64,000 nucleotides of DNA from an uncultured Acidimicrobiia bacterium (GTDB taxonomy: Bacteria; Acidobacteriota; Terriglobia; Versatilivoradales; Versatilivoraceae): assembly GCA_963810905.1 (NCBI GenBank), contig CAWEPG010000003.1, forward strand, positions 19,315 through 83,314, written 5' to 3'. The notes under the pieces were generated by a model that saw only the letters and a program-made list of their open reading frames with translations, ran no database searches and was not told the DNA's origin. Positions 1 through 64,000 of this stretch are shown one piece after another. A program made the translations under genes and the position numbers. How positions within the stretch are numbered: the first letter of the stretch is position 1; each line of letters opens with the position of its first letter.

Positions 1-1455
1 ATGCAGATACGATAAACAGAGTCGCAATGATGATCGAGCGTTCCCCACAGGCCACGAAAAGAGTAGTTCAGAGTCAAACTGTTGTGGATCCACGGGAACC
101 AGCGAGTGCCGGCTTCCACTCCCATCCACTGATCCGAAACAAATACGGCAGCCATTACTGCACCAACCAGAACGGACGCAATTGCTCCTTTGAAAGTCAC
201 TTTCTTACTCAAAATTCCGAAAAAGATAGCCGGCATGACTGGCATCACGAGGTAAATCGAAATGGTCTGCAGATATTTGTAGAGCCCTTCCGGCGTGATA
301 TAAACGAGGTAGGCAGCTCCAATGCCAAGGATTGTCCCTCCCATGATGGCCACACGACCGATAACCACCTGTGCTTTTTCGCTGGTTTCCGGTCGCAGAC
401 GGACGACAAAATCCCGTGACTGTCATCGTAGAAATGGAATTCATCACAGCATCAAGCGACGAGATCAATGCCGCCAGCAGAGCTGAGAGTACAAGTCCTC
501 TTAACCCGCTTGGCATGAGATCATTCAAAAGAGTGACGAAGGTCAATTTGGGTTCACGTCCAGGGAAAAGAGCCAATGCGATCACGCCCGGCAAAGCAAA
601 GATAAAAACCGGAGTCAATTTCAACAGGACAGCAAACATAGCTCCCCAACGCGCCTGATTCAAATCCTTTGCTCCAAGAACGCGCTGGACGTTGACTTGA
701 TCAATCCCCCAATAAAAAGTTCCTCCATACGCCGCGGCGGCAATGACTCCCCAGAAAGGATAATTTGGATCGGTATGGGGCTTCGCAATCCGGATGGCCT
801 CAGGCACCATACGGGCCAACCCGTGCCAGCCTCCTACTCTGTCCAGTCCCAGATAAAGCATGATGCCGCAACCGACAATCATGATAGTGGTCTGAATCGT
901 GTCGGTATAAGCAATGGCCGCGAAGCCTCCCTTCATTGTAAACAGGGCGGTGAGGATGCCGATCACCATCACAACTGCCATCACATTCCAACCCAAAAGG
1001 CTGTTCATGACCAGGGCTCCGGCGTAGAGGGTAAAGGCCATCTTCGTCACCACACAAATCAACAACATGAGCCCCGAAAAGAAGACCCGGCAGATGGGGT
1101 GGTACCGGATCTCAAGGAATTCAGGAATCGTGAAGACGCGGTTCTTGATGTAGTACGGGAAAAGCACGGCTGCGCCTACCCCAAGACACAGGGCAGTGGT
1201 CAATTCGACCGTGCCCGCGCAAATCCCGTAACGGTAAGCATCACCAGAAAGTCCTACGAGGTGTTCAGCACCAATGTTCGTTGCGTAAAGAGATGCCCCA
1301 ATAACCGGCCAAGTCAGTTGACGTCCAGCCAGAAAGAAATTGGCACTCGAAGCGCCGGCTTGAATGCGAGAAGCAACAAATAACCCCAGGACAACGCTGC
1401 CGCCCAGAGTGGATAGACAGACGATCCAGTCAAGAGGAGTGAGTGAAAGATTCAT
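1..1455 (-). CDS. Sodium:solute symporter (SSF) family transporter. It is frame-broken near 413-415 and the 3' end runs off the window start.
   Basis: The ORF 205..1455 has a multi-TM SSF-like sequence up to ...LDAVMNSISTMTVT and then turns to junk. Removing one C from the CCC run at 413-415 restores the canonical continuation TVTDFVVRLRPETSEKAQVVIGRVAIMGGTILGIGAAYLVYITPEGLYKYLQTISIYLVMP..., which stays open to position 1. Confidence 0.8.
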
Positions 1456-1823
1456 TTCACGGTACCAACAAATCGGATTTACTCATGAAAAAGAAACGTC
1501 GTGCAGGAAGTCGGAAGAGAAGAAGGAAAAGTTGTTTCCCCCCCAAAAAAGCCCTTTGACGTCAGAAGCTACGAAAAGCGAAACCTTTCCAACATCGTGA
1601 AGTCTAGCAATAGATGCGATGATGTCAATGTTACAAGTGCTTCTGGCAAACATTCGTTTTTTTCCAAAAAGAGAACCAGCGTCGAACGTTTCCACTATTT
1701 CGAGAACTGGAAACGTGGCTTTCGTCACCTCATCTTTCGCTAATTGCCATCCTGGAAAAACCGGGAGCGGACAGAATTCCCTCTGGGAAAGAAGTGATAA
1801 TCCGTCAAGCCCCCTCAAGCGTA

Positions 1824-3956
1824 CTAACCCATGATCCATTCTTCTGGCAGGAGATTGGTCTCTTTAATTTGGAACAGCATCCATAAAGTTGTGATGGGGG
1901 CCAATGGCATCAGGAGCCTTGTCAAAGAGAGGGGGATTATCTGTTCCATTTGCCAGGGGGTGATGAGGTAGATCAGAACTATGAAAATTCCATAGAAGAA
2001 AGCAATCCAGAGAAAGACCGAGTGGGGCCCTCTGAGTGCCCGTGCCGGAGAAAAGCAGAAGACAAACGCCAGACACACACCTAGTAAACTCCAGAGATGC
2101 GGTTTCAAAAAAAACTCTCTCAGAAATGAGGGGACTATATAAGCGAGCCTCTCCATCCCGGCAGCAATATGGGGCAGCGTCAGCAGAGAGAAGTAATCCT
2201 CCTCAATCTGGGGCAGTCGCGACCGGTAGTGATACCAGGGCGCCAGAGCCAGCGCCGAGCATAGAGATAAGATGCTGGCGTACTTCAACCTGAACAGCAG
2301 GTCTCTGAAGCCATTGGTCCTCAAAAAAGTGAAGCAGACGAGGGTAATTCCAATCAATGGCAACCCTTCATTTTTTGTAAAGAGCGCAAAGACCGCAAAG
2401 AAAAATGTGATTACAAAATCAATTCGTCTCCTCTCAGACACCCATTTGAAGAGAGAAACGGCAAAAACTGTGAAACAGTAAGCGAGCGGAACATCGCTGT
2501 ATCCACTGGCCGCTCCACCATTCACAAAGATTGTAAAGGCCGGCAAACTCGAAAGGAATGCGGTGCCGAACAAGGAATAACTCCTCCCAAAAAATCTCCT
2601 CAGGCTCGCATAAAAGAAAACAGCGAGCGAGAGAAAGAACAAGGGATAGAGCACTTTCACCGCGTGTTCTTCGATTCGACCGGTCCATTGGTAAATGAAA
2701 CTCTGAGCAAGCGGTAAAGCCAGAGGGTATTGATGCTTGGCATGCAAGCGGGCTGGGTCAAGAAATGCTTCCCCATAAATTTGCTGTTCTGTGAACAGGA
2801 GTTTAGCCTTCATCCCCCAGATAGCCCTTGCATCAAATCCAAGAATAGGATTGCTAACAGCATCCAAAAAGATCAGCAGCGAGGAAACTACTATGATTAG
2901 TAAGAAACCAATTTCGAGACCATTCAAGCGCTGCTTTTTGTTTTCATTTCTACTAAGGCCGCTTTCCTGGACTCCTTCACGCCCCAAAAACAGACTGAGG
3001 CTAAAGAGACCCAGGAATAATCCTGAAAGAAGAAGCCGCACTCGCATGCTATCCAGAGGGATATGGCAATAAGCTAGATAAAATAACCCAAAACTCAGAA
3101 AGCCAAGCCCGATGCCAAACGCTAAGGAGAAGATTTCCAGGGTCGTCAGCTCATGTCGATTGCGGGCGATACAGCGAAGGGTGAGAAGCCCCGAAGCCAT
3201 AATGAGCGTGAGAGCGAGGATGAGCTTCATGTAGAGGGCCCAATCTCTTTTCCCCTGGATCGGCTGACCTTTTTCAGCAGGTATCTCGGTTCTCAGAGGA
3301 AGGAGTTGGTACTTTGTTGTGTCTCCGTCGTTGATTTCCAGGGTCCAAGTAATGGCATGCTTTTGTAGCCACGCGCTCGGTATCTCGGAGATAGTCGCGT
3401 TCGGCTCGGGATAAATGTAAAACCGACGCGGGAATAGGTGATAGTTCAAGAGGTATTTTATTGGTGCCCGGGTCCTGATCAGAATGCCAGCATCTTCAGG
3501 AGTTCTTTCTCTTAGTATTTCCGCCAGCGAGGATAGCTCGCTCAATTCGGGGACTGCAAACTCTCCCGATCCCTTGCCCATTGATAACCGAAAGTGGCTG
3601 CTGAGATTAATCCACCCAAAATTCAGCGCCATAATGGAAATCAACAGACTCACGAGCATTAAAAGGACGACAGCCTTTGATCCGGGACCCAAACGTCTTT
3701 CCAGATATTGAGCTAGAACTTTTCTTCGTGAAACCAGCAAGAAAAGCCCAAGCACGATAGCTTCTACTCCGCATAAGGCTAAAGTTGCAGGAACCAATCG
3801 AACTTTTTCTAAAATCCTCTCATTCAGAGTGCCCGTTTGGCTCAATTGTGTTGCGAGCCAGGAATGATCAAACTCATAGGATTGAAACCCCACACAAACG
3901 AGGAGTAACCCAACAACGAGAAGAAAGTGGGGAATTACTCTTAACAGTTTATACAT
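1824..3956 (-). CDS. Polytopic membrane protein, GT-C-type glycosyltransferase-like (ArnT/PMT, GT39/83-like).
   Basis: A 710-aa ORF with more than 12 predicted TM helices, a long hydrophobic C-terminal half and a short loop motif near the N-terminus. This is a fold-level call only. Confidence 0.4.
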   Translation of the reverse strand: MYKLLRVIPHFLLVVGLLLVCVGFQSYEFDHSWLATQLSQTGTLNERILEKVRLVPATLALCGVEAIVLGLFLLVSRRKVLAQYLERRLGPGSKAVVLLMLVSLLISIMALNFGWINLSSHFRLSMGKGSGEFAVPELSELSSLAEILRERTPEDAGILIRTRAPIKYLLNYHLFPRRFYIYPEPNATISEIPSAWLQKHAITWTLEINDGDTTKYQLLPLRTEIPAEKGQPIQGKRDWALYMKLILALTLIMASGLLTLRCIARNRHELTTLEIFSLAFGIGLGFLSFGLFYLAYCHIPLDSMRVRLLLSGLFLGLFSLSLFLGREGVQESGLSRNENKKQRLNGLEIGFLLIIVVSSLLIFLDAVSNPILGFDARAIWGMKAKLLFTEQQIYGEAFLDPARLHAKHQYPLALPLAQSFIYQWTGRIEEHAVKVLYPLFFLSLAVFFYASLRRFFGRSYSLFGTAFLSSLPAFTIFVNGGAASGYSDVPLAYCFTVFAVSLFKWVSERRRIDFVITFFFAVFALFTKNEGLPLIGITLVCFTFLRTNGFRDLLFRLKYASILSLCSALALAPWYHYRSRLPQIEEDYFSLLTLPHIAAGMERLAYIVPSFLREFFLKPHLWSLLGVCLAFVFCFSPARALRGPHSVFLWIAFFYGIFIVLIYLITPWQMEQIIPLSLTRLLMPLAPITTLWMLFQIKETNLLPEEWIMG

Positions 3957-4153
3957 CGGAGCTTGGAGTAATCGCGCTTGAGTTTATATAGATTGGAAGC
4001 CGTCTTTCCCCAAAAAAGTCCCAACGCATGGCGCTTCATAAGAGTAAAAAGAGTGTCTAAGATAACGCCGCAGTGCATCAATGCCAATTGCTAGAGCCGA
4101 CCTCAATTCAGAAAGCTGGACGAAGTCTAGCATTCCAGGTAAGGAAGGCAAGG

Positions 4154-6796
4154 TTACAGATATTGTAAGTGGAGTGTCGCCTTTTTTCCTGAAGGCAACT
4201 GGTATCGGGCGTGACCGATAGGTGCGAAGCCTGTCAACGGAAGTAATGATATGGTTTCGCTTTCAGGTAAGACGATCTCACCCTGTCCGTTGGAAGGCAG
4301 ACCAAGCGACAGTGTTCGGTCGCCTCTCTTCCCTCTGCAGGAGAATTCGATTGGCCCTTGGGGGGTGTAGGTCGTCAATTCAAGATCCTCCAGATCCGCC
4401 AGTTGAGGGTAAATTTCAAACCGTTTATAACCCGCCTCGATGGGTCGAATTCCAGCGAGGTTCATCATGGCCACGTAGAGCGGGACTACAGGACAATGAC
4501 TCCATTGCGAGTTGGAGTCTGACTTAACATACCAGTTTTCTTGAAGCGCATTGTTGAGACGCACCGAATCCATGCTCGCCCAGCGTTCCCGCAGCTCCTT
4601 GACAACGACGTCAACCCGTCCGCCTTTTGCCAGGGCCCAAAAGCGCCATCCGGCATTCGCTGGATAGGAGAGTCCCATTTCATTCGGAGTTTGAGCGAGG
4701 ATACGCAATGATTCCTTGTGCTGATGTTCAGGACATTGATTGAAAAGGATGGCCGTCGCCAGTGAACGGTCACACAAGCGGATCTCTTTTTCCTCGGCCA
4801 ACCAGGGGAGATTATTGACAAAAAGAAGGCTTTCTTGGCTCCAAAATTTCTTCACAACCGCCGCTTCCAGTTGCCGCCCAAGGGCTGAAGCCGCCTCTGC
4901 GCGTTGTGTTTCACCCCACACACGACAGAGGGGAGCTAGTGCATGCTGGAACATGGCGGCTGCATAAAGGTTAAAAGCACATTGTTTGTGACGTTGCTGC
5001 CGGTAGGCATCGTGATCCATCCAAACCGATGGAACACCAATATTTTCCACGGGCAGCAAACCATCAGGACCAATCAGGCTTTTCAGGTATTGAGCAAAAC
5101 GCAAGAGTCTTGGAAAAGGTTCATTGAGAACCTTCAGGTCCCCGCTATAGAGATACGCATAGTAACAATCGAAGTTGAACCCCACCCCATGATCAAGAAT
5201 AGGCCCCCAACGGGTCAGTTGAAGCTGGCGTTCCATCAATCGCGCCAACCGGTCATAAGCGGGCCAACAATCCAGAAAATATCCGTCGAGGGTTATCCCT
5301 TGACTGAAGGTCGCCAAATAACGGGCGGGAAGACGAGTTTCCCCAAAGGTGGAGTAAATGGCATGAAGCTGATGACCGCAATCTCCGCTGTATTGCTGTC
5401 GTTCTCGCGCCATGCCATCAACAATATTTTCCTGAGCTGAATTGTTTAGAGTATTGATTGATGCATCAAATAAACGCTGCAGCGCCGGCTCGGACGAGCG
5501 AACATGAGGCACATTTGGCCAAGGGAATATACGGCGGCGAATTCCTACGTCGCTGATGGTCACCGGGCCACGACCATGATGAACATGTAACTGAAGCCAT
5601 CGACAGCTTTCAAAATCAAACGTCTCAAAGCGGTTTTTCCCTTCTCTACAGACAAATCGGGACCAACTTTCGAAATGGGTATTCAAGATTGGAGGACCAT
5701 CCACCGAGTGTGCCTCATGAACCAAGAGTTCAATGATTGTGCCGGCCGGCGCCTCAATCGTAAAATAGGGCCAACCGACAACTTGTTCGGCGAATACAAA
5801 ACTCAGAGCAGCACCTCGAATACCATCGAGATGCAACCTCCAAATACCGGGACTTACTTCCCCGGGCGAGGATTGACGCTCAGCCTGATAGGCTTCGGGA
5901 GGCCGGCATTCAAAATACTCCTCCGGCGGACGTACCCACGTAATCCAATGGAATTCAGCCAGCTTCTCTACGGGGAGAAGCGACTCGCTCATCTGCGGAA
6001 TGCTGCGGGGTCGCAATTGTGCATTGCTGGGTTCCCCGCTCGTGTCTAATAGATACTCGGGATAATTGGAACAAACAGGAGGTTTGTTTGGAGCACAATC
6101 CAAAGGCATCGCGTCAAGCCAGTCTGAGTCCATGTGAAACTCTGGACTTGTCCAGCCGTAAGGGAAAAGCCGAGCATCAAATTCTTCCTGCAATGAGCGC
6201 ACATACCAGCGCTTGTAATGTCCCGGTTTCCAGGACCGAGGCAGCATGGCTTTCCAGGAAGAATCTGAAACCATGGTTGTATGGGATCCGTCATCAAAAG
6301 TGATTTCCAGCCAAAAAAGAAAACCAGGCTTGCCGAGGGGGGAGGTGCCGTCGCCTTGGCCAAAAAAGAGCACTTGAGCACCGATGGTGTTGTCCCCGAC
6401 TTGCAGAATTCTGGTGAAATCTATCGGATCTGCTTCCAGCCAGCGCGGATCCGAAGGCGCAGGGCCCCATTGAATCCGCTTTCCATTGACCTCGAGCAGA
6501 TATCGACTGTCAGCTGCGATCCATCCTTGCGCTCTTTGAGGCCGATTCTGCAGATACAGGCTTTTGCGAAATAAGACAAAGGTATTCGCCAAGCAACGGC
6601 CGGAAGGATACCAGATCCATCGTGCCGGTTGAAGATCAGGAAGCTCTGTTGAATCGACCGGAATTGCTTGAATGGGATCGTCTAGCAAACGGGTAGCTGC
6701 CGAATCGAGAAGTTCGTCCCGCTTCAGAAAATAATGCACTCCTCCGGCTAATGCCGAACTCTTAATGAATTCACGTCTTTTCATCAGATACCCCAC
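4154..6796 (-). CDS. Tat-exported glycoside hydrolase, alpha-L-rhamnosidase (GH78)-like.
   Basis: The N-terminus carries a twin-arginine motif (RREFIKSSALAG). WIWYP and LEVNGKRIQWGPAPSDPRWLEADPIDFTRILQVGDNTIGAQV match the pattern of the GH78 N-terminal and concanavalin-like domains. The size (880 aa) fits. Confidence 0.55.
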   Translation of the reverse strand: MGYLMKRREFIKSSALAGGVHYFLKRDELLDSAATRLLDDPIQAIPVDSTELPDLQPARWIWYPSGRCLANTFVLFRKSLYLQNRPQRAQGWIAADSRYLLEVNGKRIQWGPAPSDPRWLEADPIDFTRILQVGDNTIGAQVLFFGQGDGTSPLGKPGFLFWLEITFDDGSHTTMVSDSSWKAMLPRSWKPGHYKRWYVRSLQEEFDARLFPYGWTSPEFHMDSDWLDAMPLDCAPNKPPVCSNYPEYLLDTSGEPSNAQLRPRSIPQMSESLLPVEKLAEFHWITWVRPPEEYFECRPPEAYQAERQSSPGEVSPGIWRLHLDGIRGAALSFVFAEQVVGWPYFTIEAPAGTIIELLVHEAHSVDGPPILNTHFESWSRFVCREGKNRFETFDFESCRWLQLHVHHGRGPVTISDVGIRRRIFPWPNVPHVRSSEPALQRLFDASINTLNNSAQENIVDGMARERQQYSGDCGHQLHAIYSTFGETRLPARYLATFSQGITLDGYFLDCWPAYDRLARLMERQLQLTRWGPILDHGVGFNFDCYYAYLYSGDLKVLNEPFPRLLRFAQYLKSLIGPDGLLPVENIGVPSVWMDHDAYRQQRHKQCAFNLYAAAMFQHALAPLCRVWGETQRAEAASALGRQLEAAVVKKFWSQESLLFVNNLPWLAEEKEIRLCDRSLATAILFNQCPEHQHKESLRILAQTPNEMGLSYPANAGWRFWALAKGGRVDVVVKELRERWASMDSVRLNNALQENWYVKSDSNSQWSHCPVVPLYVAMMNLAGIRPIEAGYKRFEIYPQLADLEDLELTTYTPQGPIEFSCRGKRGDRTLSLGLPSNGQGEIVLPESETISLLPLTGFAPIGHARYQLPSGKKATLHLQYL

Positions 6797-6829
6797 TCCA
6801 TCTCAGGGCACCAATCATTTCTTGAATTT

Positions 6830-9065
6830 CTATTCTGCAGAGAGTTTCCGACTTACCGAAGAATTGGCTGACTGCGGAACATTGAGATTCCCTCGCACCT
6901 CAAATTCTACTGAATCCAGAGGGCGATTGGTCTCATCGATCAGACCGAGAGCGTGTTTCCCCTTTTGAGGAGTCCAAAGCAAGACCGAACCGGCACGTCC
7001 AATTTCGACCCCGTCTAACCTCCAATTGAGGCGATCGTCTTTCGGACGAGATTCAAAAAAGACTTTTTGTTGATCTTCAGGAATGTCCGGATCCAGGGCA
7101 ATAATGGTTCCGGCCACTGGATAAACAATTCTGAAGTTAGTAGGGCTGGAAACGGGTTGTACTTCAGTAATCTCGGTCCCTTTTAGAAACCATTCAGAGC
7201 GGTTTTGGCCATGGCCAGAGAATTCGATGTGACGGGAAATAACGCCGGACGGAGGTTCAGGGGAGTGACTGGGCAGGCCACGGTGAAGCCAGTTCATGAT
7301 TTCAATCCAAGCCGGCGCAGCTCCTGTAATCCCACTGACGTTCCACATCGGATCTCCTGAAAAATTACCTGCCCAGACCCCCACGGTGTAATGGTCCGAA
7401 AAACCCACACACCAGTTATCGCGCATATCTTTGCTAGTCCCGGTCTTGACCGCTGTCCAATACCGGGTTGAGAGCGGACTCTCTAAATGAAAAGTTTCGC
7501 TTCGGCTTTCCCGGTCGGAAAGAATATCGGAGACAAGAAAAGCAGATTCGGCGGAGAGTACCGTCCGCCTGATCACGTCTGGAATTTTCCTCGAATGTGA
7601 GACGGAGAGGAGTCCAAACACCAGCGTTTGCCAGTGATCGATAGGCGTTGACCAGTTCCCAAAGAGTTATATCCGCCGCCCCCAGCGCAAGTGAAGAACC
7701 GTAAAAATCCGCGGACTGAAGGTCTTCAAAACCAAAGTCTCCGAGCTTCTGCACAAACCACTCCACTCCAACTAGGTTTAAAACCTTGACGGCTGGAATA
7801 TTTAAGGAGGAAGCCAGGGCTGTCCTGGCAGGGACTAAACCGTGGAATTGCTTATCGTAGTTTTCCGGACGGTAAATCCCGTTCATCGCAGGCACGTCCA
7901 GCGGAGCATCATCCAGCAGTGAGGCCGGTGTTACGATTCGTTTGTCAAACGCCAAACCATAGAGAAAAGGTTTCAATGTTGAGCCGGCTTGACGTCTCGC
8001 TTGAGTCCCGTCCACGAAACGGGCACTGGCCAAGGCTCCAACGTTGCCCACATACGCAAGAATCTCTCCGCTCTTATTGTCAGCAACCAATACCGCTCCG
8101 TCATGCACATTCTGTCCTTGTACCGACAGAATATGTTGTTGTAGCGTCTCAGATGCAAAACGTTGCAGCTCTCGATCTAGGGTACATACCGCTTCGGCGG
8201 TACGCCCCTTGAGTTGCAGGGCTTGTGATCCTAAGAGTTGCTGACAAACATGAGGAGCCAGTGCAATCTCCTGCTCAAACTTGTAGGGGGTAGCCAGTGC
8301 CTCTCGTGTCTTCGAGAGGATTGTCGCGGAGCTCAGCCGTAGGTTCATCCCCTCGGAAAGTTCACAAGCACGACGCACCACCTCATCAATCGAAGCATTG
8401 GGAGCCCGCAGGAGAGCGGCAAGGATCACTGAATCACTGTCATCCAATCCGTGTGACCTTTTATTAAACAGACCCCTCGAAGCCGAAGCAACGCCCTGCA
8501 ATTCTCCTCGAAAGGTGACCAGATTCAGATAGGCTTCCAGAATTTCTGACTTTGACCAGCCCTTTTCCAACTTCCTTGCGGCTTGCACTTGATTCCACTT
8601 CTGCCAGAGTGAGCGACGAGATTTCTGGGGTTGTAAGTCCGGGATCAACTTTGAGACAAGCTGCATCGTAATGGTACTAGCCCCCCGCAGGTTTGTGGAG
8701 GAGATTCGGCCCATCAATGCCCCTCCGCTTGCCTTCCAATCAACGCCATGATGTTCATAAAACCTTTTGTCCTCAGCGTTGATGACAGCGGCCTGGAGCG
8801 CCGGAGAAATTTCTGCCAGTCTGACCCAATTGAGGCGTCTACCCTTTGGATCAATCCTGATTTCGTGAAGAACATGACGATGGCGATCCAGCAACAACGC
8901 CTCTGTCCCGGAATAAGAGTCATGGACGTGTTGAAAGGATGGAATGAGGTAAGAACTATGGGAGAGGGAAACCCAAAGAGCCTGGACTATCAATAATGTC
9001 AGCAGAATGGCCAACAAGGCGGTCAGATATTTGCAGGGATTCTTGCGGTTCTTAAAAATTCTCAT
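6830..9065 (-). CDS. pbpC: Penicillin-binding protein 1C (transglycosylase and transpeptidase). Split into ORFs 7434..9065 and 6830..7621 by a 1-bp insertion in the T4 run at 7586-7589.
   Basis: GT51 motifs EDKRFYEHHGVD and GASTITMQL are present, followed by transpeptidase STLKPF (SxxK) and KTGTS, then a PBP1C C-terminal domain. Removing one A/T from the homopolymer (LTFEE|IPDVIRRTVLS) joins the two ORFs. Confidence 0.85.
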
Positions 9066-9119
9066 TCAAATTGATCCGAACTTTTCTAACTGCAATGGCC
9101 TTGAATCAATCCCCATGAA

Positions 9120-9845
9120 CCAATTGCCAACCGACCCCGTAAGGGGTCAAAAATGAATAGCCACGGGTGGAGCCATGGGGCGGCAGCCCCGAAGCGAAAC
9201 CCGTGGGCATGAAACCGTGAACCGATTCCCGACCGACCCTGGAGGGGTCGAACTGATTGTCAAATCAGGTATCGTTCATCGAATTCAATGCCAGCGTCTG
9301 TCAGTAATATCTTCAGTTCCTCTTGAAAAAAAACCTGTCGATGATGCTCTTCCTGACCCTTAATGTATTCGATCAGTGCATCTTTTTCCTTGATCGATAG
9401 GGTAAATGCTCCATAGCCTTCCTGCCAGTGTGTAAAACGAGGAAACACCCGGTGATTCTTGATCCAGCTTGAACTTGCTAGTTTGATGTCTTTCACAAAG
9501 TCGGATAACGCCACGCTCGGATGCAGGCTCGAAAGGATGTGAAAATGATCTTCAACACCGTTGATCCGGTAAAGATGGGAATTCTTTAATTGGATGACAC
9601 CCCAGATGTATTTGTAAAGTTCAGGCCTTCGATCAGCGGAAAGAGTCCTTTCCCGGTTCTTAGTTGAAAAAACGATATGGTAGAGGATTTGGGTGTAGGT
9701 TGACATTATTCCATCCCTCGATTCAGATTCAACCCCTCCAGGGTTGAATTATGTGATTGATCCTCTTCCACGGGTTTCACGTCGGGACCATCGTCCCGCC
9801 TTTCACCCGTGGCTATTCACATTCAAGCCCTTCGGGCTTGGGGCA
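9120..9845 (-). mobile_element. REPtron-like unit: REP-associated tyrosine transposase (RAYT) flanked by mirror-image sets of GC-rich hairpins.
   Basis: The left flank has hairpins gaccccgtaaggggtc, ccacggg..cccgtgg and cgaccctggaggggtcg (9123-9239). The right flank has their reverse-complement counterparts ttcaacccctccagggttgaa, ccacggg..cccgtgg and caagcccttcgggcttg (9727-9841). The pair tgaatagccacgggtg (9150-9166) and cacccgtggctattca (9797-9812) is exactly inverted. Confidence 0.75.
9260..9706 (-). CDS. IS200-like / REP-associated tyrosine transposase (Y1 HUH transposase).
   Basis: A 148-aa ORF starting MSTYTQILYHIVFSTKNRE, with HFHIL (HUH motif) and a C-terminal Tyr region. The size and motifs are typical of the TnpA_REP/IS200 family. 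Confidence 0.85.
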   Translation of the reverse strand: MSTYTQILYHIVFSTKNRERTLSADRRPELYKYIWGVIQLKNSHLYRINGVEDHFHILSSLHPSVALSDFVKDIKLASSSWIKNHRVFPRFTHWQEGYGAFTLSIKEKDALIEYIKGQEEHHRQVFFQEELKILLTDAGIEFDERYLI

Positions 9846-9871
9846 TTACCCCATCCATTTCCCAATATTCC

Positions 9872-12800
9872 CTAGTTGCCCCCATTCATCACCTTTACCG
9901 CTTCATTAGGGATCTCACCTAGCATTTCAGGGGAATACAGCGCCTCTACACGTGTCGGCGGCAAGTTGAAGAGTCCTTGATTGTTGAGGCGAATCGTATA
10001 CTCTACCGTCCATTCTCCTTTCGGAACATATTCATAGTAAGCGCGGAAAGCTTCGAAGGATCGTTCTTCAAATGCCGGCCAGACCCAGCCTTCCAGGACT
10101 TCTCCTTGGGTAGCTAATAGAGAATCCCGGCCCAGCCCAGTTCCAAGGATCGCGGCTCCTGCTGGAATGGGGTCACTGACCACCACCCAGGTCATATCGG
10201 TTTGAGCCTCAATCTGCAGCCTAACCCGGATGATATCTCCCTGATGCCACGATCCGGCTGTCTTTTGGTCAACTGGTGAGAATGTCTTTTTTATTTTATA
10301 GCCAGTCGAGAAGGGTTGTTTAAGGGGGATGGCTGCCCGGCTCTGGATGGTGGCCCAAGGGCTTCCTGTGGCGGCTGGGGTAATCGACAGGGGGCTCCGT
10401 TGCGGTGGCCACGGAAAGTCAAACTGATTTCCTTTCGGGAGATACATTCCAGTCTTGGATTTCCGTCTTTCCAGAAAGCGATGCCGTGCTGCTGCCAGAT
10501 AGCGGAACGCTCTCGAAGACTTTCGAGAATTTCTCCATGGCCAGAACCCCCCAAGCATTTGCTACGGTGGTATCCCATCGGCCCTGCTTTTGTCGGCCGA
10601 GAGCTCCCCGGGTGAGCCTCCCCAGGTCTTGTTTCCAGGCAGCCTGGTCCAGTAAGGACAGAACAAGTCGGACGGCATTAGTGTCAGTGGAGACCATCAA
10701 CCACCAGAGAAAATCCGATCGTTCAGTGGAAAAACCCATTGTCGTTCCCTGGAAATTAAGCCGGGACCTCAGGATTTGTTCGGCCGTCTTGAGTTTGTCC
10801 ACCCGGCCCGAAATGTTTGAGAGCTTTTGTAGGATATTAAACCAAGTGATCACCGCTGAAGTGGGCCATAGGTTTGGCTCGATTGTAATTGAAGACAGCA
10901 AGTTCGGCTCGGCCTGACCCAATTGTGTGAGGGCCTCGACCGCCGACAGCTTGCGAATGGACAAGTCCGCCGTCGGAAGAGAAGAATAACGCACGACACG
11001 TCCCTCAATAAATCCTCTAAGACCCGCTGCCATTCTAGCTTCACTCGCTTCAGGAATCTTCCAATCGGCCGCATGAGCGATGGAAATAAGATAGGAGGTT
11101 AAGACGTCGCTCCCACTTAAACAGGTCGGGAAATATTTTGCCAGGCCATCCGAGTCAAGAAAGGAAGGTAAAATCTCCATCACTTTCTTCCAACGTTTTT
11201 CATCTCGCAATGCAATCGCTCGGGAAGCTTCCTGCTCCAGGCAGATGTATGGGTAATCCCTCATATACTCCACAACACCCGACATCCCTTCCACCAGCGT
11301 GGGTCGGAAGATAACCTGGATTCCGCCGCGTGCCGGAAGCGCATCTTTGGGCCGCTCTACTTCAACACTTAGTTTTTGGTCCACTTGTGTGAGCGTCGCT
11401 TGAAAGACTCTTACGGGAATAGCGGGGACTACCTTCTGTTGTACAGCCAGCCGGTCGTGAGATCCATCGCTTGCCTTTGCACCCAGTTCATAGCGGAGTG
11501 CATCCACTCCGACCGGAGCTGACAGATTCCAGCCAATATTTTGAGATTCACCGGCGCCTAGTGACACCTTAAGGGGGGTCAGCGAATCCTTCAATTCCTT
11601 TACATGCGCTGACACATCAACTTCCATGGCATGGTCCGTAGTATTGCGAAGGGTGAATTCCGAACGATATTGATCCCCTTGCCTGACGACAGGAGCAATG
11701 CCGGAGAGCAGGATCAGGTCCTGAGTCGATCGTATTGATGCAGACCCTGTTCCAAACTGATCCACTCCTGAAATCGCTACAGCCACAATGCGGAAGCTGG
11801 TCAAAGAATCATTTAATGGGATTTCAATGGAAGCATCTCCATTGGCATCCAGCGGAACGCGGCCTTTCCATAGGAGCAATGTGTCAAACAACTCACGGGT
11901 GATCTGTTTCCCTCCACCACCCCCACTGGGTAATGCCTTCAAGCCAAAATGCCTCTTCCCAATTACCTGAGTCTGGGCGGTTGAAGTTTGAACGCCATAA
12001 CTTCGTCTCCCCATCATCGCCGCCAACAACTGCCAGCTGCTATTCGGCATCAATTCCAAAAGGCCTTCATCAACGGCCGCGATCGCAACTTCGCTTCCTG
12101 GTCCGGGCGGTTTGCCATCAAACGTTCTCACGGAAACAGCTATTCGAGCCTTTTCTCGAATCTTATAGATCGGCTGCTCGGGCGACACTTTAACTTTCAA
12201 TTCGTGGGTCCGCCAACCCACAGAGATTTCCGCAATTCCCAATTTATAGGCGGGACGTCCCAGGTCAACCGTGGCCGTCGGTTGCACTCCGCTGACACGC
12301 CCCCTAACGAGTAAGACGGACACAAAGATGTTGGGAGAAAAGCTGCCTTTGACAGGAATCTCGATCACCGGTTCTTTGCCTGAAAGCTCTTGGACCATGG
12401 CCTCCCCAACACCTTCCCGCTCGATCGTGACGAGTGCTGTCGCTTCGGAAAACGGCATTCGGACCTGGAATCGGGCCTTATCACCGACCTCGTATCGTTT
12501 TCGCTCTGGAAGCACATCAATGCGGTCATCATCTGCGGCTCTGAACCACTGTTGATTCTTCCCAGCCACCCAGACTTCCTGATGCGTCGTTGTTTCCAAA
12601 CCCGACGGATCCTTGACGGAAGCTTGGAGGATGACATTGCCGGAAACGGGCGAAGTGGCTTCACAAGTAAGCAGCCCCTTTTGATTGGTTTTCCCTTCGC
12701 ACAGCTTTTCGATCTTTTTCACTTCATAAGAGTGCTCGTAGGCATAAAATCCTCCCACCAGGCGCTTTCGGTGCGAATAAGTTTTCTGTTCGTAAAGGTC

Positions 12801-15552
12801 AACGCTTACAGAAGCCTCGGGCACAGGCTTGCCTTTCAAATCAGTCACTGCCACCTGAAATTTGAGCGACTCCTTGGATAGCGCCCATGAATCCGGTTTG
12901 ATTCCCACCACCCAACCAGCCGGCCACAATGGGATTCGGGCGGAGACTGTTTGGACTTCTCCATTAGGGTCTCGAAACTCAAGCTCACTGAGGATCTCGC
13001 TAGGTTTGTCGATTTTTGGCAGCTCGGTAATCTGGGTACGAACGGAGCCTGCCTTGTCCAGTGTCAGACTGATGCTTTTCAATTCGAGTCGCTTTTTCTC
13101 GACTTGGTCCTCAGTCTCTTCGCCCCCGCGGAAGAGACCTTCCTTAACCGCTCCATTCGAAAAAGCAAAATCCTCAAATCCTTCGAAAGGCGGTATGTAT
13201 CGTGGCTCAAGCTGATGTCTGAATTTGATTGGTAGATTCCCCGCAGCACCACCAGACAGGAAGCTGGCACTTAAGTCAACTCGCACTTCAGAAGGCGAAA
13301 TCAGCGGATCCGAAGGATAGACGATACTCCCCTTCATCAGTGGGACGCGATATTCCTCTACTCGAAACTGACCCGTGAATTCCCCTCCCCGCTTATTCGA
13401 TGTTTCTAGACTCACCTGGTACTGCCCGAGTTTCGCTCCCTTGGGAATCGTCCATGTGGACTCGGCAATTCCATGGGCATCCCACTGGATCGGGAGATCG
13501 TATTTTTGATCGCTACCCAGGTGCTGGATCCTGATGGAAGCCGGGCGCTTGGTTTCGGGCAATAGAGCAAAACCGCTTGTCACGTGTTTTCGGAGAACGT
13601 GCTTCATGTGCACTGTTTCTCCAGCCCGGAAGAGAGTTCGATCGAATATGGTATGAGCGGCAATAAGGCTTGGGTTGTATTCTGTGGGAAGTTGAAACCG
13701 CCACGACTCGATCCCTTCGTTCCAACTGGTGTGAAGAAAGCTCATGTCGTCTCCGAGACGTGCCGTGACAATAAGGCCATTGTCAAAAGAACGATACGAA
13801 CACCTCGGAATCGCACTGAGTTCAGGAAGTTGCTCCACGCGGGTAATCCCATTTTGATCTGTCAACCCTTCCCACAGCACATTGCCCTGACAGTCTCGAA
13901 TTTGGACGCTGGCCTCTTTGACAGGTTTGGCCTTGTCCAGCGTCGTCACCCAGACGAGCGAAGATTCTATTCCCCATTTGAAGTGGACAGAGAGATTTGT
14001 GACCAGCACCGTTGTCGGAACATACATTGGCTTGGGAGATCCCAGTAAGGCAGCTCCAAGAAGCTCGCTCTTGACCTCCACCACATAGAATCCGGGGGAT
14101 GGCATAGGGATTCCGATCACCTCGAAGGCTTTAGCACCGTGCAATTTGGGCAGAGAAAAGGCTTTTGCCTTGGCTGCAGCCGCCGCGCTTAGGATCGAGT
14201 GCTCCCGGTCATCCCAGCTTCGAGAATCAATTTTGTTCAACCAATAAAGAATTTGGGTCGGTCGGTCTAATGGCACCTTGAAAATCATCCCCCGCATTTC
14301 CTCGGTGAGGTACTGATCTTTCTGGTTGATATCAGAGTGTTGGATGCTCGATTGCCCCTCTTCGACTTCCAACATCTGTCCCGCGATCGTTGGTTCGACG
14401 TTTCTCACAGTAACGGGGAGCAGACGGTGTTGCATTTAATTCCAGAATTCCAAAGTGGGCGGCAAACTTCACCAGTGGAGGGTATTCATCCGTCCGGACT
14501 GACAGCGGAAAACGGTTGGCGTTTTCGAGCTTTCGTCCTGCATCATCTTGAAGGTTAGGCGCTAGTTCAATTTGAAATTCTGTCTTCTCCGGGAAGGGAC
14601 CTTTAAACCGGACTGATTGGACATACTTCCCTTCCTCATCAGCCTCCTCTTCTCTCTCAACCGGCCAGCGCTGGCTTCCAGGCCCCTTCAGAATCGTTTT
14701 TCGCGCATCAGCCCACAAGACTGGAGCAGAGAAACTGACTCTCATCGGTGAGATCGGGACACAGCCGGCTTCTGGTTTTTCTCTTGAGCAACTGAAAATA
14801 GCTTGAAACGGGGATCGTACTTGGAACGGAAGAATCTGATCTTGGACATTAGTGACCCCGCTTGGCGAGGAGACCTCTTTCCCCCACACCAAGCTGACTT
14901 TGGAATTTTGAGGGAAACGTTGTTTGGCTTGGATCAAAAGAAAAGGATGTGGGGCGGTATCCCGACGCATGCCTTGTGTTTTGAGAATTCGTTCTCTTTC
15001 CTGACCTGAAACAATACGAGCACCAATCCGCTCGCCAATATTCACCACCGTGAAATAAACATCAGACAGAACCGAAGCCTCAGTAGGCTCTCCGTCTAGT
15101 TCAAGAATAAAGATCTGCTCTTCATCGATGGACTGTGATCCCTGGTAAGGCACAGACGAGAGGATGGACGGTCCTCCCGTCGAAAGGGTAAAGACCTGTT
15201 GCCCCCCAACGGGGTTTCCAGCCAGTGTCTTCAGCCCCTCTTTGACTCGAAATTCGCACCGAATTCCGGCGCCCAGGTTACGATCGAAGTCATAAATCCA
15301 ATTGGAGCCATCCGCCCACCGGGCGGCTCCCTTCTCCGGGCAATTGATAACGAAGGGGGCTACGGTTTCCCGCGGGTCGCCTAATGGAACCATAGGCTCC
15401 GAAAAACGGGCTCGCACCTGGCGCACATTTTTTACCATGCCTTGCGGTGAGAATTCCTCAACGCGCGCCGGGTGCTGACCATAAAGGGGAAGGAGAAACG
15501 ACGATAAAATGAGGAAACTGATTAGGGATTTCAAAGCAGAAGGGATCTTCAT
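9872..15552 (-). CDS. Bacterial alpha-2-macroglobulin family protein (YfhM-like, about 1,890 aa) with a thioester motif. Split into three ORFs by frameshifts near 10430 and 14400.
   Basis: The N-terminal piece carries a signal peptide (MKIPSALKSLISFLILSSFLLPLYGQ). The middle ORF carries YPYICLEQ (thioester CxEQ) and MG-type repeats, and the C-terminal piece continues in a shifted frame. The gene lies on the same strand upstream of pbpC, the classic pairing. Confidence 0.8.
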
Positions 15553-15595
15553 AGGTTCATGCCTTCAAGAAAAATGGGTCCGCTTGATTTCTACT

Positions 15596-16609
15596 TCAGC
15601 AAAACAAAAGGTCTTCTTCTTCATTTCCCAAAACAACTTTCGAATGTCTGTATCCTTGACTTTGGCAGCACTGTCGCTCTGCTTTTCGTTTCGAAATGAT
15701 GGTTGGTAATAAACAAAGGGAGTCCCAAAGCCCCGCTAAAAAAGCTGCTCTGAAAGTGAACAGCGACTGCAAAACTAACAAAATGATAGCTCCCAGGTGT
15801 TTGATCAACATCCCAGGGTCATGGACGTTTTTCCACATGAAGATGAAGCGATTCCGGGTGTTGATTCGGTCTATGCGAAATCGATTGAAAGCTCCCAAAA
15901 TCGTGGTGCTGGCGTCGTGGTAAACAACACTCTTCGGCTCATAATGGATTACCCAACCTCGTTTCCAGGCACGATAGGAGAGTTCCACATCTTCCCAATA
16001 AAACGGGGACATTAGAGACTCAAAACCACCGGCCTCCTGGAGTTTTTGCCGATCAAAGGCACAAAATCCCCCACACACCGCAAACGAGTAAAACGGACCT
16101 GGATCTTCCGCCGGGCTCGGATTGACCATTAGACACATCATAATTGCGGAAGGCTTTCCAAAACCCCATACGGAATTCGCCGATTTTCCCCCATTGCAAA
16201 AAGTGGATTGATCACGTCCTAACGCCTTAAAGGTGACCCCGAAAACTGTCTTGTCTTCAAAGTGGGAGATCATAGGCAAGATGAAATTCTTATCTACAAG
16301 GACATCGTTGTTTAGCAAGATCACGATCTGGTAACGGCAAGCGGAAAAACCCAAGTTGCAGGCGAAAGCAAAACCACTGTTTCTGCTGTGCGTGATGACC
16401 TTGATGTTCTTTTCGGGATTTTTTTCGATCCAGGGAATAGTATCATCAACGCTACCATCATCCACCACAATCACTTCCCAAGGTCCGCCGGTCTTTTGAT
16501 GAAATTCATGGGTGGCGGCCAGGAGAGCAGGAAACATCTCTTCCAATAACATTTTGCCGTTCCACGAAGGGATAACAACACTGATCGAGGGCTTGAGGCT
16601 GGCATTCAT
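15596..16609 (-). CDS. Family 2 glycosyltransferase.
   Basis: SVVIPSWNG...VIVVDDGSVDDT...NSGFAFACNLG is a GT2 Rossmann-like signature with a DxD-type region. Confidence 0.8.
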   Translation of the reverse strand: MNASLKPSISVVIPSWNGKMLLEEMFPALLAATHEFHQKTGGPWEVIVVDDGSVDDTIPWIEKNPEKNIKVITHSRNSGFAFACNLGFSACRYQIVILLNNDVLVDKNFILPMISHFEDKTVFGVTFKALGRDQSTFCNGGKSANSVWGFGKPSAIMMCLMVNPSPAEDPGPFYSFAVCGGFCAFDRQKLQEAGGFESLMSPFYWEDVELSYRAWKRGWVIHYEPKSVVYHDASTTILGAFNRFRIDRINTRNRFIFMWKNVHDPGMLIKHLGAIILLVLQSLFTFRAAFLAGLWDSLCLLPTIISKRKAERQCCQSQGYRHSKVVLGNEEEDLLFC

Positions 16610-17043
16610 TCAAGATGGCTTTTGAAAATTTTGGTGAGTCTTTCGATTTCAACGTAGATATTATCTTTAGTTTGATTTGAAAAAGCCAGACACAAGGATT
16701 TCGTATCATTCCCGTTGACATGAAACGCTTGACCGGCTCAATAGGATACATGGCCTGGCTGAGGTAGACTAAATCCGCAGTGAGCGCCAGGAACAGCGCT
16801 CTGTATCGCCGAAAACCGTTGACGATTGCCTTGGTGAAGAAAATCCGAGTCGATCTCGCGATCTATTTTTCAAGAACCTGGAAAGAGGTGAGCTAGATTT
16901 TCGCCTTCCCCCGCAAATAAACCTGCAAGATATTTTCACCGCCTCCTTAACAAGGTCTGTGCCGCCCTCGAATCGAATGACAGGGTAGCCATCACCTAAT
17001 TCAATTGCACGTCCACATCTCAGCCAAACGAGGCGCTGTAACT

Positions 17044-18747
17044 TCATTCTGTTGCGGTGGGATAGAGGGGCATGAAATCACTGTTGGGAGAAATTCCGGC
17101 GATACTGTTTCCTTTCCAGGTCAGGGTATAATCAACGCCCGCTATTCTCTCGACTTCTTTTCGAACCGGCAGGGCATACTGCAGCAGGATGGGTGCGGGA
17201 AAAACGTCACGGGGAATATAGGCAAACCTGCCAATCCTTGTTTGATTGAACGGCTGGTCGTTCACTGTGAACTGAACCGAATCCGGAGTTGTCCATGCCG
17301 GGATACGGATCGTGACGTTTTGCCGGATTTTCGGCACAATGGTGATTTGAGCTCTCTCACCCCGTTTGCAACTGATCCGGATCTTGTCATCCTCGTAATC
17401 GAAATGAAAGTTCACAACCAACCCCATGGGACCCGGAACCGCCACATGTTGGTACACATCAACCAGGGTATGAAGGACGGCGCAGGTGATGTCGGTGGCA
17501 GGATTTCTGCCCCAATAGGGCTCATGCATCCCTGCATAGCCGCCGACCACCCGTGCATCCAAATCGGCGTGCGCATCGGAGCCATCCTGAACGGCAGGCT
17601 TCAACCCCGGACGTTGAACGATCTGGGAGGGAAGCAAACGGCATCGAACCAGCCGCTCCACGTCTTCCAGGAACTCGGTGTATCCGTGCCGAGCCAGCCA
17701 CAGCCCGAGTTGCACCACATCCCCCGCCGAGGCGGGCTCGGCGTTTCCCTCCTCCTGCATGCCATGGGAGATGACCCCGCTGGGCTTGATCAGACGCCCT
17801 AACACGTAGGTCTGATACGTCCTGGCGACGCGCTCGATATACTGGCGCTGATTGGTCAATTCGCCGAAGAGCACCAGCCCTCGCAACGTGCCCAGGTAGG
17901 AGTGCGTGTGGTCGGCCTTCGAGGCCAGGTTCAGGGTGCCGTCGGCGGAAGTCGTATTTTCCAGGTGATACTCGGCAAAACGATTCGCCAGTTTCAGAGC
18001 AAGCGGGTCACCGGAAGTCTCGTAGAACCAGACCAGCGCCTCGATGAGGCGACCGTGCGATTGGGTGGGATCCATGCGCGGAGGGCGTTTCATGTGCCGG
18101 GCCGCCTCGAGCCCGTCATAGTCCCAATCGCCGTTCGCGCGCGACACTCTCCAGATGGTTTCCATCATCCGGTGGGCCTGTTCCAGAGCCCAGCGGTTGC
18201 CTCGAAAACGTGCCAGGGCATTCAGGGCCAGTAAACTTTCTCGCATGGAGTGGATCTCGAGCTGGTTGGGCGGTTCGCTGAGTTGTGCGTATTGAGGTGG
18301 CGGAAGACACAGGTTGTCGGGATTGTTAAAAAACAAACGTAAATTCGCCAGCATGGCCGCTTCCAGTTGAGCGGGAATGGCGAACCCTGTGGCATTCTCG
18401 AGACGCAGCATCGCGTCCAGCCAGCGGCCAATGTTATGCGCAGGCCATGTAAACTCGTAGGTTGCCTTGTAATCCCTACTGATTTTCATGATGAAGTACG
18501 GCAGATAATTCTCGTTGGGATTAAGCGCAGCCAGCAGATGTTCTCCTGCCAGGTCCATCGATTTCTTCAGGGAGAGACTGTCCTGCGCGACCGAATTGAT
18601 TTGTGGTGCGGCAGGCTGAGCTGCGGACTGTGGTGCAGGGCGCGGCGGAGCCGTTTGCCCCTCCCCTCCAAGACGGGCCGGCAGAGTCGCCAAAGTACTC
18701 GCTGTAAAAGCTCCCTTCACAAACGCCCTTCGCGAAATGCCCATCAT
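17044..18747 (-). CDS. Tat-exported protein of unknown function (possibly an alpha/alpha-barrel glycosidase-like fold).
   Basis: The N-terminus MMGISRRAFVKGAFTASTLATLPA is a twin-arginine signal. It is followed by a Pro/Ala/Gln-rich linker. No confident family assignment can be made by eye. Confidence 0.35.
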   Translation of the reverse strand: MMGISRRAFVKGAFTASTLATLPARLGGEGQTAPPRPAPQSAAQPAAPQINSVAQDSLSLKKSMDLAGEHLLAALNPNENYLPYFIMKISRDYKATYEFTWPAHNIGRWLDAMLRLENATGFAIPAQLEAAMLANLRLFFNNPDNLCLPPPQYAQLSEPPNQLEIHSMRESLLALNALARFRGNRWALEQAHRMMETIWRVSRANGDWDYDGLEAARHMKRPPRMDPTQSHGRLIEALVWFYETSGDPLALKLANRFAEYHLENTTSADGTLNLASKADHTHSYLGTLRGLVLFGELTNQRQYIERVARTYQTYVLGRLIKPSGVISHGMQEEGNAEPASAGDVVQLGLWLARHGYTEFLEDVERLVRCRLLPSQIVQRPGLKPAVQDGSDAHADLDARVVGGYAGMHEPYWGRNPATDITCAVLHTLVDVYQHVAVPGPMGLVVNFHFDYEDDKIRISCKRGERAQITIVPKIRQNVTIRIPAWTTPDSVQFTVNDQPFNQTRIGRFAYIPRDVFPAPILLQYALPVRKEVERIAGVDYTLTWKGNSIAGISPNSDFMPLYPTATE

Positions 18748-19326
18748 GATCTCCTTCTCGTGCAGACAGAATCAGGTAACCCGCCTGAGAGTTTGTCCCA
18801 AAGGACGTGAGAGAATCTACTTTACTTAGGTGGAGCCCGAACTCAAAATCATTTTCCGTCGGCAATGGGTGACATTGATGAAGCCCGGTTGTGTGAACTC
18901 TCCTGCGATAGGTAGCCCACCTTTAATACAAGTGTATTCCTTAAAGCCCTCTATGAAGAAAAATAGGAATTATGGCCTTTAACTGCACAACTTCAACCCG
19001 ACAATACGCTTTCTAAACAAGAAACCCGTTTTGGGTTTAGCCTCCAAACGGTGATGGTCTGCACCCACATTTTGAACCGGAGCAGGTGCGGAGTGTGAGA
19101 CATGTCGAATACATCTTTAAAGCCTTATACTCGGTGGGCATAGTCCGCAAAGCACCGTCTATATCTGCGCGGCAAGCATGCAAGTGTTAAACTCAATGTC
19201 CGGATATCAATCTGCTCTCGGTAGAAAAGCTGGAGAAGCCATTGCGGCTTTGCCTGCAACTGGTGTAGCCTACAGGAACAACACGTTTGGCTCCGACCAA
19301 GTAATCGTTCGAGAAGAAAGATCCGC

Positions 19327-20274
19327 ATGAACCCAAACAATCGGCAGATGTCCGAGCGATTTCCCCGCTCTGCGCAATACCACCCCGAATGGATCCTGGC
19401 CAACGCCAGTGGTGGTGCTAATGCACTGTGGCTGACTGAGTGGCTCACGACGGCACTGGACCTTCAACCCGGCATGCGGGTGTTGGACCTTGGCTGCGGA
19501 CGGGCGTCATCGTCGATCTTTCTGCGGCGCGAATTTGGGGTACAGGTTTGGGCAACTGACCTGTGGTTCAGCGCCTCGGAGAACATCCAGCGAATCCGGG
19601 ATGCTGGCGTCGAGGACGGCGTTTTTCCGATCCATGCGGATGCCCGGTCGCTACCGTTCGCCGCGGAGTTCTTCGACGCCATCGTTTGCATTGATTCCTT
19701 CCCTTACTACGGGACGGACGACCTGTACTTGAACTACCTTGCTCAGTTTGTGAAGCCGGGCGGCCGGGTGGGAATTGCCGGGGCCGGACTGGTACAGGAA
19801 ATCGAAGGTCCGGTTCCCGATCATCTTCAAGAGTGGTGGACCCAGGATCTCTGGTGCCTGCATTCGGCAGCTTGGTGGCGCCGGCACTGGGAGCGGACAC
19901 GCATAATGGACATTGAAGTGGCCGATTCCATGCCGGATGGCTGGCAAGTCTGGCTGGACTGGCACCGGACAAATTATCCTGACAACAGCACGGAAATCAA
20001 GGCGCTGGAAGCCGATGCTGGCAGGTACCTCGGCTTTGTTCGCCTCGTAGGTCGCCGCCGAGGCCAAGTGAAGCTGGAAGATAGCTGGCCCGATACGATG
20101 CGATCACCCCCTGCAGTACACGAAAAAGCCTTTGCTCCGCAACGAGGAGTAGTGATTCTGAGGAAGGAACGGGAGGCATGCAGGTTATACGAGCCAAAGC
20201 AACGGGACCACCTAACTGCGGTGGCATCGCCTCCTGTCAGGGCCCATCGTCTCACCGGTCGCCGCAATAGATGA
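19327..20274 (+). CDS. Class I SAM-dependent methyltransferase.
   Basis: VLDLGCGRASSSIFL (motif I), then an acidic residue at the end of beta-2 and IVCIDSFPYYG (motif post-I/II). Confidence 0.7.
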   Translation: MNPNNRQMSERFPRSAQYHPEWILANASGGANALWLTEWLTTALDLQPGMRVLDLGCGRASSSIFLRREFGVQVWATDLWFSASENIQRIRDAGVEDGVFPIHADARSLPFAAEFFDAIVCIDSFPYYGTDDLYLNYLAQFVKPGGRVGIAGAGLVQEIEGPVPDHLQEWWTQDLWCLHSAAWWRRHWERTRIMDIEVADSMPDGWQVWLDWHRTNYPDNSTEIKALEADAGRYLGFVRLVGRRRGQVKLEDSWPDTMRSPPAVHEKAFAPQRGVVILRKEREACRLYEPKQRDHLTAVASPPVRAHRLTGRRNR

Positions 20275-20311
20275 GCTTGCGCGAAAGACAAAGGTCAAAC
20301 TAGGAGGAACC

Positions 20312-20731
20312 ATGCATTGGATCATCGCCAATATGAAGTTGATCATGTTCGTGTCGGGCACGCTTACGTGCACGATGCTCTATGCCGCAATCGCGCCGCA
20401 AGCCGCATTGAGTTCCACCTTCGGAGAGACGCTGGATGGTCCACTGGCCGAAATCGTCGTGCGAAACTGGGGGGCGTTGATTGCGCTCGTGGGAGCAATG
20501 CTAATCTATGGTGCGTATGATCCTCCGAGTCGACCACTAGTTCTCACTGTCGCTGGCCTCAGCAAGTTGGTCTTCATAAGCCTTGTTCTCTTCCATGGTA
20601 GCCAATATCTCGGACAGCAGGCTGGCGTCGCCATCGCAATCGATCTTTTGATGGTAGGGATTTTCATCGGCTATCTGGTCGGTGTACGCCGGAGTCAAGG
20701 TGCTGCCTCACCCAGGTTTCCAGTCAGTTGA
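20312..20731 (+). CDS. Small 4-TM membrane protein, hypothetical.
   Basis: A 139-aa ORF with four hydrophobic segments. Confidence 0.35.
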   Translation: MHWIIANMKLIMFVSGTLTCTMLYAAIAPQAALSSTFGETLDGPLAEIVVRNWGALIALVGAMLIYGAYDPPSRPLVLTVAGLSKLVFISLVLFHGSQYLGQQAGVAIAIDLLMVGIFIGYLVGVRRSQGAASPRFPVS

Positions 20732-20772
20732 CTAAGCGCCGACAGCCAAGTGACATCTAGTGCATCTAGAAT

Positions 20773-21301
20773 TTGCGGAGAAGCTCTAGGGAGGCAAAGA
20801 TGAGGAATTATTGGATGTTGGGAATAGTAATCACCCTCGGGGCGGTAGGAATAGCTTATGGCTGGACGGATCAGCAGACCGTGTCCGAACACCCAAGTTC
20901 GGGCCCCGCAATCCATTCAATCACGATCCATGAAGAAGTCGATTTCAAGGCAAGCCCTCAACGGCTTTACGAGGCACTGCTGGACAATAAACAATTCAGT
21001 GCGTTCTCCGGAAGACAAGCTGAGATTAATCGCGAAGTTGGCGGCGCCTTTTCGCTGTTCAACGGCCACATAGTCGGCCGGAACCTGGAATGTGGTCCCG
21101 AATCAAAGGATTGTTCAGGCTTGGCGCGTTGTGACCTGGCCCGAAGGGGTTTACTCCATCGTGAGATTCGAGCTAAAACCGAAAGGATTTGGAACACACT
21201 TGGTCTTCGACCACATCGGCTTCCCCGAGGGCTTACACGACCATCTTGCAGAGGGCTGGGAGTCCAACTATTGGGCGCTACTCAAGAAATACTTTCGCTA
21301 A
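20773..21301 (+). CDS. SRPBCC/AHSA1-domain protein (Aha1-like), frame-broken by a 1-bp insertion near 21088.
   Basis: The first ORF ends ...FNGHIVGRNLE and the second frame gives VPNQRIVQAWRVVTWPEGVYSIVRFELKPKGFGTHLVFDHIGFPEG...GWESNYW, a typical AHSA1 pattern. gaatGtggtc versus gaattggtc restores the frame. Confidence 0.7.
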
Positions 21302-21595
21302 TGTGCAAATGGGACGTTCAGCGGGTCAACAGCCCTGAAATGAACCGCTGGGTGGCGAAGACATGCGCAGGTTGCATGTCTTCGAAAAGTGTTGCCTCAC
21401 AGGAGCTTTTCCATTGACAAGATGCATCCGCCTTTCAAATGATAGAACCTCGAACTTAATTCTTCCTCGCAGACATGCAGAGGACGCGTGTCTGCGCCAC
21501 CCCGCGTCATTGGAGGCAGTTTGAAGGTCGTTCTTCTTAGATGGTCTGTGCCGAAAGGAGCCTCAGGATTGCCCATAGTAAGAATCGCAAAATAA

Positions 21596-22486
21596 TTGTT
21601 CCAAGGAAAAAGGATTGAGACCATGCAAACTCCACCTAATTACTTGACGTCTCAGCAACAGGGTGCGTATCACGACTACGGCTATCATTTTCCGGTCCGT
21701 GCCCTTCAAGATAATGAGGCTGCCAAGCTGTGCCACTCTTTCATGTCCTATTATGAGCAGCACAGCGAGCGCCTCAAGCAACTGCTCCCCAGGGACCGGC
21801 GTACCTTTATGAGCGAGACCCATTTTTTTCTGCGCTGGGTCTATGAGATCGTTTCCCATCCTCGTGTTCTCGACGCAGTGGAGTCTGTTCTCGGACCTGA
21901 CATCATGGTTTGGAGCAGCCAATGGTTCCCCAAATTCCCGCATGACAAGGCCTTTGTTTCATGGCATCAGGACGCCACTTACTGGGGGTTGACGCCACCC
22001 AATGTCACGACTGCTTGGATTGCGCTGTCGCAGAGTACGCCGCAGAACGGTTGCATGCGTGTTATTCCCGGGACTCACAAGACCCTAAATTTGCCGCAAC
22101 GAGAGACTTATGGACCGGATAACATGCTGTCACGGGGCCAGGAAATTGCAGTCGAGGTGGATGAAGCGCACGCCGTGGATCTGATCCTGCGCCCAGGCGA
22201 ATTGTCGCTTCATCATATCGGAATCATTCATGGGTCGGGACCGAATAACTCTGACAGCCCGAGAATCGGTCTGGCCATTCGTTATATATCACCGGATGTT
22301 ATTCAGAACAGACTGGAGCGTGACCTGGTTCTCCTGGTGCGCGGCAAAGACGACCATGGAAACTTTGAGGTCTCCGATCCGCCCATCCGCGACTTAGCCT
22401 ACGGCGAATCTCCGATTCACACCGAAGCTTTGGAGCGCAAGGGGCGAAACCTCTTGCCAAAGAAAATCCTGCCTTCAAAAACATAG
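21596..22486 (+). CDS. Phytanoyl-CoA dioxygenase (PhyH) family Fe(II)/2-oxoglutarate oxygenase.
   Basis: WHQDATYWGL, a His-x-Asp facial triad context and HHIGIIHGSGPN resemble the PhyH family. Confidence 0.75.
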   Translation: MFQGKRIETMQTPPNYLTSQQQGAYHDYGYHFPVRALQDNEAAKLCHSFMSYYEQHSERLKQLLPRDRRTFMSETHFFLRWVYEIVSHPRVLDAVESVLGPDIMVWSSQWFPKFPHDKAFVSWHQDATYWGLTPPNVTTAWIALSQSTPQNGCMRVIPGTHKTLNLPQRETYGPDNMLSRGQEIAVEVDEAHAVDLILRPGELSLHHIGIIHGSGPNNSDSPRIGLAIRYISPDVIQNRLERDLVLLVRGKDDHGNFEVSDPPIRDLAYGESPIHTEALERKGRNLLPKKILPSKT

Positions 22487-22592
22487 CTTTGTGATTGTGT
22501 AGACCCGCTTGCTCTAAGCTAGGTTTGGAAAGACTAAGGAAAGAGGGCACTCGAAGAATTTTTAAGAAATGAAGAGGGGACGAGATTGATTC

Positions 22593-23840
22593 ATGATGGT
22601 GACACTGGCACAACAGCGGAGATTTGCCTGGATCATTGCCGTTTTCTTTTTCGCAGGATCCGTGTTGAGCTACGTGGATCGAGCGGTGCTTGGCGTCGTA
22701 ATGCCTCAAGTCCGCAAGGACCTTTCACTCACGAATACAGATTACAGTCTGGCCACCACTTCTTTCCTGATCCTGTACATGATCTTCTACATCCTGGGAG
22801 GCCAACTCACCGATCGGCTGGGTAGTCGCCGGACATTTTCCCTGAACATCATCTTTTGGTCCCTTGCCAGCATGGCGCACGGGGTCGCGCGTGGAATCAC
22901 CAGTCTGTGCCTGTTTCGGGCTCTATTGGGTGTGGGCGAAGGAGGGTTTTTCCCCACGGCGATGCGAGGGATTGCAGAGTGGTTTCCTCCAGAGAATCGC
23001 GCCAAGGCTGTGGGACTTCTGATGTGCGGGATAAGCCTGGGGATGCTTTTGACTCCCCCGATTGTAGCCTGGATCACATTCCATTATGGCTGGCGCATGG
23101 CTTTTCTGGTAACCGGGTCTGTCGGTTTCTTCATTGTTCCTCCCTGGCTGCTATTTCACAAACGCATCCACAAGGCATACGGAATGCCGGACCCGGCTCC
23201 CGCTCAAGGCCGGAAAGATGAATCTTTGGATTGTGGGAGTTCCTCGTTGGGTCAGGTTCTGGTAAAGCGAAAGTACTGGTTATTTTTATTGGCGCGAGCC
23301 TTTCCCGATACCGTTACGTTCTTCTACCTGTTCTGGTTGCCTGGGTACTTTCAAGTTGTCCGGCATTATGATTTGGAGAAGGTTGGGAAGCTACTTTGGA
23401 TTCCATTTTTTTGTGCGGATCTGGGGGCTATAGGAGGGGCGTGGCTGAGCAGTGCCCTCATCCAGCGCGGTCTGGGACTGGATCGGGGACGTAAACTCCC
23501 CCTTTTATTTTCGGCAATTTGTACCATTATCGGTGCGGGAGCATATCTTGCTCCGACCCATCATCTGGCTCTCGCGCTAGTCAGTCTGGCGTTGTTCGGA
23601 CACTTTTCTTGGTCATCCAATATGCAAACCGTGATTACCGAAGTCATGCCTCGCAGACATTTGGCCACCCTGTACGGTTTGACCGGAGCCGTGGGGACGC
23701 TGATGGCTGCGCTGACACAACCGCTCGTCGGCCGATCTGTGGACTTGGTGGGCTATGGGCCAGCGTTTCTGGGGACAGCGATGGCTTATGTATTGGCCCT
23801 GGTTATGTTATTCAACGCCGGCAAAATCGAACAAATCTAG
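22593..23840 (+). CDS. MFS transporter (anion:cation symporter-like).
   Basis: SYVDRAVLGV, GQLTDRLGSRR (MFS motif A), GVGEGGFFP, and 12 TM segments. Confidence 0.8.
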   Translation: MMVTLAQQRRFAWIIAVFFFAGSVLSYVDRAVLGVVMPQVRKDLSLTNTDYSLATTSFLILYMIFYILGGQLTDRLGSRRTFSLNIIFWSLASMAHGVARGITSLCLFRALLGVGEGGFFPTAMRGIAEWFPPENRAKAVGLLMCGISLGMLLTPPIVAWITFHYGWRMAFLVTGSVGFFIVPPWLLFHKRIHKAYGMPDPAPAQGRKDESLDCGSSSLGQVLVKRKYWLFLLARAFPDTVTFFYLFWLPGYFQVVRHYDLEKVGKLLWIPFFCADLGAIGGAWLSSALIQRGLGLDRGRKLPLLFSAICTIIGAGAYLAPTHHLALALVSLALFGHFSWSSNMQTVITEVMPRRHLATLYGLTGAVGTLMAALTQPLVGRSVDLVGYGPAFLGTAMAYVLALVMLFNAGKIEQI

Positions 23841-24340
23841 AAAAGGACAATCCAGACACTTTCGGGGCTGCGATGAGATGGTGGGACGTGATCGCTCCGG
23901 CGCTCGCCGCCGATCATTGAGTCATTCGCTTCGATTCTGTCAAGAATTTTAAACCTGAAAGCGTTCGACCCTATGTGGTCCACCTGTTTCACCATACTCT
24001 GAATTCCATTGAAACAACCTGCAAGATTGAGGCAGCAGTCCAAAAACCCGCCCTAATTTTACACCTATTCAATCGTTACCCCTTTCCCTTCTCTTGCATC
24101 TTAGGTCATTGAGCGAGTCGCCCCGACCATTTGACGATGTGCCGCCACTTCACCCATGTTAAGCTTAAAAAGGCCTGGCTGGGAAAACCCGCCAGCACGG
24201 TGATCTGTTAGTAGAACCGAGCCAGCACGCGTTATCGGGCCAAGCCGAGTACCAAGAAGGCATTGAGCACTTCTGGAAATTGGTTTGCGCTTGCCAGCGG
24301 AATGAGTTTCTGGAAATAAGGGGTCTTTAATTAAATCAAT

Positions 24341-26233
24341 ATGAAAGGGGAGGCGCGAATCCCAACCAGCGAATCCAAGAACACCCAGCTGCTCAAACAG
24401 CTTCCGGAAGTTTGGGCATTGCTGCGGCCACGCCGCGGCCTGCTCGCAGTGGGCCTGCTTCTCATGGCTATCAATCGCGTCTCAGGACTCGTACTGCCGG
24501 CTTCGGCCAAATTTCTGATCGACGACGTCATCGGAAAACGGCAGACAAAGTTGTTGCTCCCGTTGGTGGCCACTGTGTTGACGGCCACTTTGATCCAGGG
24601 CGTAACCTCATTCGCGCTGACTCAATTGCTTTCGAAGGCCGCCCAACGGCTGATTGCCGAGCTCCGCCGCAAGGTTCAGGAACACGTTGGACGCCTGCCG
24701 GTCGCCTATTACGACGCTAACAAATCCGGGGCTCTCGTTTCGCGGATCATGAACGATGTGGAGGGTGTGCGAAACCTGATCGGAACAGGCCTCGTAGAGT
24801 TTCTGGGAGGGCTGCTGACTGCTTCCATCGCTCTGGTGGTTCTCGTTCGCATCAGCGCAGCAATGACCGGCGTCACGATCGCGCTTATGCTCGTCAGCGT
24901 TTTCGCGCTACGGAAAGCATTCGGGGTCATCCGTCCGATCTTTCGCGAGCGCTCAAAGATCAATGCCGAGGTCAGCGGCCGGCTAACGGAATCGCTCGCA
25001 GGCGTGCGCGTGGTGAAAGGGTACCACGCGGAGCAGCGAGAGCACCTGGTATTCTCCAAGGGTGTCCAGCGCCTGCTCGACAACGTCTTGCGTACCCTGA
25101 CGACCCTGTCCATGATGAGCTTTTCGACGACCGCATTGCTCGGCGTCGCCGGCGCCCTCGTAATGTGGATTGGTGCCCATCAAGTCCTCTCGGGATCGCT
25201 CACACTCGGCGGTTATTTCACCTATACCATGTTTCTGGCGTTCATGGTGGCTCCGCTCATTCAAGTCGTCGGCATCGGCACGCAATTGACTGAGGCAATC
25301 GCTGGACTGGAGCGTACGCGCGAAGTGCTCAATGAACGTCCGGAAGACGAAGATCCGCGCCGAGTCGTCACTCTCGCCGGCATGGAGGGGAAAGTTGCCT
25401 TCGAGAAGGTTACTTTCTCTTATGAACCAAACAAGCCAGTGCTCATGGATGTAAGCTTCCAGGCTTTACCGGGAACCGTGACCGCGCTCGTGGGCTCCTC
25501 AGGGTCCGGTAAGTCTACGATCATCGGGCTGGTTGCCGCGTTTCACGTACCTTCGTCGGGGCGCATTCTGGTGGACCATGAGGATCTTGCAACCGTTCGC
25601 CTCGACTCCTACCGTACGCGCCTTGGTGTTGTTCTACAGGAATCGTTCCTGTTTGACGGCAGTATTCGTGAGAACGTCGCTTTCTCTCGCCCGGGCGCGA
25701 GTGAGGACGAAATTTTGAACGCGTGCCGAATCGCGCGCGTGGACGAATTTGCTGAGCGCTTCCCGGAGAAGTATGACACGGTAATCGGCGAGCGGGGCGT
25801 CAAGCTGAGTGGTGGTCAGAGGCAGCGGGTATCGATCGCGCGGGCTGTCCTGGGTGATCCGCGTGTCCTGATTCTCGACGAGGCCACCTCGAGCCTGGAC
25901 TCCGAATCCGAGGCGCTGATCCAGGAAGGATTAGCAAAACTGATGCGTGGGCGCACAACGTTTGTCATCGCGCATCGATTGTCAACCATCCGTCGCGCCG
26001 ATCAGATTCTTGTTGTCGAGGCTGGAAGAATCGTGGAACACGGTACGCACAAATCGTTATATGCCGCAGGAGGCCGCTATTACGAGCTCTATACAAAGCA
26101 GCATGGCCTTGAGTCCAATTTATTCCTCGCCCCCGGTGAAGGCGATGTGATCGAGCCGGCCGAGTCTCAAAGTCTTGCACCCTCCCCAGCTAGTCCGGAT
26201 CTCCTGCGCTTGCTTCGCGACCGCTCGGGTTGA
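24341..26233 (+). CDS. ABC exporter, fused permease and ATPase (MsbA-like type I exporter).
   Basis: An N-terminal 6-TM domain, then Walker A GSSGSGKST, signature LSGGQRQRVSIARA and Walker B ILDEATSSLD. Confidence 0.85.
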   Translation: MKGEARIPTSESKNTQLLKQLPEVWALLRPRRGLLAVGLLLMAINRVSGLVLPASAKFLIDDVIGKRQTKLLLPLVATVLTATLIQGVTSFALTQLLSKAAQRLIAELRRKVQEHVGRLPVAYYDANKSGALVSRIMNDVEGVRNLIGTGLVEFLGGLLTASIALVVLVRISAAMTGVTIALMLVSVFALRKAFGVIRPIFRERSKINAEVSGRLTESLAGVRVVKGYHAEQREHLVFSKGVQRLLDNVLRTLTTLSMMSFSTTALLGVAGALVMWIGAHQVLSGSLTLGGYFTYTMFLAFMVAPLIQVVGIGTQLTEAIAGLERTREVLNERPEDEDPRRVVTLAGMEGKVAFEKVTFSYEPNKPVLMDVSFQALPGTVTALVGSSGSGKSTIIGLVAAFHVPSSGRILVDHEDLATVRLDSYRTRLGVVLQESFLFDGSIRENVAFSRPGASEDEILNACRIARVDEFAERFPEKYDTVIGERGVKLSGGQRQRVSIARAVLGDPRVLILDEATSSLDSESEALIQEGLAKLMRGRTTFVIAHRLSTIRRADQILVVEAGRIVEHGTHKSLYAAGGRYYELYTKQHGLESNLFLAPGEGDVIEPAESQSLAPSPASPDLLRLLRDRSG

Positions 26234-26275
26234 TGCGATTTCACGAGCCATTCGCCCACACGACATTTTCCAGAG

Positions 26276-26803
26276 TCAATCTGTAGACGGTTGATCACCC
26301 GATCCGTATCGCCTGCGTGCCCATTCCGCCTCTTCTGCGATATTTTCCAGGGCAAATCGCGTTTCACGGACCATGAACATGCAGCCGGAAACCAATCCCG
26401 TGACCCCGAATGTACCAATTGCGAGTCCTAACACAGCGGCTGTGCGAAACGCGAATTGTTGGCCATAAAAGGCCATTGCGGATCCAATGACGGAGATCAA
26501 GGCGGCCGCAGCAAACGCTCCGAGTGACCCATACAAGATGCGCAATGCCTTAAAGAGTAGCCGCGCCCGTACTTGCAACCGCTCGAGTTGGCTGACCCAC
26601 ACCTTGTACTCCGCACTCCCTACTTCGAGACAAGCGATCTCGGCAGCCACGACTCGGGTTCGGTCAACGACTCGAGCAATGCGATTGCTTGTCCCCAGAC
26701 ATAAGACTGAGGCGGCATTCGTAAGGACAGCCGGTGCGACCACGGCCGTTAATATTGCAAATGGATTGTCGTTTAGGGGGGACATGGCAGTTGAGTTGTC
26801 CAA
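26276..26803 (-). CDS. Membrane protein, DUF2721-like, hypothetical.
   Basis: A 175-aa ORF with two or three TM segments and a coiled region. There is only a weak family resemblance. Confidence 0.35.
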   Translation of the reverse strand: MDNSTAMSPLNDNPFAILTAVVAPAVLTNAASVLCLGTSNRIARVVDRTRVVAAEIACLEVGSAEYKVWVSQLERLQVRARLLFKALRILYGSLGAFAAAALISVIGSAMAFYGQQFAFRTAAVLGLAIGTFGVTGLVSGCMFMVRETRFALENIAEEAEWARRRYGSGDQPSTD

Positions 26804-26819
26804 GTGACGTAAAGTGCTC

Positions 26820-27400
26820 TTAGAGCTTAATGGATGTGCCCAGCACTTCGAGAAATTTCCCTAACCAAGCCGGATGGGCAGGCCAGGCTGGTGCCGTGAC
26901 AAAGTTTCCATCAACCTGGGCCTGATCCATAGGAATTTCCCGATATTTACCGCCCGCGCGATTGACTTCGGGACCAACTGCCGGGTAGGCGCTTATGTTT
27001 TTTCCTTCCACAATTCCTGCGGCCGTGAGGATTTGAGCACCATGGCAAATCGCGGCAATGGGCTTCTTCTCTGCTGCAAAGTGTCGTACGATTTCTAGCA
27101 CCCTTGGGTTTAGACGCAGGTATTCAGGCGCTCGCCCCCCGGAACAATCAGCGCATCATAGTCTTCTTCTCTCACATCATCAAAGGTGGCATTGAGCGCA
27201 AATTGATGCCCCGGTTTCTCGCTGTACGTCTGATCACCTTCAAAATCGTGAATTGCAGTCCGAACTTTTTGTCCGGCTTTCTTACCCGGGCAAACGGCAT
27301 GTACGTTGTGCCCGACCATCAAGAGTGCCTGGAAGGGTACCATCACCTCATAGTCTTCTACAAAGTCACCAACCAGCATCAGAATCGATTTCTTCGCCAT
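26820..27400 (-). CDS. DJ-1/PfpI family protein, frame-broken (1-bp deletion in a G-run at about 27113-27118).
   Basis: ORF 27110..27400 reads ...YDALIVPGG, then stops. ORF 26820..27101 carries the nucleophile elbow [10 protein letters not shown]. Reading [19 protein letters not shown] across the junction needs one extra base in the gggggg run. Confidence 0.75.
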
Positions 27401-27663
27401 TTTGTACTCCGTTCGAATAATCTGTTTTCCTCAGCAAAAATGGGATCCCGCAATTTCTCCCAGATCAATCACCGACCACCTGAGAGAGAAATATCCTCAA
27501 ACATGCTATAGAGGAATTTTACACGATCTTCAATTCTTGGACAGCTTGTAATCCCAATTGCAATCCCTAAGACACCATGCCTATGCGAGACTGTGGAAAA
27601 CACACTCCTGATAATTGTTGGACAGCGACAAACCGCTGACAATCGTCAGCAGAAAACCGATCC

Positions 27664-30348
<2,685 letters not shown>

Positions 30349-30527
30349 CTCTCTGTTGGAAGAGAATTAAGATAAATCCATTCATGTAGAGAATGCAAGT
30401 GAGAGCCACATTCACCATCGTATAGATAAAGTCTTGTGCTTCGGTGACAAGAGCAGCAACACGTGTCGAGAGCCAATGTCCTCTTGTTGCGCGGCGTGAT
30501 CGAGTCTATTTCCTGTAATTAAAGACT

Positions 30528-30598
30528 AGTTGCGTTCGCCTTCCACTTCTAAATATACTTTCTCCCTTCGTTTCCCCTGACTAGGACGTTTCCCTTAA
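30528..30598 (+). promoter_or_regulatory. Conserved 5' leader or promoter shared by two diverged DUF3604-like paralogs (copy 1).
   Basis: ctaaatatactttctcccttcgtttcccctgactaggacgtttccctta is about 80 % identical to 34489-34538, although the downstream coding regions are only about 50-60 % identical at the protein level and differ in GC. Confidence 0.5.
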
Positions 30599-30645
30599 AC
30601 CTTGCTTCATCATAACTGTAGACACACAACCGAAGGAGAGGTGTT

Positions 30646-32616
30646 ATGAAAAGGAAAACTGCAGTAACCGCGGGTTTGATGTTCATCCTCGCCGGGTTTG
30701 GTGGGTTGATTTCCTGTAAGACAGCTCAAACACCGGAAGAGGCGCAGCGGTCCGGCCAAGCTGGCCAGGCCACGACCGAGCAGCCGCCGCAGCGCAACCC
30801 CGATCGCAACGCCTACTTCGGTGAGGAACACATCCACACCAGCTGGTCGGTGGACGCCTGGGTGATGGGCAACCGCATCACCGGACCTGACGACGCCCTC
30901 AAGTATGCTCAGGGCCAAACCATCAAGCATCCCATGGGCTACGACATCAAGATCGACACGCCCATGGACTTCATGGGTGTGACCGACCACTCCGAGTACG
31001 TCGGCGTCACCAAGGAAGCGAACACCCCGGGTTCGGCGATCAGCAAGATGCCGGAAGCGCAGCCCTTGATCCTCAAGGACCCCAACAACCCGGCGGAGCA
31101 GCAGAAGGTCTTCCTGTATCTCCTCTCTCTCACCAGCCGGCCTCCGATCAAGGCCTTCATGACACCGGAAGTGGCGGGCACCGTCTGGAAGGAAAACGTC
31201 AAGATCGCCGAGGAGAACAATCATCCGGGCAAGTTCACCGCGTTCTGTTCTTACGAGTGGACCTCCATGCCCAACAACCGCAACCTGCATCGCAACATCT
31301 TCTTCCGCGACTGCACCAATGTGCCGGCGATGCCCTTCAGCTCCATGGATTCCAACCATCCCGAGGACCTCTGGAAGTGGATGGACACCCAGCGCAAGGC
31401 CGGCAACGAGTTGTTGGCCATTTCGCATAACGCCAATGTGAGCGACGGCTGGATGTATCCCGTCGACCTCGACAGCTTCGGCAGGCCCATCGATGCGGCC
31501 TGGGCAGCCTCCCGCGACCGCAACGAGCGCCTGGTCGAAATCAAGCAGATCAAGGGGCAGTCCGAGACCCATCCCTTGTTGTCTCCCACCGACGAATTCG
31601 CCAACTACGAGATCTTCAGTGGCCTGCTCGGTCTTCCGCCAGACGTCGGCCGCATTGATCACATTCACGGCAGCTTCGCCCGCCAGGCCTACAAGGACGG
31701 CATAGCCATGCAGGACACCCGCGGCTACAACCCCTACAAGTTCGGCATGGCCGGCGGCTCCGACTCCCACAACACCGGCAGCCCTTACCGTCAGGACAAT
31801 TTCTATGGTGGACACGCCGAGGCGGACGGAACCGTTGAGAGGCGCCTGGCTGGGGTCATGCTGGGAAACACCATCGATGTGCGCCTGGAGAACCCGGGCG
31901 GACTGACCGGCGTGTGGGCCGAGGAAAACACCCGCGCCTCCCTCTGGGACGCCATGTATCGCAAGGAAACCTTCGGCGTCAGCGGCCCGCACATCAAAGT
32001 GCGCTTCTTCGGCGGTTGGGGCTACAACAACGACATCCTGAACGCCAGGGACTGGGTACACCAGTCCTATGCGAACGGCGTCCCCATGGGCGCCGACCTG
32101 CCTCCGATGAAGGGCATGGCTCCGACGTTCGTTGTCTGGGCGGTGAAAGACCCGACATCCGGCAATCTCGACCGCATCCAGATCATCAAGGGCTGGACCA
32201 AGAACGGCCAGAGCTTCGAGAAGATCTTCGACGTGGCCTGGTCCGGCGACCGCAAGGCCAATAAGTGGTCGGGCAGGGTTCCGGCGATCCAGAGCACCGT
32301 GGACCTGGAGAAAGCCACCTACACCAACACCGTCGGTTCGACGGAACTCAAGACAGTCTGGACCGATCCCGAGTTTGATGCCAGCCTGCATGCGTTCTAC
32401 TACGCCCGCGTGCTGGAGATCCCCACGCCGCGCTGGACCCTCATTCAGGCAGTGAAGGCCGGGGTTCCGCCGCCCGACGTGGTGCCGCTCACCGGCCAGG
32501 AGCGCGCCTGGAGTTCGCCCATCTGGTACACCCCGAGCGCTGAGGCGCGCAAGAATGCGCCCGCCGGCATGACGGTGGCCGACCTCAAGACAGAAAGGCG
32601 CAACCGCGCTGGGTGA
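30646..32616 (+). CDS. Secreted DUF3604-like putative metal-dependent hydrolase, intact copy, high GC.
   Basis: A signal peptide, then NAYFGEEHIHTSWSVDAW (HxH metal motif) and the conserved C-terminal YYARVLEIPTPRW...WSSPIWY. The gene is strongly GC3-rich, and the antisense strand stays open (684-aa shadow ORF), as expected for high GC. Confidence 0.5.
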   Translation: MKRKTAVTAGLMFILAGFGGLISCKTAQTPEEAQRSGQAGQATTEQPPQRNPDRNAYFGEEHIHTSWSVDAWVMGNRITGPDDALKYAQGQTIKHPMGYDIKIDTPMDFMGVTDHSEYVGVTKEANTPGSAISKMPEAQPLILKDPNNPAEQQKVFLYLLSLTSRPPIKAFMTPEVAGTVWKENVKIAEENNHPGKFTAFCSYEWTSMPNNRNLHRNIFFRDCTNVPAMPFSSMDSNHPEDLWKWMDTQRKAGNELLAISHNANVSDGWMYPVDLDSFGRPIDAAWAASRDRNERLVEIKQIKGQSETHPLLSPTDEFANYEIFSGLLGLPPDVGRIDHIHGSFARQAYKDGIAMQDTRGYNPYKFGMAGGSDSHNTGSPYRQDNFYGGHAEADGTVERRLAGVMLGNTIDVRLENPGGLTGVWAEENTRASLWDAMYRKETFGVSGPHIKVRFFGGWGYNNDILNARDWVHQSYANGVPMGADLPPMKGMAPTFVVWAVKDPTSGNLDRIQIIKGWTKNGQSFEKIFDVAWSGDRKANKWSGRVPAIQSTVDLEKATYTNTVGSTELKTVWTDPEFDASLHAFYYARVLEIPTPRWTLIQAVKAGVPPPDVVPLTGQERAWSSPIWYTPSAEARKNAPAGMTVADLKTERRNRAG

Positions 32617-32638
32617 CGCCCAACTCAAGGCGCTCGTC

Positions 32639-32995
32639 GTGGGCAAAGCCTTCTGGGTGCGCAATAACGTGACCGGTGAGCAGTTCAGCGTCAGCTACAC
32701 TGCCGAAGGTCAGAGCAACGTCTGGCATGTTGGCAGGAGCGCCACAACCCCGAGCAGCGTCGGCAACCCGGTGCGCGACGGCTACCAGGGAACCACCACG
32801 CCGTACAAGATTGAGAACGGCAAAGTGGTGACAACGATTTCCCAGGATCCCTTTGCGGTCACGGTCTACAAACTGGGCGACACCTATTACGGCGCACGCA
32901 GCAACGAATTCGGCTATGCCAACTACGAGATGATTCCGACGCCGCAGATCGTCATCAATCCGCTTGACGGCAATGATCAACCAGTTCTCGATTGA
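32639..32995 (+). CDS. Hypothetical protein, probably a fragment (no signal peptide or start context).
   Basis: A 118-aa ORF whose frame is open upstream (…LGDAQLKALVVGKAFWVRNNV) and runs into the stop of the preceding gene. Confidence 0.25.
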   Translation: MGKAFWVRNNVTGEQFSVSYTAEGQSNVWHVGRSATTPSSVGNPVRDGYQGTTTPYKIENGKVVTTISQDPFAVTVYKLGDTYYGARSNEFGYANYEMIPTPQIVINPLDGNDQPVLD

Positions 32996-33285
32996 GCTGG
33001 GGCTGACGGAACAACAGAAACAGCAGATCGTCCCCTTCCTGAAGCAGGAGGCGCCGAAACTGGAGGCGCTGAAGAAGAACACCTCTCTCAGGCCATTGCA
33101 GAAGGTGGAGCAGTTGAAGCAAATCGCAGCGCGAAGTCGATGCCAAAATCACGCCTCTCCTGGATCCGGCAGCAACAGCAGAAGTTCCAGGCGATACGCG
33201 AAGAGCACCGGCGTGAGTTGATAGAGAAGATGGCGAGCCAGGTGATGCAGAAGGTGGAAAGCGAGATAAAGCAGAAGCTGTAGAG
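32964..33285 (+). pseudogene. Truncated and frameshifted LTXXQ-motif (Spy/CpxP-like) periplasmic protein remnant.
   Basis: GLTEQQKQQIVPFLKQEAPKLEALKK...KVEQLKQIAA, then a shifted frame ...QQQKFQAIREEHRRELIEKMASQVMQKVESEIKQKL*. There is no signal peptide. Confidence 0.4.
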
Positions 33286-33776
33286 CCAGAAGTAAGAAAG
33301 AATCGCTGGGCTGGCCGGCAGCGCTTTAGTTTTGCGATTCTTGCGTGCGATCCGGAAGCACGTTCGCTTGGATGATCGCGTACAAGTTCAACCAAGACGG
33401 CTCTGCTCGATATCAATTCTGCAGGCTGACTCGCCGGGCAAAGACAAGGAATCCAACTAGCTGCCGACTTCTCCGGCGCGTTCAACAGCACCATTCGCAA
33501 TTATTGGCCAAAAGAAGATGCATTGAACGGCAACTACAAGAATCCGCCGATCAAGAAGGTGCAATAAAGGAATGTCTGACGGAGCCTGGCTTAGCCAAGG
33601 AAGACGCCTACCTGACTATTAATCGAGCAGTGTTGGAGGGCATAACTTCCGTGTTCTCTCCTCGCCCGCAGTCGGGGAGAGGGATCGGGGGTGAGGGGCG
33701 CGGTTAGCCCTAGGTGTCCTACTTCCGCACCTATTATAATCAGACTTCTTAAAAAGATTGAATCTAGGAAGGTCCA

Positions 33777-34145
33777 ATGAAAAAGATCCTCATGCTCGCG
33801 GCATTGGCCGAAGCGGGCACGGGAGTGATTTTGCTCGCCTATCCACCAATCGTCGTCCGGCTGCTGTTCGACACAGAACTCGTCGGTGCCAGCGTTATCA
33901 TGAGCCGCCTCGCGGGCATTGCTCTGATCGGATTGGGGGCCGCCTGCTGGCCGGCTAACCCTACAGTGCGGGCGTTTTACGGGATGGTGACCTATAGCTC
34001 GCTCGCCATGCTGTACCTTATTTACATCGGCGTCCGCGGAGAAGTGGTTGGGTTGCTATTGTGGCCGGCAGTTGTGGTCCATGCGATCCTCGTCGTTGTT
34101 CTCTGCCGCGCGCGAATCAAAGAAGAAAAGACGCCGGCGGCATAA
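33777..34145 (+). CDS. Small 4-TM membrane protein, hypothetical.
   Basis: A 122-aa ORF with four hydrophobic helices and a good start context. Confidence 0.4.
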   Translation: MKKILMLAALAEAGTGVILLAYPPIVVRLLFDTELVGASVIMSRLAGIALIGLGAACWPANPTVRAFYGMVTYSSLAMLYLIYIGVRGEVVGLLLWPAVVVHAILVVVLCRARIKEEKTPAA

Positions 34146-34192
34146 GGACTTGAACTGATGATTTGCCGTCTTTGCTTGGCAGCTTTTGAATT

Positions 34193-34385
34193 CCCCTCTC
34201 GGGAGGGGAGAGAGGGCTCGCAGAGCCCTCAGGGGTGGGTTTGAGCTCAGGTTGCATTCAAGACCGACCCACCCCTACCCCCTCCGTCGGAGGGGAATCA
34301 ATAGTCTTCTCCTCAGCCTAAGAGGGGCGGTCGCTAGTGCAACGAGCTGCTGACCTGAGGGAAAGCGGTAGCAAGCTACCGCACT
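34193..34385. repeat. Array of five or more GC-rich perfect hairpins (REP-like or terminator cluster).
   Basis: cccctc-tcgg-gagggg; gagggct-cgcag-agccctc; aggggtgggt-N26-acccacccct; ccctcc-gtc-ggaggg; gcggtagc-aa-gctaccgc. Confidence 0.5.
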
Positions 34386-34488
34386 CCAAAATTGATAAGT
34401 TCTCACGTATGGTGGTGAACGGGGAGTCAAGACTTCGCTCAGGATCTGGTTGAGTTTACATTCTTCATAGTGACCAGTTGCTTGCTGC

Positions 34489-34538
34489 GCCCTCAACTCT
34501 AAGTATACTTTTTCGTCAGTTTTCCCCTGACGGAACCG
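34489..34538 (+). promoter_or_regulatory. Conserved 5' leader or promoter, copy 2 (upstream of the decayed paralog).
   Basis: ctaagtatactttttcgtcagttttcccctgacggaaccgttcccattta aligns to 30549-30598. The RBS-proximal aaccgaaRgagag is also shared. Confidence 0.5.
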
Positions 34539-34584
34539 TTCCCATTTATACGTGAACACAATTTTCCGTCGACTAAGAACCGAA

Positions 34585-36416
34585 AGAGAGAACATATGAA
34601 AGCGAAAGCATGCCTAGTGGTGGCATTAGTCGCTGATACTTGCGATCACGCTGGGTATTAGTGCGGTGTTCTGCGCAGGAGAAAAATCCAGAGCGTAATG
34701 CCTATTTCGGCAGATCTGCATCTGCACAGCGGATATTCCATGGATGCCTTCGCCTTCGGCACCAGGACCACGCCTGAGGACTCATACAAATATGCGATGG
34801 GTGAAACCGTGAAATACATGGGAAAGCCTCAAAAGCGAATCGCGCCGCTCGACTTCCTTGCCGTAACCGACCACGGCGAGTATCTGGGAGTAGTGCGCGA
34901 CACGATTGATCCCAATGGCCCATTCGCGAAGTCCGAGTGGTACACCATCATGACCAACCCCAATCCCAAGGTATCGGGCGAAGCGTTTCAGAAAATCGCC
35001 CGACTTTGACCGTCGTCAACAAGCCTCTGCCGGAGTTCAACGACCCCAAAACTGCTGCGCTCCGCATGGGAGAAATACGCGGCGATCTCTGACAAGTACT
35101 ACAAGCCCGGGAAGTTCACGACATTCGTGGGATTTGAGTGGACGTCGGCCCCACAGTTCCAGAACCTGCATCGCTGCGTGATCTTCGCCAATAAAGGGCC
35201 GGAGATGCCGTTCTCGGCGTTCGACTCGCAAGATCCGGAAAAGCTTTGGGAATATCTGGAAGCACCAACGCAAGCAGGGAATCGACGTCATTGCAGTGCC
35301 CCACAACGCCAACGTCAGCAACGGCCTGATGTTCAGCACCGCGCGACATGTCGGGCAAGCCGATTACCCGCGATTACGCCGAGCGCCGCATGGCAAACGA
35401 ACCACTCGCCGAGATTATTCAGGCCAAGGGCCAGAGCGACACGAGTCCGGCGCTTTCACCCACTGACGAATTCGCCAACTTCGAGATGTTCCCCTATCTG
35501 ATTGGCACCAGATGTCAAGGCAAAGTCCGCAACCGGGAGCTATCTGCGTCAGGCTTACGGCGTAGGACAGGAGCAGCAGGCCAAGCTGGGCGTCAATCCG
35601 TTCAAGTACGGCATCGAGGCCGGGACCGACTTCCACTCCGGTATTTCGTCCACTGAGCCGAGCAACTATCCGGGCTCGCACGGCAACCAGGACAATGATC
35701 CTAAAACCGTGATCACCTCTACTACTTCGGTCAGCGGGGAACCCCTGACCGCTCTCAGTTCAGCCGGACTCACCGGAGTCTGGGCCGAGGAGAACACCCG
35801 CGAATCCATCTTTGCGGCGTTAAAGCGGAAGGAGACATTCGGCACGTCCGGAACCCGAATCAAGGTTCGCATGTTTGCCGGTTGGAATTATCCCAAGGAC
35901 ATGACCAAACAGGCAGATTGGGTAAAAGCTGCATACAATGGCGGCGTGTCCATGGGTGGCGACCTTACAGCAACGTCAGGATCAGCTGTTCCAACGTTCG
36001 TCGTTCACGCCATCAAAGACCCCAACAGCGGCAATCTCGATCGCGTTCAGATCATCAAGATTTCGACCAGGGATGGTAAGAGCAAGGAAACCGTTTACGA
36101 CGTCGTTTGGAGCGGGGACCGCAAGGCCGATCCAAAAACCGGCAAGGTCCCAGCCGTTGGCAATACGGTTGACGTGAAGACCTCCACGTACACGAACTCA
36201 ATCGGCGCAGCCGAATTGGCCGTTATGTGGAGGGATCCATCGTTCGATCCGAAAGCTTATGCGACATACTATGCGCGGGTCCTGGAAATACCAACTCCAC
36301 GGTGGTCTACCTATTGGGCCGCCGAGCTGAACCTGCCTCCCAACCCAAACGTCGCGGCCACTGTGCAGCAGCGTGCCTGGACGTCGCCCATTTGGTACGC
36401 TCCGGCAAAGCCATAG
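34585..36416 (+). pseudogene. Decayed paralog of the DUF3604-like gene (about seven frameshifts).
   Basis: Five ORF pieces (34698..35009, 35127..35501, 35348..35656, 35502..36416 and the N-terminal MKAKA piece) match copy 1 collinearly. Examples are NAYFG(D)LHLHSGYSMD, FVGFEWTSAPQFQNLHR, LSPTDEFANFEMF and LTGVWAEENTRE...YYARVLEIPTPRW...WTSPIWYAP. The frameshift density is about eight times the window background. Confidence 0.7.
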
Positions 36417-36430
36417 GAGTTGTTTATTGA

Positions 36431-37441
36431 GTGAGTGAAATTTCTGTAGGCATCGTTCCAGATAAGCATGATTCCGACTCGGAATCTAGGCCGAAGAGTT
36501 CCGTCGTTCCTTTCCTTATGCGCTGGCTGCGCGAGCCGCTCCTGCACTTTCTACTCCTCGGGGTCGCGCTGTTCGCTGTTTACGCTACTTGCATCGCGGC
36601 CGCGGCGGAGTCGAATCGTCCCGGCAGATTATTCTGAGCCTCGATGAACTTCGGCAGATGGACATGTACTTCGAGTCGCAATGGCATCGCCAGCCGACTC
36701 CGGCTGAGTTCCAAGCGATGGTCGAGGACAAGGTGCGCGAGGAGGTCCTTTACCGCGAAGGTATTGCGATGGGCCTCGACAAAGACGACACCATCGTCAA
36801 GCGCCGCATGGCGCAGAAGATGCAGTTCCTCGCCGAAGACGTGGCCGCCGCTCACGAACCTTCCACGGCGGAGCTCAAGGCCTGGTTCGACAAAAACAAA
36901 GACAAGTTTGCCCTGCCGGGCCGCTACAGCTTCCGCCATCTTTACTTCTCACCCGACAAGCGCGGCAAGAATGCGCAGGAAGATGCCGCCAAGGTACTGG
37001 CCAAAATCGCCAGCCAGCCGGAAGACTCGAAACTGGCAGCATCCCTCGCCGATCCATTCATGTTCCAGAATTATTACGGTGACCGCACTCCCGAGGCGAT
37101 CGCCAAGGAGTTCGGTCCGCCGTTCGCGATGACCCTGCGAGAAGCTGAAGCCCGGTTCATGGCAGGGGCCGGTTGAGTCCGGCTACGGCTGGCATTGTGT
37201 ATTCGTCGATACCGTGATCCCAGGCCGCATTCCCGCTTTTGAAGAAGTCGAGCCGGATGTAAAGACCGCCTGGCTGGGGGAACAGAAAGCTCAGGCCTGG
37301 AAGAAAGCCTATGATGCGATGCGCGCCAAATACATCGTGCTTCTACCTGCGCCTCCCGCGAAGGAATCGGCGCAGCCCACCTCTCCTCCACCTCCCCTCA
37401 AGAAGCAGGTTCCCGCCCCATCCGGTGAGGGACCGCTGTGA
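36431..37441 (+). CDS. Membrane-anchored PpiC-type (parvulin) peptidyl-prolyl isomerase / SurA-PpiD-like chaperone, with two frame breaks.
   Basis: An N-terminal TM anchor (LLHFLLLGVALFAVYATCIAAAA), a chaperone-like middle part, and then in the next frame SGYGWHCVFVDTVIPGRIPAFEEVEPDVKTAW (parvulin S-x-YGWH-V signature). Confidence 0.5.
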
Positions 37442-37758
37442 GCGGCGAACGCCGGAGCAACGTCAGATGCGGATCCGGGATGCGAGATGCGGCAAATGGG
37501 TTGCGATGAAAAAAAATGGAAGAACAGAGGACGAGATTCGAGAGTTGAGGTCCGAGATACGGGATGCCAGATGACGTAAATGCAAGAAGCATGAAATCGA
37601 GGAGCAGGAGCTCGAATCGCGTATTCGAGCCTTTCATTCTGTATCCCGAATCCGTATCTTGCATTTCGCATCTCGCATCCTTTGCGCATCTGGCCAGCAT
37701 CTAGCGGTCTCGCTATCTCTATCCCATACCTCCTGTCTCTAATCATTCCTTTGCTATT
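37441..37758. repeat. Heptanucleotide-repeat block A (GAGATRC-type units, then the complementary GYATCTC-type units), an imperfect long palindrome.
   Basis: ggatgcgagatgcg at 37476-37490 pairs with cgcatctcgcatcc at 37667-37680, and aaatgcaag pairs with cttgcattt. The stretch is a run of 7-nt units. It probably also encodes the displaced signal peptide of the downstream HupE gene. Confidence 0.6.
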
Positions 37759-38712
37759 GTGTCCCCTGCCTTTGCCCACGAAGCACGCCCTGCTTACCTG
37801 GAGATCAAGGAAACCGAGCCCGATCAGTTCAGCGTCCTCTGGCGCACACCGGTTCTTGCAGGTATGCGTCTGCCCATCCTTCTGAAATTGCCTGACGACT
37901 CGAAGAACCTGAAGGAGCCCACCGTCCAGGAATTGGCGGATTCCCTCGTGGAGCGCCGATGGGTGAATGCCGGGCCGAATGGGCTGGCCGGAAAGCGGAT
38001 CGAATTCGTTGGGCTGCAAGCGACAATCACCGATGTCGTGGTCCGCGTTGAGATGCTCGACGGCAGGAAATGGACAACCATCGTTCACCCTTCGCAACCA
38101 TGGGTGGAGCTTGCCGCTTCGCAAACCAGGCTGGGTGTGATGGGCACCTACATCGTGCAGGGTATCCGGCACATCCTCTTCGGCGCCGATCATCTGCTCT
38201 TCGTGCTTGGTCTGCTGCTGATCGTGAAAGATCGCTGGATGCTACTGAAGACGGTCACGGCCTTCACCGTGGCGCACAGCATCACCTTGGCCATAGCGAC
38301 CCTGGGCTATGCCGAGGCGCCGGTAGTTCCTTTGAATGCCGCAATCGCTCTGAGCATTCTTTTCCTGGGACCGGAGATTGTGCGTTCCTGGCGCGGGGAG
38401 ACCAGCTTCACGATCCGCCATCCTTGGGTGGTGGCTTTTGCATTTGGGCTGCTGCATGGCTTCGGGTTTGCCAGCGCGCTCACGAGTGCCGGTTTGCCGC
38501 GAACGGAGTTGCCGCTCGCGCTGGTGAGCTTCAATGTTGGTGTAGAGCTCGGGCAACTTGGTTTCATCCTGCTGGTCCTGGCGCTGGAACGTTCTTTCTC
38601 TATACTCGAAGTCCGTTGGCCACGGTGGGCTCAGGCACTTCCTGGATACGCCGTGGGTGGGCTCGGCGCATTTTGGACTATTCAAAGAGTGGCGGTGATG
38701 ATTACAGGATGA
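37682..38712 (+). CDS. HupE/UreJ_2-family metal (Ni/Co-type) transporter with an N-terminal periplasmic domain. The signal peptide appears to lie in a different frame (frameshift near 37750).
   Basis: The mature region starts AFA|HEARP (a typical HupE signal-peptidase site). The core is GIRHILFGADHLLFVLGLLL and the protein has 6 TM. An upstream ATG at 37682 gives a hydrophobic leader in the +1 frame. Confidence 0.55.
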
Positions 38713-38832
38713 TGCGATGCGAGATCCGAGATGCGGGGATGCGGGATGCGAGAGAATGCGAGTTGTGAAAAGCGAAATCTCGACATCCTGAATCCCGGAT
38801 CACGTACCCCGTATCAGGCTTCTTATTAAATT
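38713..38832. repeat. Heptanucleotide-repeat block B.
   Basis: Forward units gatgc gagatcc gagatgc ggggatgc gggatgc gagagaatgc, then the reverse-type units gacatcc tgaatccc ggatcac gtacccc gtatcag. Confidence 0.55.
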
Positions 38833-39246
38833 ATGAGCTACAGAACACTTGAGATTTGGCAACTGGCTCGCGACTTATCGATTGAGATTCATCACATGAC
38901 GTTGGAGTCGTTGCCGAGGCTGGAAATGTATGAAGAAGCGTCTCAAATTCGCCGCTCAGCTAAATCCATCAGATCCAATATTGTCGAAGGATATGGGAGG
39001 CGAAGGTACAAGTTGGAGTTCGTGCGCTTTTTGACCTATGCACACGCCTCATGCGATGAGACAATTGATCACCTTGAAACCCTGCACGAAACTGGATCTC
39101 TCGCGGAAGACGCTTTGTATGAGCGGCTTCATCAAAAGCTGAACCATTTAGGTGGAAAACTCAACCACTTCATTCAAGGTGTGGAGTTGCAGCACCGTTC
39201 GGTTCGGGAGGATAGCGCCGAGTACAAGCGAGATGAAGAAGAGTGA
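38833..39246 (+). CDS. Four-helix-bundle protein (the '23S rRNA intervening-sequence protein' family, the same family as DGR Avd proteins).
   Basis: A 137-aa ORF ([21 protein letters not shown]...[17 protein letters not shown]...[17 protein letters not shown]), the typical size and motif pattern for the TIGR02436/PF05635 family. Confidence 0.7.
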
Positions 39247-39477
39247 CGGATATGATATGGGTTAATAAGCGATGGGAGATACGAGATACGAGATGGAAGA
39301 TGCGAAATACCGTATAGAAAATGTAAGTGGCCGTGCGCGAGTACCTGAAATCTCGTATCCCGCATCCCGCATCTCGTATCCCGCATCTCGTTTCTCGTAT
39401 CCCGCATCTCGTTTCTCGCATCTCGTTCTCGTATCCCGCATCTCGTTTCTCGTATCAAGTATCTTGCCTCCATCATT
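39247..39477. repeat. Heptanucleotide-repeat block C: five forward GARATRC units (39276-39310), then about 17 tandem ATCYCGY units (39350-39468).
   Basis: atctcgt atcccgc atcccgc atctcgt atcccgc atctcgt ttctcgt atcccgc atctcgt ttctcgc atctcgt ... Every frame of the unit is used, so the spurious ORFs here have a 7-aa period (EMRDTRN / SRISYPA). Confidence 0.7.
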
Positions 39478-40041
39478 GTGATTCTTTTCGCGTTCTGGCC
39501 CGTCTCTGTATTTGCGCATACGCAAAAAGGCGAGGCCGCCGGCTTTCTGACCGGCTTTCGTCATCCCATCTCGGGGATGGACCATGTGCTGGCAATGGTC
39601 GCCGTGGGCCTTTGGGGCGCACAGCTCGGAGCTCCCGCAGTGTGGCTACTGCCGGTTGCGTTTCCCTTGGTGATGGCGATGGGAGGAATGCTCGCGCTCA
39701 TGGGCGTACCATTACCCGGCATTGAATACGGGATTGCCGCATCCGCTATCTTACTCGGCTCCGCTGTGATGTTTGAGATCCGCCCGCCTCTGGTAGTGGC
39801 TGCCCTAATGGTTGGATTCTTCGCCATTTTCCATGGGCACGCCCACGGCACCGAACTCCCGCCGGGCCAAAGTGCCCTGCTCTACAGCATGGGCTTCGTG
39901 ATTGCGACGGGTTGTTTGCACGCGGTGGGAATCAGTATCGGAGCGGTCCATCGATGGGTGTGGGGACAAAGATTGCTGCGGCTTGCCGGTGCCCTAGTCG
40001 CAGTGGGTGGTGTCTTCTTCATGTGGAGAGCGTTCGCATGA
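39478..40041 (+). CDS. hupE: HupE/UreJ family Ni/Co transporter (canonical).
   Basis: A GTG start, signal ...SVFA|H, then [21 protein letters not shown] and HGHAHG, the classic HupE motifs. 187 aa. Confidence 0.8.
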
Positions 40042-40673
40042 AACGATCTCGTGTTCCTGTTTTCTGCGCAGTCTTGTTGGCTTTCGCCATGTGTCCGCTT
40101 ACGGCGGAAGCTCATCTGAATTCCACGGGCATGGGCCCACTCTACGATGGCCTTATGCACTTCTTGATGAGCCCGGAGGACTTCGTGCCAGCGCTGGCGT
40201 TAGCGCTCTTGGTGGGTCTGCGTGGGACGGCGTACGGACGGCGGGCACTGTTTACGCTTCCAACGGCGTGGCTATTCGGCGGTCTTATCGGAACAGGCGC
40301 AGCCGCTAGAATTGGCAGTCCCGTGGTATCAGCAGTATGGTTTATCCTCCTCGGTGTGCTGCTCGCCTCGGACGCAAGCTTTCGTTGGGGAGTCGCCTCG
40401 AACGCCAAGCTTTCGTTGCGGGCGATCACCGCATTGGCTGTCTTGCTTGGGGTCTACAATGGCTACCTCAACGGCACCGGAATGGGACAGTTCGACATTG
40501 CCGCCATTGCTTTACTTGGATTAGCTTTCACAGTGTTTGCTCTCGTGGCGTTGGCTGCAGCGTTTGTGGTGCGATTGCGAGCGGAGTGGGGACGAATCGC
40601 CATGCGGGTCGTGGGTAGTTGGATTGCAGCAAGCGGCTTGCTCATGCTCGGTTGGGCGATTCGCGGAGGTTGA
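40039..40673 (+). CDS. HupE/UreJ_2-like membrane protein (third paralog), translationally coupled to the preceding gene (ATGA overlap).
   Basis: [25 protein letters not shown]|H signal, GLMHFLMSPEDFVPALALALLVGL and six TM segments. Confidence 0.5.
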
Positions 40674-41103
40674 GGCGACTTGCATTTCTGCCACACATCT
40701 CATGGCACCATGCCGTGCGAAATCTTTCAATAACTTGTGATCCACCCCTCACTTGAGCTTTCACCGCTACACGCACACTCCCCAAAAAAATATTCTAAGA
40801 AAACTCAAACTGGCGAAGTTGGGCTAATCGTTGTGTTACGGCCTACTCGGAAACTAACACCTGCTCGAATGGGCCACCATTTCAAGTTTCGAGTGTTGAA
40901 ACCTGTTCAGAACAGCAATCAAACCTGGCCCCCCCATATAAGATAAGCTTCGCTTTCCATGAATCTGGCAATCCGCCTATTCATGACAATTCCTAAGAGG
41001 ACATTTGGGCGAGGCCCAGGATGCCCCATAGACGTGAATATTCGCCGTGTAGAGCAGCCCAAGAATCAATTGGTCGTTACCGTTGGGTCAATTTTTACGT
41101 TAC

Positions 41104-41131
41104 TGTGACAATTTTTTACATAAGTGTGACA
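41104..41131. promoter_or_regulatory. Direct repeat TGTGACA-N14-TGTGACA upstream of the TonB-dependent receptor gene (candidate operator).
   Basis: tgtgacaattttttacataagtgtgaca lies 170-200 bp upstream of the receptor start. Confidence 0.3.
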
Positions 41132-41301
41132 ACCAGCAAGCCATGTCCTAGTAGGGTTCTTGGAATTCCGTGGATGATTTCCGCTAGCTCCTGACTTGAA
41201 AGTAGAACTGTGTGTCTTGCGCCGGGAGGCATGTGCGATCGGTTGCCAGTGCAAGTCCGGAGAAAGGGTTTGAATATCTCTACTTCGATGGAGGTGTCAC
41301 C

Positions 41302-44300
41302 GTGAAGATGGCCGTGGTTTTTATACTCATGCTAGTTTCCTTGCCTGTGTTTGCCCAGAGTAATTATGCGGAACTGAGCGGCACTGTTCTGGACCCCGGG
41401 CGGGGCGCCATCGTTGGTGCTAGCATCCAGCTAACTTCAGTCTCAACCCTTGCAGAGCGGACCGCGAGCACTAACGTGCACGGGATCTTTCAGATTCCAG
41501 GCTTGCCCCCTGGCGAGTACAAATTACTCGTCAAGGCGCTGGGATTTGCAGAGACCAATCAGTCCTTTCGGCTCGAGGTCGGACAAAGGCTAAGCCTTGA
41601 CCTGACCCTCAAACTGGACTCTGTTGCTAAAGCCATTGAAGTTACCGGGGGCGCAGAACCGATAGCCAAGACAGACGCGAGTGTCGGCGAGGTCATCGAA
41701 CCCACCTCCATTTCAAACCTCCCGCTCAACGGCCGGATGTTGATTGATTTGGTTTTAACAGTTCCGGGGGCCCATGTCAGCCATGGAGCCCAAGCTGGCG
41801 ACATGAGTTCACTCTACTGGCGCCCCGGCCAGCGCTCGGCCGTCAGCATCGGAGGCAACCGCCCCAATGCAAATTATTTTCTTCTTGATGGTACGACCAA
41901 CACTGATCCTACTTTTAACACGCTAAACTTGAGCCCGTCGCCTGATGCGGTGCAAGAGTTCAAAGTCCAGACTGGGAGTTATTCTGCAGAAATGGGTGGG
42001 GCTGGCGGCGGGCAGATCAACATTGTCACAAAATCTGGGACGAATCAATTCCATGGGACTGTTTACGACTTCTTGCGAAACGGGGCGCTCGATGCCCATA
42101 CATTCAACGACATGGGTTCGAAGTTTCTGGTTCAGAACAACTTCGGAGGGGCCCTTGGCGGTCCTATCATCCACAACAAGACATTCTTTTTTATGAGTTA
42201 TGAGGGGTTGAGGCTTTCGAAGGCGGACACCATGATTGATACGGTTCCTACAGAAATGGAGACCATGGGTGATTTCAGCATGAGCGGTGTTACGATCTAC
42301 AACCCGTTCAGTTCTCACCCCAACCCGAACTACGATCCCAAAAAGCCGATTAGTCCTTCTAATCCGCAGATTTTGCGCGACACGTTCCCCGGCAACGTGA
42401 TCCCATCAAACATGATTAATCCTGCAACTGCTCAATTCCTCGCGAAATATGTGCCTCGTCCCAACATGGACATGGGAATGAATGGCTGCGATGGAATGAC
42501 AATGATGGGCCAGCCCACAGTCATAGGGGCGGGCGTTGACTGCAATAACTATACCGACACTCGTAATGAGCATCACCTCACTGACCAAGGCATGATCCGG
42601 ATTGATCAAATGTTCAGCCAAAACGATAACTTGTGGTTCCGTTACTCCCTGAGTGGTGAGAATGGCTTCACGCCCCAAAATCTGCCTGGCTTCGGTGCGA
42701 TCCATGACAATTTTGCCCAACAAGGTAGCATCGGATGGAACCACGTCATGAGCCCAGTGATGGTGAACATGGCGGCAATCAGCATTTCGCGGCTTTCAAT
42801 GCACCGCTCTTCGGAAAATAGCGAAAGCAACGATATCGTCAGTGAGCTGGGGATTAAAGGAATCGGTTACGGGGGGAGGGGGCATATGGTGCACCCTACT
42901 TCAATTTGCAAGGTTATTCCCCAATGGGTGATTCTTATATTGCGACTCCCATGCATGCCTGGGATACGATCCTGGAAGCCCGCGACGTGTTGACTTGGCA
43001 GCGCGGTCGTCACGGGCTCAAATTTGGTGGAAGCTTCCGTTATTTTATATGGCCAATGTGGGGGTTTTTTCAGAATCGCGGATACTATCAGATGACCAAC
43101 GGCTACACGACTCAAACTGCTACTAACGATGGTACCGGCTCAGCATTAGCCAGTTTCCTTCTGGGACTGCCTGCAGTCAAGCAACGCCAGGCTGGCATTC
43201 CCCAGATGCAGCTTCGCCAATGGTATGCCGACGGCTTTGTACAGGATAGTTTCCGGCTGTCGGGGAGCACCACTTTAGAAATGGGGCTGCGCTATGAATA
43301 CATGAGCCCGCTGACCGACATCCGGTATACTAATAGTAATCTCGACTTCCAGGACGGGAAGCCGGATGCGTTTATAGGCGGACAACTCGGCTACCCCACA
43401 GGCCTGAGATATTCCAACAAGCTGAACTTCGCTCCGCGCTTTGGCGTCTCCCACTATCTACCAAGCCACGGAACCGTACTTCACGCAGCCTTCGGCATCT
43501 TTTACACACCGGTCGATATGAACACATGGTGCAACCAGCGCCACAACGTTCCCTATGTGTTCCCCGAAACCCAACAAGCCGACAACTTCACCCCGCCTGC
43601 CACGCTGGTTGCTTCCGGGTTTAACTTCGGCCAGCCGGTCCTAGGTTTGACAACAGTGAGTTTTGCCTCGATGGATCTGCACGGTCCGCCACAATACATC
43701 GAGCAATGGAGTGCTTCAGTCGAGAAAAGCCTTGGTAATCTGACAACACTTGAGATCGGATACCTGGGGAGCCATGGACTCCACCTTCAACGAGCGCACC
43801 TCGTTAACAATGCTCTACCCGGTCCTGGCCCCATTGGTCCCCGACGGCCGTTCAGAACAGTAAGCTTCTTGCCTGGAACGGTGCTCCCTACCGACATTAC
43901 AGTTCTGAGTACTACGTTTCCTGTGAGTACCATCAATATTCTGGAAAACTCAGCCCGGAGTTGGTACAACGCCGGTTATGTCAACGTTCGCCGCCGTTAT
44001 GCGGATGGTTTTACATTTTTGGCTAATTACACCTGGTCCAAGAACTTGACGGACGCCCCGGACTTTCGTTCCCCTATGTTTGAATCCTCAATTCCCCAGA
44101 ATAACAATAACTTGATTGGCGAAAAAGGACTGGGTTGCGATGTGCGTCATCGATTCGCTCTCAGCGCCGTCTATAATATTCCTCAGATTAATGGCTCTCA
44201 GGCAGTCCGAATACTAAGCCGCAATTGGCAAGTAGCGACCATCTATCAAGTTCAAACCGGATTCCCGTTCACTATTTCGGTATTTGGTGACACGGCAAAC

Positions 44301-44675
44301 TCCGGTACAGTGCTTGGAGAGAATCCCATTCGCGCCAACTACACGGGACAACCTGTGTTCGGACCGAACACCGGCAATGCTGACGCGTGGTTTAACCCAT
44401 CGGCGTTCGCGACACCCGCGGCCTTCACGTTTGGAAATTTAGGGCGGAACACGGTCTACGGGCCGGGCATGCAAACGCTTGATATGGCGGTGGCTCGCGA
44501 ATTTGGAACCAGTGAACGATTTCGCTTCCAAATTCGGGCTGAATTTTTCAATACGCTGAACCAAGTGAATCTCGGCACACCCAACCGCTTCGTGAATACA
44601 CCGCAGTTCGGTACGATCACTGAAGCCGCCACTCCGGGTCGGCAGATTCAGCTCAGTGCACGGTTTTCATTTTAG
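41302..44675 (+). CDS. TonB-dependent outer-membrane receptor with an N-terminal carboxypeptidase-regulatory-like domain, frame-broken near 42873-42885 (G-runs).
   Basis: A signal peptide, then AQSNYAELSGTVLDPGRGAIVGASIQL... (CarbopepD_reg), a plug region and a long barrel. The terminal residue is F. ORFs 41212..42993 and 42906..44675 overlap at the break. Confidence 0.8.
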
Positions 44676-45607
44676 AGTCAACCAATGCTCAAAAGACTCA
44701 GTTGAACGGCGAAGGGGACAAGTGTCTGAATTCGTGAGTCTCCCTATGGACATGCCGTCCGGAGTACCGACTACTGCTCTTTTTCATACGAGCTTAGCAT
44801 CGGATGAGTGATGATTCCCCTCCTGCAACCCTCGAACTTGCTCCTGGTCCCTTCTCTGGAACCCCTGAGGATTCCGCGTGGTTTAGAATCGGCCCTGCCT
44901 CGAAGCAAAAGACTGAGAGAGCCGTTAGTTGAAGCTACCGGTCTTCTAATGGTGACCTCCCCTGATTACTCGCCAACACAAGCTTTCGTGCCCGCTTGAC
45001 TCCTCGCTCGAATCAAGTCTTCGCTGCAGCAAGCTCGCATCATGGAAGACGAGGATTGGATTATTCAAAAGATTGGGCCGAAGTTTGAAAACTCCGGAGA
45101 ATTTCCGGATGGGCCTTTCAACACCTTGAAGCTCTTCGGCACAACTCTTGTCTCCAACTGAAAGCTTTGTCCCACACGTTTGGCCTCATCCCACAATTAT
45201 TACCACGGTTGTTCTTCGCACCTGAAGATTAAGGAATCAGCACGAGCAGTGTCGCGGAAACTACGCTCGCCAGAAGCATGAGCGTAAGGGTCGGCTTGAC
45301 AAACATCCAGACATGAATGCAGAAATACGGCCCCTCCAAATATTTTTGGGATGGATAGAACGCCCGTACCCGTATCAACTTTTGAGGCTATGATTTGATT
45401 CTGATCTGCGGCGAAAAGGGTAGAATTATCGGCGGCAATCCTTTCGCTCGTGGTCAAATGGAAAATCTATCAGTAGGAAAGGGTGAGACCTGGGGGAGTT
45501 CTGGGCTCCCCCAAGTTTTAAGGAGCCGGATGCTGTGGTCTGGAGTTGAAAATCAGTTCGGCTTCAACAATTCTTCATGCTTCGTTTGGCCTTGCCGTCA
45601 TCCATCT

Positions 45608-46129
45608 TCACTTCATGATCACTCCGCAGGCAATTCGGTCCCCTGCATTGCCCGTAGGATCGGTCATTTCGTCGTCTGCTTTCTCATGGATGATAATTGC
45701 AGTACCCCCTTCATGAAAAAGGGAGTTTGAACCCGCAGTTAGAGTTACTCGCTTGTTCAGTATCATTAACTTCCCCTTGCCATTCTTGCCGACCGTGATG
45801 TTAGGCATGTCACCGGCATGGGGACCAGAAGGATTCTTCGAGCCATGTTTCATGTTCTGGGGGTTGAGGTGCCCACCAGCCGATTTAAAATCGGGCGGAT
45901 CACATTTGCCTACCGTGTGGATGTGAAAAGCGTGCGTGCCGGGTGGCAGACTGAATACCTTAAGGGAAACCTCAATCCCATCAATAGCCTGCTTGAAAGA
46001 CGCACTCCCCACTTTTTGACCTTGCGCATTTTTAAGCTCTGCCTTCGCTGATTTCGGCCCCTTTTCGGCGGCTGTTAGCGAACCAACGAACAGCAATAAA
46101 ATCCCCAATGAAGTTGTGTATCTGCTCAT
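45608..46129 (-). CDS. sodC: Periplasmic Cu/Zn superoxide dismutase.
   Basis: A signal peptide, then FHIHTVGKCDP, GGHLNP, GPHAGDMPN, IIHEKADD and GNAGDRIACGVI, which are Cu/Zn-binding His/Asp and Cys motifs. Confidence 0.9.
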   Translation of the reverse strand: MSRYTTSLGILLLFVGSLTAAEKGPKSAKAELKNAQGQKVGSASFKQAIDGIEVSLKVFSLPPGTHAFHIHTVGKCDPPDFKSAGGHLNPQNMKHGSKNPSGPHAGDMPNITVGKNGKGKLMILNKRVTLTAGSNSLFHEGGTAIIIHEKADDEMTDPTGNAGDRIACGVIMK

Positions 46130-46342
46130 GCTCCCTCTCCTTTAAGGTGTCATTCAAACTGGTAGCTATCATCCTACCACAGGTGAAGTCCGTAACCGGC
46201 TTCTTCATGCCTCATTAGCTAGTAGTGGCTTGGTCCCGCGGGCTCGGCGTTCGGAAGAAAACATATTATTTGCGTTTCCGCTAGTTCTAGTCAAACACGA
46301 AAAGGATGGGTTGGTCTTGTCGTCATATGTCGAGCGCCAGCG

Positions 46343-47713
46343 CTAGCGCTTCTGGATACAGTAGAGGTAGTCTGCGGTGCGGATGAAGATCTGGTTATCG
46401 ACGGCCACTGGGCTGGCCAGCGTGTGGCTGTCGAGCTTGTTGACACCGAGGATCTCAAAAGCCGGTCCCACCTTCACGACGGTCGTCGTGCCCTCTTCGT
46501 TAATGCAGTAGATCTTGCCATCGGCGAGCAGCGGGGAGGAGCTGTAAGTGCCGGGCTCCACGCGTTGTCCCTGGTACACGACCTTCCCTGTATCGGCTTC
46601 GAGGCAATTCATCACGCCGTTGTCGCCAAGAACGTAGATATACTTGCCGTCGGTTGTGGGCGTTGGCACGTCGGCACCCAGATTATTCGTCCAGAGCTCG
46701 CTCTTACCCGTGATGTTACCGGAGCCACCAGCGCGGAAAGCAATAAATGGTCGGCCGCGCGTGCTGGGCGTGAACACGTTGCTGCCAATTACGATTGACG
46801 ACGCGATGGTGCGGCCAAATGGATTATTCGTCGGGTTGAAGCCGCCAATCCGCCACAGCTCCGTCCCATTCCCTAGGTCGTGACCGGTAACATAGTCGCC
46901 GCCAGAAATCACCAGTTGCGGCTTACCGTTCACGGTTACGATCTGCGGGGTTGCGTAGTTGTCGGGCGACTCCTGCACGGCATCCGTGGGTCTCTCCATT
47001 TTCCATAAAGTCTTGCCCGTGCTTTTGTCCACGGCAAACACGTACGACGGGTCGTCGGTCTTCATGCCATGGAGTACTTGAATGTAAAGGCGATCTCCGT
47101 GCAGCAACGGAGTGGAGGCGTAGCCGTGGTTGAGGCCGAAGCGCCCATAGTCTGCCTGGATGTCCCGCTTCCAGACTTCCTTGCCATCCATCGTGAAGCA
47201 GGCCAGCTTGCCGTTCCCGGTCATGCTCCAGACGAGCTGGCCATCGGTGAGCGGCGAAGGAGAGGCTGAGTTCTGCTTTCGGAAAAGCTGGTTTCCGCTA
47301 TCGATCTGCCGTTGCCAAAGGACCGAGCCATCCTTACGGTTCAAGGCGAGCAGGAAGACCTTGTCTGGACCCAGCTCACCTGCGCCGTGCTTACTATTGC
47401 CGCCACCCAGCGGCGAAAATCCTTCTTCCGCTGAAGTGATAAACACCGTGTCCTTCCAAACGATAGGAGTGGCCGCACTCCAGCTCGGCGTTTTCGCACG
47501 CCAAAGAACGTTCCGGGTTTGGCTCCAATCCACGGCCAGATCGTGAGCCGCCGGGGCGCTGCCGTCTGATTTCGGTCCTCGCCACTGCGGCCAGTCCGCC
47601 CCAATCAACCTGGCCAGCATCAGATCGGCCAACAAAAAACCAAGGAGAACAACGCGGCTTTGACGAGTCCCCATTCTTCCACCTCGAATGTTGAATGTGT
47701 GCACGAAAGGCAA
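46343..47713 (-). CDS. PQQ-repeat beta-propeller protein (BamB-like / PQQ enzyme repeat family), secreted.
   Basis: Repeated ...G.V.A.D..TG..LW motifs (VFALNRKDGSVLWQ, VFAVDKSTGKTLWK, CLEADTGKVVYQ) and an N-terminal signal. Confidence 0.7.
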   Translation of the reverse strand: MPFVHTFNIRGGRMGTRQSRVVLLGFLLADLMLARLIGADWPQWRGPKSDGSAPAAHDLAVDWSQTRNVLWRAKTPSWSAATPIVWKDTVFITSAEEGFSPLGGGNSKHGAGELGPDKVFLLALNRKDGSVLWQRQIDSGNQLFRKQNSASPSPLTDGQLVWSMTGNGKLACFTMDGKEVWKRDIQADYGRFGLNHGYASTPLLHGDRLYIQVLHGMKTDDPSYVFAVDKSTGKTLWKMERPTDAVQESPDNYATPQIVTVNGKPQLVISGGDYVTGHDLGNGTELWRIGGFNPTNNPFGRTIASSIVIGSNVFTPSTRGRPFIAFRAGGSGNITGKSELWTNNLGADVPTPTTDGKYIYVLGDNGVMNCLEADTGKVVYQGQRVEPGTYSSSPLLADGKIYCINEEGTTTVVKVGPAFEILGVNKLDSHTLASPVAVDNQIFIRTADYLYCIQKR

Positions 47714-48056
47714 CTCTCAGTTTGAGACCGATGTATGCTTTACTCTAATGAAAAAGAGAGCCCTTGATCAACAGAATAGCTTGCTGCGTTACTGTTGTCC
47801 ACGACTTAGCTCCTTCTGAAAGGTGGATTTGGGTCTGCCGAATTGTCAATCGAGGAGTCTGAATCTCTAACGTGAACTTCTTTGCCGGGGCGCCCATTTA
47901 TATATATTGCGTTGAGCAAAAACCCTTCCTCCTAAACACTGATCTTTCTCGCTTACTTTTCCACGTAATGAGAATTCTTTAATGAGGAAACCCCTGGCAA
48001 TGCAATTGTCAACATTCAGGACTAAAGGCCCAATTTTCGACTGGCACTGGTGCTTT

Positions 48057-49043
48057 TTAGCTGCAAAGTCTCTTGAAGGTCTCGACCACCTGGGAAGGGC
48101 GAGCATCGTAACTAAGAAGATAAGAAGGTGCCTGCACCAACTTACGAAGCACACGGTAATGCCTTCGGCACGCAGATTGTTCAGTGAGGAAGATATCGAG
48201 TTTCAACCGGTCGTAAGCGGCCTCTGCACTGATTGGCTCCAGTCGGGTTTCATTCCGCTGATTTCTTTCAAGAAAGACCAAGGCTGCTGGAAGACAGGAA
48301 GTGATGGTCTGTCCAGGGAACTCCTTGGCCATGTCAATCTCCAGATACGGCTCGTAATCACTTCTTAAATGGGCAGGTTTCCCCTCCAACTCAGGGAAAA
48401 GTCCTACGGCGGTTGGTAACAAGCGAAGATGCCAGGGGTTTCCCCAGACTGTCAGTGAATCCGATCCCGGGTTTGCACGCACGTGCACCACATCGTCAGA
48501 GAGTATCTGCATTCCATCACAAGCGCAGGCATAGGCCAGACTGGTTTTGCCGGCACCCGACGGGCCGCAAATGAAAACGCCTTTGCCCTTTAAAGCGACA
48601 CTCGCGCAATGGACCGGTGTATAGGCATGTTGGGTAGCCAGAACGTAGAAAAGGCATTCGAGAAACGCATTTCGAAAAAACGACGAATCCTCCGCAATTT
48701 CCGCCGAGACAAACCCCCCTGCCCGGCGCGATTTCAGATCGGCAATTGCAAAACTTGCTTCGCCGCAAGCGACATGAAACAGACTCCAAAGAGCTCGGAA
48801 ACTGGGTTTAGGCCAGGGCTTCGACTGGTGGTAGACCGGGTCGATATGAAGCCGAATATGATAATCCGGTTGCCGCGCCAAGGGTGGGGGAGGGTATCGT
48901 CCAAAACTCTGCCTGGCTGCTTCGATAACCAGTTCGTGATTTGACTCAACTTGCAAAATGCTTCCCAACGGAGCAAAGCTCTCACAAAACCGAACGGGAG
49001 TTCCCCAAAAAAGAGGGTCAAGAATTGGATCGCGCTTGTGCAT
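48057..49043 (-). CDS. HPr-kinase C-terminal-domain-like P-loop protein (HprK-related), orphan.
   Basis: VALKGKGVFICGPSGAGKTSLAYACACDGMQILSDDVVHV matches the HprK C-terminal Walker-A and DD fold. There is no HprK N-terminal domain and no PqqD or nucleotidyltransferase partner nearby. Confidence 0.5.
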   Translation of the reverse strand: MHKRDPILDPLFWGTPVRFCESFAPLGSILQVESNHELVIEAARQSFGRYPPPPLARQPDYHIRLHIDPVYHQSKPWPKPSFRALWSLFHVACGEASFAIADLKSRRAGGFVSAEIAEDSSFFRNAFLECLFYVLATQHAYTPVHCASVALKGKGVFICGPSGAGKTSLAYACACDGMQILSDDVVHVRANPGSDSLTVWGNPWHLRLLPTAVGLFPELEGKPAHLRSDYEPYLEIDMAKEFPGQTITSCLPAALVFLERNQRNETRLEPISAEAAYDRLKLDIFLTEQSACRRHYRVLRKLVQAPSYLLSYDARPSQVVETFKRLCS

Positions 49044-49472
49044 GAATTTCGTTTGCTGTATTCGTAGAGGATATGTTGCTTTTAGTCATTATAATCTGCG
49101 AGTTTCACGTCGTGAACAGCCTGAAGTTTTGTACCAATCGTTGTGCGAGACATGACAACACAGCTTGAGGCTGCGAAACGAGGTTCCCGACTGGGCTATA
49201 GGCTTCTGGTGCTGGCTTAAGTTAGTTACCGGAACTCTCCTGGCACTTCTCTTAGGTTGACTGAATGAAACTCAAGATCTAGTGCGGCCAGAGAATCGGC
49301 CGGATTGAGATATCATAGTTTAGAACCTCGTCCTTTTCCCTTTAAGAATTGAGTGTCGGAAACCAACAAGCTTGAACTCTGTCGAGACCGCGCAGTGCCG
49401 GGGAAACTGCTTTCCCAATATCTTCCTGCCGGGACCCTCGTGTCGGATCAACCGACCGCCTGCGTGAGTGGT

Positions 49473-50270
49473 TTAGAATTTGTACCTCTCTCGAAGAATC
49501 CTGGCCCGGTCCCGGCTCAGGGGAATGCAGACCCGGTCCAAATCAGCCAAGTAGATATCAAAAACTCCACTCTCGGCCGGGACAATCTCCTTAATCTTAT
49601 TCAGATTGATAATGGCGGAACGGTGGGAACGGAAGAAGATCTGCTCATCCAGGAGTTCCTCAATTTCGGCTAAAGTATAGCTGCTCCAGTACTCTCCGCT
49701 GAGAGTCATCACAATCGTGACTCCTTGCTCCGAACGGATGTAATAGATATTAGCAGGGTTCATCAAGACGATCTTCTTGCCGCGGCGCAGGGGGATGTGA
49801 GGCGGGGGGCTTTTTGGTCTTTCCATAGTCAAAAGCAACGCGCGAATCTTTTCGTAGCTAAGTGCCGCTTGATTGTTATCTTGTGTGAGCTTCTCTATGG
49901 CTTGTTGGAGCCGTGATTGATCAATGGGCTTGAGCAAGTAATCCACTGCATTGACTTCAAAAGCTTTCACTGCATATTTGTCATAAGCCGTCACAAAGAT
50001 GACCTGTGGTTTCGGGTCCCCTGTCAGAGACCGAAGCACCTCAAACCCATTCAGGCCGGGCATCTGGACGTCGAGGAATGCCAGATCCGGTTTCTTTTCT
50101 TCAATTATTTCGACGGCTTGAAGTCCATCTTCCGCTTCATCGATCACTTCAATTTGAGGATATGCCTTTAGAAGCTTCTTCAGGAACACCCGAGAGGCTT
50201 TTTCGTCATCAACAATCAGCGTCCGGATCATAAAGCCTCCTAGCTTTAAAAGTTTCGGATAGAAGAGCAA
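49473..50270 (-). CDS. LytTR-family response regulator (REC + LytTR DNA-binding).
   Basis: MIRTLIVDDE...DLAFLDVQMPGLNGFEV (REC, with the phospho-Asp context) and a C-terminal IFFRSHRSAIINLNKI (LytTR). Confidence 0.85.
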   Translation of the reverse strand: MLFYPKLLKLGGFMIRTLIVDDEKASRVFLKKLLKAYPQIEVIDEAEDGLQAVEIIEEKKPDLAFLDVQMPGLNGFEVLRSLTGDPKPQVIFVTAYDKYAVKAFEVNAVDYLLKPIDQSRLQQAIEKLTQDNNQAALSYEKIRALLLTMERPKSPPPHIPLRRGKKIVLMNPANIYYIRSEQGVTIVMTLSGEYWSSYTLAEIEELLDEQIFFRSHRSAIINLNKIKEIVPAESGVFDIYLADLDRVCIPLSRDRARILRERYKF

Positions 50271-50580
50271 TATGTTTCATTTAGATTGGCAGCAAAGCGA
50301 CGACTTCGACTGCTTCCACGGTCCATTTAGTCCAAAACTGAACTGCTCTCGCCTGGCACAGCGTCAACAAGGTATTATCCAGCTTAATGCTCCGCTGGAC
50401 AATACTCTGCTGGGGGCGAATGCCAAAGCCCCTGTCAACTCCCTGGTGAACTAGACGGATCCCCAGGTTGCGTCGTCCTGAGGCGACGAAAATTAGTGTG
50501 TCGATGTCGAGGGTCTCAGCCACGCATCTATCCGGCCAGCCTGAAGAAAGCCTGTTGGCGTGCACAGTCTTGACGACAAT

Positions 50581-52383
50581 TCATGCAACAGGAAGAGAGG
50601 AAAGGGGAGGGGGAACACAGGTGAGTTCCAACGAGACTGTTGTTCCCCGTTGAAATTCGCTCTCCACTTTCCAGGAAAAATCCGATTGATACAAAATTGT
50701 CAATCGGTCAATCAGGTTTCGAAGACCATAGCCTCGCTCAAGGATGTTTTCCATTTTCTGTTGGGGGATCCCCACCCCGTTATCGCTAACCCGGATAGAG
50801 AGGCGGCCATTACTCTGGCTTACCTGGATACTTATCGTCGTGGTCCCGATCTTCGGGGCAGCTCCGTGTTTGATCGCATTTTCGATCAAGGGCTGCAGAG
50901 TGAAACAGGGGATCTGGGCGTCTTGAACGGTCACATTCCGGACGACCTGAAGGCGCTCCCCGAAGCGAGCTTTTTCGATTTCCAGATAATCGGCGATGAA
51001 GTTCAGTTCCTCCTGGAGGCTAATGATTTCTTTTTCGGAGACCTGGAGAGTACGCCGGAAGATATTGGCCAGCTTGATAGTCAAACGTTGAGCTTCAGCA
51101 GGGTTCTCATCAATCAAAACTCCCACCGTATTGAGCGCATTGAAGAGGAAATGGGGATTCACCTGGGAAATCAACGCGTCCAGCCTCGAACGCATCGCCA
51201 GAGTTCTGAGTTTCTCTTCTTGGGATTGCTTTTGCCGAAGTTCCTCATGATACCGGGCGGTTTGGAACTGGGACTCCTCTAGAGAGCGGGCCATGTTTTC
51301 AAATGATCGGGCCAGGACATCGACTTCATAATTGGGAGAAGGACTGGAGAACTTCTTGTTCAAATCACCTGTCTGGGTAATGCCTTGTATAAAATCCACA
51401 AAATTCAGCAACGGCCGGGTAAACGATCGGCTGAGCCCCCAACTCAGCATCATGGCCAGAATGACTGAGCACAATCCGGTCAGCACCAGGCTTTGCTTTA
51501 TTCCTCCCGTAATTCCCTGCATGGCCTGATCAATGGAATTCAAGATCACAAAACTGCCACTGGATGCCTCACCCAGCGGAATGCGAAGTGCCAGGAAGGA
51601 CTCCCCGTTTAAAACCAGCTCAGATTGCTGAACTTCGGGGGGCCTCACACCGAACGAATCAACATTTCGCACAGCATTCAGCAGGGCCTGGTTTTGAGCG
51701 AAATTCAAGGTAGATGCTATAATCGTGTTCTCCGAGTAAAAAACGATGTCGCTGTTTATATTGGCCTTAATGGAACGGACCAGTTCGGGGCTGATTTCAA
51801 AGCCGCTGCTCAAGGTACCTACCACGATGTCTTCGAGCAAGATTGGAACCGAAACAACGCGATAAATCTTTTCCCGAAATCGCCACACACTGGCCGCCTT
51901 TTCAAAATCTTCGGGAGTATTGCTAAGGCTGTTGACCACCGACGGTTGTTGAGACAAGTTGAGGTTCTCCGGGACAAGCGCCAAGGGAATCCCCTGGAGG
52001 GCTATGACATCGCCATTGTTGGCGGTGACGATCAGGATGTTGGTGGCCATGATTGAAAAGAGCTTCCGGGCTTCATTGTCTACGGTGCGCTTCAACTGCT
52101 CGATCAATCGCTGGTTTGCGCCGCCTTCGGTCTGGAAAGTTTCAATAGCAGCTTTCAGGGTGGAGTTCTCAGAGGCGATAATCGAATAGGCGACCAACTC
52201 GTGGAGACGGTTTTTTTGAGCCTGCTGCAGCGTCAACTGGGAACGCTTCAAGTCACGCACCAGCTGCGTTCTGATCTGTTGCTTGACCACCCGATTTACC
52301 AGCATGAAGGAGCCGGAGATGACCAGGACGATCAGAAACTCGGTAGTGACTATGATCTTGGTTCGAAGCTTGAAGGCTCTCAT
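50581..52383 (-). CDS. LytS/YehU-type sensor histidine kinase with a periplasmic sensor domain and HAMP.
   Basis: An N-terminal TM, a roughly 270-aa periplasmic region, a second TM, HAMP, QVNPHFLFNALNTVGVLI (His_kinase PF06580), and an HATPase_c N/G-box (ENAIKHG...DNGVGI). Confidence 0.85.
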   Translation of the reverse strand: MRAFKLRTKIIVTTEFLIVLVISGSFMLVNRVVKQQIRTQLVRDLKRSQLTLQQAQKNRLHELVAYSIIASENSTLKAAIETFQTEGGANQRLIEQLKRTVDNEARKLFSIMATNILIVTANNGDVIALQGIPLALVPENLNLSQQPSVVNSLSNTPEDFEKAASVWRFREKIYRVVSVPILLEDIVVGTLSSGFEISPELVRSIKANINSDIVFYSENTIIASTLNFAQNQALLNAVRNVDSFGVRPPEVQQSELVLNGESFLALRIPLGEASSGSFVILNSIDQAMQGITGGIKQSLVLTGLCSVILAMMLSWGLSRSFTRPLLNFVDFIQGITQTGDLNKKFSSPSPNYEVDVLARSFENMARSLEESQFQTARYHEELRQKQSQEEKLRTLAMRSRLDALISQVNPHFLFNALNTVGVLIDENPAEAQRLTIKLANIFRRTLQVSEKEIISLQEELNFIADYLEIEKARFGERLQVVRNVTVQDAQIPCFTLQPLIENAIKHGAAPKIGTTTISIQVSQSNGRLSIRVSDNGVGIPQQKMENILERGYGLRNLIDRLTILYQSDFSWKVESEFQRGTTVSLELTCVPPPLSSLPVA

Positions 52384-53222
52384 AAGACCACATCCACAGA
52401 GATTGTCTCCCCTGACTTGACGGTTATGGGTCGTTTCACCGCTTGCAGCCGTTCATGCCAGCATACCAGGGTGTAGCTCCCGATAGGAACAGCAGGAAGG
52501 AGAAACTGCCCCCCGCTGTCGGGAACCGTGAAATACGGATGCTTAAACACCAGGATCACAGCGCTCATATTGGAGTGAATATGACAAAACACTTTGATAA
52601 TTCCTGGCTTGTCGAACCGGACTGCGCGTATCTGCCCCTTGGGGTAGCGCCCCAAATCAAAACTCTTTGTACCGGAGAGTGAAAATACATTATGGAAGAA
52701 AGGATCGCCGTTCGGGAATTCCACCGTGGTGCCCACTATGATGGGAAGCACATGCGGCACGAAGGTCTCATTAACTTGTCGAATTGACGGATTAGACCGG
52801 TCGACTTCCGGACTTCTTGTTTCCGTTGCCTCTTCTTTTTCTCTAACAAGATCGCGGTTCGATGATGACATTGAAGAGAAACTTCCTTCCAAATAAATAA
52901 TCACATTCTCCACTTCGTTGACGGCTGGCACTGGTGAACTGACAGGAAGTGGATGGGAGCCTCGGGAATAGATGTTAAATGCCATGCTCTTCGACTTGAT
53001 CCGACTCTCAATACGAACGATCCCTCGAATCTGGCCGAATGTTTGATTTAAAGTCGTTGGCGACTCCACAGCTTCTTCTCGAGCCCAACCCAACAGGCTT
53101 CCGCCATTCTTGCTAGATGATAAGACAAGGGTCCCCATGGAGACTGATAATAACTGCAGAGCGACATAATACATGTATAAAGAAACAGCAAAATGGGTTC
53201 CTTTTCCCAAGTGAGATTTCAT
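52380..53222 (-). CDS. Secreted cupredoxin-like domain protein, co-transcribed with the LytS kinase (4-bp overlap).
   Basis: A signal peptide, then a C-terminal VEFPNGDPFFHNVFS...FDLGRYPKGQIRAVRFDKPGIIKVFCHIHSNMSAVILV that matches the Cupredoxin_1 pattern. The metal ligands are uncertain. Confidence 0.4.
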   Translation of the reverse strand: MKSHLGKGTHFAVSLYMYYVALQLLSVSMGTLVLSSSKNGGSLLGWAREEAVESPTTLNQTFGQIRGIVRIESRIKSKSMAFNIYSRGSHPLPVSSPVPAVNEVENVIIYLEGSFSSMSSSNRDLVREKEEATETRSPEVDRSNPSIRQVNETFVPHVLPIIVGTTVEFPNGDPFFHNVFSLSGTKSFDLGRYPKGQIRAVRFDKPGIIKVFCHIHSNMSAVILVFKHPYFTVPDSGGQFLLPAVPIGSYTLVCWHERLQAVKRPITVKSGETISVDVVL

Positions 53223-54638
53223 TTAAGCCTCAGCAGATCGATGATGTCGAATGAGTATACCAATTGTGCCGCAAAGACATTATTACGAGGGTCTAACCCT
53301 CCCAAGGTTCGGTCATGCAGCCAAGACACCTTTGTCAAAAGCCTTTCAGTAATACGAAAGCCAAGTCCAACTTCCAGACTATTAACATTGTAGTCAAAAC
53401 GGACGCCCGCAGAATTGCTGAGTTCAGGGTAAGTGGGTTCCTCATAAGGAGAAACAGCGCTCGGTCGAACTCGGCCAAAGAAAATTTGATTCCAGCGCAG
53501 TGCGGTATAAAACCTTGGGGCCCAAGTGTACTTTAATTCCACGTAATAACCGGTGGCTCCAAGCCGCTGGTTGATGTTGGGAACCTTAAAATTGGTAAAT
53601 AGGAGTTCCCCGGACATCTCAAGGTGGTGGAGTGTATACTCAAAGTCGAAATCCAGCGCCTTTTGGGTATAATCGCGTAGCGATGTCCCCGCTGGAAGCT
53701 GAGAATTCACTGAACCATCCAGGTAGGGGCCCTCAGTCAGCGAAGTCCCTAGCCGCAAACCCGGTATGATCCGTCCAGCCGCCCCCTGCAATCCACTGGG
53801 CCCTTTGTCCTGACTGGTTCAGGTTGAGGGGATTCGAGATGGAGCTGTTGACCGCCGCGAACCGATAGTCGAAACGCTTCGTATTCCCATAGACCATGAT
53901 CCCCGTGGGGTAGGCATAATTGACCAAAGGCAGCCACCCGGCTTCGTTTCCATAAGCATAAATCTGCGGGATTCTGACACGATAGCGATAAGACAGCAGG
54001 TCCGCGGGATTCTGCAGAACACGGGAAGCTGAGATCGCCGTTCGGTAGTAGTAGATGAGGGGAGAACCGACCAGCGGATTCTGGTTGGGATAATTTCGGG
54101 AAATGAATTCTCCAAAAGGAGTCCCAAACTTGCCGACTTGAATATTCAAAACCCACGGAGCTTTGAAGCTGTAGCGAATATAGGCTTGATTCACGGGATA
54201 TTCATAGGTCCTCTGAATTCGAGGATCGGATCCGCTTAACCCCTCCACGTCGTAAATTCTGCCTTCATAGAAGGCGTAAAGAGAATCGGTGATCCGGAGA
54301 GATCCCAGCAGGATGAACTGGCCGTTCAGATTGGTTTGGCGGTTCGTAGAGGGGTAGTAATAGGTATAAGGGATGCCCGTATTGGTTATACCTAGGTCGC
54401 CAATACCCTGAAGGCCGAGCCGTTCACTAGCTGAGATTAACTTGTCATCCCCACAGAAGAGGGAAAACAGCAAGCACACGAGGATCCGCGCAAGAAGATG
54501 TGGCTGCCACGAAATCAAGCACCTCCCGATCCGAGAAGCCGTTTGCAATCTTCCTTTTAATTCTCGAAGGGAACTCATAGTTTCTCCTGGCAGCCCTTGG
54601 AAACCTTGAAGGCCACACTGAGAAGACGCTTCCATCAT
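53219..54638 (-). CDS. Outer-membrane beta-barrel (porin-like) protein, frame-broken near 53760. The likely start is MSSLREL at about 54578.
   Basis: A signal-like segment (ILVCLLFSLFCG), then many alternating aromatic and hydrophilic beta-strand motifs (YRYRVRIPQIYAYGN, YTWAPRFYTALRWNQIFFG, AAQLVYSFDII). The two ORFs overlap. Confidence 0.45.
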
Positions 54639-54937
54639 CGAAGCTACGCGACAGCGCGGATTTCAACCAGTTTTTATTATTCTTCCATACGCCTCGAGAT
54701 ATGGCAACAGAACCCGGCTCTGTTAAAACTGAGCCCTGATGTCCGGCGTAATGCTACTGCGTACATTTATTCCTTCAGTCAATGCTTCTTTTAACCTTTC
54801 ATCTATCGCTTTCAACTATTCAGCTATGATGCTCTTTCTGCTCAAGCGGACTTTGTTATCGTTAACACCTGTCATGGGGTTGCAACTTCTCCTCTTTAGA
54901 GGCTAAGGAAGTCGCAACATAAGAAGAAAGCGCAGGA

Positions 54938-55072
54938 CCATCGAGCTCAGATCCAGTGGCGCCAATGTGGCTTAATTTGTGGCCGTATCCAAGGTGTATG
55001 CCCCGCTGGCCACTCAGAGTGGCAGTGTCGGGGCAACTAGTTCATTCTTCTTTGCCGAACCGATCGATTAGC
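54938..55072 (+). repeat. Orphan 3'-end fragment of a paralog of the IPT/TIG-domain gene at 59859..60947 (about 85 % identity to 60814-60950).
   Basis: atcgagctcagatccagtggcgccaatgt...cagagtggcagtgtcgggRcRaccagttcattcttctttgccgaaccgatc is shared. It encodes ...IELRSSGAN...TQSGSVGTTSSFFFAEPI, followed by a stop. There is no upstream body. Confidence 0.7.
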
Positions 55073-55327
55073 GAGCGATTAGAATCGACGGCCACCCAAA
55101 GCAATCCTGCCTCCACCCCAGAAGAACCTCGGGGCAGGCTGATTCTGGGTCGGCAGTTCAATGCGGGAGAATGACAGCAACCGTGTGCGATCCGCCTGTT
55201 TTGCAGCGCGACAAGTCTTGTAGTCAAGACTGCCCTGAGGTTTTTCTGGGTGTACCCAATATTTTTCAAAATGGTAGTGATCGGAAGAGCTGCGTGACTA
55301 GCCATTCCAGCTGTTGAGGTACTAAAG

Positions 55328-56353
55328 TTGGGTTCTTCTGTTTCGGTTCACATCATGGGTGGTGGACCCGCGGGCTCCGCAGCCGCAATCGCCGCGCTGT
55401 CGGAAGCCCGTTCCGTTCATATTTTCGAAAAGTCCCGCTTTCCCCGCCATAAAGTTTGCGGTGAATTCCTCTCGCCTGAGATTGCTCCAATTCTGGAATC
55501 GCTAGGGATCTTGCAGGAGTTTCTTCGGCTCGGGCCGGTACCCATCAGAAAATCGATTCTGCATTTTGGCGCCCGCTCCACCCAAAGCCAACTGCCCGAT
55601 GGCGCATTCGGGTTGAGTCGCTATGAGTTTGACCGTTTGCTCTTTGAGAAGGCAATTGCACTCGGTGCAACAACCACGCGGGAGCGCGTAGCAGCCGAAA
55701 ACTTTGCTGCTCCGGTCGACTCTAACAGCTACAACTGCCTGATACTCGCCACGGGACGAAAATCGATCGCAGTCGCAGGTCGGCGGTTGTTTGGATTCAA
55801 GGCACATTTCGAAGGACCCGTAAACGACGCCGTCGAGCTTTTCTTTTTTCGCGGATGCTACATTGGCGTAAGTGCTGTCGAGAATGGGATTACAAATATC
55901 TGTGGGATCGCGCCGGAGCGCGTCCTTCGCGCCTGTGAATTCCTGATAGACGATCTGCTCAGCGGGTGGCCGCCTTTGGCTTGTCGGGTACGCCCTCTCA
56001 CTCGAGTTTCCCGGTGGTTAACTGCAGGGCCATTGGTGTATGGCGGACAGTGGCAGCACTTCGCTGGGAGGGAAGTTTATCCTGCAGGGGACGCCCTGGG
56101 TTTCATCGATCCGTTCACTGGGATGGGCCTGGTGAACGCTGTTGGTACCGGTCGCATGGCTGGATTGGCTGCTTCCCGGCGGAGTTCAGTTGAAGATTAC
56201 CTTTCAAATTGTCGCCGGGCAGTCCGCAGGCCTTTCTATCTGGCCACTCTCTTCCGGACGATCCTGGAAGCGGGTTTGGCCCAGAGCTTGGGCCCGCTGA
56301 TCCCTGCCCGCTACCTCTTTCGGATGACGCGGCCCGGCACTCTCGTCGCATGA
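55328..56353 (+). CDS. FAD-dependent oxidoreductase, geranylgeranyl-reductase / flavin-monooxygenase-like.
   Basis: IMGGGPAGSAAAIAAL (GxGxxG), and a second FAD motif region ...GDALGFIDPFTGMG near the C-terminus. 341 aa. Confidence 0.6.
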   Translation: MGSSVSVHIMGGGPAGSAAAIAALSEARSVHIFEKSRFPRHKVCGEFLSPEIAPILESLGILQEFLRLGPVPIRKSILHFGARSTQSQLPDGAFGLSRYEFDRLLFEKAIALGATTTRERVAAENFAAPVDSNSYNCLILATGRKSIAVAGRRLFGFKAHFEGPVNDAVELFFFRGCYIGVSAVENGITNICGIAPERVLRACEFLIDDLLSGWPPLACRVRPLTRVSRWLTAGPLVYGGQWQHFAGREVYPAGDALGFIDPFTGMGLVNAVGTGRMAGLAASRRSSVEDYLSNCRRAVRRPFYLATLFRTILEAGLAQSLGPLIPARYLFRMTRPGTLVA

Positions 56354-56389
56354 AAACGGCAGAATTTTGCATAATAATGAGCGGAGCAA

Positions 56390-57034
56390 ATGAAGAGATC
56401 GTTTGATCAGGAAATCATGGACGATCCTAACTTGCCGGAGGAAACTTTAATCCTGGTGTACAAGGACCTCACTCGAACGCACAGGTTCCTTGGAAATATT
56501 AGGGCTCTGGTCTTCGAGTTAGGGCGAAATACGAATCCATTACGCCGCGTTCTCGATATCGGCTGTGGCCGTGGCGAGTTACTGTTAGAGATTCAGCGCA
56601 AGATGGAAGTTGAGACGGTCGGTGTGGACGTGAGGGTCCCCCGCACATTCCACTCCGGCGTTCCGATCATACAGGCAGATGCTGTGCGCGATCCGCTGCC
56701 CGCTTGCGACGTCGCCTTGGCCGTCTGCGTGGCCCATCACCTTGGGGATGAGCACGTGGTAGAATTAATCCGTAATGTAGGCCGCTTTTGTAAGCGTTTT
56801 GTCATCCTGGATCTTGTCCGGCATCCACTCCCCCTCCTGCTTTTCCGCTGCTTTGTGGCGCCATTTATTCACTGGATCAACGCGGCGGATGGAGTTTCCT
56901 CGATCCGGCGTTCTTACACACCGGCGGAACTCGAATCGCTGGTTCGTCGCGCCCTGGACGGTTCGCCCTGGACCTATCGACATTCAGTCGGCCTTTTTTA
57001 TGTCAGGCAGATCGTTGATATTTCTTATCTGTGA
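56390..57034 (+). CDS. Class I SAM-dependent methyltransferase.
   Basis: RVLDIGCGRGELLLEI (motif I) and an acidic loop ...VDVRVP. Confidence 0.6.
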   Translation: MKRSFDQEIMDDPNLPEETLILVYKDLTRTHRFLGNIRALVFELGRNTNPLRRVLDIGCGRGELLLEIQRKMEVETVGVDVRVPRTFHSGVPIIQADAVRDPLPACDVALAVCVAHHLGDEHVVELIRNVGRFCKRFVILDLVRHPLPLLLFRCFVAPFIHWINAADGVSSIRRSYTPAELESLVRRALDGSPWTYRHSVGLFYVRQIVDISYL

Positions 57035-57288
57035 AGAAGTAGCCTCCTCAGAAAAACAACCGGTGCTAAAGTTGCGGCTGTCCCTCCCGAAAAGTCCATC
57101 TGTGTCTACCGGAGCCGTCACAAGCGGAATCGATGAATCAGATTGATCGACATTCTCAATCTTCCTGGTAACGAGAGTTGGCGCAGATCGCCCGATTTTG
57201 CTGCCAAAGTTTTTTTGCAAAAGATAGGGGCGTTCTGTTAATTCGGTTGGTAATTCGACGACATCTAAGGAACAATACTCGTCAAAAT

Positions 57289-57879
57289 CTATGGCATGAG
57301 AATAATGTCAAACTCCACCTCGACCTCATCTTTCACATTCACTGTTCCGCCCGCGATGCTAACGGGAGTTATCCCAAATGAGCGCTGCTTGAGTCTGGAG
57401 GAACCCAGGTAGTGACCGTTTCTGAGGTTCACGTCGACAACAACAGGGGATGATTGCCCATGCAAAGTTAGATTCCCATGCACCGTCCAGTGCTCCTTCT
57501 CCTTGCTTTCCACAGCAGTCGAATGAAACGAGATTTCAGTGAAACGATTACTGTCCAGAACCTGGGGACCCTCCATGGTCTCTTGAACATCGGCGCGATT
57601 CTTTGGGGAAAGCTTTAGATCCAGAACACGCAATTTGCGCGCATCCACACACAACTCGATGCTTGGTTTCGTGGACAAGTTTACGCTTCCCTGCCTAATC
57701 GGCGCCTCAATTTCGTGATCGTGAGCGAAGGCAGAAAGCATGCCCGATTTGAAAACTCGGACCTTTAGCGTCGAGTGACCAGTATCCATGGCACGGCTCT
57801 GAGCCCAGGCCACGGCAGAACACGTGCAACCGCACAGTACCACCATTAGCCAAACCGCTGGCAGTCGCGCAGAACTCAT
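57289..57879 (-). CDS. YceI-family periplasmic (polyisoprenoid-binding) protein.
   Basis: A lipoprotein-like signal, then AFAHDHEI, NLTLHGQS and FGITPVS, which are characteristic of the YceI-like domain. Confidence 0.8.
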   Translation of the reverse strand: MSSARLPAVWLMVVLCGCTCSAVAWAQSRAMDTGHSTLKVRVFKSGMLSAFAHDHEIEAPIRQGSVNLSTKPSIELCVDARKLRVLDLKLSPKNRADVQETMEGPQVLDSNRFTEISFHSTAVESKEKEHWTVHGNLTLHGQSSPVVVDVNLRNGHYLGSSRLKQRSFGITPVSIAGGTVNVKDEVEVEFDIILMP

Positions 57880-58045
57880 GTGACCTCCTTGACTCTCTGA
57901 ACTTAATTTTCGAATGTCCCTTGGTCTTCTCTATAAGAGCTCTGATGCGGGGACGATGTTATAGTATGCCTCGGGCACAGTTCAACCCGTAGGAGTCGGG
58001 ACAACCACCGAACGAGGTATCGGCTGGCACCGAGCTCACCCGCTG

Positions 58046-58285
58046 ATGGTTCCTGAGACAATCCGGTTGATTCCGCTGCCACCCTACTGCCTGGAACTCA
58101 ATCCAGCGGAGCACATTTGGGATTACTTCCGGGATTATGCCTTTGGCAATTCAACCTTTGATTCATTGGATCAGGCGGAAAGATCTCTCTGCCGCGGGCT
58201 GAAAACCTTGAACCAACAACCCCAACTGGTTCATTCGATGACTTGCTTCGATTGGATCAAACCTCTACGTACGCCGCACAAGTAG
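58046..58285 (+). mobile_element. C-terminal remnant of an IS630/Tc1-mariner-family DDE transposase.
   Basis: LIPLPPYCLELNPAEHIWDYFRD...FDSLDQAE matches the conserved LPPYSPxLNPIExxW tail, which contains the catalytic E. The rest of the transposase is absent. Confidence 0.7.
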
Positions 58286-58410
58286 TATAAGTGGGTATCC
58301 AACAGCAGTTGCTCTCACTTTCCGGTTAACCGACTAACGACCAAGCGAGGGGCTTCAGCAGGAAAATCAGTCTTTGCGGGTTTGCCGCGCGCCTTGCCGG
58401 CATGTTCGTG

Positions 58411-59043
58411 TCACCGATCCCCTCGCGGTCCGACTGCGCCGCGTATTTGGCCAAGATCCGGCTCCTCGATGCCGGAAGGCTCGACGTGAACGAGGACGTC
58501 TGCGATTTCGGGAAGGGCTAGCCGGATGTGCATCCGGACATTGGTAGCGATGTCGTGTGCTTGGGCAACCGTGATCTGCGAATCAACTTCGACGTGAAGA
58601 TCAACGTGACGCTGGAGCCCGGTCTTTCGCGCGTAGCACTTCTCAATGTCCCGAACTCCTACAACCTGAAGTGCAGCGGTCTCTATGCGCTCGATTTCTT
58701 CTAGCCCAGGCATTGTGTCGATCAAATCGAGCGATGTGTCGCGAAGCACGCGCAAGCCGGTGTAAATCACAAACAGCCCCACCGTGAACCCGCCATAGTG
58801 ATCGGCAGGCAAGAACCGGACTGGATCGTACAGCGTCAGGCCCAACGCACACAGCGCGGCCGCGGCAGAGAGAATGTCAACCGCATCGTTCCATGCGTCT
58901 GCTACAAGCGACCCACTCCCAATCCTCCTGCCCACGCGGAATTTCAGATTGGACATTCCCGTTCGAATGGCTATGGCGGCGAGCAACGGCCATATCGAAT
59001 AAAGCTCCGGCGGGGGATGTACCCATTCACCGGCTTCTCCTAG
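58411..59043 (-). pseudogene. N-terminally truncated cation-diffusion-facilitator (CDF) efflux transporter.
   Basis: It carries TM5-6 and the C-terminal cytoplasmic domain (DAVDILSAAAAL...HVDLHVEVD...AHDIATNVR). The frame stays open upstream to about 59043 with no start codon and no TM1-4. Confidence 0.65.
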
Positions 59044-59858
59044 CTTCAGCTTTCAGTGTGGACGATTCCAAAGGTGCCGGCAACATTGATTGATGATTGG
59101 TGCTGGCGGCTGCATCAGACTGAAAGCTCGTTCAGTTCCCACGAACCGGACTTCGGGAAACCATCTACCCCACATCCCCCAATTCGGTGTCTTAAGGGGC
59201 GAGGCATTCACCTGGAAGAAAGTGAGCGCGCTGGCGAAAGAAGGTTTCGAGTGTTTTCATGCCCTAAGTTAGCTAGAGACCGCCCGGCTTCGCGACTTAT
59301 CTAAATAGTTAGAAATCAGAGGCTATAAAGTTTTTCGGGTGGACACGTATCAGAAGATGAGAAAACGAAATTTGCAGAGAAACAAAGAGAGACTAAATCA
59401 CGGGGTCTCAACACCATCGAGTTTTTTGACCAGACGAGTGCATCTAGCTGTCTCATGCAACCCTCTAAGGCCGGCCGGATTATCGTCTGGTCCGAGATTT
59501 GGATCAATATGTCAAGGCTGGAAAATAATTCTAGTAAGCGTCACGACGACAAGCTATCCGTCCTGCCTTCAGCATCAAAGAAATGGCGTTCGTTACAGTT
59601 TCAACGTCGATTGAGAACGCTTTGGAGCTTGATTACGACGACTCAGGGTGAAGAGTCTTTCATTGTGCAAGAAACGATGATAGTGTAAACTCCCAAGTTG
59701 ATGACTCTTGAAAAGCCGCTACTGGAGCCAGATTAGAGGCAACGAGCCAAAATAAGCGGAGCCGGAGCCAGCGGAATAGATAGATCCTACTTCAATCAAA
59801 GACTGGAGTTATATTCAACACCCCACAATCAATACTATTTCGTAAAGAGGTAATCATA

Positions 59859-60947
59859 ATGAAAAGGAAACCTAGTCGATCCACATCACCCATCATCATG
59901 AGCACTGTTTTATTTTTAAGCCTGTTTCTCATGCTCCCCTGGATTGAAGCGGGCGGGAGCCACACTGCCGGGCCCGCAGCCCAAGGGGACAGCCTTAGCA
60001 TCACCGGGATATCTCCAAATTCTGGTCCAGTCACAGGCGGGACGCCCATTCGAGTTTCAGGGACCGACATCTCTAACGATGCGACTCTAACGATCAAAGG
60101 AATTGCTGCGGTCAACGTCGTTCGGGTCGAGGACAATTTGATCACGGCGGTTACTCCTGCCGTTGCCACTCCCGGACCGGCTGATGTTATCGTTTCTGTC
60201 CCCAACGGGAAATCCGTGACCCTAACGGGAGGTTTCACCTACACAACCAATCAGACGCCGGCGCCCCCAACAACCGCTCAATTCATTCCATACGTCGTCG
60301 ATGACGATAGTTTCAGAACTAATCTGATTCTGACCAACATGACCACTAATCAAGCTACGGTAACGGTCACGTTTGTCGATGCCAGTGGCACGGTGATTGG
60401 CTCTAAGACTTACACCATTGTGGGCAATGGCCGGATTCAGCTTGGAAATGTTTTGCGGGATATTTTGGAAAGTACGGCTCCAACGCATAAGACCGGCTAT
60501 TTGCAGGTTGAATCCACGCAATCCCTGTCCATGGCGACTACTCCGATTGATAACTCCACGAACTCTTCTTCGGTGGTCCAGGGTACAAGGGGGCGGGGAA
60601 CCCATCTCCTGTTGCCTACGTCCACATCGATTGGGGCTTTTAGGACAACTCTGACCCTGGTAAACGATGACAAGTCACAAAATGAAATCGAGATCAAATT
60701 ACGCGACGACGGTGGAACGACGCGGGTCATCAAGACGGTTGCATTAGCTCCTTACGGGTTCTTCCATGTAGAGGACATCCACGGCTTCCTGGGCGTCAAT
60801 GGGGCTGTGGGGGCCATCGAGCTCAGATCCAGTGGCGCCAATGTAGCTCACTTCGTAGCCGTATCGAAAGTGTATGCGCCGTTGACCACCCAGAGTGGCA
60901 GTGTCGGGACGACCAGTTCATTCTTCTTTGCCGAACCGATCCAATAG
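59859..60947 (+). CDS. Secreted IPT/TIG (Ig-like) domain protein.
   Basis: A signal peptide, then ITGISPNSGPVTGGTPIRVSGTDI...LITAVTPA (IPT/TIG) and a Thr/Ser-rich beta-rich remainder. Confidence 0.45.
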   Translation: MKRKPSRSTSPIIMSTVLFLSLFLMLPWIEAGGSHTAGPAAQGDSLSITGISPNSGPVTGGTPIRVSGTDISNDATLTIKGIAAVNVVRVEDNLITAVTPAVATPGPADVIVSVPNGKSVTLTGGFTYTTNQTPAPPTTAQFIPYVVDDDSFRTNLILTNMTTNQATVTVTFVDASGTVIGSKTYTIVGNGRIQLGNVLRDILESTAPTHKTGYLQVESTQSLSMATTPIDNSTNSSSVVQGTRGRGTHLLLPTSTSIGAFRTTLTLVNDDKSQNEIEIKLRDDGGTTRVIKTVALAPYGFFHVEDIHGFLGVNGAVGAIELRSSGANVAHFVAVSKVYAPLTTQSGSVGTTSSFFFAEPIQ

Positions 60948-61102
60948 CGAAGAATCAGAGCAGACGGACATAGGTATATTCCCTAGATCACTCATCTGCT
61001 GGTTAGGCTGAATTCGATATCAAAATGTCCAAGCTTGAGAAAGTGGTAGCAAAAAGCTACCGCCTTAGATCAGAATTAATGATCTCAAGGAACTGACGAG
61101 CT

Positions 61103-62395
61103 GTGACTGGATTTTGTGCGGCAATGAGGAACTTTTCTCGGAATTTCTGGGTCTACTGGACTGCAGGAGCTGTTTGGTCTCTTGGCCTGATGGCCTACTT
61201 CCTCATCTACAACCTCTATTTATTAGATCTTGGTTTCAATGAAGCATTCGTGGGGCGGGTCTCTGCGGCATTTACTCTTGGCAGCCTAGCCGTGACACTA
61301 CCAGCCGGATGGCTCATTACCCGCGTAGGGATAAAGAAAATCCTTATTTCCGGTGCAATTTTAACGGGCTTCGCCCTCTTGGGCAGAGTGATTCTGGTTT
61401 CTCCGATACTGCTTGAATGCCTGGCCTTTGCTAACGGGGCCTCAATCGGCGCCTGGATCGTCGCATCGCCACCCTTCATCACCCAATCTACGAATTCCCA
61501 GGTACGTAGCTGGGCATTCAGCTTGTGGCATGGGACTTCCATTGCAACGGGAGTTCTGGCCGGTTTGCTGGTTGGTTTTTTCTCGAGACATCCATTTTTT
61601 TGGTTGGGAACAAGTTCCCCTAGCCAATTGGTGGGAAAAAAGAGTCTGCTCTTCGCTAGTTCTGCGGTCGCCTGGTTAGCTGTTATTGTTTTACTCTTCC
61701 TTAGGGAAGTCCCTACGGCCGACCGTGCTCCTTTCCCTTTTTTTGGATTAAAGAGGGGGCTTCCCCTCACGGCCGAAGGTCGCCAGTTTGTTGGGCGGAT
61801 GTCTATCGTGTTGATCCTCTGGAGCCTTTTTGTCGGCAGTTTTTCTCCTTTCTTCAACGTGTTCTTTCACACGCACTTTCACCAGCCTCTGGCTGGAATT
61901 AGCTGGATCTTTTCCCTAGCCCAATTGTGCCAGGTTTCAGCCATTTTTTGTATGCCCCTACTGGTTTCCCGCCTGGGAAAATCCAGGGCAATCCCCGCCA
62001 CACAATTCCTTTCGGCAATGGCCTTGCCGCTGTTAGTGATGGTGCCACACATCCTGTGGGCTGGCGCATTGTATATGGTGTATCTTAGTTTCCAGGTAAT
62101 GACAGAGCCCGCTCTTGAGAATTTCATTATGGATTCGGTCCTAGAAAAAGAACGAGCTGTCGTTTCTTCGTTACGATACCTGATTTTTTTCTCTGTTCAG
62201 GCTATTGCCGTCTGGTTAACCGGCTTGGCCATTTCTCGAGTCGGATATCCATTGGTGCTTCCCATAGTCGCCTCGATGGGGCTCGCCGCTTCAGTTTGTT
62301 TTTACTTTATGTTTTACAAGAAACCAGACATACCGTCAGCATCCAATCTCACCTGGGAGGTGCCGATTCAACAGTGGTTCACTCTCGGCCCCTGA
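61103..62395 (+). CDS. MFS-type membrane transporter (12 TM).
   Basis: A 430-aa ORF with twelve hydrophobic segments and a central loop. Confidence 0.55.
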   Translation: MTGFCAAMRNFSRNFWVYWTAGAVWSLGLMAYFLIYNLYLLDLGFNEAFVGRVSAAFTLGSLAVTLPAGWLITRVGIKKILISGAILTGFALLGRVILVSPILLECLAFANGASIGAWIVASPPFITQSTNSQVRSWAFSLWHGTSIATGVLAGLLVGFFSRHPFFWLGTSSPSQLVGKKSLLFASSAVAWLAVIVLLFLREVPTADRAPFPFFGLKRGLPLTAEGRQFVGRMSIVLILWSLFVGSFSPFFNVFFHTHFHQPLAGISWIFSLAQLCQVSAIFCMPLLVSRLGKSRAIPATQFLSAMALPLLVMVPHILWAGALYMVYLSFQVMTEPALENFIMDSVLEKERAVVSSLRYLIFFSVQAIAVWLTGLAISRVGYPLVLPIVASMGLAASVCFYFMFYKKPDIPSASNLTWEVPIQQWFTLGP

Positions 62396-62399
62396 TCTA

Positions 62400-62993
62400 C
62401 CGGTTAAGCACTGGGATTATTTCTTCCTGAAACGCCTTCTCGATATTTCCGGGGCAATTCTTCTACTGGCCATCCTCTCTCCAATCTTGTTGCTCCTGGC
62501 GCTTTTGGTCCGGTTGACAACTCCAGGTTCCGTACTCTTCAAGCAAGAACGGGTTGGATTAAACGGCAGGACTTTCTGGATATACAAATTCAGGACCATG
62601 ATTCCGTCTCCTCCCGAGGTCAGTGACACAGAATGGACTCGGCCCAATGATGGGCGGGTCACCACCCTGGGAAGGTTCCTGAGGCGCACCAGCCTAGACG
62701 AATTGCCTCAACTCGTGAATGTTTTCCGGGGGGAGATGAGCTTGGTCGGGCCTCGTCCTGAGCGACCTTACTATGTGAAACGGTTCATGCAGAATAGCCC
62801 CAAGTATGCAAAACGCTGTATATTAAATGCGGGATAACCGGTTGGGCCCAAGTGCACGGCTGGCGGGGAGACACCTCAATTGAGAAGCGTATTGAACATG
62901 ATCTTTTCTACCTTCAGAACTGGAATATCTGGCTCGACATCAAGATCCTGCTGTTGACCTTGACGCGCGGCTTTTATCACCGGAACGCTCATT
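62400..62993 (+). CDS. Bacterial sugar transferase (polyprenyl-phosphate glycosyl-1-phosphate transferase, WbaP/WcaJ C-terminal-domain type), with a frame break near 62815 and a non-ATG or unresolved start.
   Basis: KRLLDISGAILLLAILSPILLLLALLVRLTTPGSVLFKQERVGLNGRTFWIYKFRTM...DELPQLVNVFRGEMSLVGPRPERP, then in the next frame GITGWAQVHGWRG. It marks the start of an EPS locus. Confidence 0.75.
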
Positions 62994-63008
62994 GATCTGG
63001 GCTTTGAA

Positions 63009-64000
63009 TGGACAACCCCTCTTTGGACACGAAAACCGAAAATCCTTGGGAAATCTTGAGATTGCACTATCGTTTGATCCTGTGCTTGACTCTTGCGTGT
63101 GCAATCTGTCACCGGCTTATTCAGCGTGCTTCAAAAGAAAGTCTACCGCACCAGCACGTACCTTTTGCTTTCAGAGTCTAAAGTCGAGGCCACACAAAGC
63201 ACTATTCCAAATTATGTCTACTACGAAATTCTACGCTCTTATGAATCTTTCATCCTCAACGATTCGACGATTCTCAAAGTTCTGGAAAAGTTCGGGCTGC
63301 AAAATCCTCCCTATTCGTTAACCGTAGATGCATTCCAAAGGCAAAAAATCCTTCAAGTAGAATGGTCCAAGAACACCCGGTTGCTGCAGGTGAGCGCCGA
63401 ATTTCCCAACCCGCGTCTAGCGGCAGAAATCGTCAATTTCTTTGTTGCCAGTGCTGTCCGCATTAACGAGGAGTTGAATGCTCAAGACGTGCAGAAAGCT
63501 CAAGCCCTTTTCAGGGAACAACTCAATATCTCTTCTCAACAACTGGAATCGGCAAGAAAGAAGGTGCTTGAGTTCAATCAGAGTTCAAACCTCGAAACCC
63601 TCCGCCAGACAATCTCTGATTTGCAGGAATCGGGCAGCCGGAATCAGATGGAACTAACCAGACTCGAAGTCGAACGGGCCCGAACAGTGGCAAGAAAGGA
63701 CGCACTACTACTGGAATTCAAGAGGGACGAAAGCACTTCGCGAATGACAACAGAAGGAATGGAGACAGCTTTACCGTTCCGGGACATTGGGGCTGCCGAC
63801 ACAGAAAGTCGTGCCCAACACATCAAAGATAAGGTTGCAGAAACACGTGTAGGGGTCGCAGGAATCGATGCAGCCATCCAGACATTGAAGTCAGCTTTGG
63901 AAAGGGATCGGAAGATGATGGCGCACCTGCAGAAAGAGAAGGCAATTCCAGAAGATCGTTACAGCCAGCTCATTCACGATTATGAGACTGCCCAGTCCAA
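63009..64000 (+). CDS. Wzz/GumC-like polysaccharide co-polymerase (chain-length determinant), frame-broken near 63110-63180. It continues past the window end.
   Basis: An N-terminal cytoplasmic segment and TM (ILRLHYRLILCLTLACAI), then a long coiled-coil periplasmic region (EELNAQDVQKAQALFREQL...). It sits next to the sugar transferase. Confidence 0.5.

What the first reader, a model, noticed from the sequence alone, without database searches (positions are those of the whole stretch)
30528..34538. Conserved 5' leader shared by two diverged DUF3604-like paralogs, one intact high-GC copy and one decayed native-GC copy
The roughly 70 nt upstream of the intact gene (30528-30598) and of the pseudogene (34489-34538) are about 80 % identical: CTAARTATACTTTYTC..GTTTYCCCCTGAC..G.ACGTTCCC.TTTA plus the shared RBS context AACCGAARGAGAG. 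The two coding regions are only about 50-60 % identical as proteins and differ strongly in GC and GC3 (copy 1 is GC3-rich, copy 2 is genome-like).

A leader that is conserved better than the coding sequence implies purifying selection on a cis-regulatory element (promoter plus operator, or a structured 5' UTR) specific to this gene family. The arrangement also suggests functional replacement of a decaying resident copy by an acquired or converted high-GC copy. The stretch between the two copies (32.6-34.4 kb) is a zone of gene fragments and hairpin arrays.
Basis: seen in the sequence. Interest (0 to 1): 0.7.

Follow-up and report, generated by a model that had tools for sequence, protein, structure and literature searches.

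The report
Duplicated promoter-leader; second gene is a fusion
The two similar upstream regions are real. They are the promoter and leader copies of two closer DUF3604 paralogs, one of which survives here only as a 5' stub fused onto a third, distant paralog, so this is ordinary gene-family history and not a leader preserved better than its genes.

Summary
The similarity is real. Both upstream regions align without gaps at the same distance from the ATG: 58 of 97 bases match, z about 7.9 against every 97-mer in the window. Identity is 60% over 97 nt and 68% over the 50-nt core, not about 80%.

The interpretation mostly fails. A close relative (L020) carries the same second leader and signal peptide on an intact mid-form DUF3604 paralog. 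That paralog is 76% aa and 74.5% nt identical to copy 1. In the window this leader and 38 codons are fused to the short-form body, exactly at the conserved NAYFG motif. So the leader (60-64%) is less conserved than the coding sequence it came with, and close to its synonymous sites (52%).

Copy 1 is not intact. Homologs are about 875 aa. A +1 frameshift at 32592, shared with L020, cuts off the C-terminal 220 aa, whose remains fill 32.6-33.3 kb.

Long, small, mid/short, rotamase and HupE genes form a conserved Terriglobia operon. Orthologs outside this clade have unrelated leaders. No RNA structure and no Rfam match were found.

What remains is a clade-restricted promoter plus 5'-UTR module. 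Its blocks (-10 TATAYT, TTCCCCT, AACCGAAnGAGAG) show modest constraint.

The parts
30524..30645 (+). Leader 1 (type A), upstream of the long-form DUF3604 gene. Features: GACTAG + TTGCGT (-35-like, 30530-30535), 18-nt spacer, TATACT (-10-like, 30554-30559), TTCCCCT box (30572-30578), AACCGAAGGAGAG Shine-Dalgarno block (30628-30640).
   Evidence: It is 95% identical to the orthologous leader in L020 and 62% to the one in L001.
30646..32616 (+). Long-form DUF3604 ORF, truncated to 656 aa. The DUF3604 domain is complete. GC3 is 0.84.
   Evidence: Pfam PF12228, E=1.6e-207. Homologs are about 875 aa and 88-94% identical. GC3.
32590..33285 (+). Decayed C-terminal tail of the same long-form gene. The +1 insertion at 32592 is shared with L020. 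The +1 insertions at 32969, 33131 and 33168 are private to the window.
   Evidence: tblastn of the L002 long form, residues 649-878, onto 32588-33280. Indel map against four intact orthologs. P0031 from L020 ends ...KAERRNRVG, the same frameshifted end.
33383..33569 (+). 3' remnant of a DUF1254/DUF1214 gene. In Edaphobacter aggregans this gene lies between the long form and the small gene.
   Evidence: blastn, 87.8% identity to L003 7954-8135.
33777..34145 (+). Intact 122-aa gene, a conserved operon member with no Pfam family.
   Evidence: 82% aa identity to the L001 small protein and 61% to the L002 one. It holds the same position in L001, L002, L005, L007, L011 and L021.
34189..34300 (+). 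GC-rich hairpins in the intergenic spacer, REP-like.
   Evidence: Inverted repeats I6, I11, I14. Sub-threshold Rfam whalefall-1 match: 28.8 bits against a gathering score of 37.
34472..34595 (+). Leader 2 (type A). Features: GACCAG + TTGCTTGCTG (-35-like), TATACT (34504-34509), TTCCCCT (34522-34528), AACCGAAAGAGAG (34578-34590). It originally belonged to the mid-form paralog.
   Evidence: It is 89% identical to the leader of the intact mid-form gene in L020.
34596..34711 (+). 5' stub of the mid-form DUF3604 gene, from the signal peptide MKAKACLVVALV to EKNPERNAYFG. It carries two +1 insertions relative to L020.
   Evidence: Nucleotide alignment with L020 9676 onwards.
34693..34712 (+). Fusion junction inside the conserved AATGCCTATTTCGGC (NAYFG) motif. 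Upstream matches the mid form and downstream matches the short form. One extra A sits at the junction.
   Evidence: Six-sequence alignment.
34712..36416 (+). Short-form DUF3604 body with 5 further frameshifts. The rebuilt protein is up to 89% identical to short-form orthologs.
36431..40670 (+). Rest of the operon, given as context: Rotamase_2 (frameshifts near 36586 and 37137), HupE/UreJ 1 (intact), HupE/UreJ 2 (frameshift near 39457), HupE/UreJ 3.
   Evidence: tblastn with L001, L002 and L006 proteins.

Best explanation
The two leaders are paralogous copies of one promoter plus 5'-UTR module. They belong to the long-form (about 875 aa) and mid-form (about 762 aa) DUF3604 genes of a Terriglobia operon: long, small ORF, mid and/or short, PpiC-type rotamase, three HupE/UreJ genes.

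In the window's lineage a deletion by recombination at the conserved NAYFG-coding motif joined the mid-form promoter, leader and signal peptide to the body of the distant short-form paralog. This makes the leader look far better conserved than 'its' gene.

The module reads as follows:
- a sigma-70-like promoter (TTGCGT, 17-18 nt spacer, TATAYT);
- a TTCCCCT box a few bases after the predicted transcription start;
- an unstructured UTR of about 80 nt;
- an AACCGAAnGAGAG ribosome-binding block five bases before TATG.

Shown: the homology, the fusion junction, the truncation of copy 1, the clade restriction, the absence of RNA structure, and slower change in the blocks.

Inferred: the promoter assignment, the transcription start, and any regulator binding at the TTCCCCT box.
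For: - L020 is colinear with window 27655-33616 at 93% nt identity. It has leader 2 (89% identical) followed by an intact gene that is 76% aa and 74.5% nt identical to copy 1 but only 45% aa identical to copy 2.
- The window sequence switches from mid-form to short-form inside AATGCCTATTTCGGC.
- L021 shows the order long, small, mid, rotamase, short, HupE in one genome. About 760-aa mid-form orthologs are common.
- Leader identity of 60-64% lies between long/mid 4-fold-site identity (52%) and CDS identity (74.5%).
- -35-like and -10-like hexamers are conserved in win1, win2, L020-1 and L001.
- Invariant positions are clustered (p=0.003) and avoided by ortholog substitutions (p=0.007).
- Leaders fold no better than shuffles (z = +1.35, -0.28, +1.01). 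Consensus folds give -0.76 and -2.26 kcal/mol with a positive covariation term.
- No Rfam match to either leader at gathering score, or at E<=1 over 30300-34800.
Against: - The consensus promoter scan found no site here at its threshold, because the -35-like hexamer matches only 3 of 6. No transcript data are available.
- Only three independent leader lineages exist (window/L020 leader 1, window/L020 leader 2, L001), so the constraint estimates are weak.
- The L020 contig ends inside the mid-form gene, so the ancestral mid-to-short interval was not seen in a close relative.
- L021's long and mid genes have unrelated leaders. The duplication is therefore old, and 60% identity here needs either constraint or a later conversion of the 5' regions.
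- The fusion could in principle be an assembly join.
Confidence: 0.78

Rival explanations
1. The leader is a cis-regulatory element specific to the DUF3604 family, either promoter plus operator or a structured UTR. Purifying selection keeps it more conserved than the coding sequence.
For: - Blocks are clustered and change more slowly in ortholog comparisons.
- There are no indels across the 97 nt in the three-way comparison.
- The TTCCCCT box sits where an operator overlapping the transcription start would lie.
Against: - The motif is absent upstream of long, mid and short orthologs in eight other genomes or contigs.
- Motif scans of the GTDB genomes and the JGI metagenomes gave only chance hits.
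- There is no third copy in the window.
- Against its true coding partner, the leader is less conserved than the CDS.
- No regulator gene lies nearby.
Confidence: 0.2
2. The long and mid genes duplicated long ago. The similarity of their leaders in this clade comes from a later gene conversion, or copying, of the 5' region between the two paralogs.
For: - L021 has long and mid forms with unrelated leaders.
- The locus shows mosaicism: identity to L001 steps from about 0.62 to about 0.93 at +88.
- The region upstream of leader 2 (34349-34392) shares an element with the region upstream of the L001 long form.
Against: - The three leader versions are equidistant at about 62%, so any conversion is not recent.
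- There are too few genomes to date it.
- This rival is compatible with the best explanation and does not exclude it.
Confidence: 0.3
3. The shared leader is a structured RNA, a riboswitch or an attenuator.
For: One of the three leaders, leader 2, has a local inverted repeat, TTTCGTCAG-N7-CTGACGGAA (I15).
Against: - No Rfam match.
- Folding z-scores are at or above zero.
- Consensus folds are near 0 kcal/mol with no supporting covariation.
- The inverted repeat is not conserved in leader 1 or in L001.
Confidence: 0.03
4. The mid::short junction and many of the frameshifts are assembly artefacts. The real genome would then have separate, intact mid and short genes.
For: - About 12 of 15 frameshifts are +1 insertions, often doubling a neighbouring base, and they cluster.
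- The related contigs have long-read-assembler style names.
Against: - The 32592 frameshift is shared with an independent assembly that is 7% diverged.
- A DUF1254/1214 remnant and an IS in L020 show that this locus really is decaying.
- The junction homology is only about 17 nt, too short for a long-read assembly to collapse on.
- Flanking genes of 0.9-1.3 kaa are intact.
Confidence: 0.1

Closest known systems
Segmental duplication of a gene together with its promoter and 5' UTR (paralogous upstream regions)
   Same: The two leaders lie at the same distance from the ATG. Their similarity ends about 125 nt upstream. The coding sequences they originally served are 74.5% nt identical.
   Different: One of the two genes has since lost its body, so inside this window the duplication is visible only in the leader and the first 38 codons.
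Fusion (chimeric) gene made by a deletion between tandem paralogs through recombination at a short conserved motif
   Same: There is a clean switch of parentage inside a conserved stretch of about 17 nt, the NAYFG codons. The 5' parent and the 3' parent are both identifiable in relatives.
   Different: The product is not functional here. It carries 8 frameshifts, one of them at the junction itself.
Sigma-70-type bacterial promoter with an operator overlapping the transcription start
   Same: A TATAYT hexamer lies 17-18 nt after TTGCGY, and a conserved box lies just downstream of the predicted start.
   Different: The -35 match is weak (3/6) and falls below the scan threshold. No regulator or transcription start is known. 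Promoters of Terriglobia are poorly characterised (my own knowledge).
Riboswitches and other cis-regulatory leader RNAs (Rfam)
   Same: This is a conserved stretch in a 5' leader of about 80 nt.
   Different: There is no Rfam match, no stable fold and no covariation.

Membership tests
DUF3604 (Pfam PF12228) | Match to the family HMM above the gathering score | tested here: met
   Copy 1 scores 691 bits over profile positions 1-591. The intact 3' ORF of copy 2 scores 373 bits over profile positions 296-591.
Long-form DUF3604 (about 875 aa) orthologs of Terriglobia | Full length, including the C-terminal extension of about 220 aa | tested here: not met
   The ORF stops at 656 aa. The extension is present but out of frame, with four +1 insertions.
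Paralogous (duplicated) promoter-leader | The adjacent coding sequences of the two leaders are themselves homologous at equal or higher identity | tested here: met
   L020 mid form against copy 1: nt 74.5%, aa 75.6%, 4-fold sites 52%. Leaders: 60-64%.
Recombinant fusion gene | A single breakpoint with different parentage on each side, lying within shared homology | tested here: met
   The alignment of win2, the L020 mid form and four short-form orthologs switches within AATGCCTATTTCGGC.
Family-wide cis-regulatory motif | Motif present upstream of orthologs in other genomes | tested here: not met
   It is present only in the window, L020 and L001. It is absent in L002, L003, L006, L010-L013 and L021. 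Collection scans gave only chance hits.
Structured cis-regulatory RNA (Rfam families) | Covariance-model match, or a conserved fold with covariation | tested here: not met
Sigma-70-type promoter | -35 and -10 hexamers with 16-18 nt spacing, and a mapped transcription start | tested here: inconclusive
   TTGCGT-18 nt-TATACT is conserved in four leaders but falls below the scan threshold. The transcription start cannot be tested with these tools.
   No conserved palindrome was found; I15 occurs only in leader 2. No regulator gene was found among the flanking ORFs scanned against Pfam (19.3-30.3 kb and 41.2-47.7 kb). Binding cannot be tested here.

The most novel reading that the evidence does not exclude
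The TTCCCCT box and the AACCGAAnGAGAG block are the target of a clade-specific regulator, possibly metal-responsive given the HupE/UreJ and TonB-receptor genes. This regulator would co-control the long-form and mid-form DUF3604 genes, and the module would be kept similar in both by selection and not only by shared descent.
Probability: 0.15. Interest if true: 0.35.

Novelty: new member of a known kind. Interest (0 to 1): 0.2.

Why it matters
It matters mainly as a correction. Inside this window a leader seems to outlast its gene, which would point to a new regulatory element. The comparison genomes show instead a gene fusion that hides the leader's true coding partner.

The useful by-products are:
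- a three-class picture (long, mid, short) of the uncharacterised DUF3604 family within a conserved Terriglobia operon with PpiC and HupE/UreJ genes;
- a documented example of decay of that operon;
- a small set of candidate promoter and UTR blocks for a phylum whose promoters are poorly known.

Tried and rejected
- **Rfam.** Gathering-score search on the whole window and E<=1 search on 30300-34800 found nothing on the leaders.
- **Folding.** Single-sequence and consensus folding of 3 and 5 leaders gave no structure.
- **Motif scan of GTDB genomes.** TATAYTTNNTCNNNNNNWTTCCCCTNANNNNNNCNNNNCC gave one chance hit, in Ca. Scalindua.
- **Motif scan of JGI metagenomes.** TTCCCCTN{39,45}GACNNNNAACCGAANGAG gave six unrelated hits. 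Protein-based locus retrieval might have yielded more leaders.
- **Profile search.** nhmmer with the leader profile against the window and all loci found no further copies.
- **Source contig.** An exact-protein look-up of the 122-aa gene found no record.
- **Function of DUF3604.** Literature, PDB and NCBIfam gave nothing.
- **Anti-Shine-Dalgarno pairing.** Pairing of TTCCCCT or CTTTCTCC with the ribosome-binding site was considered by eye. It is not in register across sequences and was not predicted by folding.
- **Known operators.** NikR, RcnR and Zur-type boxes were considered from memory. None fits.
- **Whole-operon transfer.** Recent horizontal transfer of the whole operon was considered because of its higher GC. 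The GH63-long synteny with Edaphobacter argues for an ancestral position, so only the copy 1 body looks exchanged.
Full report
**1. Observation**

- The block CTAA(A/G)TATACTTT begins at 30549 and at 34499. In both cases this is exactly 97 nt before an ATG (30646 and 34596), and the two stretches align without a gap.
- Identity is 68% over the first 50 nt and 60% over all 97 nt. It drops to about 34% in the 100 nt further upstream in an ungapped comparison.
- Leader 1 compared with every 97-mer of the window gives mean 24.1 matches and sd 4.3. Leader 2 gives 58 matches and the next best gives 43.
- With small indels the similarity continues to about -125, through GACYAGTTGC.

**2. The genes are not what they seemed**

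- Copy 1 (30646-32616) is a full DUF3604 domain, but its homologs are about 875 aa long and 88-94% identical.
- The missing C-terminal 220 residues are encoded in 32590-33285 in other frames.
- Against four intact orthologs the window carries +1 insertions at 32592, 32969, 33131 and 33168. The first is shared with L020, an independent contig about 7% diverged from the window. The L020 protein ends ...KAERRNRVG, the same frameshifted end.
- So the 'gene fragments' at 32.6-33.3 kb are copy 1's own tail.
- The rest of the spacer holds a 3' remnant of a DUF1254/DUF1214 gene (33383-33569), an intact conserved 122-aa gene (33777-34145) and GC-rich hairpins.

**3. Operon context**

- Related Terriglobia contigs carry: long DUF3604, small ORF, [mid and/or short DUF3604], Rotamase_2, three HupE/UreJ genes.
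- The window has the same order from 30.6 to 40.7 kb, followed by a split TonB-receptor-like gene.
- A GH63-like gene lies divergently upstream, as in Edaphobacter aggregans.
- Long and short forms therefore coexist anciently. One is not replacing the other.

**4. Identity of leader 2**

- L020 is colinear with window 27655-33616 at 93% nt identity.
- In L020 an IS element lies upstream of a copy of leader 2 (89% identical). That leader is followed by an intact gene whose N-terminus is the window's MKAKACLVVALV...EKNPERNAYFG.
- The gene then continues as a paralog 71-76% aa identical to the long form and only 45% identical to copy 2.
- Proteins of this mid form, about 760 aa, are common. L021 shows long, small, mid, rotamase and short in one genome.
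- A six-sequence alignment shows the window following the mid form up to AATGCCTATTTCGGC (NAYFG) and the short form from the next codon on.
- Copy 2 is therefore a mid::short fusion, most simply formed by a deletion through recombination at that conserved motif. No other mid-form remnant is present in the window.

**5. Consequence for the claim**

| Comparison | aa identity | nt identity | 4-fold-site identity |
|---|---|---|---|
| Long form vs mid form (the proper partners of the two leaders) | 75.6% | 74.5% | 52% |
| Leader 1 vs leader 2 | - | 60-64% | - |

- The leader is less conserved than its true coding partner and only slightly above that partner's synonymous sites.

**6. Distribution**

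- Type-A leaders were found only in the window (two copies), L020 (two copies) and L001 (one copy).
- Other long-form orthologs share a different leader (...GTCATGCCATTCAGCAAGACGGAGGCATTTATG).
- Short-form orthologs share another (GGCGGTATACAATCG...), or have none because they abut the small gene.
- L021's three genes have unrelated leaders.
- Motif scans of GTDB genomes and JGI metagenomes returned only chance hits.

**7. What the leader probably is**

- Conserved in all lineages: TTGCGY, a 17-18 nt spacer, TATAYT, then TTCCCCT about 12 nt later, a few scattered bases, GTnGAC and AACCGAAnGAGAG-N4-TATGAAA.
- The 41 positions invariant among win1, win2 and L001 are clustered (p=0.003).
- Substitutions between the window and L020 avoid these positions (3/88 against 16/112, p=0.007). 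The blocks therefore evolve more slowly.
- There is no RNA structure: z-scores are +1.35, -0.28 and +1.01, and consensus energies are -0.76 and -2.26 kcal/mol. There is no Rfam match.
- The strict promoter scan did not call a site.
- I read the module as a promoter, a start-proximal box that may be an operator, an open UTR and a ribosome-binding site. The promoter and operator parts are inference.

**8. The part of the interpretation that survives**

- Copy 1's GC3 (0.84) exceeds that of every other window gene (0.50-0.71) and of its own orthologs (0.72-0.78).
- Window-to-L001 identity is about 0.62 from -111 to +88 and about 0.93 beyond +88, while the window and L020 are uniformly about 0.93 identical.
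- The long-form body is unusually conserved at synonymous sites across genera.
- Exchange of the gene body between lineages, or strong codon selection, is therefore plausible. The direction of any exchange is unknown.

**9. Caveats**

- Only three independent leader lineages are available.
- The L020 contig ends inside the mid-form gene.
- About 12 of 15 frameshifts in the operon are +1 insertions and only one is corroborated by a second assembly, so some may be assembly errors.

**10. Verdict**

The similarity is real and the history behind it is worth knowing, but it reflects an ordinary process. Interest is low.

Noticed in passing
window 32592-39457: About 12 of the roughly 15 frameshifts in the operon are +1 insertions, often doubling a neighbouring base. 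They cluster: 4 in 32.59-33.17 kb and 8 in 34.63-35.52 kb. Flanking large genes are intact. Only the one at 32592 is shared with a second assembly. Real decay and assembly error cannot be separated for the rest.
   Followed up: partly
window 30734-32590 compared with L001, L002, L003, L005, L006, L007: The long-form DUF3604 coding sequence is unusually conserved at the nucleotide level across genera. 4-fold-site identity is 0.68-0.86, while neighbouring operon genes are only 72-80% nt identical. Against L001 there is a sharp identity step at about +88. This suggests exchange between lineages or strong synonymous-site selection.
   Followed up: partly
window 33383-33569: This is a 3' remnant (88% nt identity) of the DUF1254/DUF1214 gene that lies between the long form and the small gene in Edaphobacter aggregans. 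The rest of the gene has been deleted.
   Followed up: yes
window 41212-44675: A TonB-dependent-receptor-like gene (CarboxypepD_reg + Plug + OMP_b-brl_4) is split into two overlapping ORFs. This is probably another frameshift in the same decaying neighbourhood. A Cu/Zn superoxide dismutase gene follows at 45608-46129.
   Followed up: no
window 34189-34241: A GC-rich hairpin gives a sub-threshold Rfam match to whalefall-1 (28.8 bits against a gathering score of 37, E=1.5e-4). Similar GGGGAGAGGG-type palindromes occur at 33650-33700 and 34230-34300. They are likely REP-like intergenic repeats.
   Followed up: no
window 34349-34392; L001 3790-3831: An element of about 43 nt containing the palindrome GCGGTAGCAAGCTACCGC followed by ACTCCAA lies upstream of leader 2. 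It also lies upstream of the L001 long-form leader at about 80% identity. It occurs once in the window, and its nature is unknown.
   Followed up: partly
L020 7773-9570: An IS element (DDE_Tnp_1/DUF772 transposase) is inserted immediately upstream of leader 2 in the close relative L020. It replaces the -35-like region. The mid-form gene behind it is intact as far as the contig goes.
   Followed up: partly
window 39349-39456: Several staggered BLAST matches to one stretch of about 45 nt in L001 and L005 suggest a short tandem repeat just before, or at the start of, the second HupE/UreJ gene.
   Followed up: no
L015 5181-5329, L018 1134-1282, L019 469-617: Three chance hits from the metagenome motif scan share a conserved element of about 110 nt among themselves (TTGCCTTCCCCTTGAGGG...GTAAACCGAAGGAGAAGGTGGCCGAAGGCCGGATGAGGTG). 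It is unrelated to this finding and was not identified.
   Followed up: no

Follow-up and report, generated by a model that had tools for sequence, protein, structure and literature searches.

We propose that the four-helix-bundle (4HB) gene and the inverted heptamer arrays described here form one unit, probably a copy outside rRNA of the ORF-bearing type of 23S rRNA intervening sequence (IVS), and that this cassette was inserted into a hupE operon. The heptamer units, GAGATRC in one arm and ATCYCGY in the other, fill the three junctions of the HupE cluster and occur nowhere else in the window, by which we mean the whole 64 kb stretch of DNA that was analyzed. Combinations of a 4HB gene with inverted arrays recur in many phyla and in a genuine rRNA IVS.

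The hupE locus

The coordinates of all features are given in Table 1. The first-pass annotation identified HupE and four-helix-bundle genes, and both identities hold in the Pfam and TIGR02436 comparisons (4HB gene, 23S_rRNA_IVP E 1e-26 and TIGR02436 E 7e-28). The HupE genes fit HupE/UreJ metal transporters in having a HupE_UreJ domain and a signal peptide followed by an N-terminal His, with predicted cleavage between AFA and HE and between VFA and HT, and the nearest solved structure to the 4HB protein is XCC0516 (PDB 2GSC). The likely present start of HupE1 is the TTG at 37682, within the reverse array of block A, and the mature protein begins at the His codon at 37777. The frame of the ancestral HupE1 GTG ends after 23 codons, inside block A, and that of the ancestral HupE2 ATG meets a stop after 19 codons, in block B. 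It had been suggested that block A encodes the HupE1 signal peptide in a shifted frame, and this is real, as a single T is missing after 37762 relative to the orthologues in loci L001 and L002. The window carries several frameshifts, and hence the expression state of HupE1 is uncertain here. HupE2 has a GTG start directly 3' of the cassette, with ATG or GTG at the same place in L002 and L156.

Table 1. Features of the hupE locus, in positions of the window.
Feature	Position	Strand	Basis or remark
GTGA overlap	37438..37441	+	PPIase-like gene stop and ancestral HupE1 start codon
Block A forward (G-rich) heptamer arrays	37465..37572	+	sub-arrays 37465-37491 and 37531-37572
Block A loop	37573..37625	+	small internal hairpin 37610 to 37630, reaching into reverse arrays
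Block A reverse (C-rich) heptamer arrays	37626..37740	+	complementary to forward arrays
HupE1	37682..38712	+	HupE_UreJ_2 Pfam match (37759-38712, E 1.4e-43); frames; comparison with L001, L002
Predicted long-range stem	38705..39483	+	38705-38770 pairs with about 39400-39480, around 4HB ORF
ATGA overlap	38709..38712	+	HupE1 stop and ancestral HupE2 start
Block B forward array (cassette left arm)	38713..38764	+	Tandem Repeats Finder; folding
Block B degenerate reverse units	38775..38826	+	local hairpin with 38713-38764 (z -3.9)
4HB gene, 137 aa	38833..39246	+	PF05635 / TIGR02436; dN/dS 0.12-0.26
Block C forward array	39264..39310	+	Tandem Repeats Finder; folding
Block C loop	39311..39349	+	conserved in L001, L002
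Block C reverse array, ~15 units (cassette right arm)	39350..39477	+	repeat finding; folding; translation
HupE2	39478..40041	+	HupE_UreJ Pfam, E 8e-56
HupE3	40038..40673	+	weak HupE_UreJ match, E 2e-6; ATGA overlap with HupE2 intact; without repeats

Tandem Repeats Finder placed the only period-7 arrays of the whole window at 37465-37491, 37656-37679, 38716-38753, 39276-39294, and 39350-39463. The pattern ATCYCGYATCYCGY, with at most 2 mismatches, occurs 34 times, compared with 5.3 ± 2.5 times in shuffled sequence, and 30 of the 34 occurrences fall in the three blocks, which confirms the earlier description of heptamer arrays filling the HupE junctions. The units are mostly GAGATGC and GAGATAC and are imperfect (73-86% matches in Tandem Repeats Finder), and each array has at most two G3 runs. 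The reverse array of block C is open in all three sense frames, and it is the sole array that was translated here in all frames. The consensus units of other families contain no stop trinucleotide, and thus reading frames can run through the arrays. An Rfam search of 37200-39700 matched no family, and a scan of the blocks for terminators and promoters found nothing above shuffles. The arrays did not originate as an artefact of assembly, since the same junctions carry them in the independent assemblies of L001, L002, L004, L005, and L156. As to the hairpin loops, the possibility that they are remnants of the 4HB gene was considered and rejected, as an HMM of close 4HB homologues matched only the gene itself in the window; on loci L082-L161 the same HMM found nothing except L156, and a guess that the junction in L149 holds a 4HB N-terminal remnant was unsupported by Pfam.

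All three blocks fold better than shuffles, as the first-pass annotation expected of them (z -2.0 for block A, the value given in Table 1 for block B, and -2.85 for block C). Its example of a hairpin stands in substance, ggatgcgagatgcg being the exact reverse complement of cgcatctcgcatcc at 37667-37680, with the start corrected from 37476 to 37478. The stretch 38700-39490 has a minimum free energy of -279.9 kcal/mol (z -6.55), and in its predicted fold the forward array of block B pairs with the distal reverse array of block C, enclosing the ORF. Across 74 loci the sense and antisense arms fold equally well (37/74; p 0.66), and with no strand asymmetry the data fit structure at the RNA level and at the DNA level alike.

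Recurrence of the design across phyla

A G-rich period-7 array upstream and a complementary array downstream accompany 54 of 75 relatives of the window 4HB gene, which come from many phyla; the upstream array, sought within 250 nt of the gene, is present in 61/75 loci and the C-rich downstream array in 59/75. Arrays occur at a density of 3.71 per kb near 4HB genes versus 0.178 per kb elsewhere, and for 54 of 74 loci the energy of the arm-to-arm duplex is better than that of shuffles (z < -2). The arms also show covariation: the position that varies within the unit agrees between them in 51 of 59 loci (Fisher p 5.6e-9, for loci that are not phylogenetically independent), and they stay complementary when the unit changes, as in GATGCTG with CAGCATC and GATGCCA with TGGCATC.

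The cassettes occupy unrelated host sites, including nrdB/nrdA, purA/uppS, two Rnf-Nqr subunit genes that we take to be nqrD/nqrE, an ABC ATPase gene and that of its permease, and a DUF1553 and a DUF1501 gene, and both neighbors are co-directional with the cassette in 43 of 57 loci. In the sequence preceding the 4HB start codon (ATG), a search for shared leader or promoter motifs gave only weak purine enrichment at -10 to -7; the motif cttattaaatt was restricted to close relatives and a single Nostoc copy. A scan of viral contigs found no relatives, and in the literature we came across no publication connecting 4HB genes with inverted heptamer arrays. One 4HB protein (P0106) is on 15 contigs, which had been considered as different contexts; this was rejected, as all are one and the same Pirellulaceae locus.

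Insertion into the hupE operon

Orthologous hupE loci, 65 in all with HupE1 74-89% identical, allow empty sites to be compared with occupied ones. In 64 of them HupE1 directly abuts HupE2 by overlapping ATGA stop and start codons and the 4HB gene is absent, and 61 of these 64 are free of period-7 arrays near the two junctions. The first junction of the empty sites reads ...ccgctGTGAcc..., running straight into the signal peptide, and the second reads ...gcgcgATGAac..., followed by the HupE2 signal peptide. In the window, blocks A and B sit just past the retained GTGA and ATGA overlaps, in the signal-peptide coding sequence of the downstream gene. Where the 4HB gene is present at the hupE locus (L001-L005 and L156), the repeats are also present. 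Judged by this comparison of sequences, the cassette is an insertion into the hupE operon. No transposase, integrase, or reverse transcriptase (RT) gene is nearby, no transposase domain was found at the locus, and the junctions show no evident target-site duplication, the last being a weak test given the divergence of the empty sites.

The 4HB protein is under purifying selection, as its dN/dS values (Table 1) show, and the gene has a history that in part differs from that of its neighbors. Between the window and L156 or L005 its dS is 0.36 or 0.41, compared with 1.28-1.88 for HupE1, HupE2, and HupE3, which makes it approximately 3.5 times less diverged at synonymous sites than the flanking hupE genes. 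By this measure the cassette appears younger than the flanking genes in some lineages, and the lower dS suggests horizontal movement into the same site; it could also come partly from constraint on synonymous sites. Cassette-bearing loci are not monophyletic in the HupE1 tree, one metagenome-assembled genome (MAG) has two cassettes with unrelated flanks, and in L002 hairpin modules are copied between junctions, with the block C loop found in block A and, inverted, in block B. Compared with L001 and L002, the dS of the window 4HB gene is about 0.7 of that of its flanks, and in these three the cassette is stably inherited with the locus and is thus not visibly active now. A separate case, the identical 4HB proteins of L059 (labelled Verrucomicrobiota) and L061 (labelled Kapaibacterium), was considered as a horizontal transfer and rejected, as their flanks are 93.6% identical, which indicates one lineage or a binning error.

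The first-pass annotation had read the locus as an IVS-type selfish element, and had named beforehand three outcomes that would speak against this: repeats that are unique to the locus and lack co-varying arms, a 4HB gene at the same position in relatives without repeats, and the lack of other copies of either element. None of the three was found, and the reading is supported.

In the sequence of events that we propose, the cassette would have entered the hupE operon of this lineage and a solo repeat hairpin (block A) would have entered one junction upstream, each landing just after the stop/start overlap of translationally coupled genes, in the n-region of the downstream signal peptide. The cassette would be co-transcribed with the operon, and its arms are predicted to pair into an extended stem of double-stranded RNA with the ORF shut inside. 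We infer that RNase III would cut this stem, by analogy with rRNA, and that the insertion would therefore be tolerated. HupE1 and HupE2 would now be translated from new starts at or in the 3' arm, TTG 37682 and GTG 39478. Spread of the cassette between genomes and loci might involve recombination between arrays, or the 4HB protein as a repeat-binding factor. A broader proposal, which we make tentatively and consider to be the less probable outcome, is that a single mobile-element family spans phyla, with 4HB genes and their inverted heptamer arrays as its autonomous members, that 23S IVS, cyanobacterial STRR, Xanthomonas GGGAATC repeats, and solo hairpins might be insertions or gene-less derivatives of it, and that the 4HB protein may be a trans-acting factor that recognizes GAT-core heptamers and promotes spread or maintenance.

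Alternative explanations

The arrays might instead be host regulatory RNA for the Ni/Co transporters, serving as processing sites, mRNA stabilizers, or translational couplers, with the 4HB gene a locus-specific accessory. They lie exactly at operon junctions, the predicted stem places the HupE1 stop beside the HupE2 start, and L001 and L002 retain the blocks at each of the three junctions even though array length changes rapidly. This explanation is nevertheless unlikely given the 61 array-free loci among the 64 that lack the 4HB gene, the same design around 4HB genes in unrelated operons, in many phyla, and in rRNA, and the presence of different hairpin elements at the same hupE junctions in other lineages; by sequence, these junctions resemble a site that readily accepts insertions more than they do a dedicated regulator. 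An STRR-like regulatory role had been offered in the first-pass annotation, and it was correct to class the arrays with STRR-type heptamers as one kind of sequence, but a dedicated Ni/Co role is improbable because the arrays are not specific to hupE. We assign a smaller probability to the arrays being contingency (phase-variation) switches, in which gain or loss of a 7-nt unit shifts the frame between a start codon in the array and the body of HupE. Seven is not divisible by three, the number of units differs among the window, L001, and L002 and also between Coxiella strains (PMC4990558), and ORFs run from an ATG in GAGATGC units through the arrays into HupE1 in L001 (ATG 8838) and L002 (ATG 2716). 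Imperfect units disfavor slippage, however, the window, L002, and L156 share a conserved HupE2 start 3' of the array, which makes the frame of the array irrelevant to HupE2 there, and rRNA, in which a reading frame has no meaning, carries the same arrays.

A reading of the arrays as GGGNATC-type simple sequence repeats that form G-quadruplexes and act via G4 or i-motif structures, with the 4HB gene as a bystander, is very improbable. The arrays share with such repeats the period of 7, the G-rich/C-rich strand asymmetry, and a placement 0-50 nt past stop codons and ahead of start codons (PMC4692102), but the predominant window units are GAGATGC and GAGATAC, and no array has four neighboring G3 tracts, compared with the G4 criterion of at least four consecutive ones (Rehm 2015). 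Arm complementarity is also retained through unit changes, which G4 formation does not need, and a GGGAATC array of the Xanthomonas data set itself abuts a 4HB gene, that of XCC0516. A decayed diversity-generating retroelement (DGR), with the 4HB gene as an orphaned Avd, can be given hardly any credence. PF05635 proteins are homologous to Avd (PMC10053308), but no RT domain is encoded within about 10 kb, either here or in the orthologous locus, there is no template/variable (TR/VR) repeat pair, and the RT-less architecture recurs in about 75 loci. The first-pass annotation had also concluded that this is not a DGR, and the long direct repeats in 28000-50000 are limited to the arrays and two DUF3604 paralogues.

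Relation to known elements

As in the ORF-bearing 23S IVS of Leptospira, Coxiella (S23p), and Azospirillum (L173), a PF05635 ORF in the window lies inside a long inverted-repeat stem with tandem heptamers immediately beside it. The link to 23S IVS is direct, since in the 23S (LSU) rRNA gene of Azospirillum lipoferum 4B (L173) a 4HB ORF is located in the helix-45 loop between inverted heptamer arrays, with GAGGACR and its complement YGTCCTC as arms and a closing fold of z -9.7 for this bona fide IVS, and in Coxiella tandem GACAGAT heptamers are found right before the S23p ORF, and RNase III cleaves at the first of them (PMC4990558). The window has the S23p-type protein and, in the predicted fold, the closing stem of an IVS, and it differs in its site, which is between protein-coding genes, in signal-peptide coding sequence, and not in helix 25 or 45 of 23S rRNA. 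The arms of the window cassette are longer, with extra local hairpins and the unit GAGATRC, and its ORF is under purifying selection, whereas Coxiella S23p is reported to be decaying.

The arrays also resemble heptameric intergenic repeats, which include GGGAATC in Xanthomonas and GGGGAYT in Nostoc (PMC4692102) and TAACTGA in Beggiatoaceae (PMC4679880). Shared traits are units of seven nucleotides, a copy number that varies, the common occurrence of convergent inverted pairs, and location within 50 nt of stop and start codons. A GAT core is common to most of the units (GATGCGG, GATTCGG). The published repeats are treated in these papers as stand-alone SSRs or G4 motifs, unconnected to 4HB genes. 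The window arrays, in contrast, are arms of a gene cassette and have units without G3 tracts. Cyanobacterial STRR heptamers, CCCCAGT and others, were reportedly described by Mazel et al. in 1990, and the reverse complement of STRR1 yields GACTGGG. The window has tandem 7-nt units of variable copy number at intergenic junctions, as STRR do, but with GAGATRC and ATCYCGY in place of the consensus units CCCCAGT, TTGGTCA, and CAACAGT.

Avd belongs to the same protein superfamily as the window 4HB protein and forms a pentamer, and the 2GSC structure contains five chains of the XCC0516 sequence. Unlike a DGR, the window lacks an RT, a TR/VR pair, and a target gene, and heptamer arrays are not among the described features of DGR. 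With REP elements and RAYT genes (REPINs) the locus shares a gene flanked by an inverted short repeat that is also found alone as junction hairpins, which is the relationship of an autonomous to a non-autonomous element. RAYT is a Y1 HUH transposase and we know of no catalytic domain in the 4HB protein; 4HB cassettes, unlike RAYT, are often multi-copy. Rickettsia palindromic elements, which according to Ogata et al. in 2000 are said to insert in frame into protein-coding genes and to be translated, resemble the insertions in HupE1 of L156 and L005 and in signal-peptide n-regions, being palindromic and within coding sequence. They differ from the window in being single units of 100-150 nt rather than heptamer arrays, and to our knowledge have no associated gene.

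Implications

We know of no function for the 23S IVS ORF in the thirty years that it has been studied. It was still called functionally uncharacterized in 2024 (PMC11270868), and catalogues of heptamer repeats, STRR and GGGAATC among them, give no origin. The locus and roughly 75 related loci join these two subjects, as inverted heptamer arms around a conserved 4HB gene are one recurring design that occurs within rRNA, at gene junctions of essential operons, and even in coding regions themselves. The two long-standing questions become testable, with cultured carriers in Xanthomonas campestris (XCC0516, structure solved), Nostoc punctiforme, and Azospirillum lipoferum. The arrays can provide new initiation codons or add residues to the beginning of signal peptides, and when free of stops they mislead gene callers into long false N-terminal extensions.

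The cassette in the hupE operon

Period-7 tandem arrays occur at three places only in the 64-kb window, which are the junctions of the HupE cluster that the first-pass annotation had reported to be filled with heptamers (blocks A-C), and the genes around them have the identities given there. A two-unit pattern with up to two mismatches is found 34 times in the window, compared to 5.3 ± 2.5 expected, and 30 of these occurrences lie inside the three blocks. The pair of arms offered as an example by that annotation is an exact reverse complement, although the first arm starts at 37478. As anticipated, every block forms a hairpin whose fold beats its own shuffles, and when 38700-39490 is folded as a single RNA (z -6.55) the forward (G-rich) array of block B is predicted to pair with the distal part of the reverse (C-rich) array of block C, enclosing the four-helix-bundle (4HB) ORF and bringing the HupE1 stop beside the HupE2 start.

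Features of the window and of comparison loci from other assemblies (L-numbers, in their own coordinates)
Feature	Position	Description
Block A	37465-37572; 37626-37740	forward units; reverse units
Block B	38713-38764; 38775-38826	forward units; degenerate reverse units
Block C	39264-39310; 39350-39477	forward units; reverse units (~15)
HupE1	37759-38712	HupE_UreJ_2
4HB protein	38833-39246	137 aa, PF05635/TIGR02436
HupE2	39478-40041	HupE_UreJ
HupE3	40038-40673	weak HupE_UreJ match
DUF3604 gene	35502-36416	split; one ORF keeps only profile positions 296-591
PPIase-like gene	36589-37176 + 37214-37441	split or frameshifted vs intact orthologues
HupE1 signal peptide	37762/37763	frameshifted vs intact orthologues
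OMP_b-brl_4 barrel	41212-42993 + 42906-44675	split or frameshifted vs intact orthologues
L112		heptamer hairpin, AGTTTCG + CGAAACT units
L115	364-513; 1500-1660	second heptamer hairpin family
L128	1800-1900; 2905-3170	second heptamer hairpin family
L149	1570-1715; 2709-2960	second heptamer hairpin family
L103	1245-1300	REP-like GC-rich palindromes CCCACCCAAGC...GCTTGGGTGGG
L085	1085-1230	REP-like GC-rich palindromes CCCACCCAAGC...GCTTGGGTGGG
L156	1503-1625	window-type heptamer hairpin in HupE1

A metagenome scan with HupE1 as the query gave 80 orthologous loci (74-89% identical), 65 of which have enough downstream sequence to be judged, and in 64 of the 65 HupE1 leads straight into HupE2 without a 4HB gene. 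No period-7 array is near the two junctions in 61 of these 64 loci, and the other three (L111, L112, and L150) have other heptamer families there. At such empty sites the genes are translationally coupled, with the PPIase-like stop and HupE1 start overlapping as GTGA and the HupE1 stop and HupE2 start as ATGA. The window retains both overlaps (GTGA at 37438-37441 and ATGA at 38709-38712), with the repeats starting directly after ATGA at junction B and ~24 nt after GTGA at junction A, and hence block A and the whole B-4HB-C cassette lie inside sequence encoding the signal-peptide n-region of the downstream gene. The reading frames from the old start codons terminate inside the repeats. For HupE2, a GTG (39478) directly follows the 3' end of the cassette, at a place where the array-bearing loci L002 and L156 have ATG or GTG, and HupE1 could use TTG 37682, within the reverse array, as its start. 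The comparison of orthologous hupE loci that had been proposed earlier shows that the 4HB cassette in the operon is an insertion.

The signal peptide of HupE1, noted in the first pass to be in a shifted frame, is missing one T after 37762 in comparison with L001 and L002. Three other genes of the window show the same kind of split, so an assembly indel in HupE1 is as probable as a pseudogene, and the four together suggest either a series of pseudogenes or indel errors introduced by long-read assembly. The window has two DUF3604 paralogues, which form direct repeats (30646-32616 and ~33600-36416, ~70% DNA identity), of which the first is intact and the second split.

A recurrent gene-plus-array design

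A scan with the 4HB protein, using one genome per species, yielded 80 loci in MAGs labelled Acidobacteriota, Nitrospirota, Verrucomicrobiota, Kiritimatiellota, Planctomycetota, Bacteroidota, Calditrichia, Armatimonadota, and others. Among the 75 with both flanks available, a G-rich period-7 array lies within 250 nt upstream of the 4HB gene in 61, a C-rich array lies downstream in 59, and both are present in 54. Array density within 250 nt of the gene is 21 times that in the rest of the loci (3.71 vs 0.178 per kb). Pairing between the upstream and downstream flanks exceeds that of shuffled controls: z is under -2 in 54 of 74 loci and under -3 in 38. The heptamer unit consists of a constant GAT[GAT]C core and two variable bases, the first of which is shared by the two arms at 51 of 59 loci (G/G 37, T/T 12, C/C 2; Fisher p 5.6e-9), a match that represents compensatory change, with the caveat that the loci are non-independent.

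The 4HB gene is co-directional with both neighbours in 43 of 57 loci. Away from hupE, the genes beside it are unrelated to metal transport. They include nrdB/nrdA, two Rnf-Nqr subunit genes (which we take to be nqrD/nqrE), purA/uppS, an ABC ATPase and permease, DUF1549/1553 and DUF1501, two B12-radical-SAM genes, and a sugar transferase and O-antigen ligase. Published gene lists also record, without comment, a 4HB gene in Pleurocapsa that separates cmr3 from cmr2 (PMC3936711) and another in Flavobacterium columnare with guanylate kinase and NaMN adenylyltransferase as its neighbours (PMC5524665). The literature that we searched, with incomplete coverage, contains no paper connecting 4HB genes with inverted heptamer arrays, which is absence of evidence only.

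Several loci have features of their own. Three from Psychroflexus (L054, L065, and L069) have the 4HB gene between nrdB and nrdA with strong inverted repeats on either side (duplex z -6 and -14 in L054 and L065); units of the ATAGNAAC type are visible, and Tandem Repeats Finder did not detect these repeats as period-7 arrays. A Planctomycetales MAG (L027; 3712-3977, 5148-5351) has a 38-unit GATGCGG array upstream of the 4HB gene, and close by but separate from it are two other heptamers, CAAATTC and TTGGACA, as an inverted pair. In L010, L011, L013, L023, and L037 the longest ORFs of the downstream genes cross the C-rich array and thereby gain N-terminal extensions, and gene callers are likely to set the start codons of these genes wrongly.

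Relationship to rRNA intervening sequences and known heptamer repeats

A tblastn search of plasmids gave a match on replicon AZO_p2 of Azospirillum lipoferum 4B that falls within an LSU rRNA gene (Rfam RF02541, 2420 bits), in which the 4HB ORF occupies the terminal loop of a hairpin (model positions 1206-1226; helix 45). Next to the ORF lie CAGAGGA CGGATGA CAGAGGA CGGAGGA on the one flank and GTCCTCT GTCTTCT GTCATCC GTCTTCT on the opposite flank, and these are predicted to pair into a continuous closing stem (z -9.7). In the Coxiella intervening sequence (IVS), the S23p ORF is directly preceded by two or three tandem GACAGAT units, which differ in copy number among strains, and the 5' cut by RNase III is at the first repeat (PMC4990558). 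The window cassette thus has the anatomy of an ORF-bearing 23S rRNA IVS but sits in an mRNA. Sense and antisense arms show no difference in stability, and hence it is from the rRNA precedent that we infer a probable action of the cassette at the RNA level.

Similar repeats were described by Rehm et al. (PMC4692102) as GGGAATC arrays in Xanthomonas, where 70-75 convergent pairs are among those in each genome, and as GGGGAYT arrays in Nostoc, located 0-50 nt after stop codons and before starts; they were read as G-quadruplex motifs and 4HB genes were unmentioned. In their own supplementary table, repeat #15 abuts the start of XCC0516, and XCC0516 (2GSC) is the closest solved structure to the 4HB protein of the window. 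Plasmid pNPUN01 of Nostoc punctiforme has a 4HB gene with GGGTGTG units upstream and ACACCCT units downstream. The window units (GAGATGC and GAGATAC), with at most two G3 runs per array, are unable to form a canonical G-quadruplex.

The original observation is confirmed, and the insertion, the cross-phylum design, and the likeness to rRNA IVSs all support the original reading of an IVS-type element in a protein-coding locus. The window element is best classified as a cassette of IVS type that lies outside rRNA, and is one instance of a widespread, apparently unrecognised design.

Selection, movement, and other elements at the hupE junctions

The 4HB ORF evolves under purifying selection, with a dN/dS of 0.12-0.26 among the window, L001, L002, and L156. 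In the HupE1 tree, loci with the cassette appear at three distinct positions amid empty loci. Synonymous divergence of the window from L156/L005 is 1.28-1.88 for HupE1, HupE2, and HupE3 but 0.36-0.41 for the 4HB gene; from L001/L002 it is 0.15-0.31 for all genes. The cassette is hence younger than the divergence of its hosts, and it probably reached the same junction by transfer or conversion in different lineages. Consistent with this, a single Acidobacteriota MAG has two cassettes with nothing but the ORF and a 60-nt leader in common and with unrelated flanks, L002 has further copies of its block C hairpin module at junction A and, in inverted form, at junction B, and array lengths vary freely among close relatives (~300 nt for block A in the window compared to ~90 nt in L001). 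No recombinase, transposase, or RT is encoded nearby and no target duplication is evident.

MAG MFD02979.bin.1.148 (contigs L002 and L003) has two complete hupE clusters, each with a cassette, whose 4HB proteins are 94% and 91% identical to that of the window, which reflects either a duplication or the binning together of two related strains. This MAG is labelled Acidimicrobiia; the CarboxypepD_reg outer-membrane barrel gene of the window looks Acidobacteriota-like.

The junction site seems to be permissive, as other lineages hold other hairpin elements at the same two junctions. In L115, L128, and L149, hairpins whose units are CGAAATC and GATTTCG and whose conserved loop includes GTTCAAAACG...CGTTTTGAAC occupy both junctions without a 4HB gene. 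The palindromes of L103 and L085 are in-frame insertions in the HupE2 signal-peptide n-region, and the L150 array, read in frame, is part of a signal peptide. In L156 and L005 a hairpin of the window's repeat type is inserted in frame within the HupE1 coding sequence and, resembling Rickettsia palindromic elements, adds to a loop between membrane helices 27 codons that read ...KQNDARFGMRDTGYE...ASRISNPAS...; in L005 this HupE1 lies upstream of the locus's own 4HB gene.
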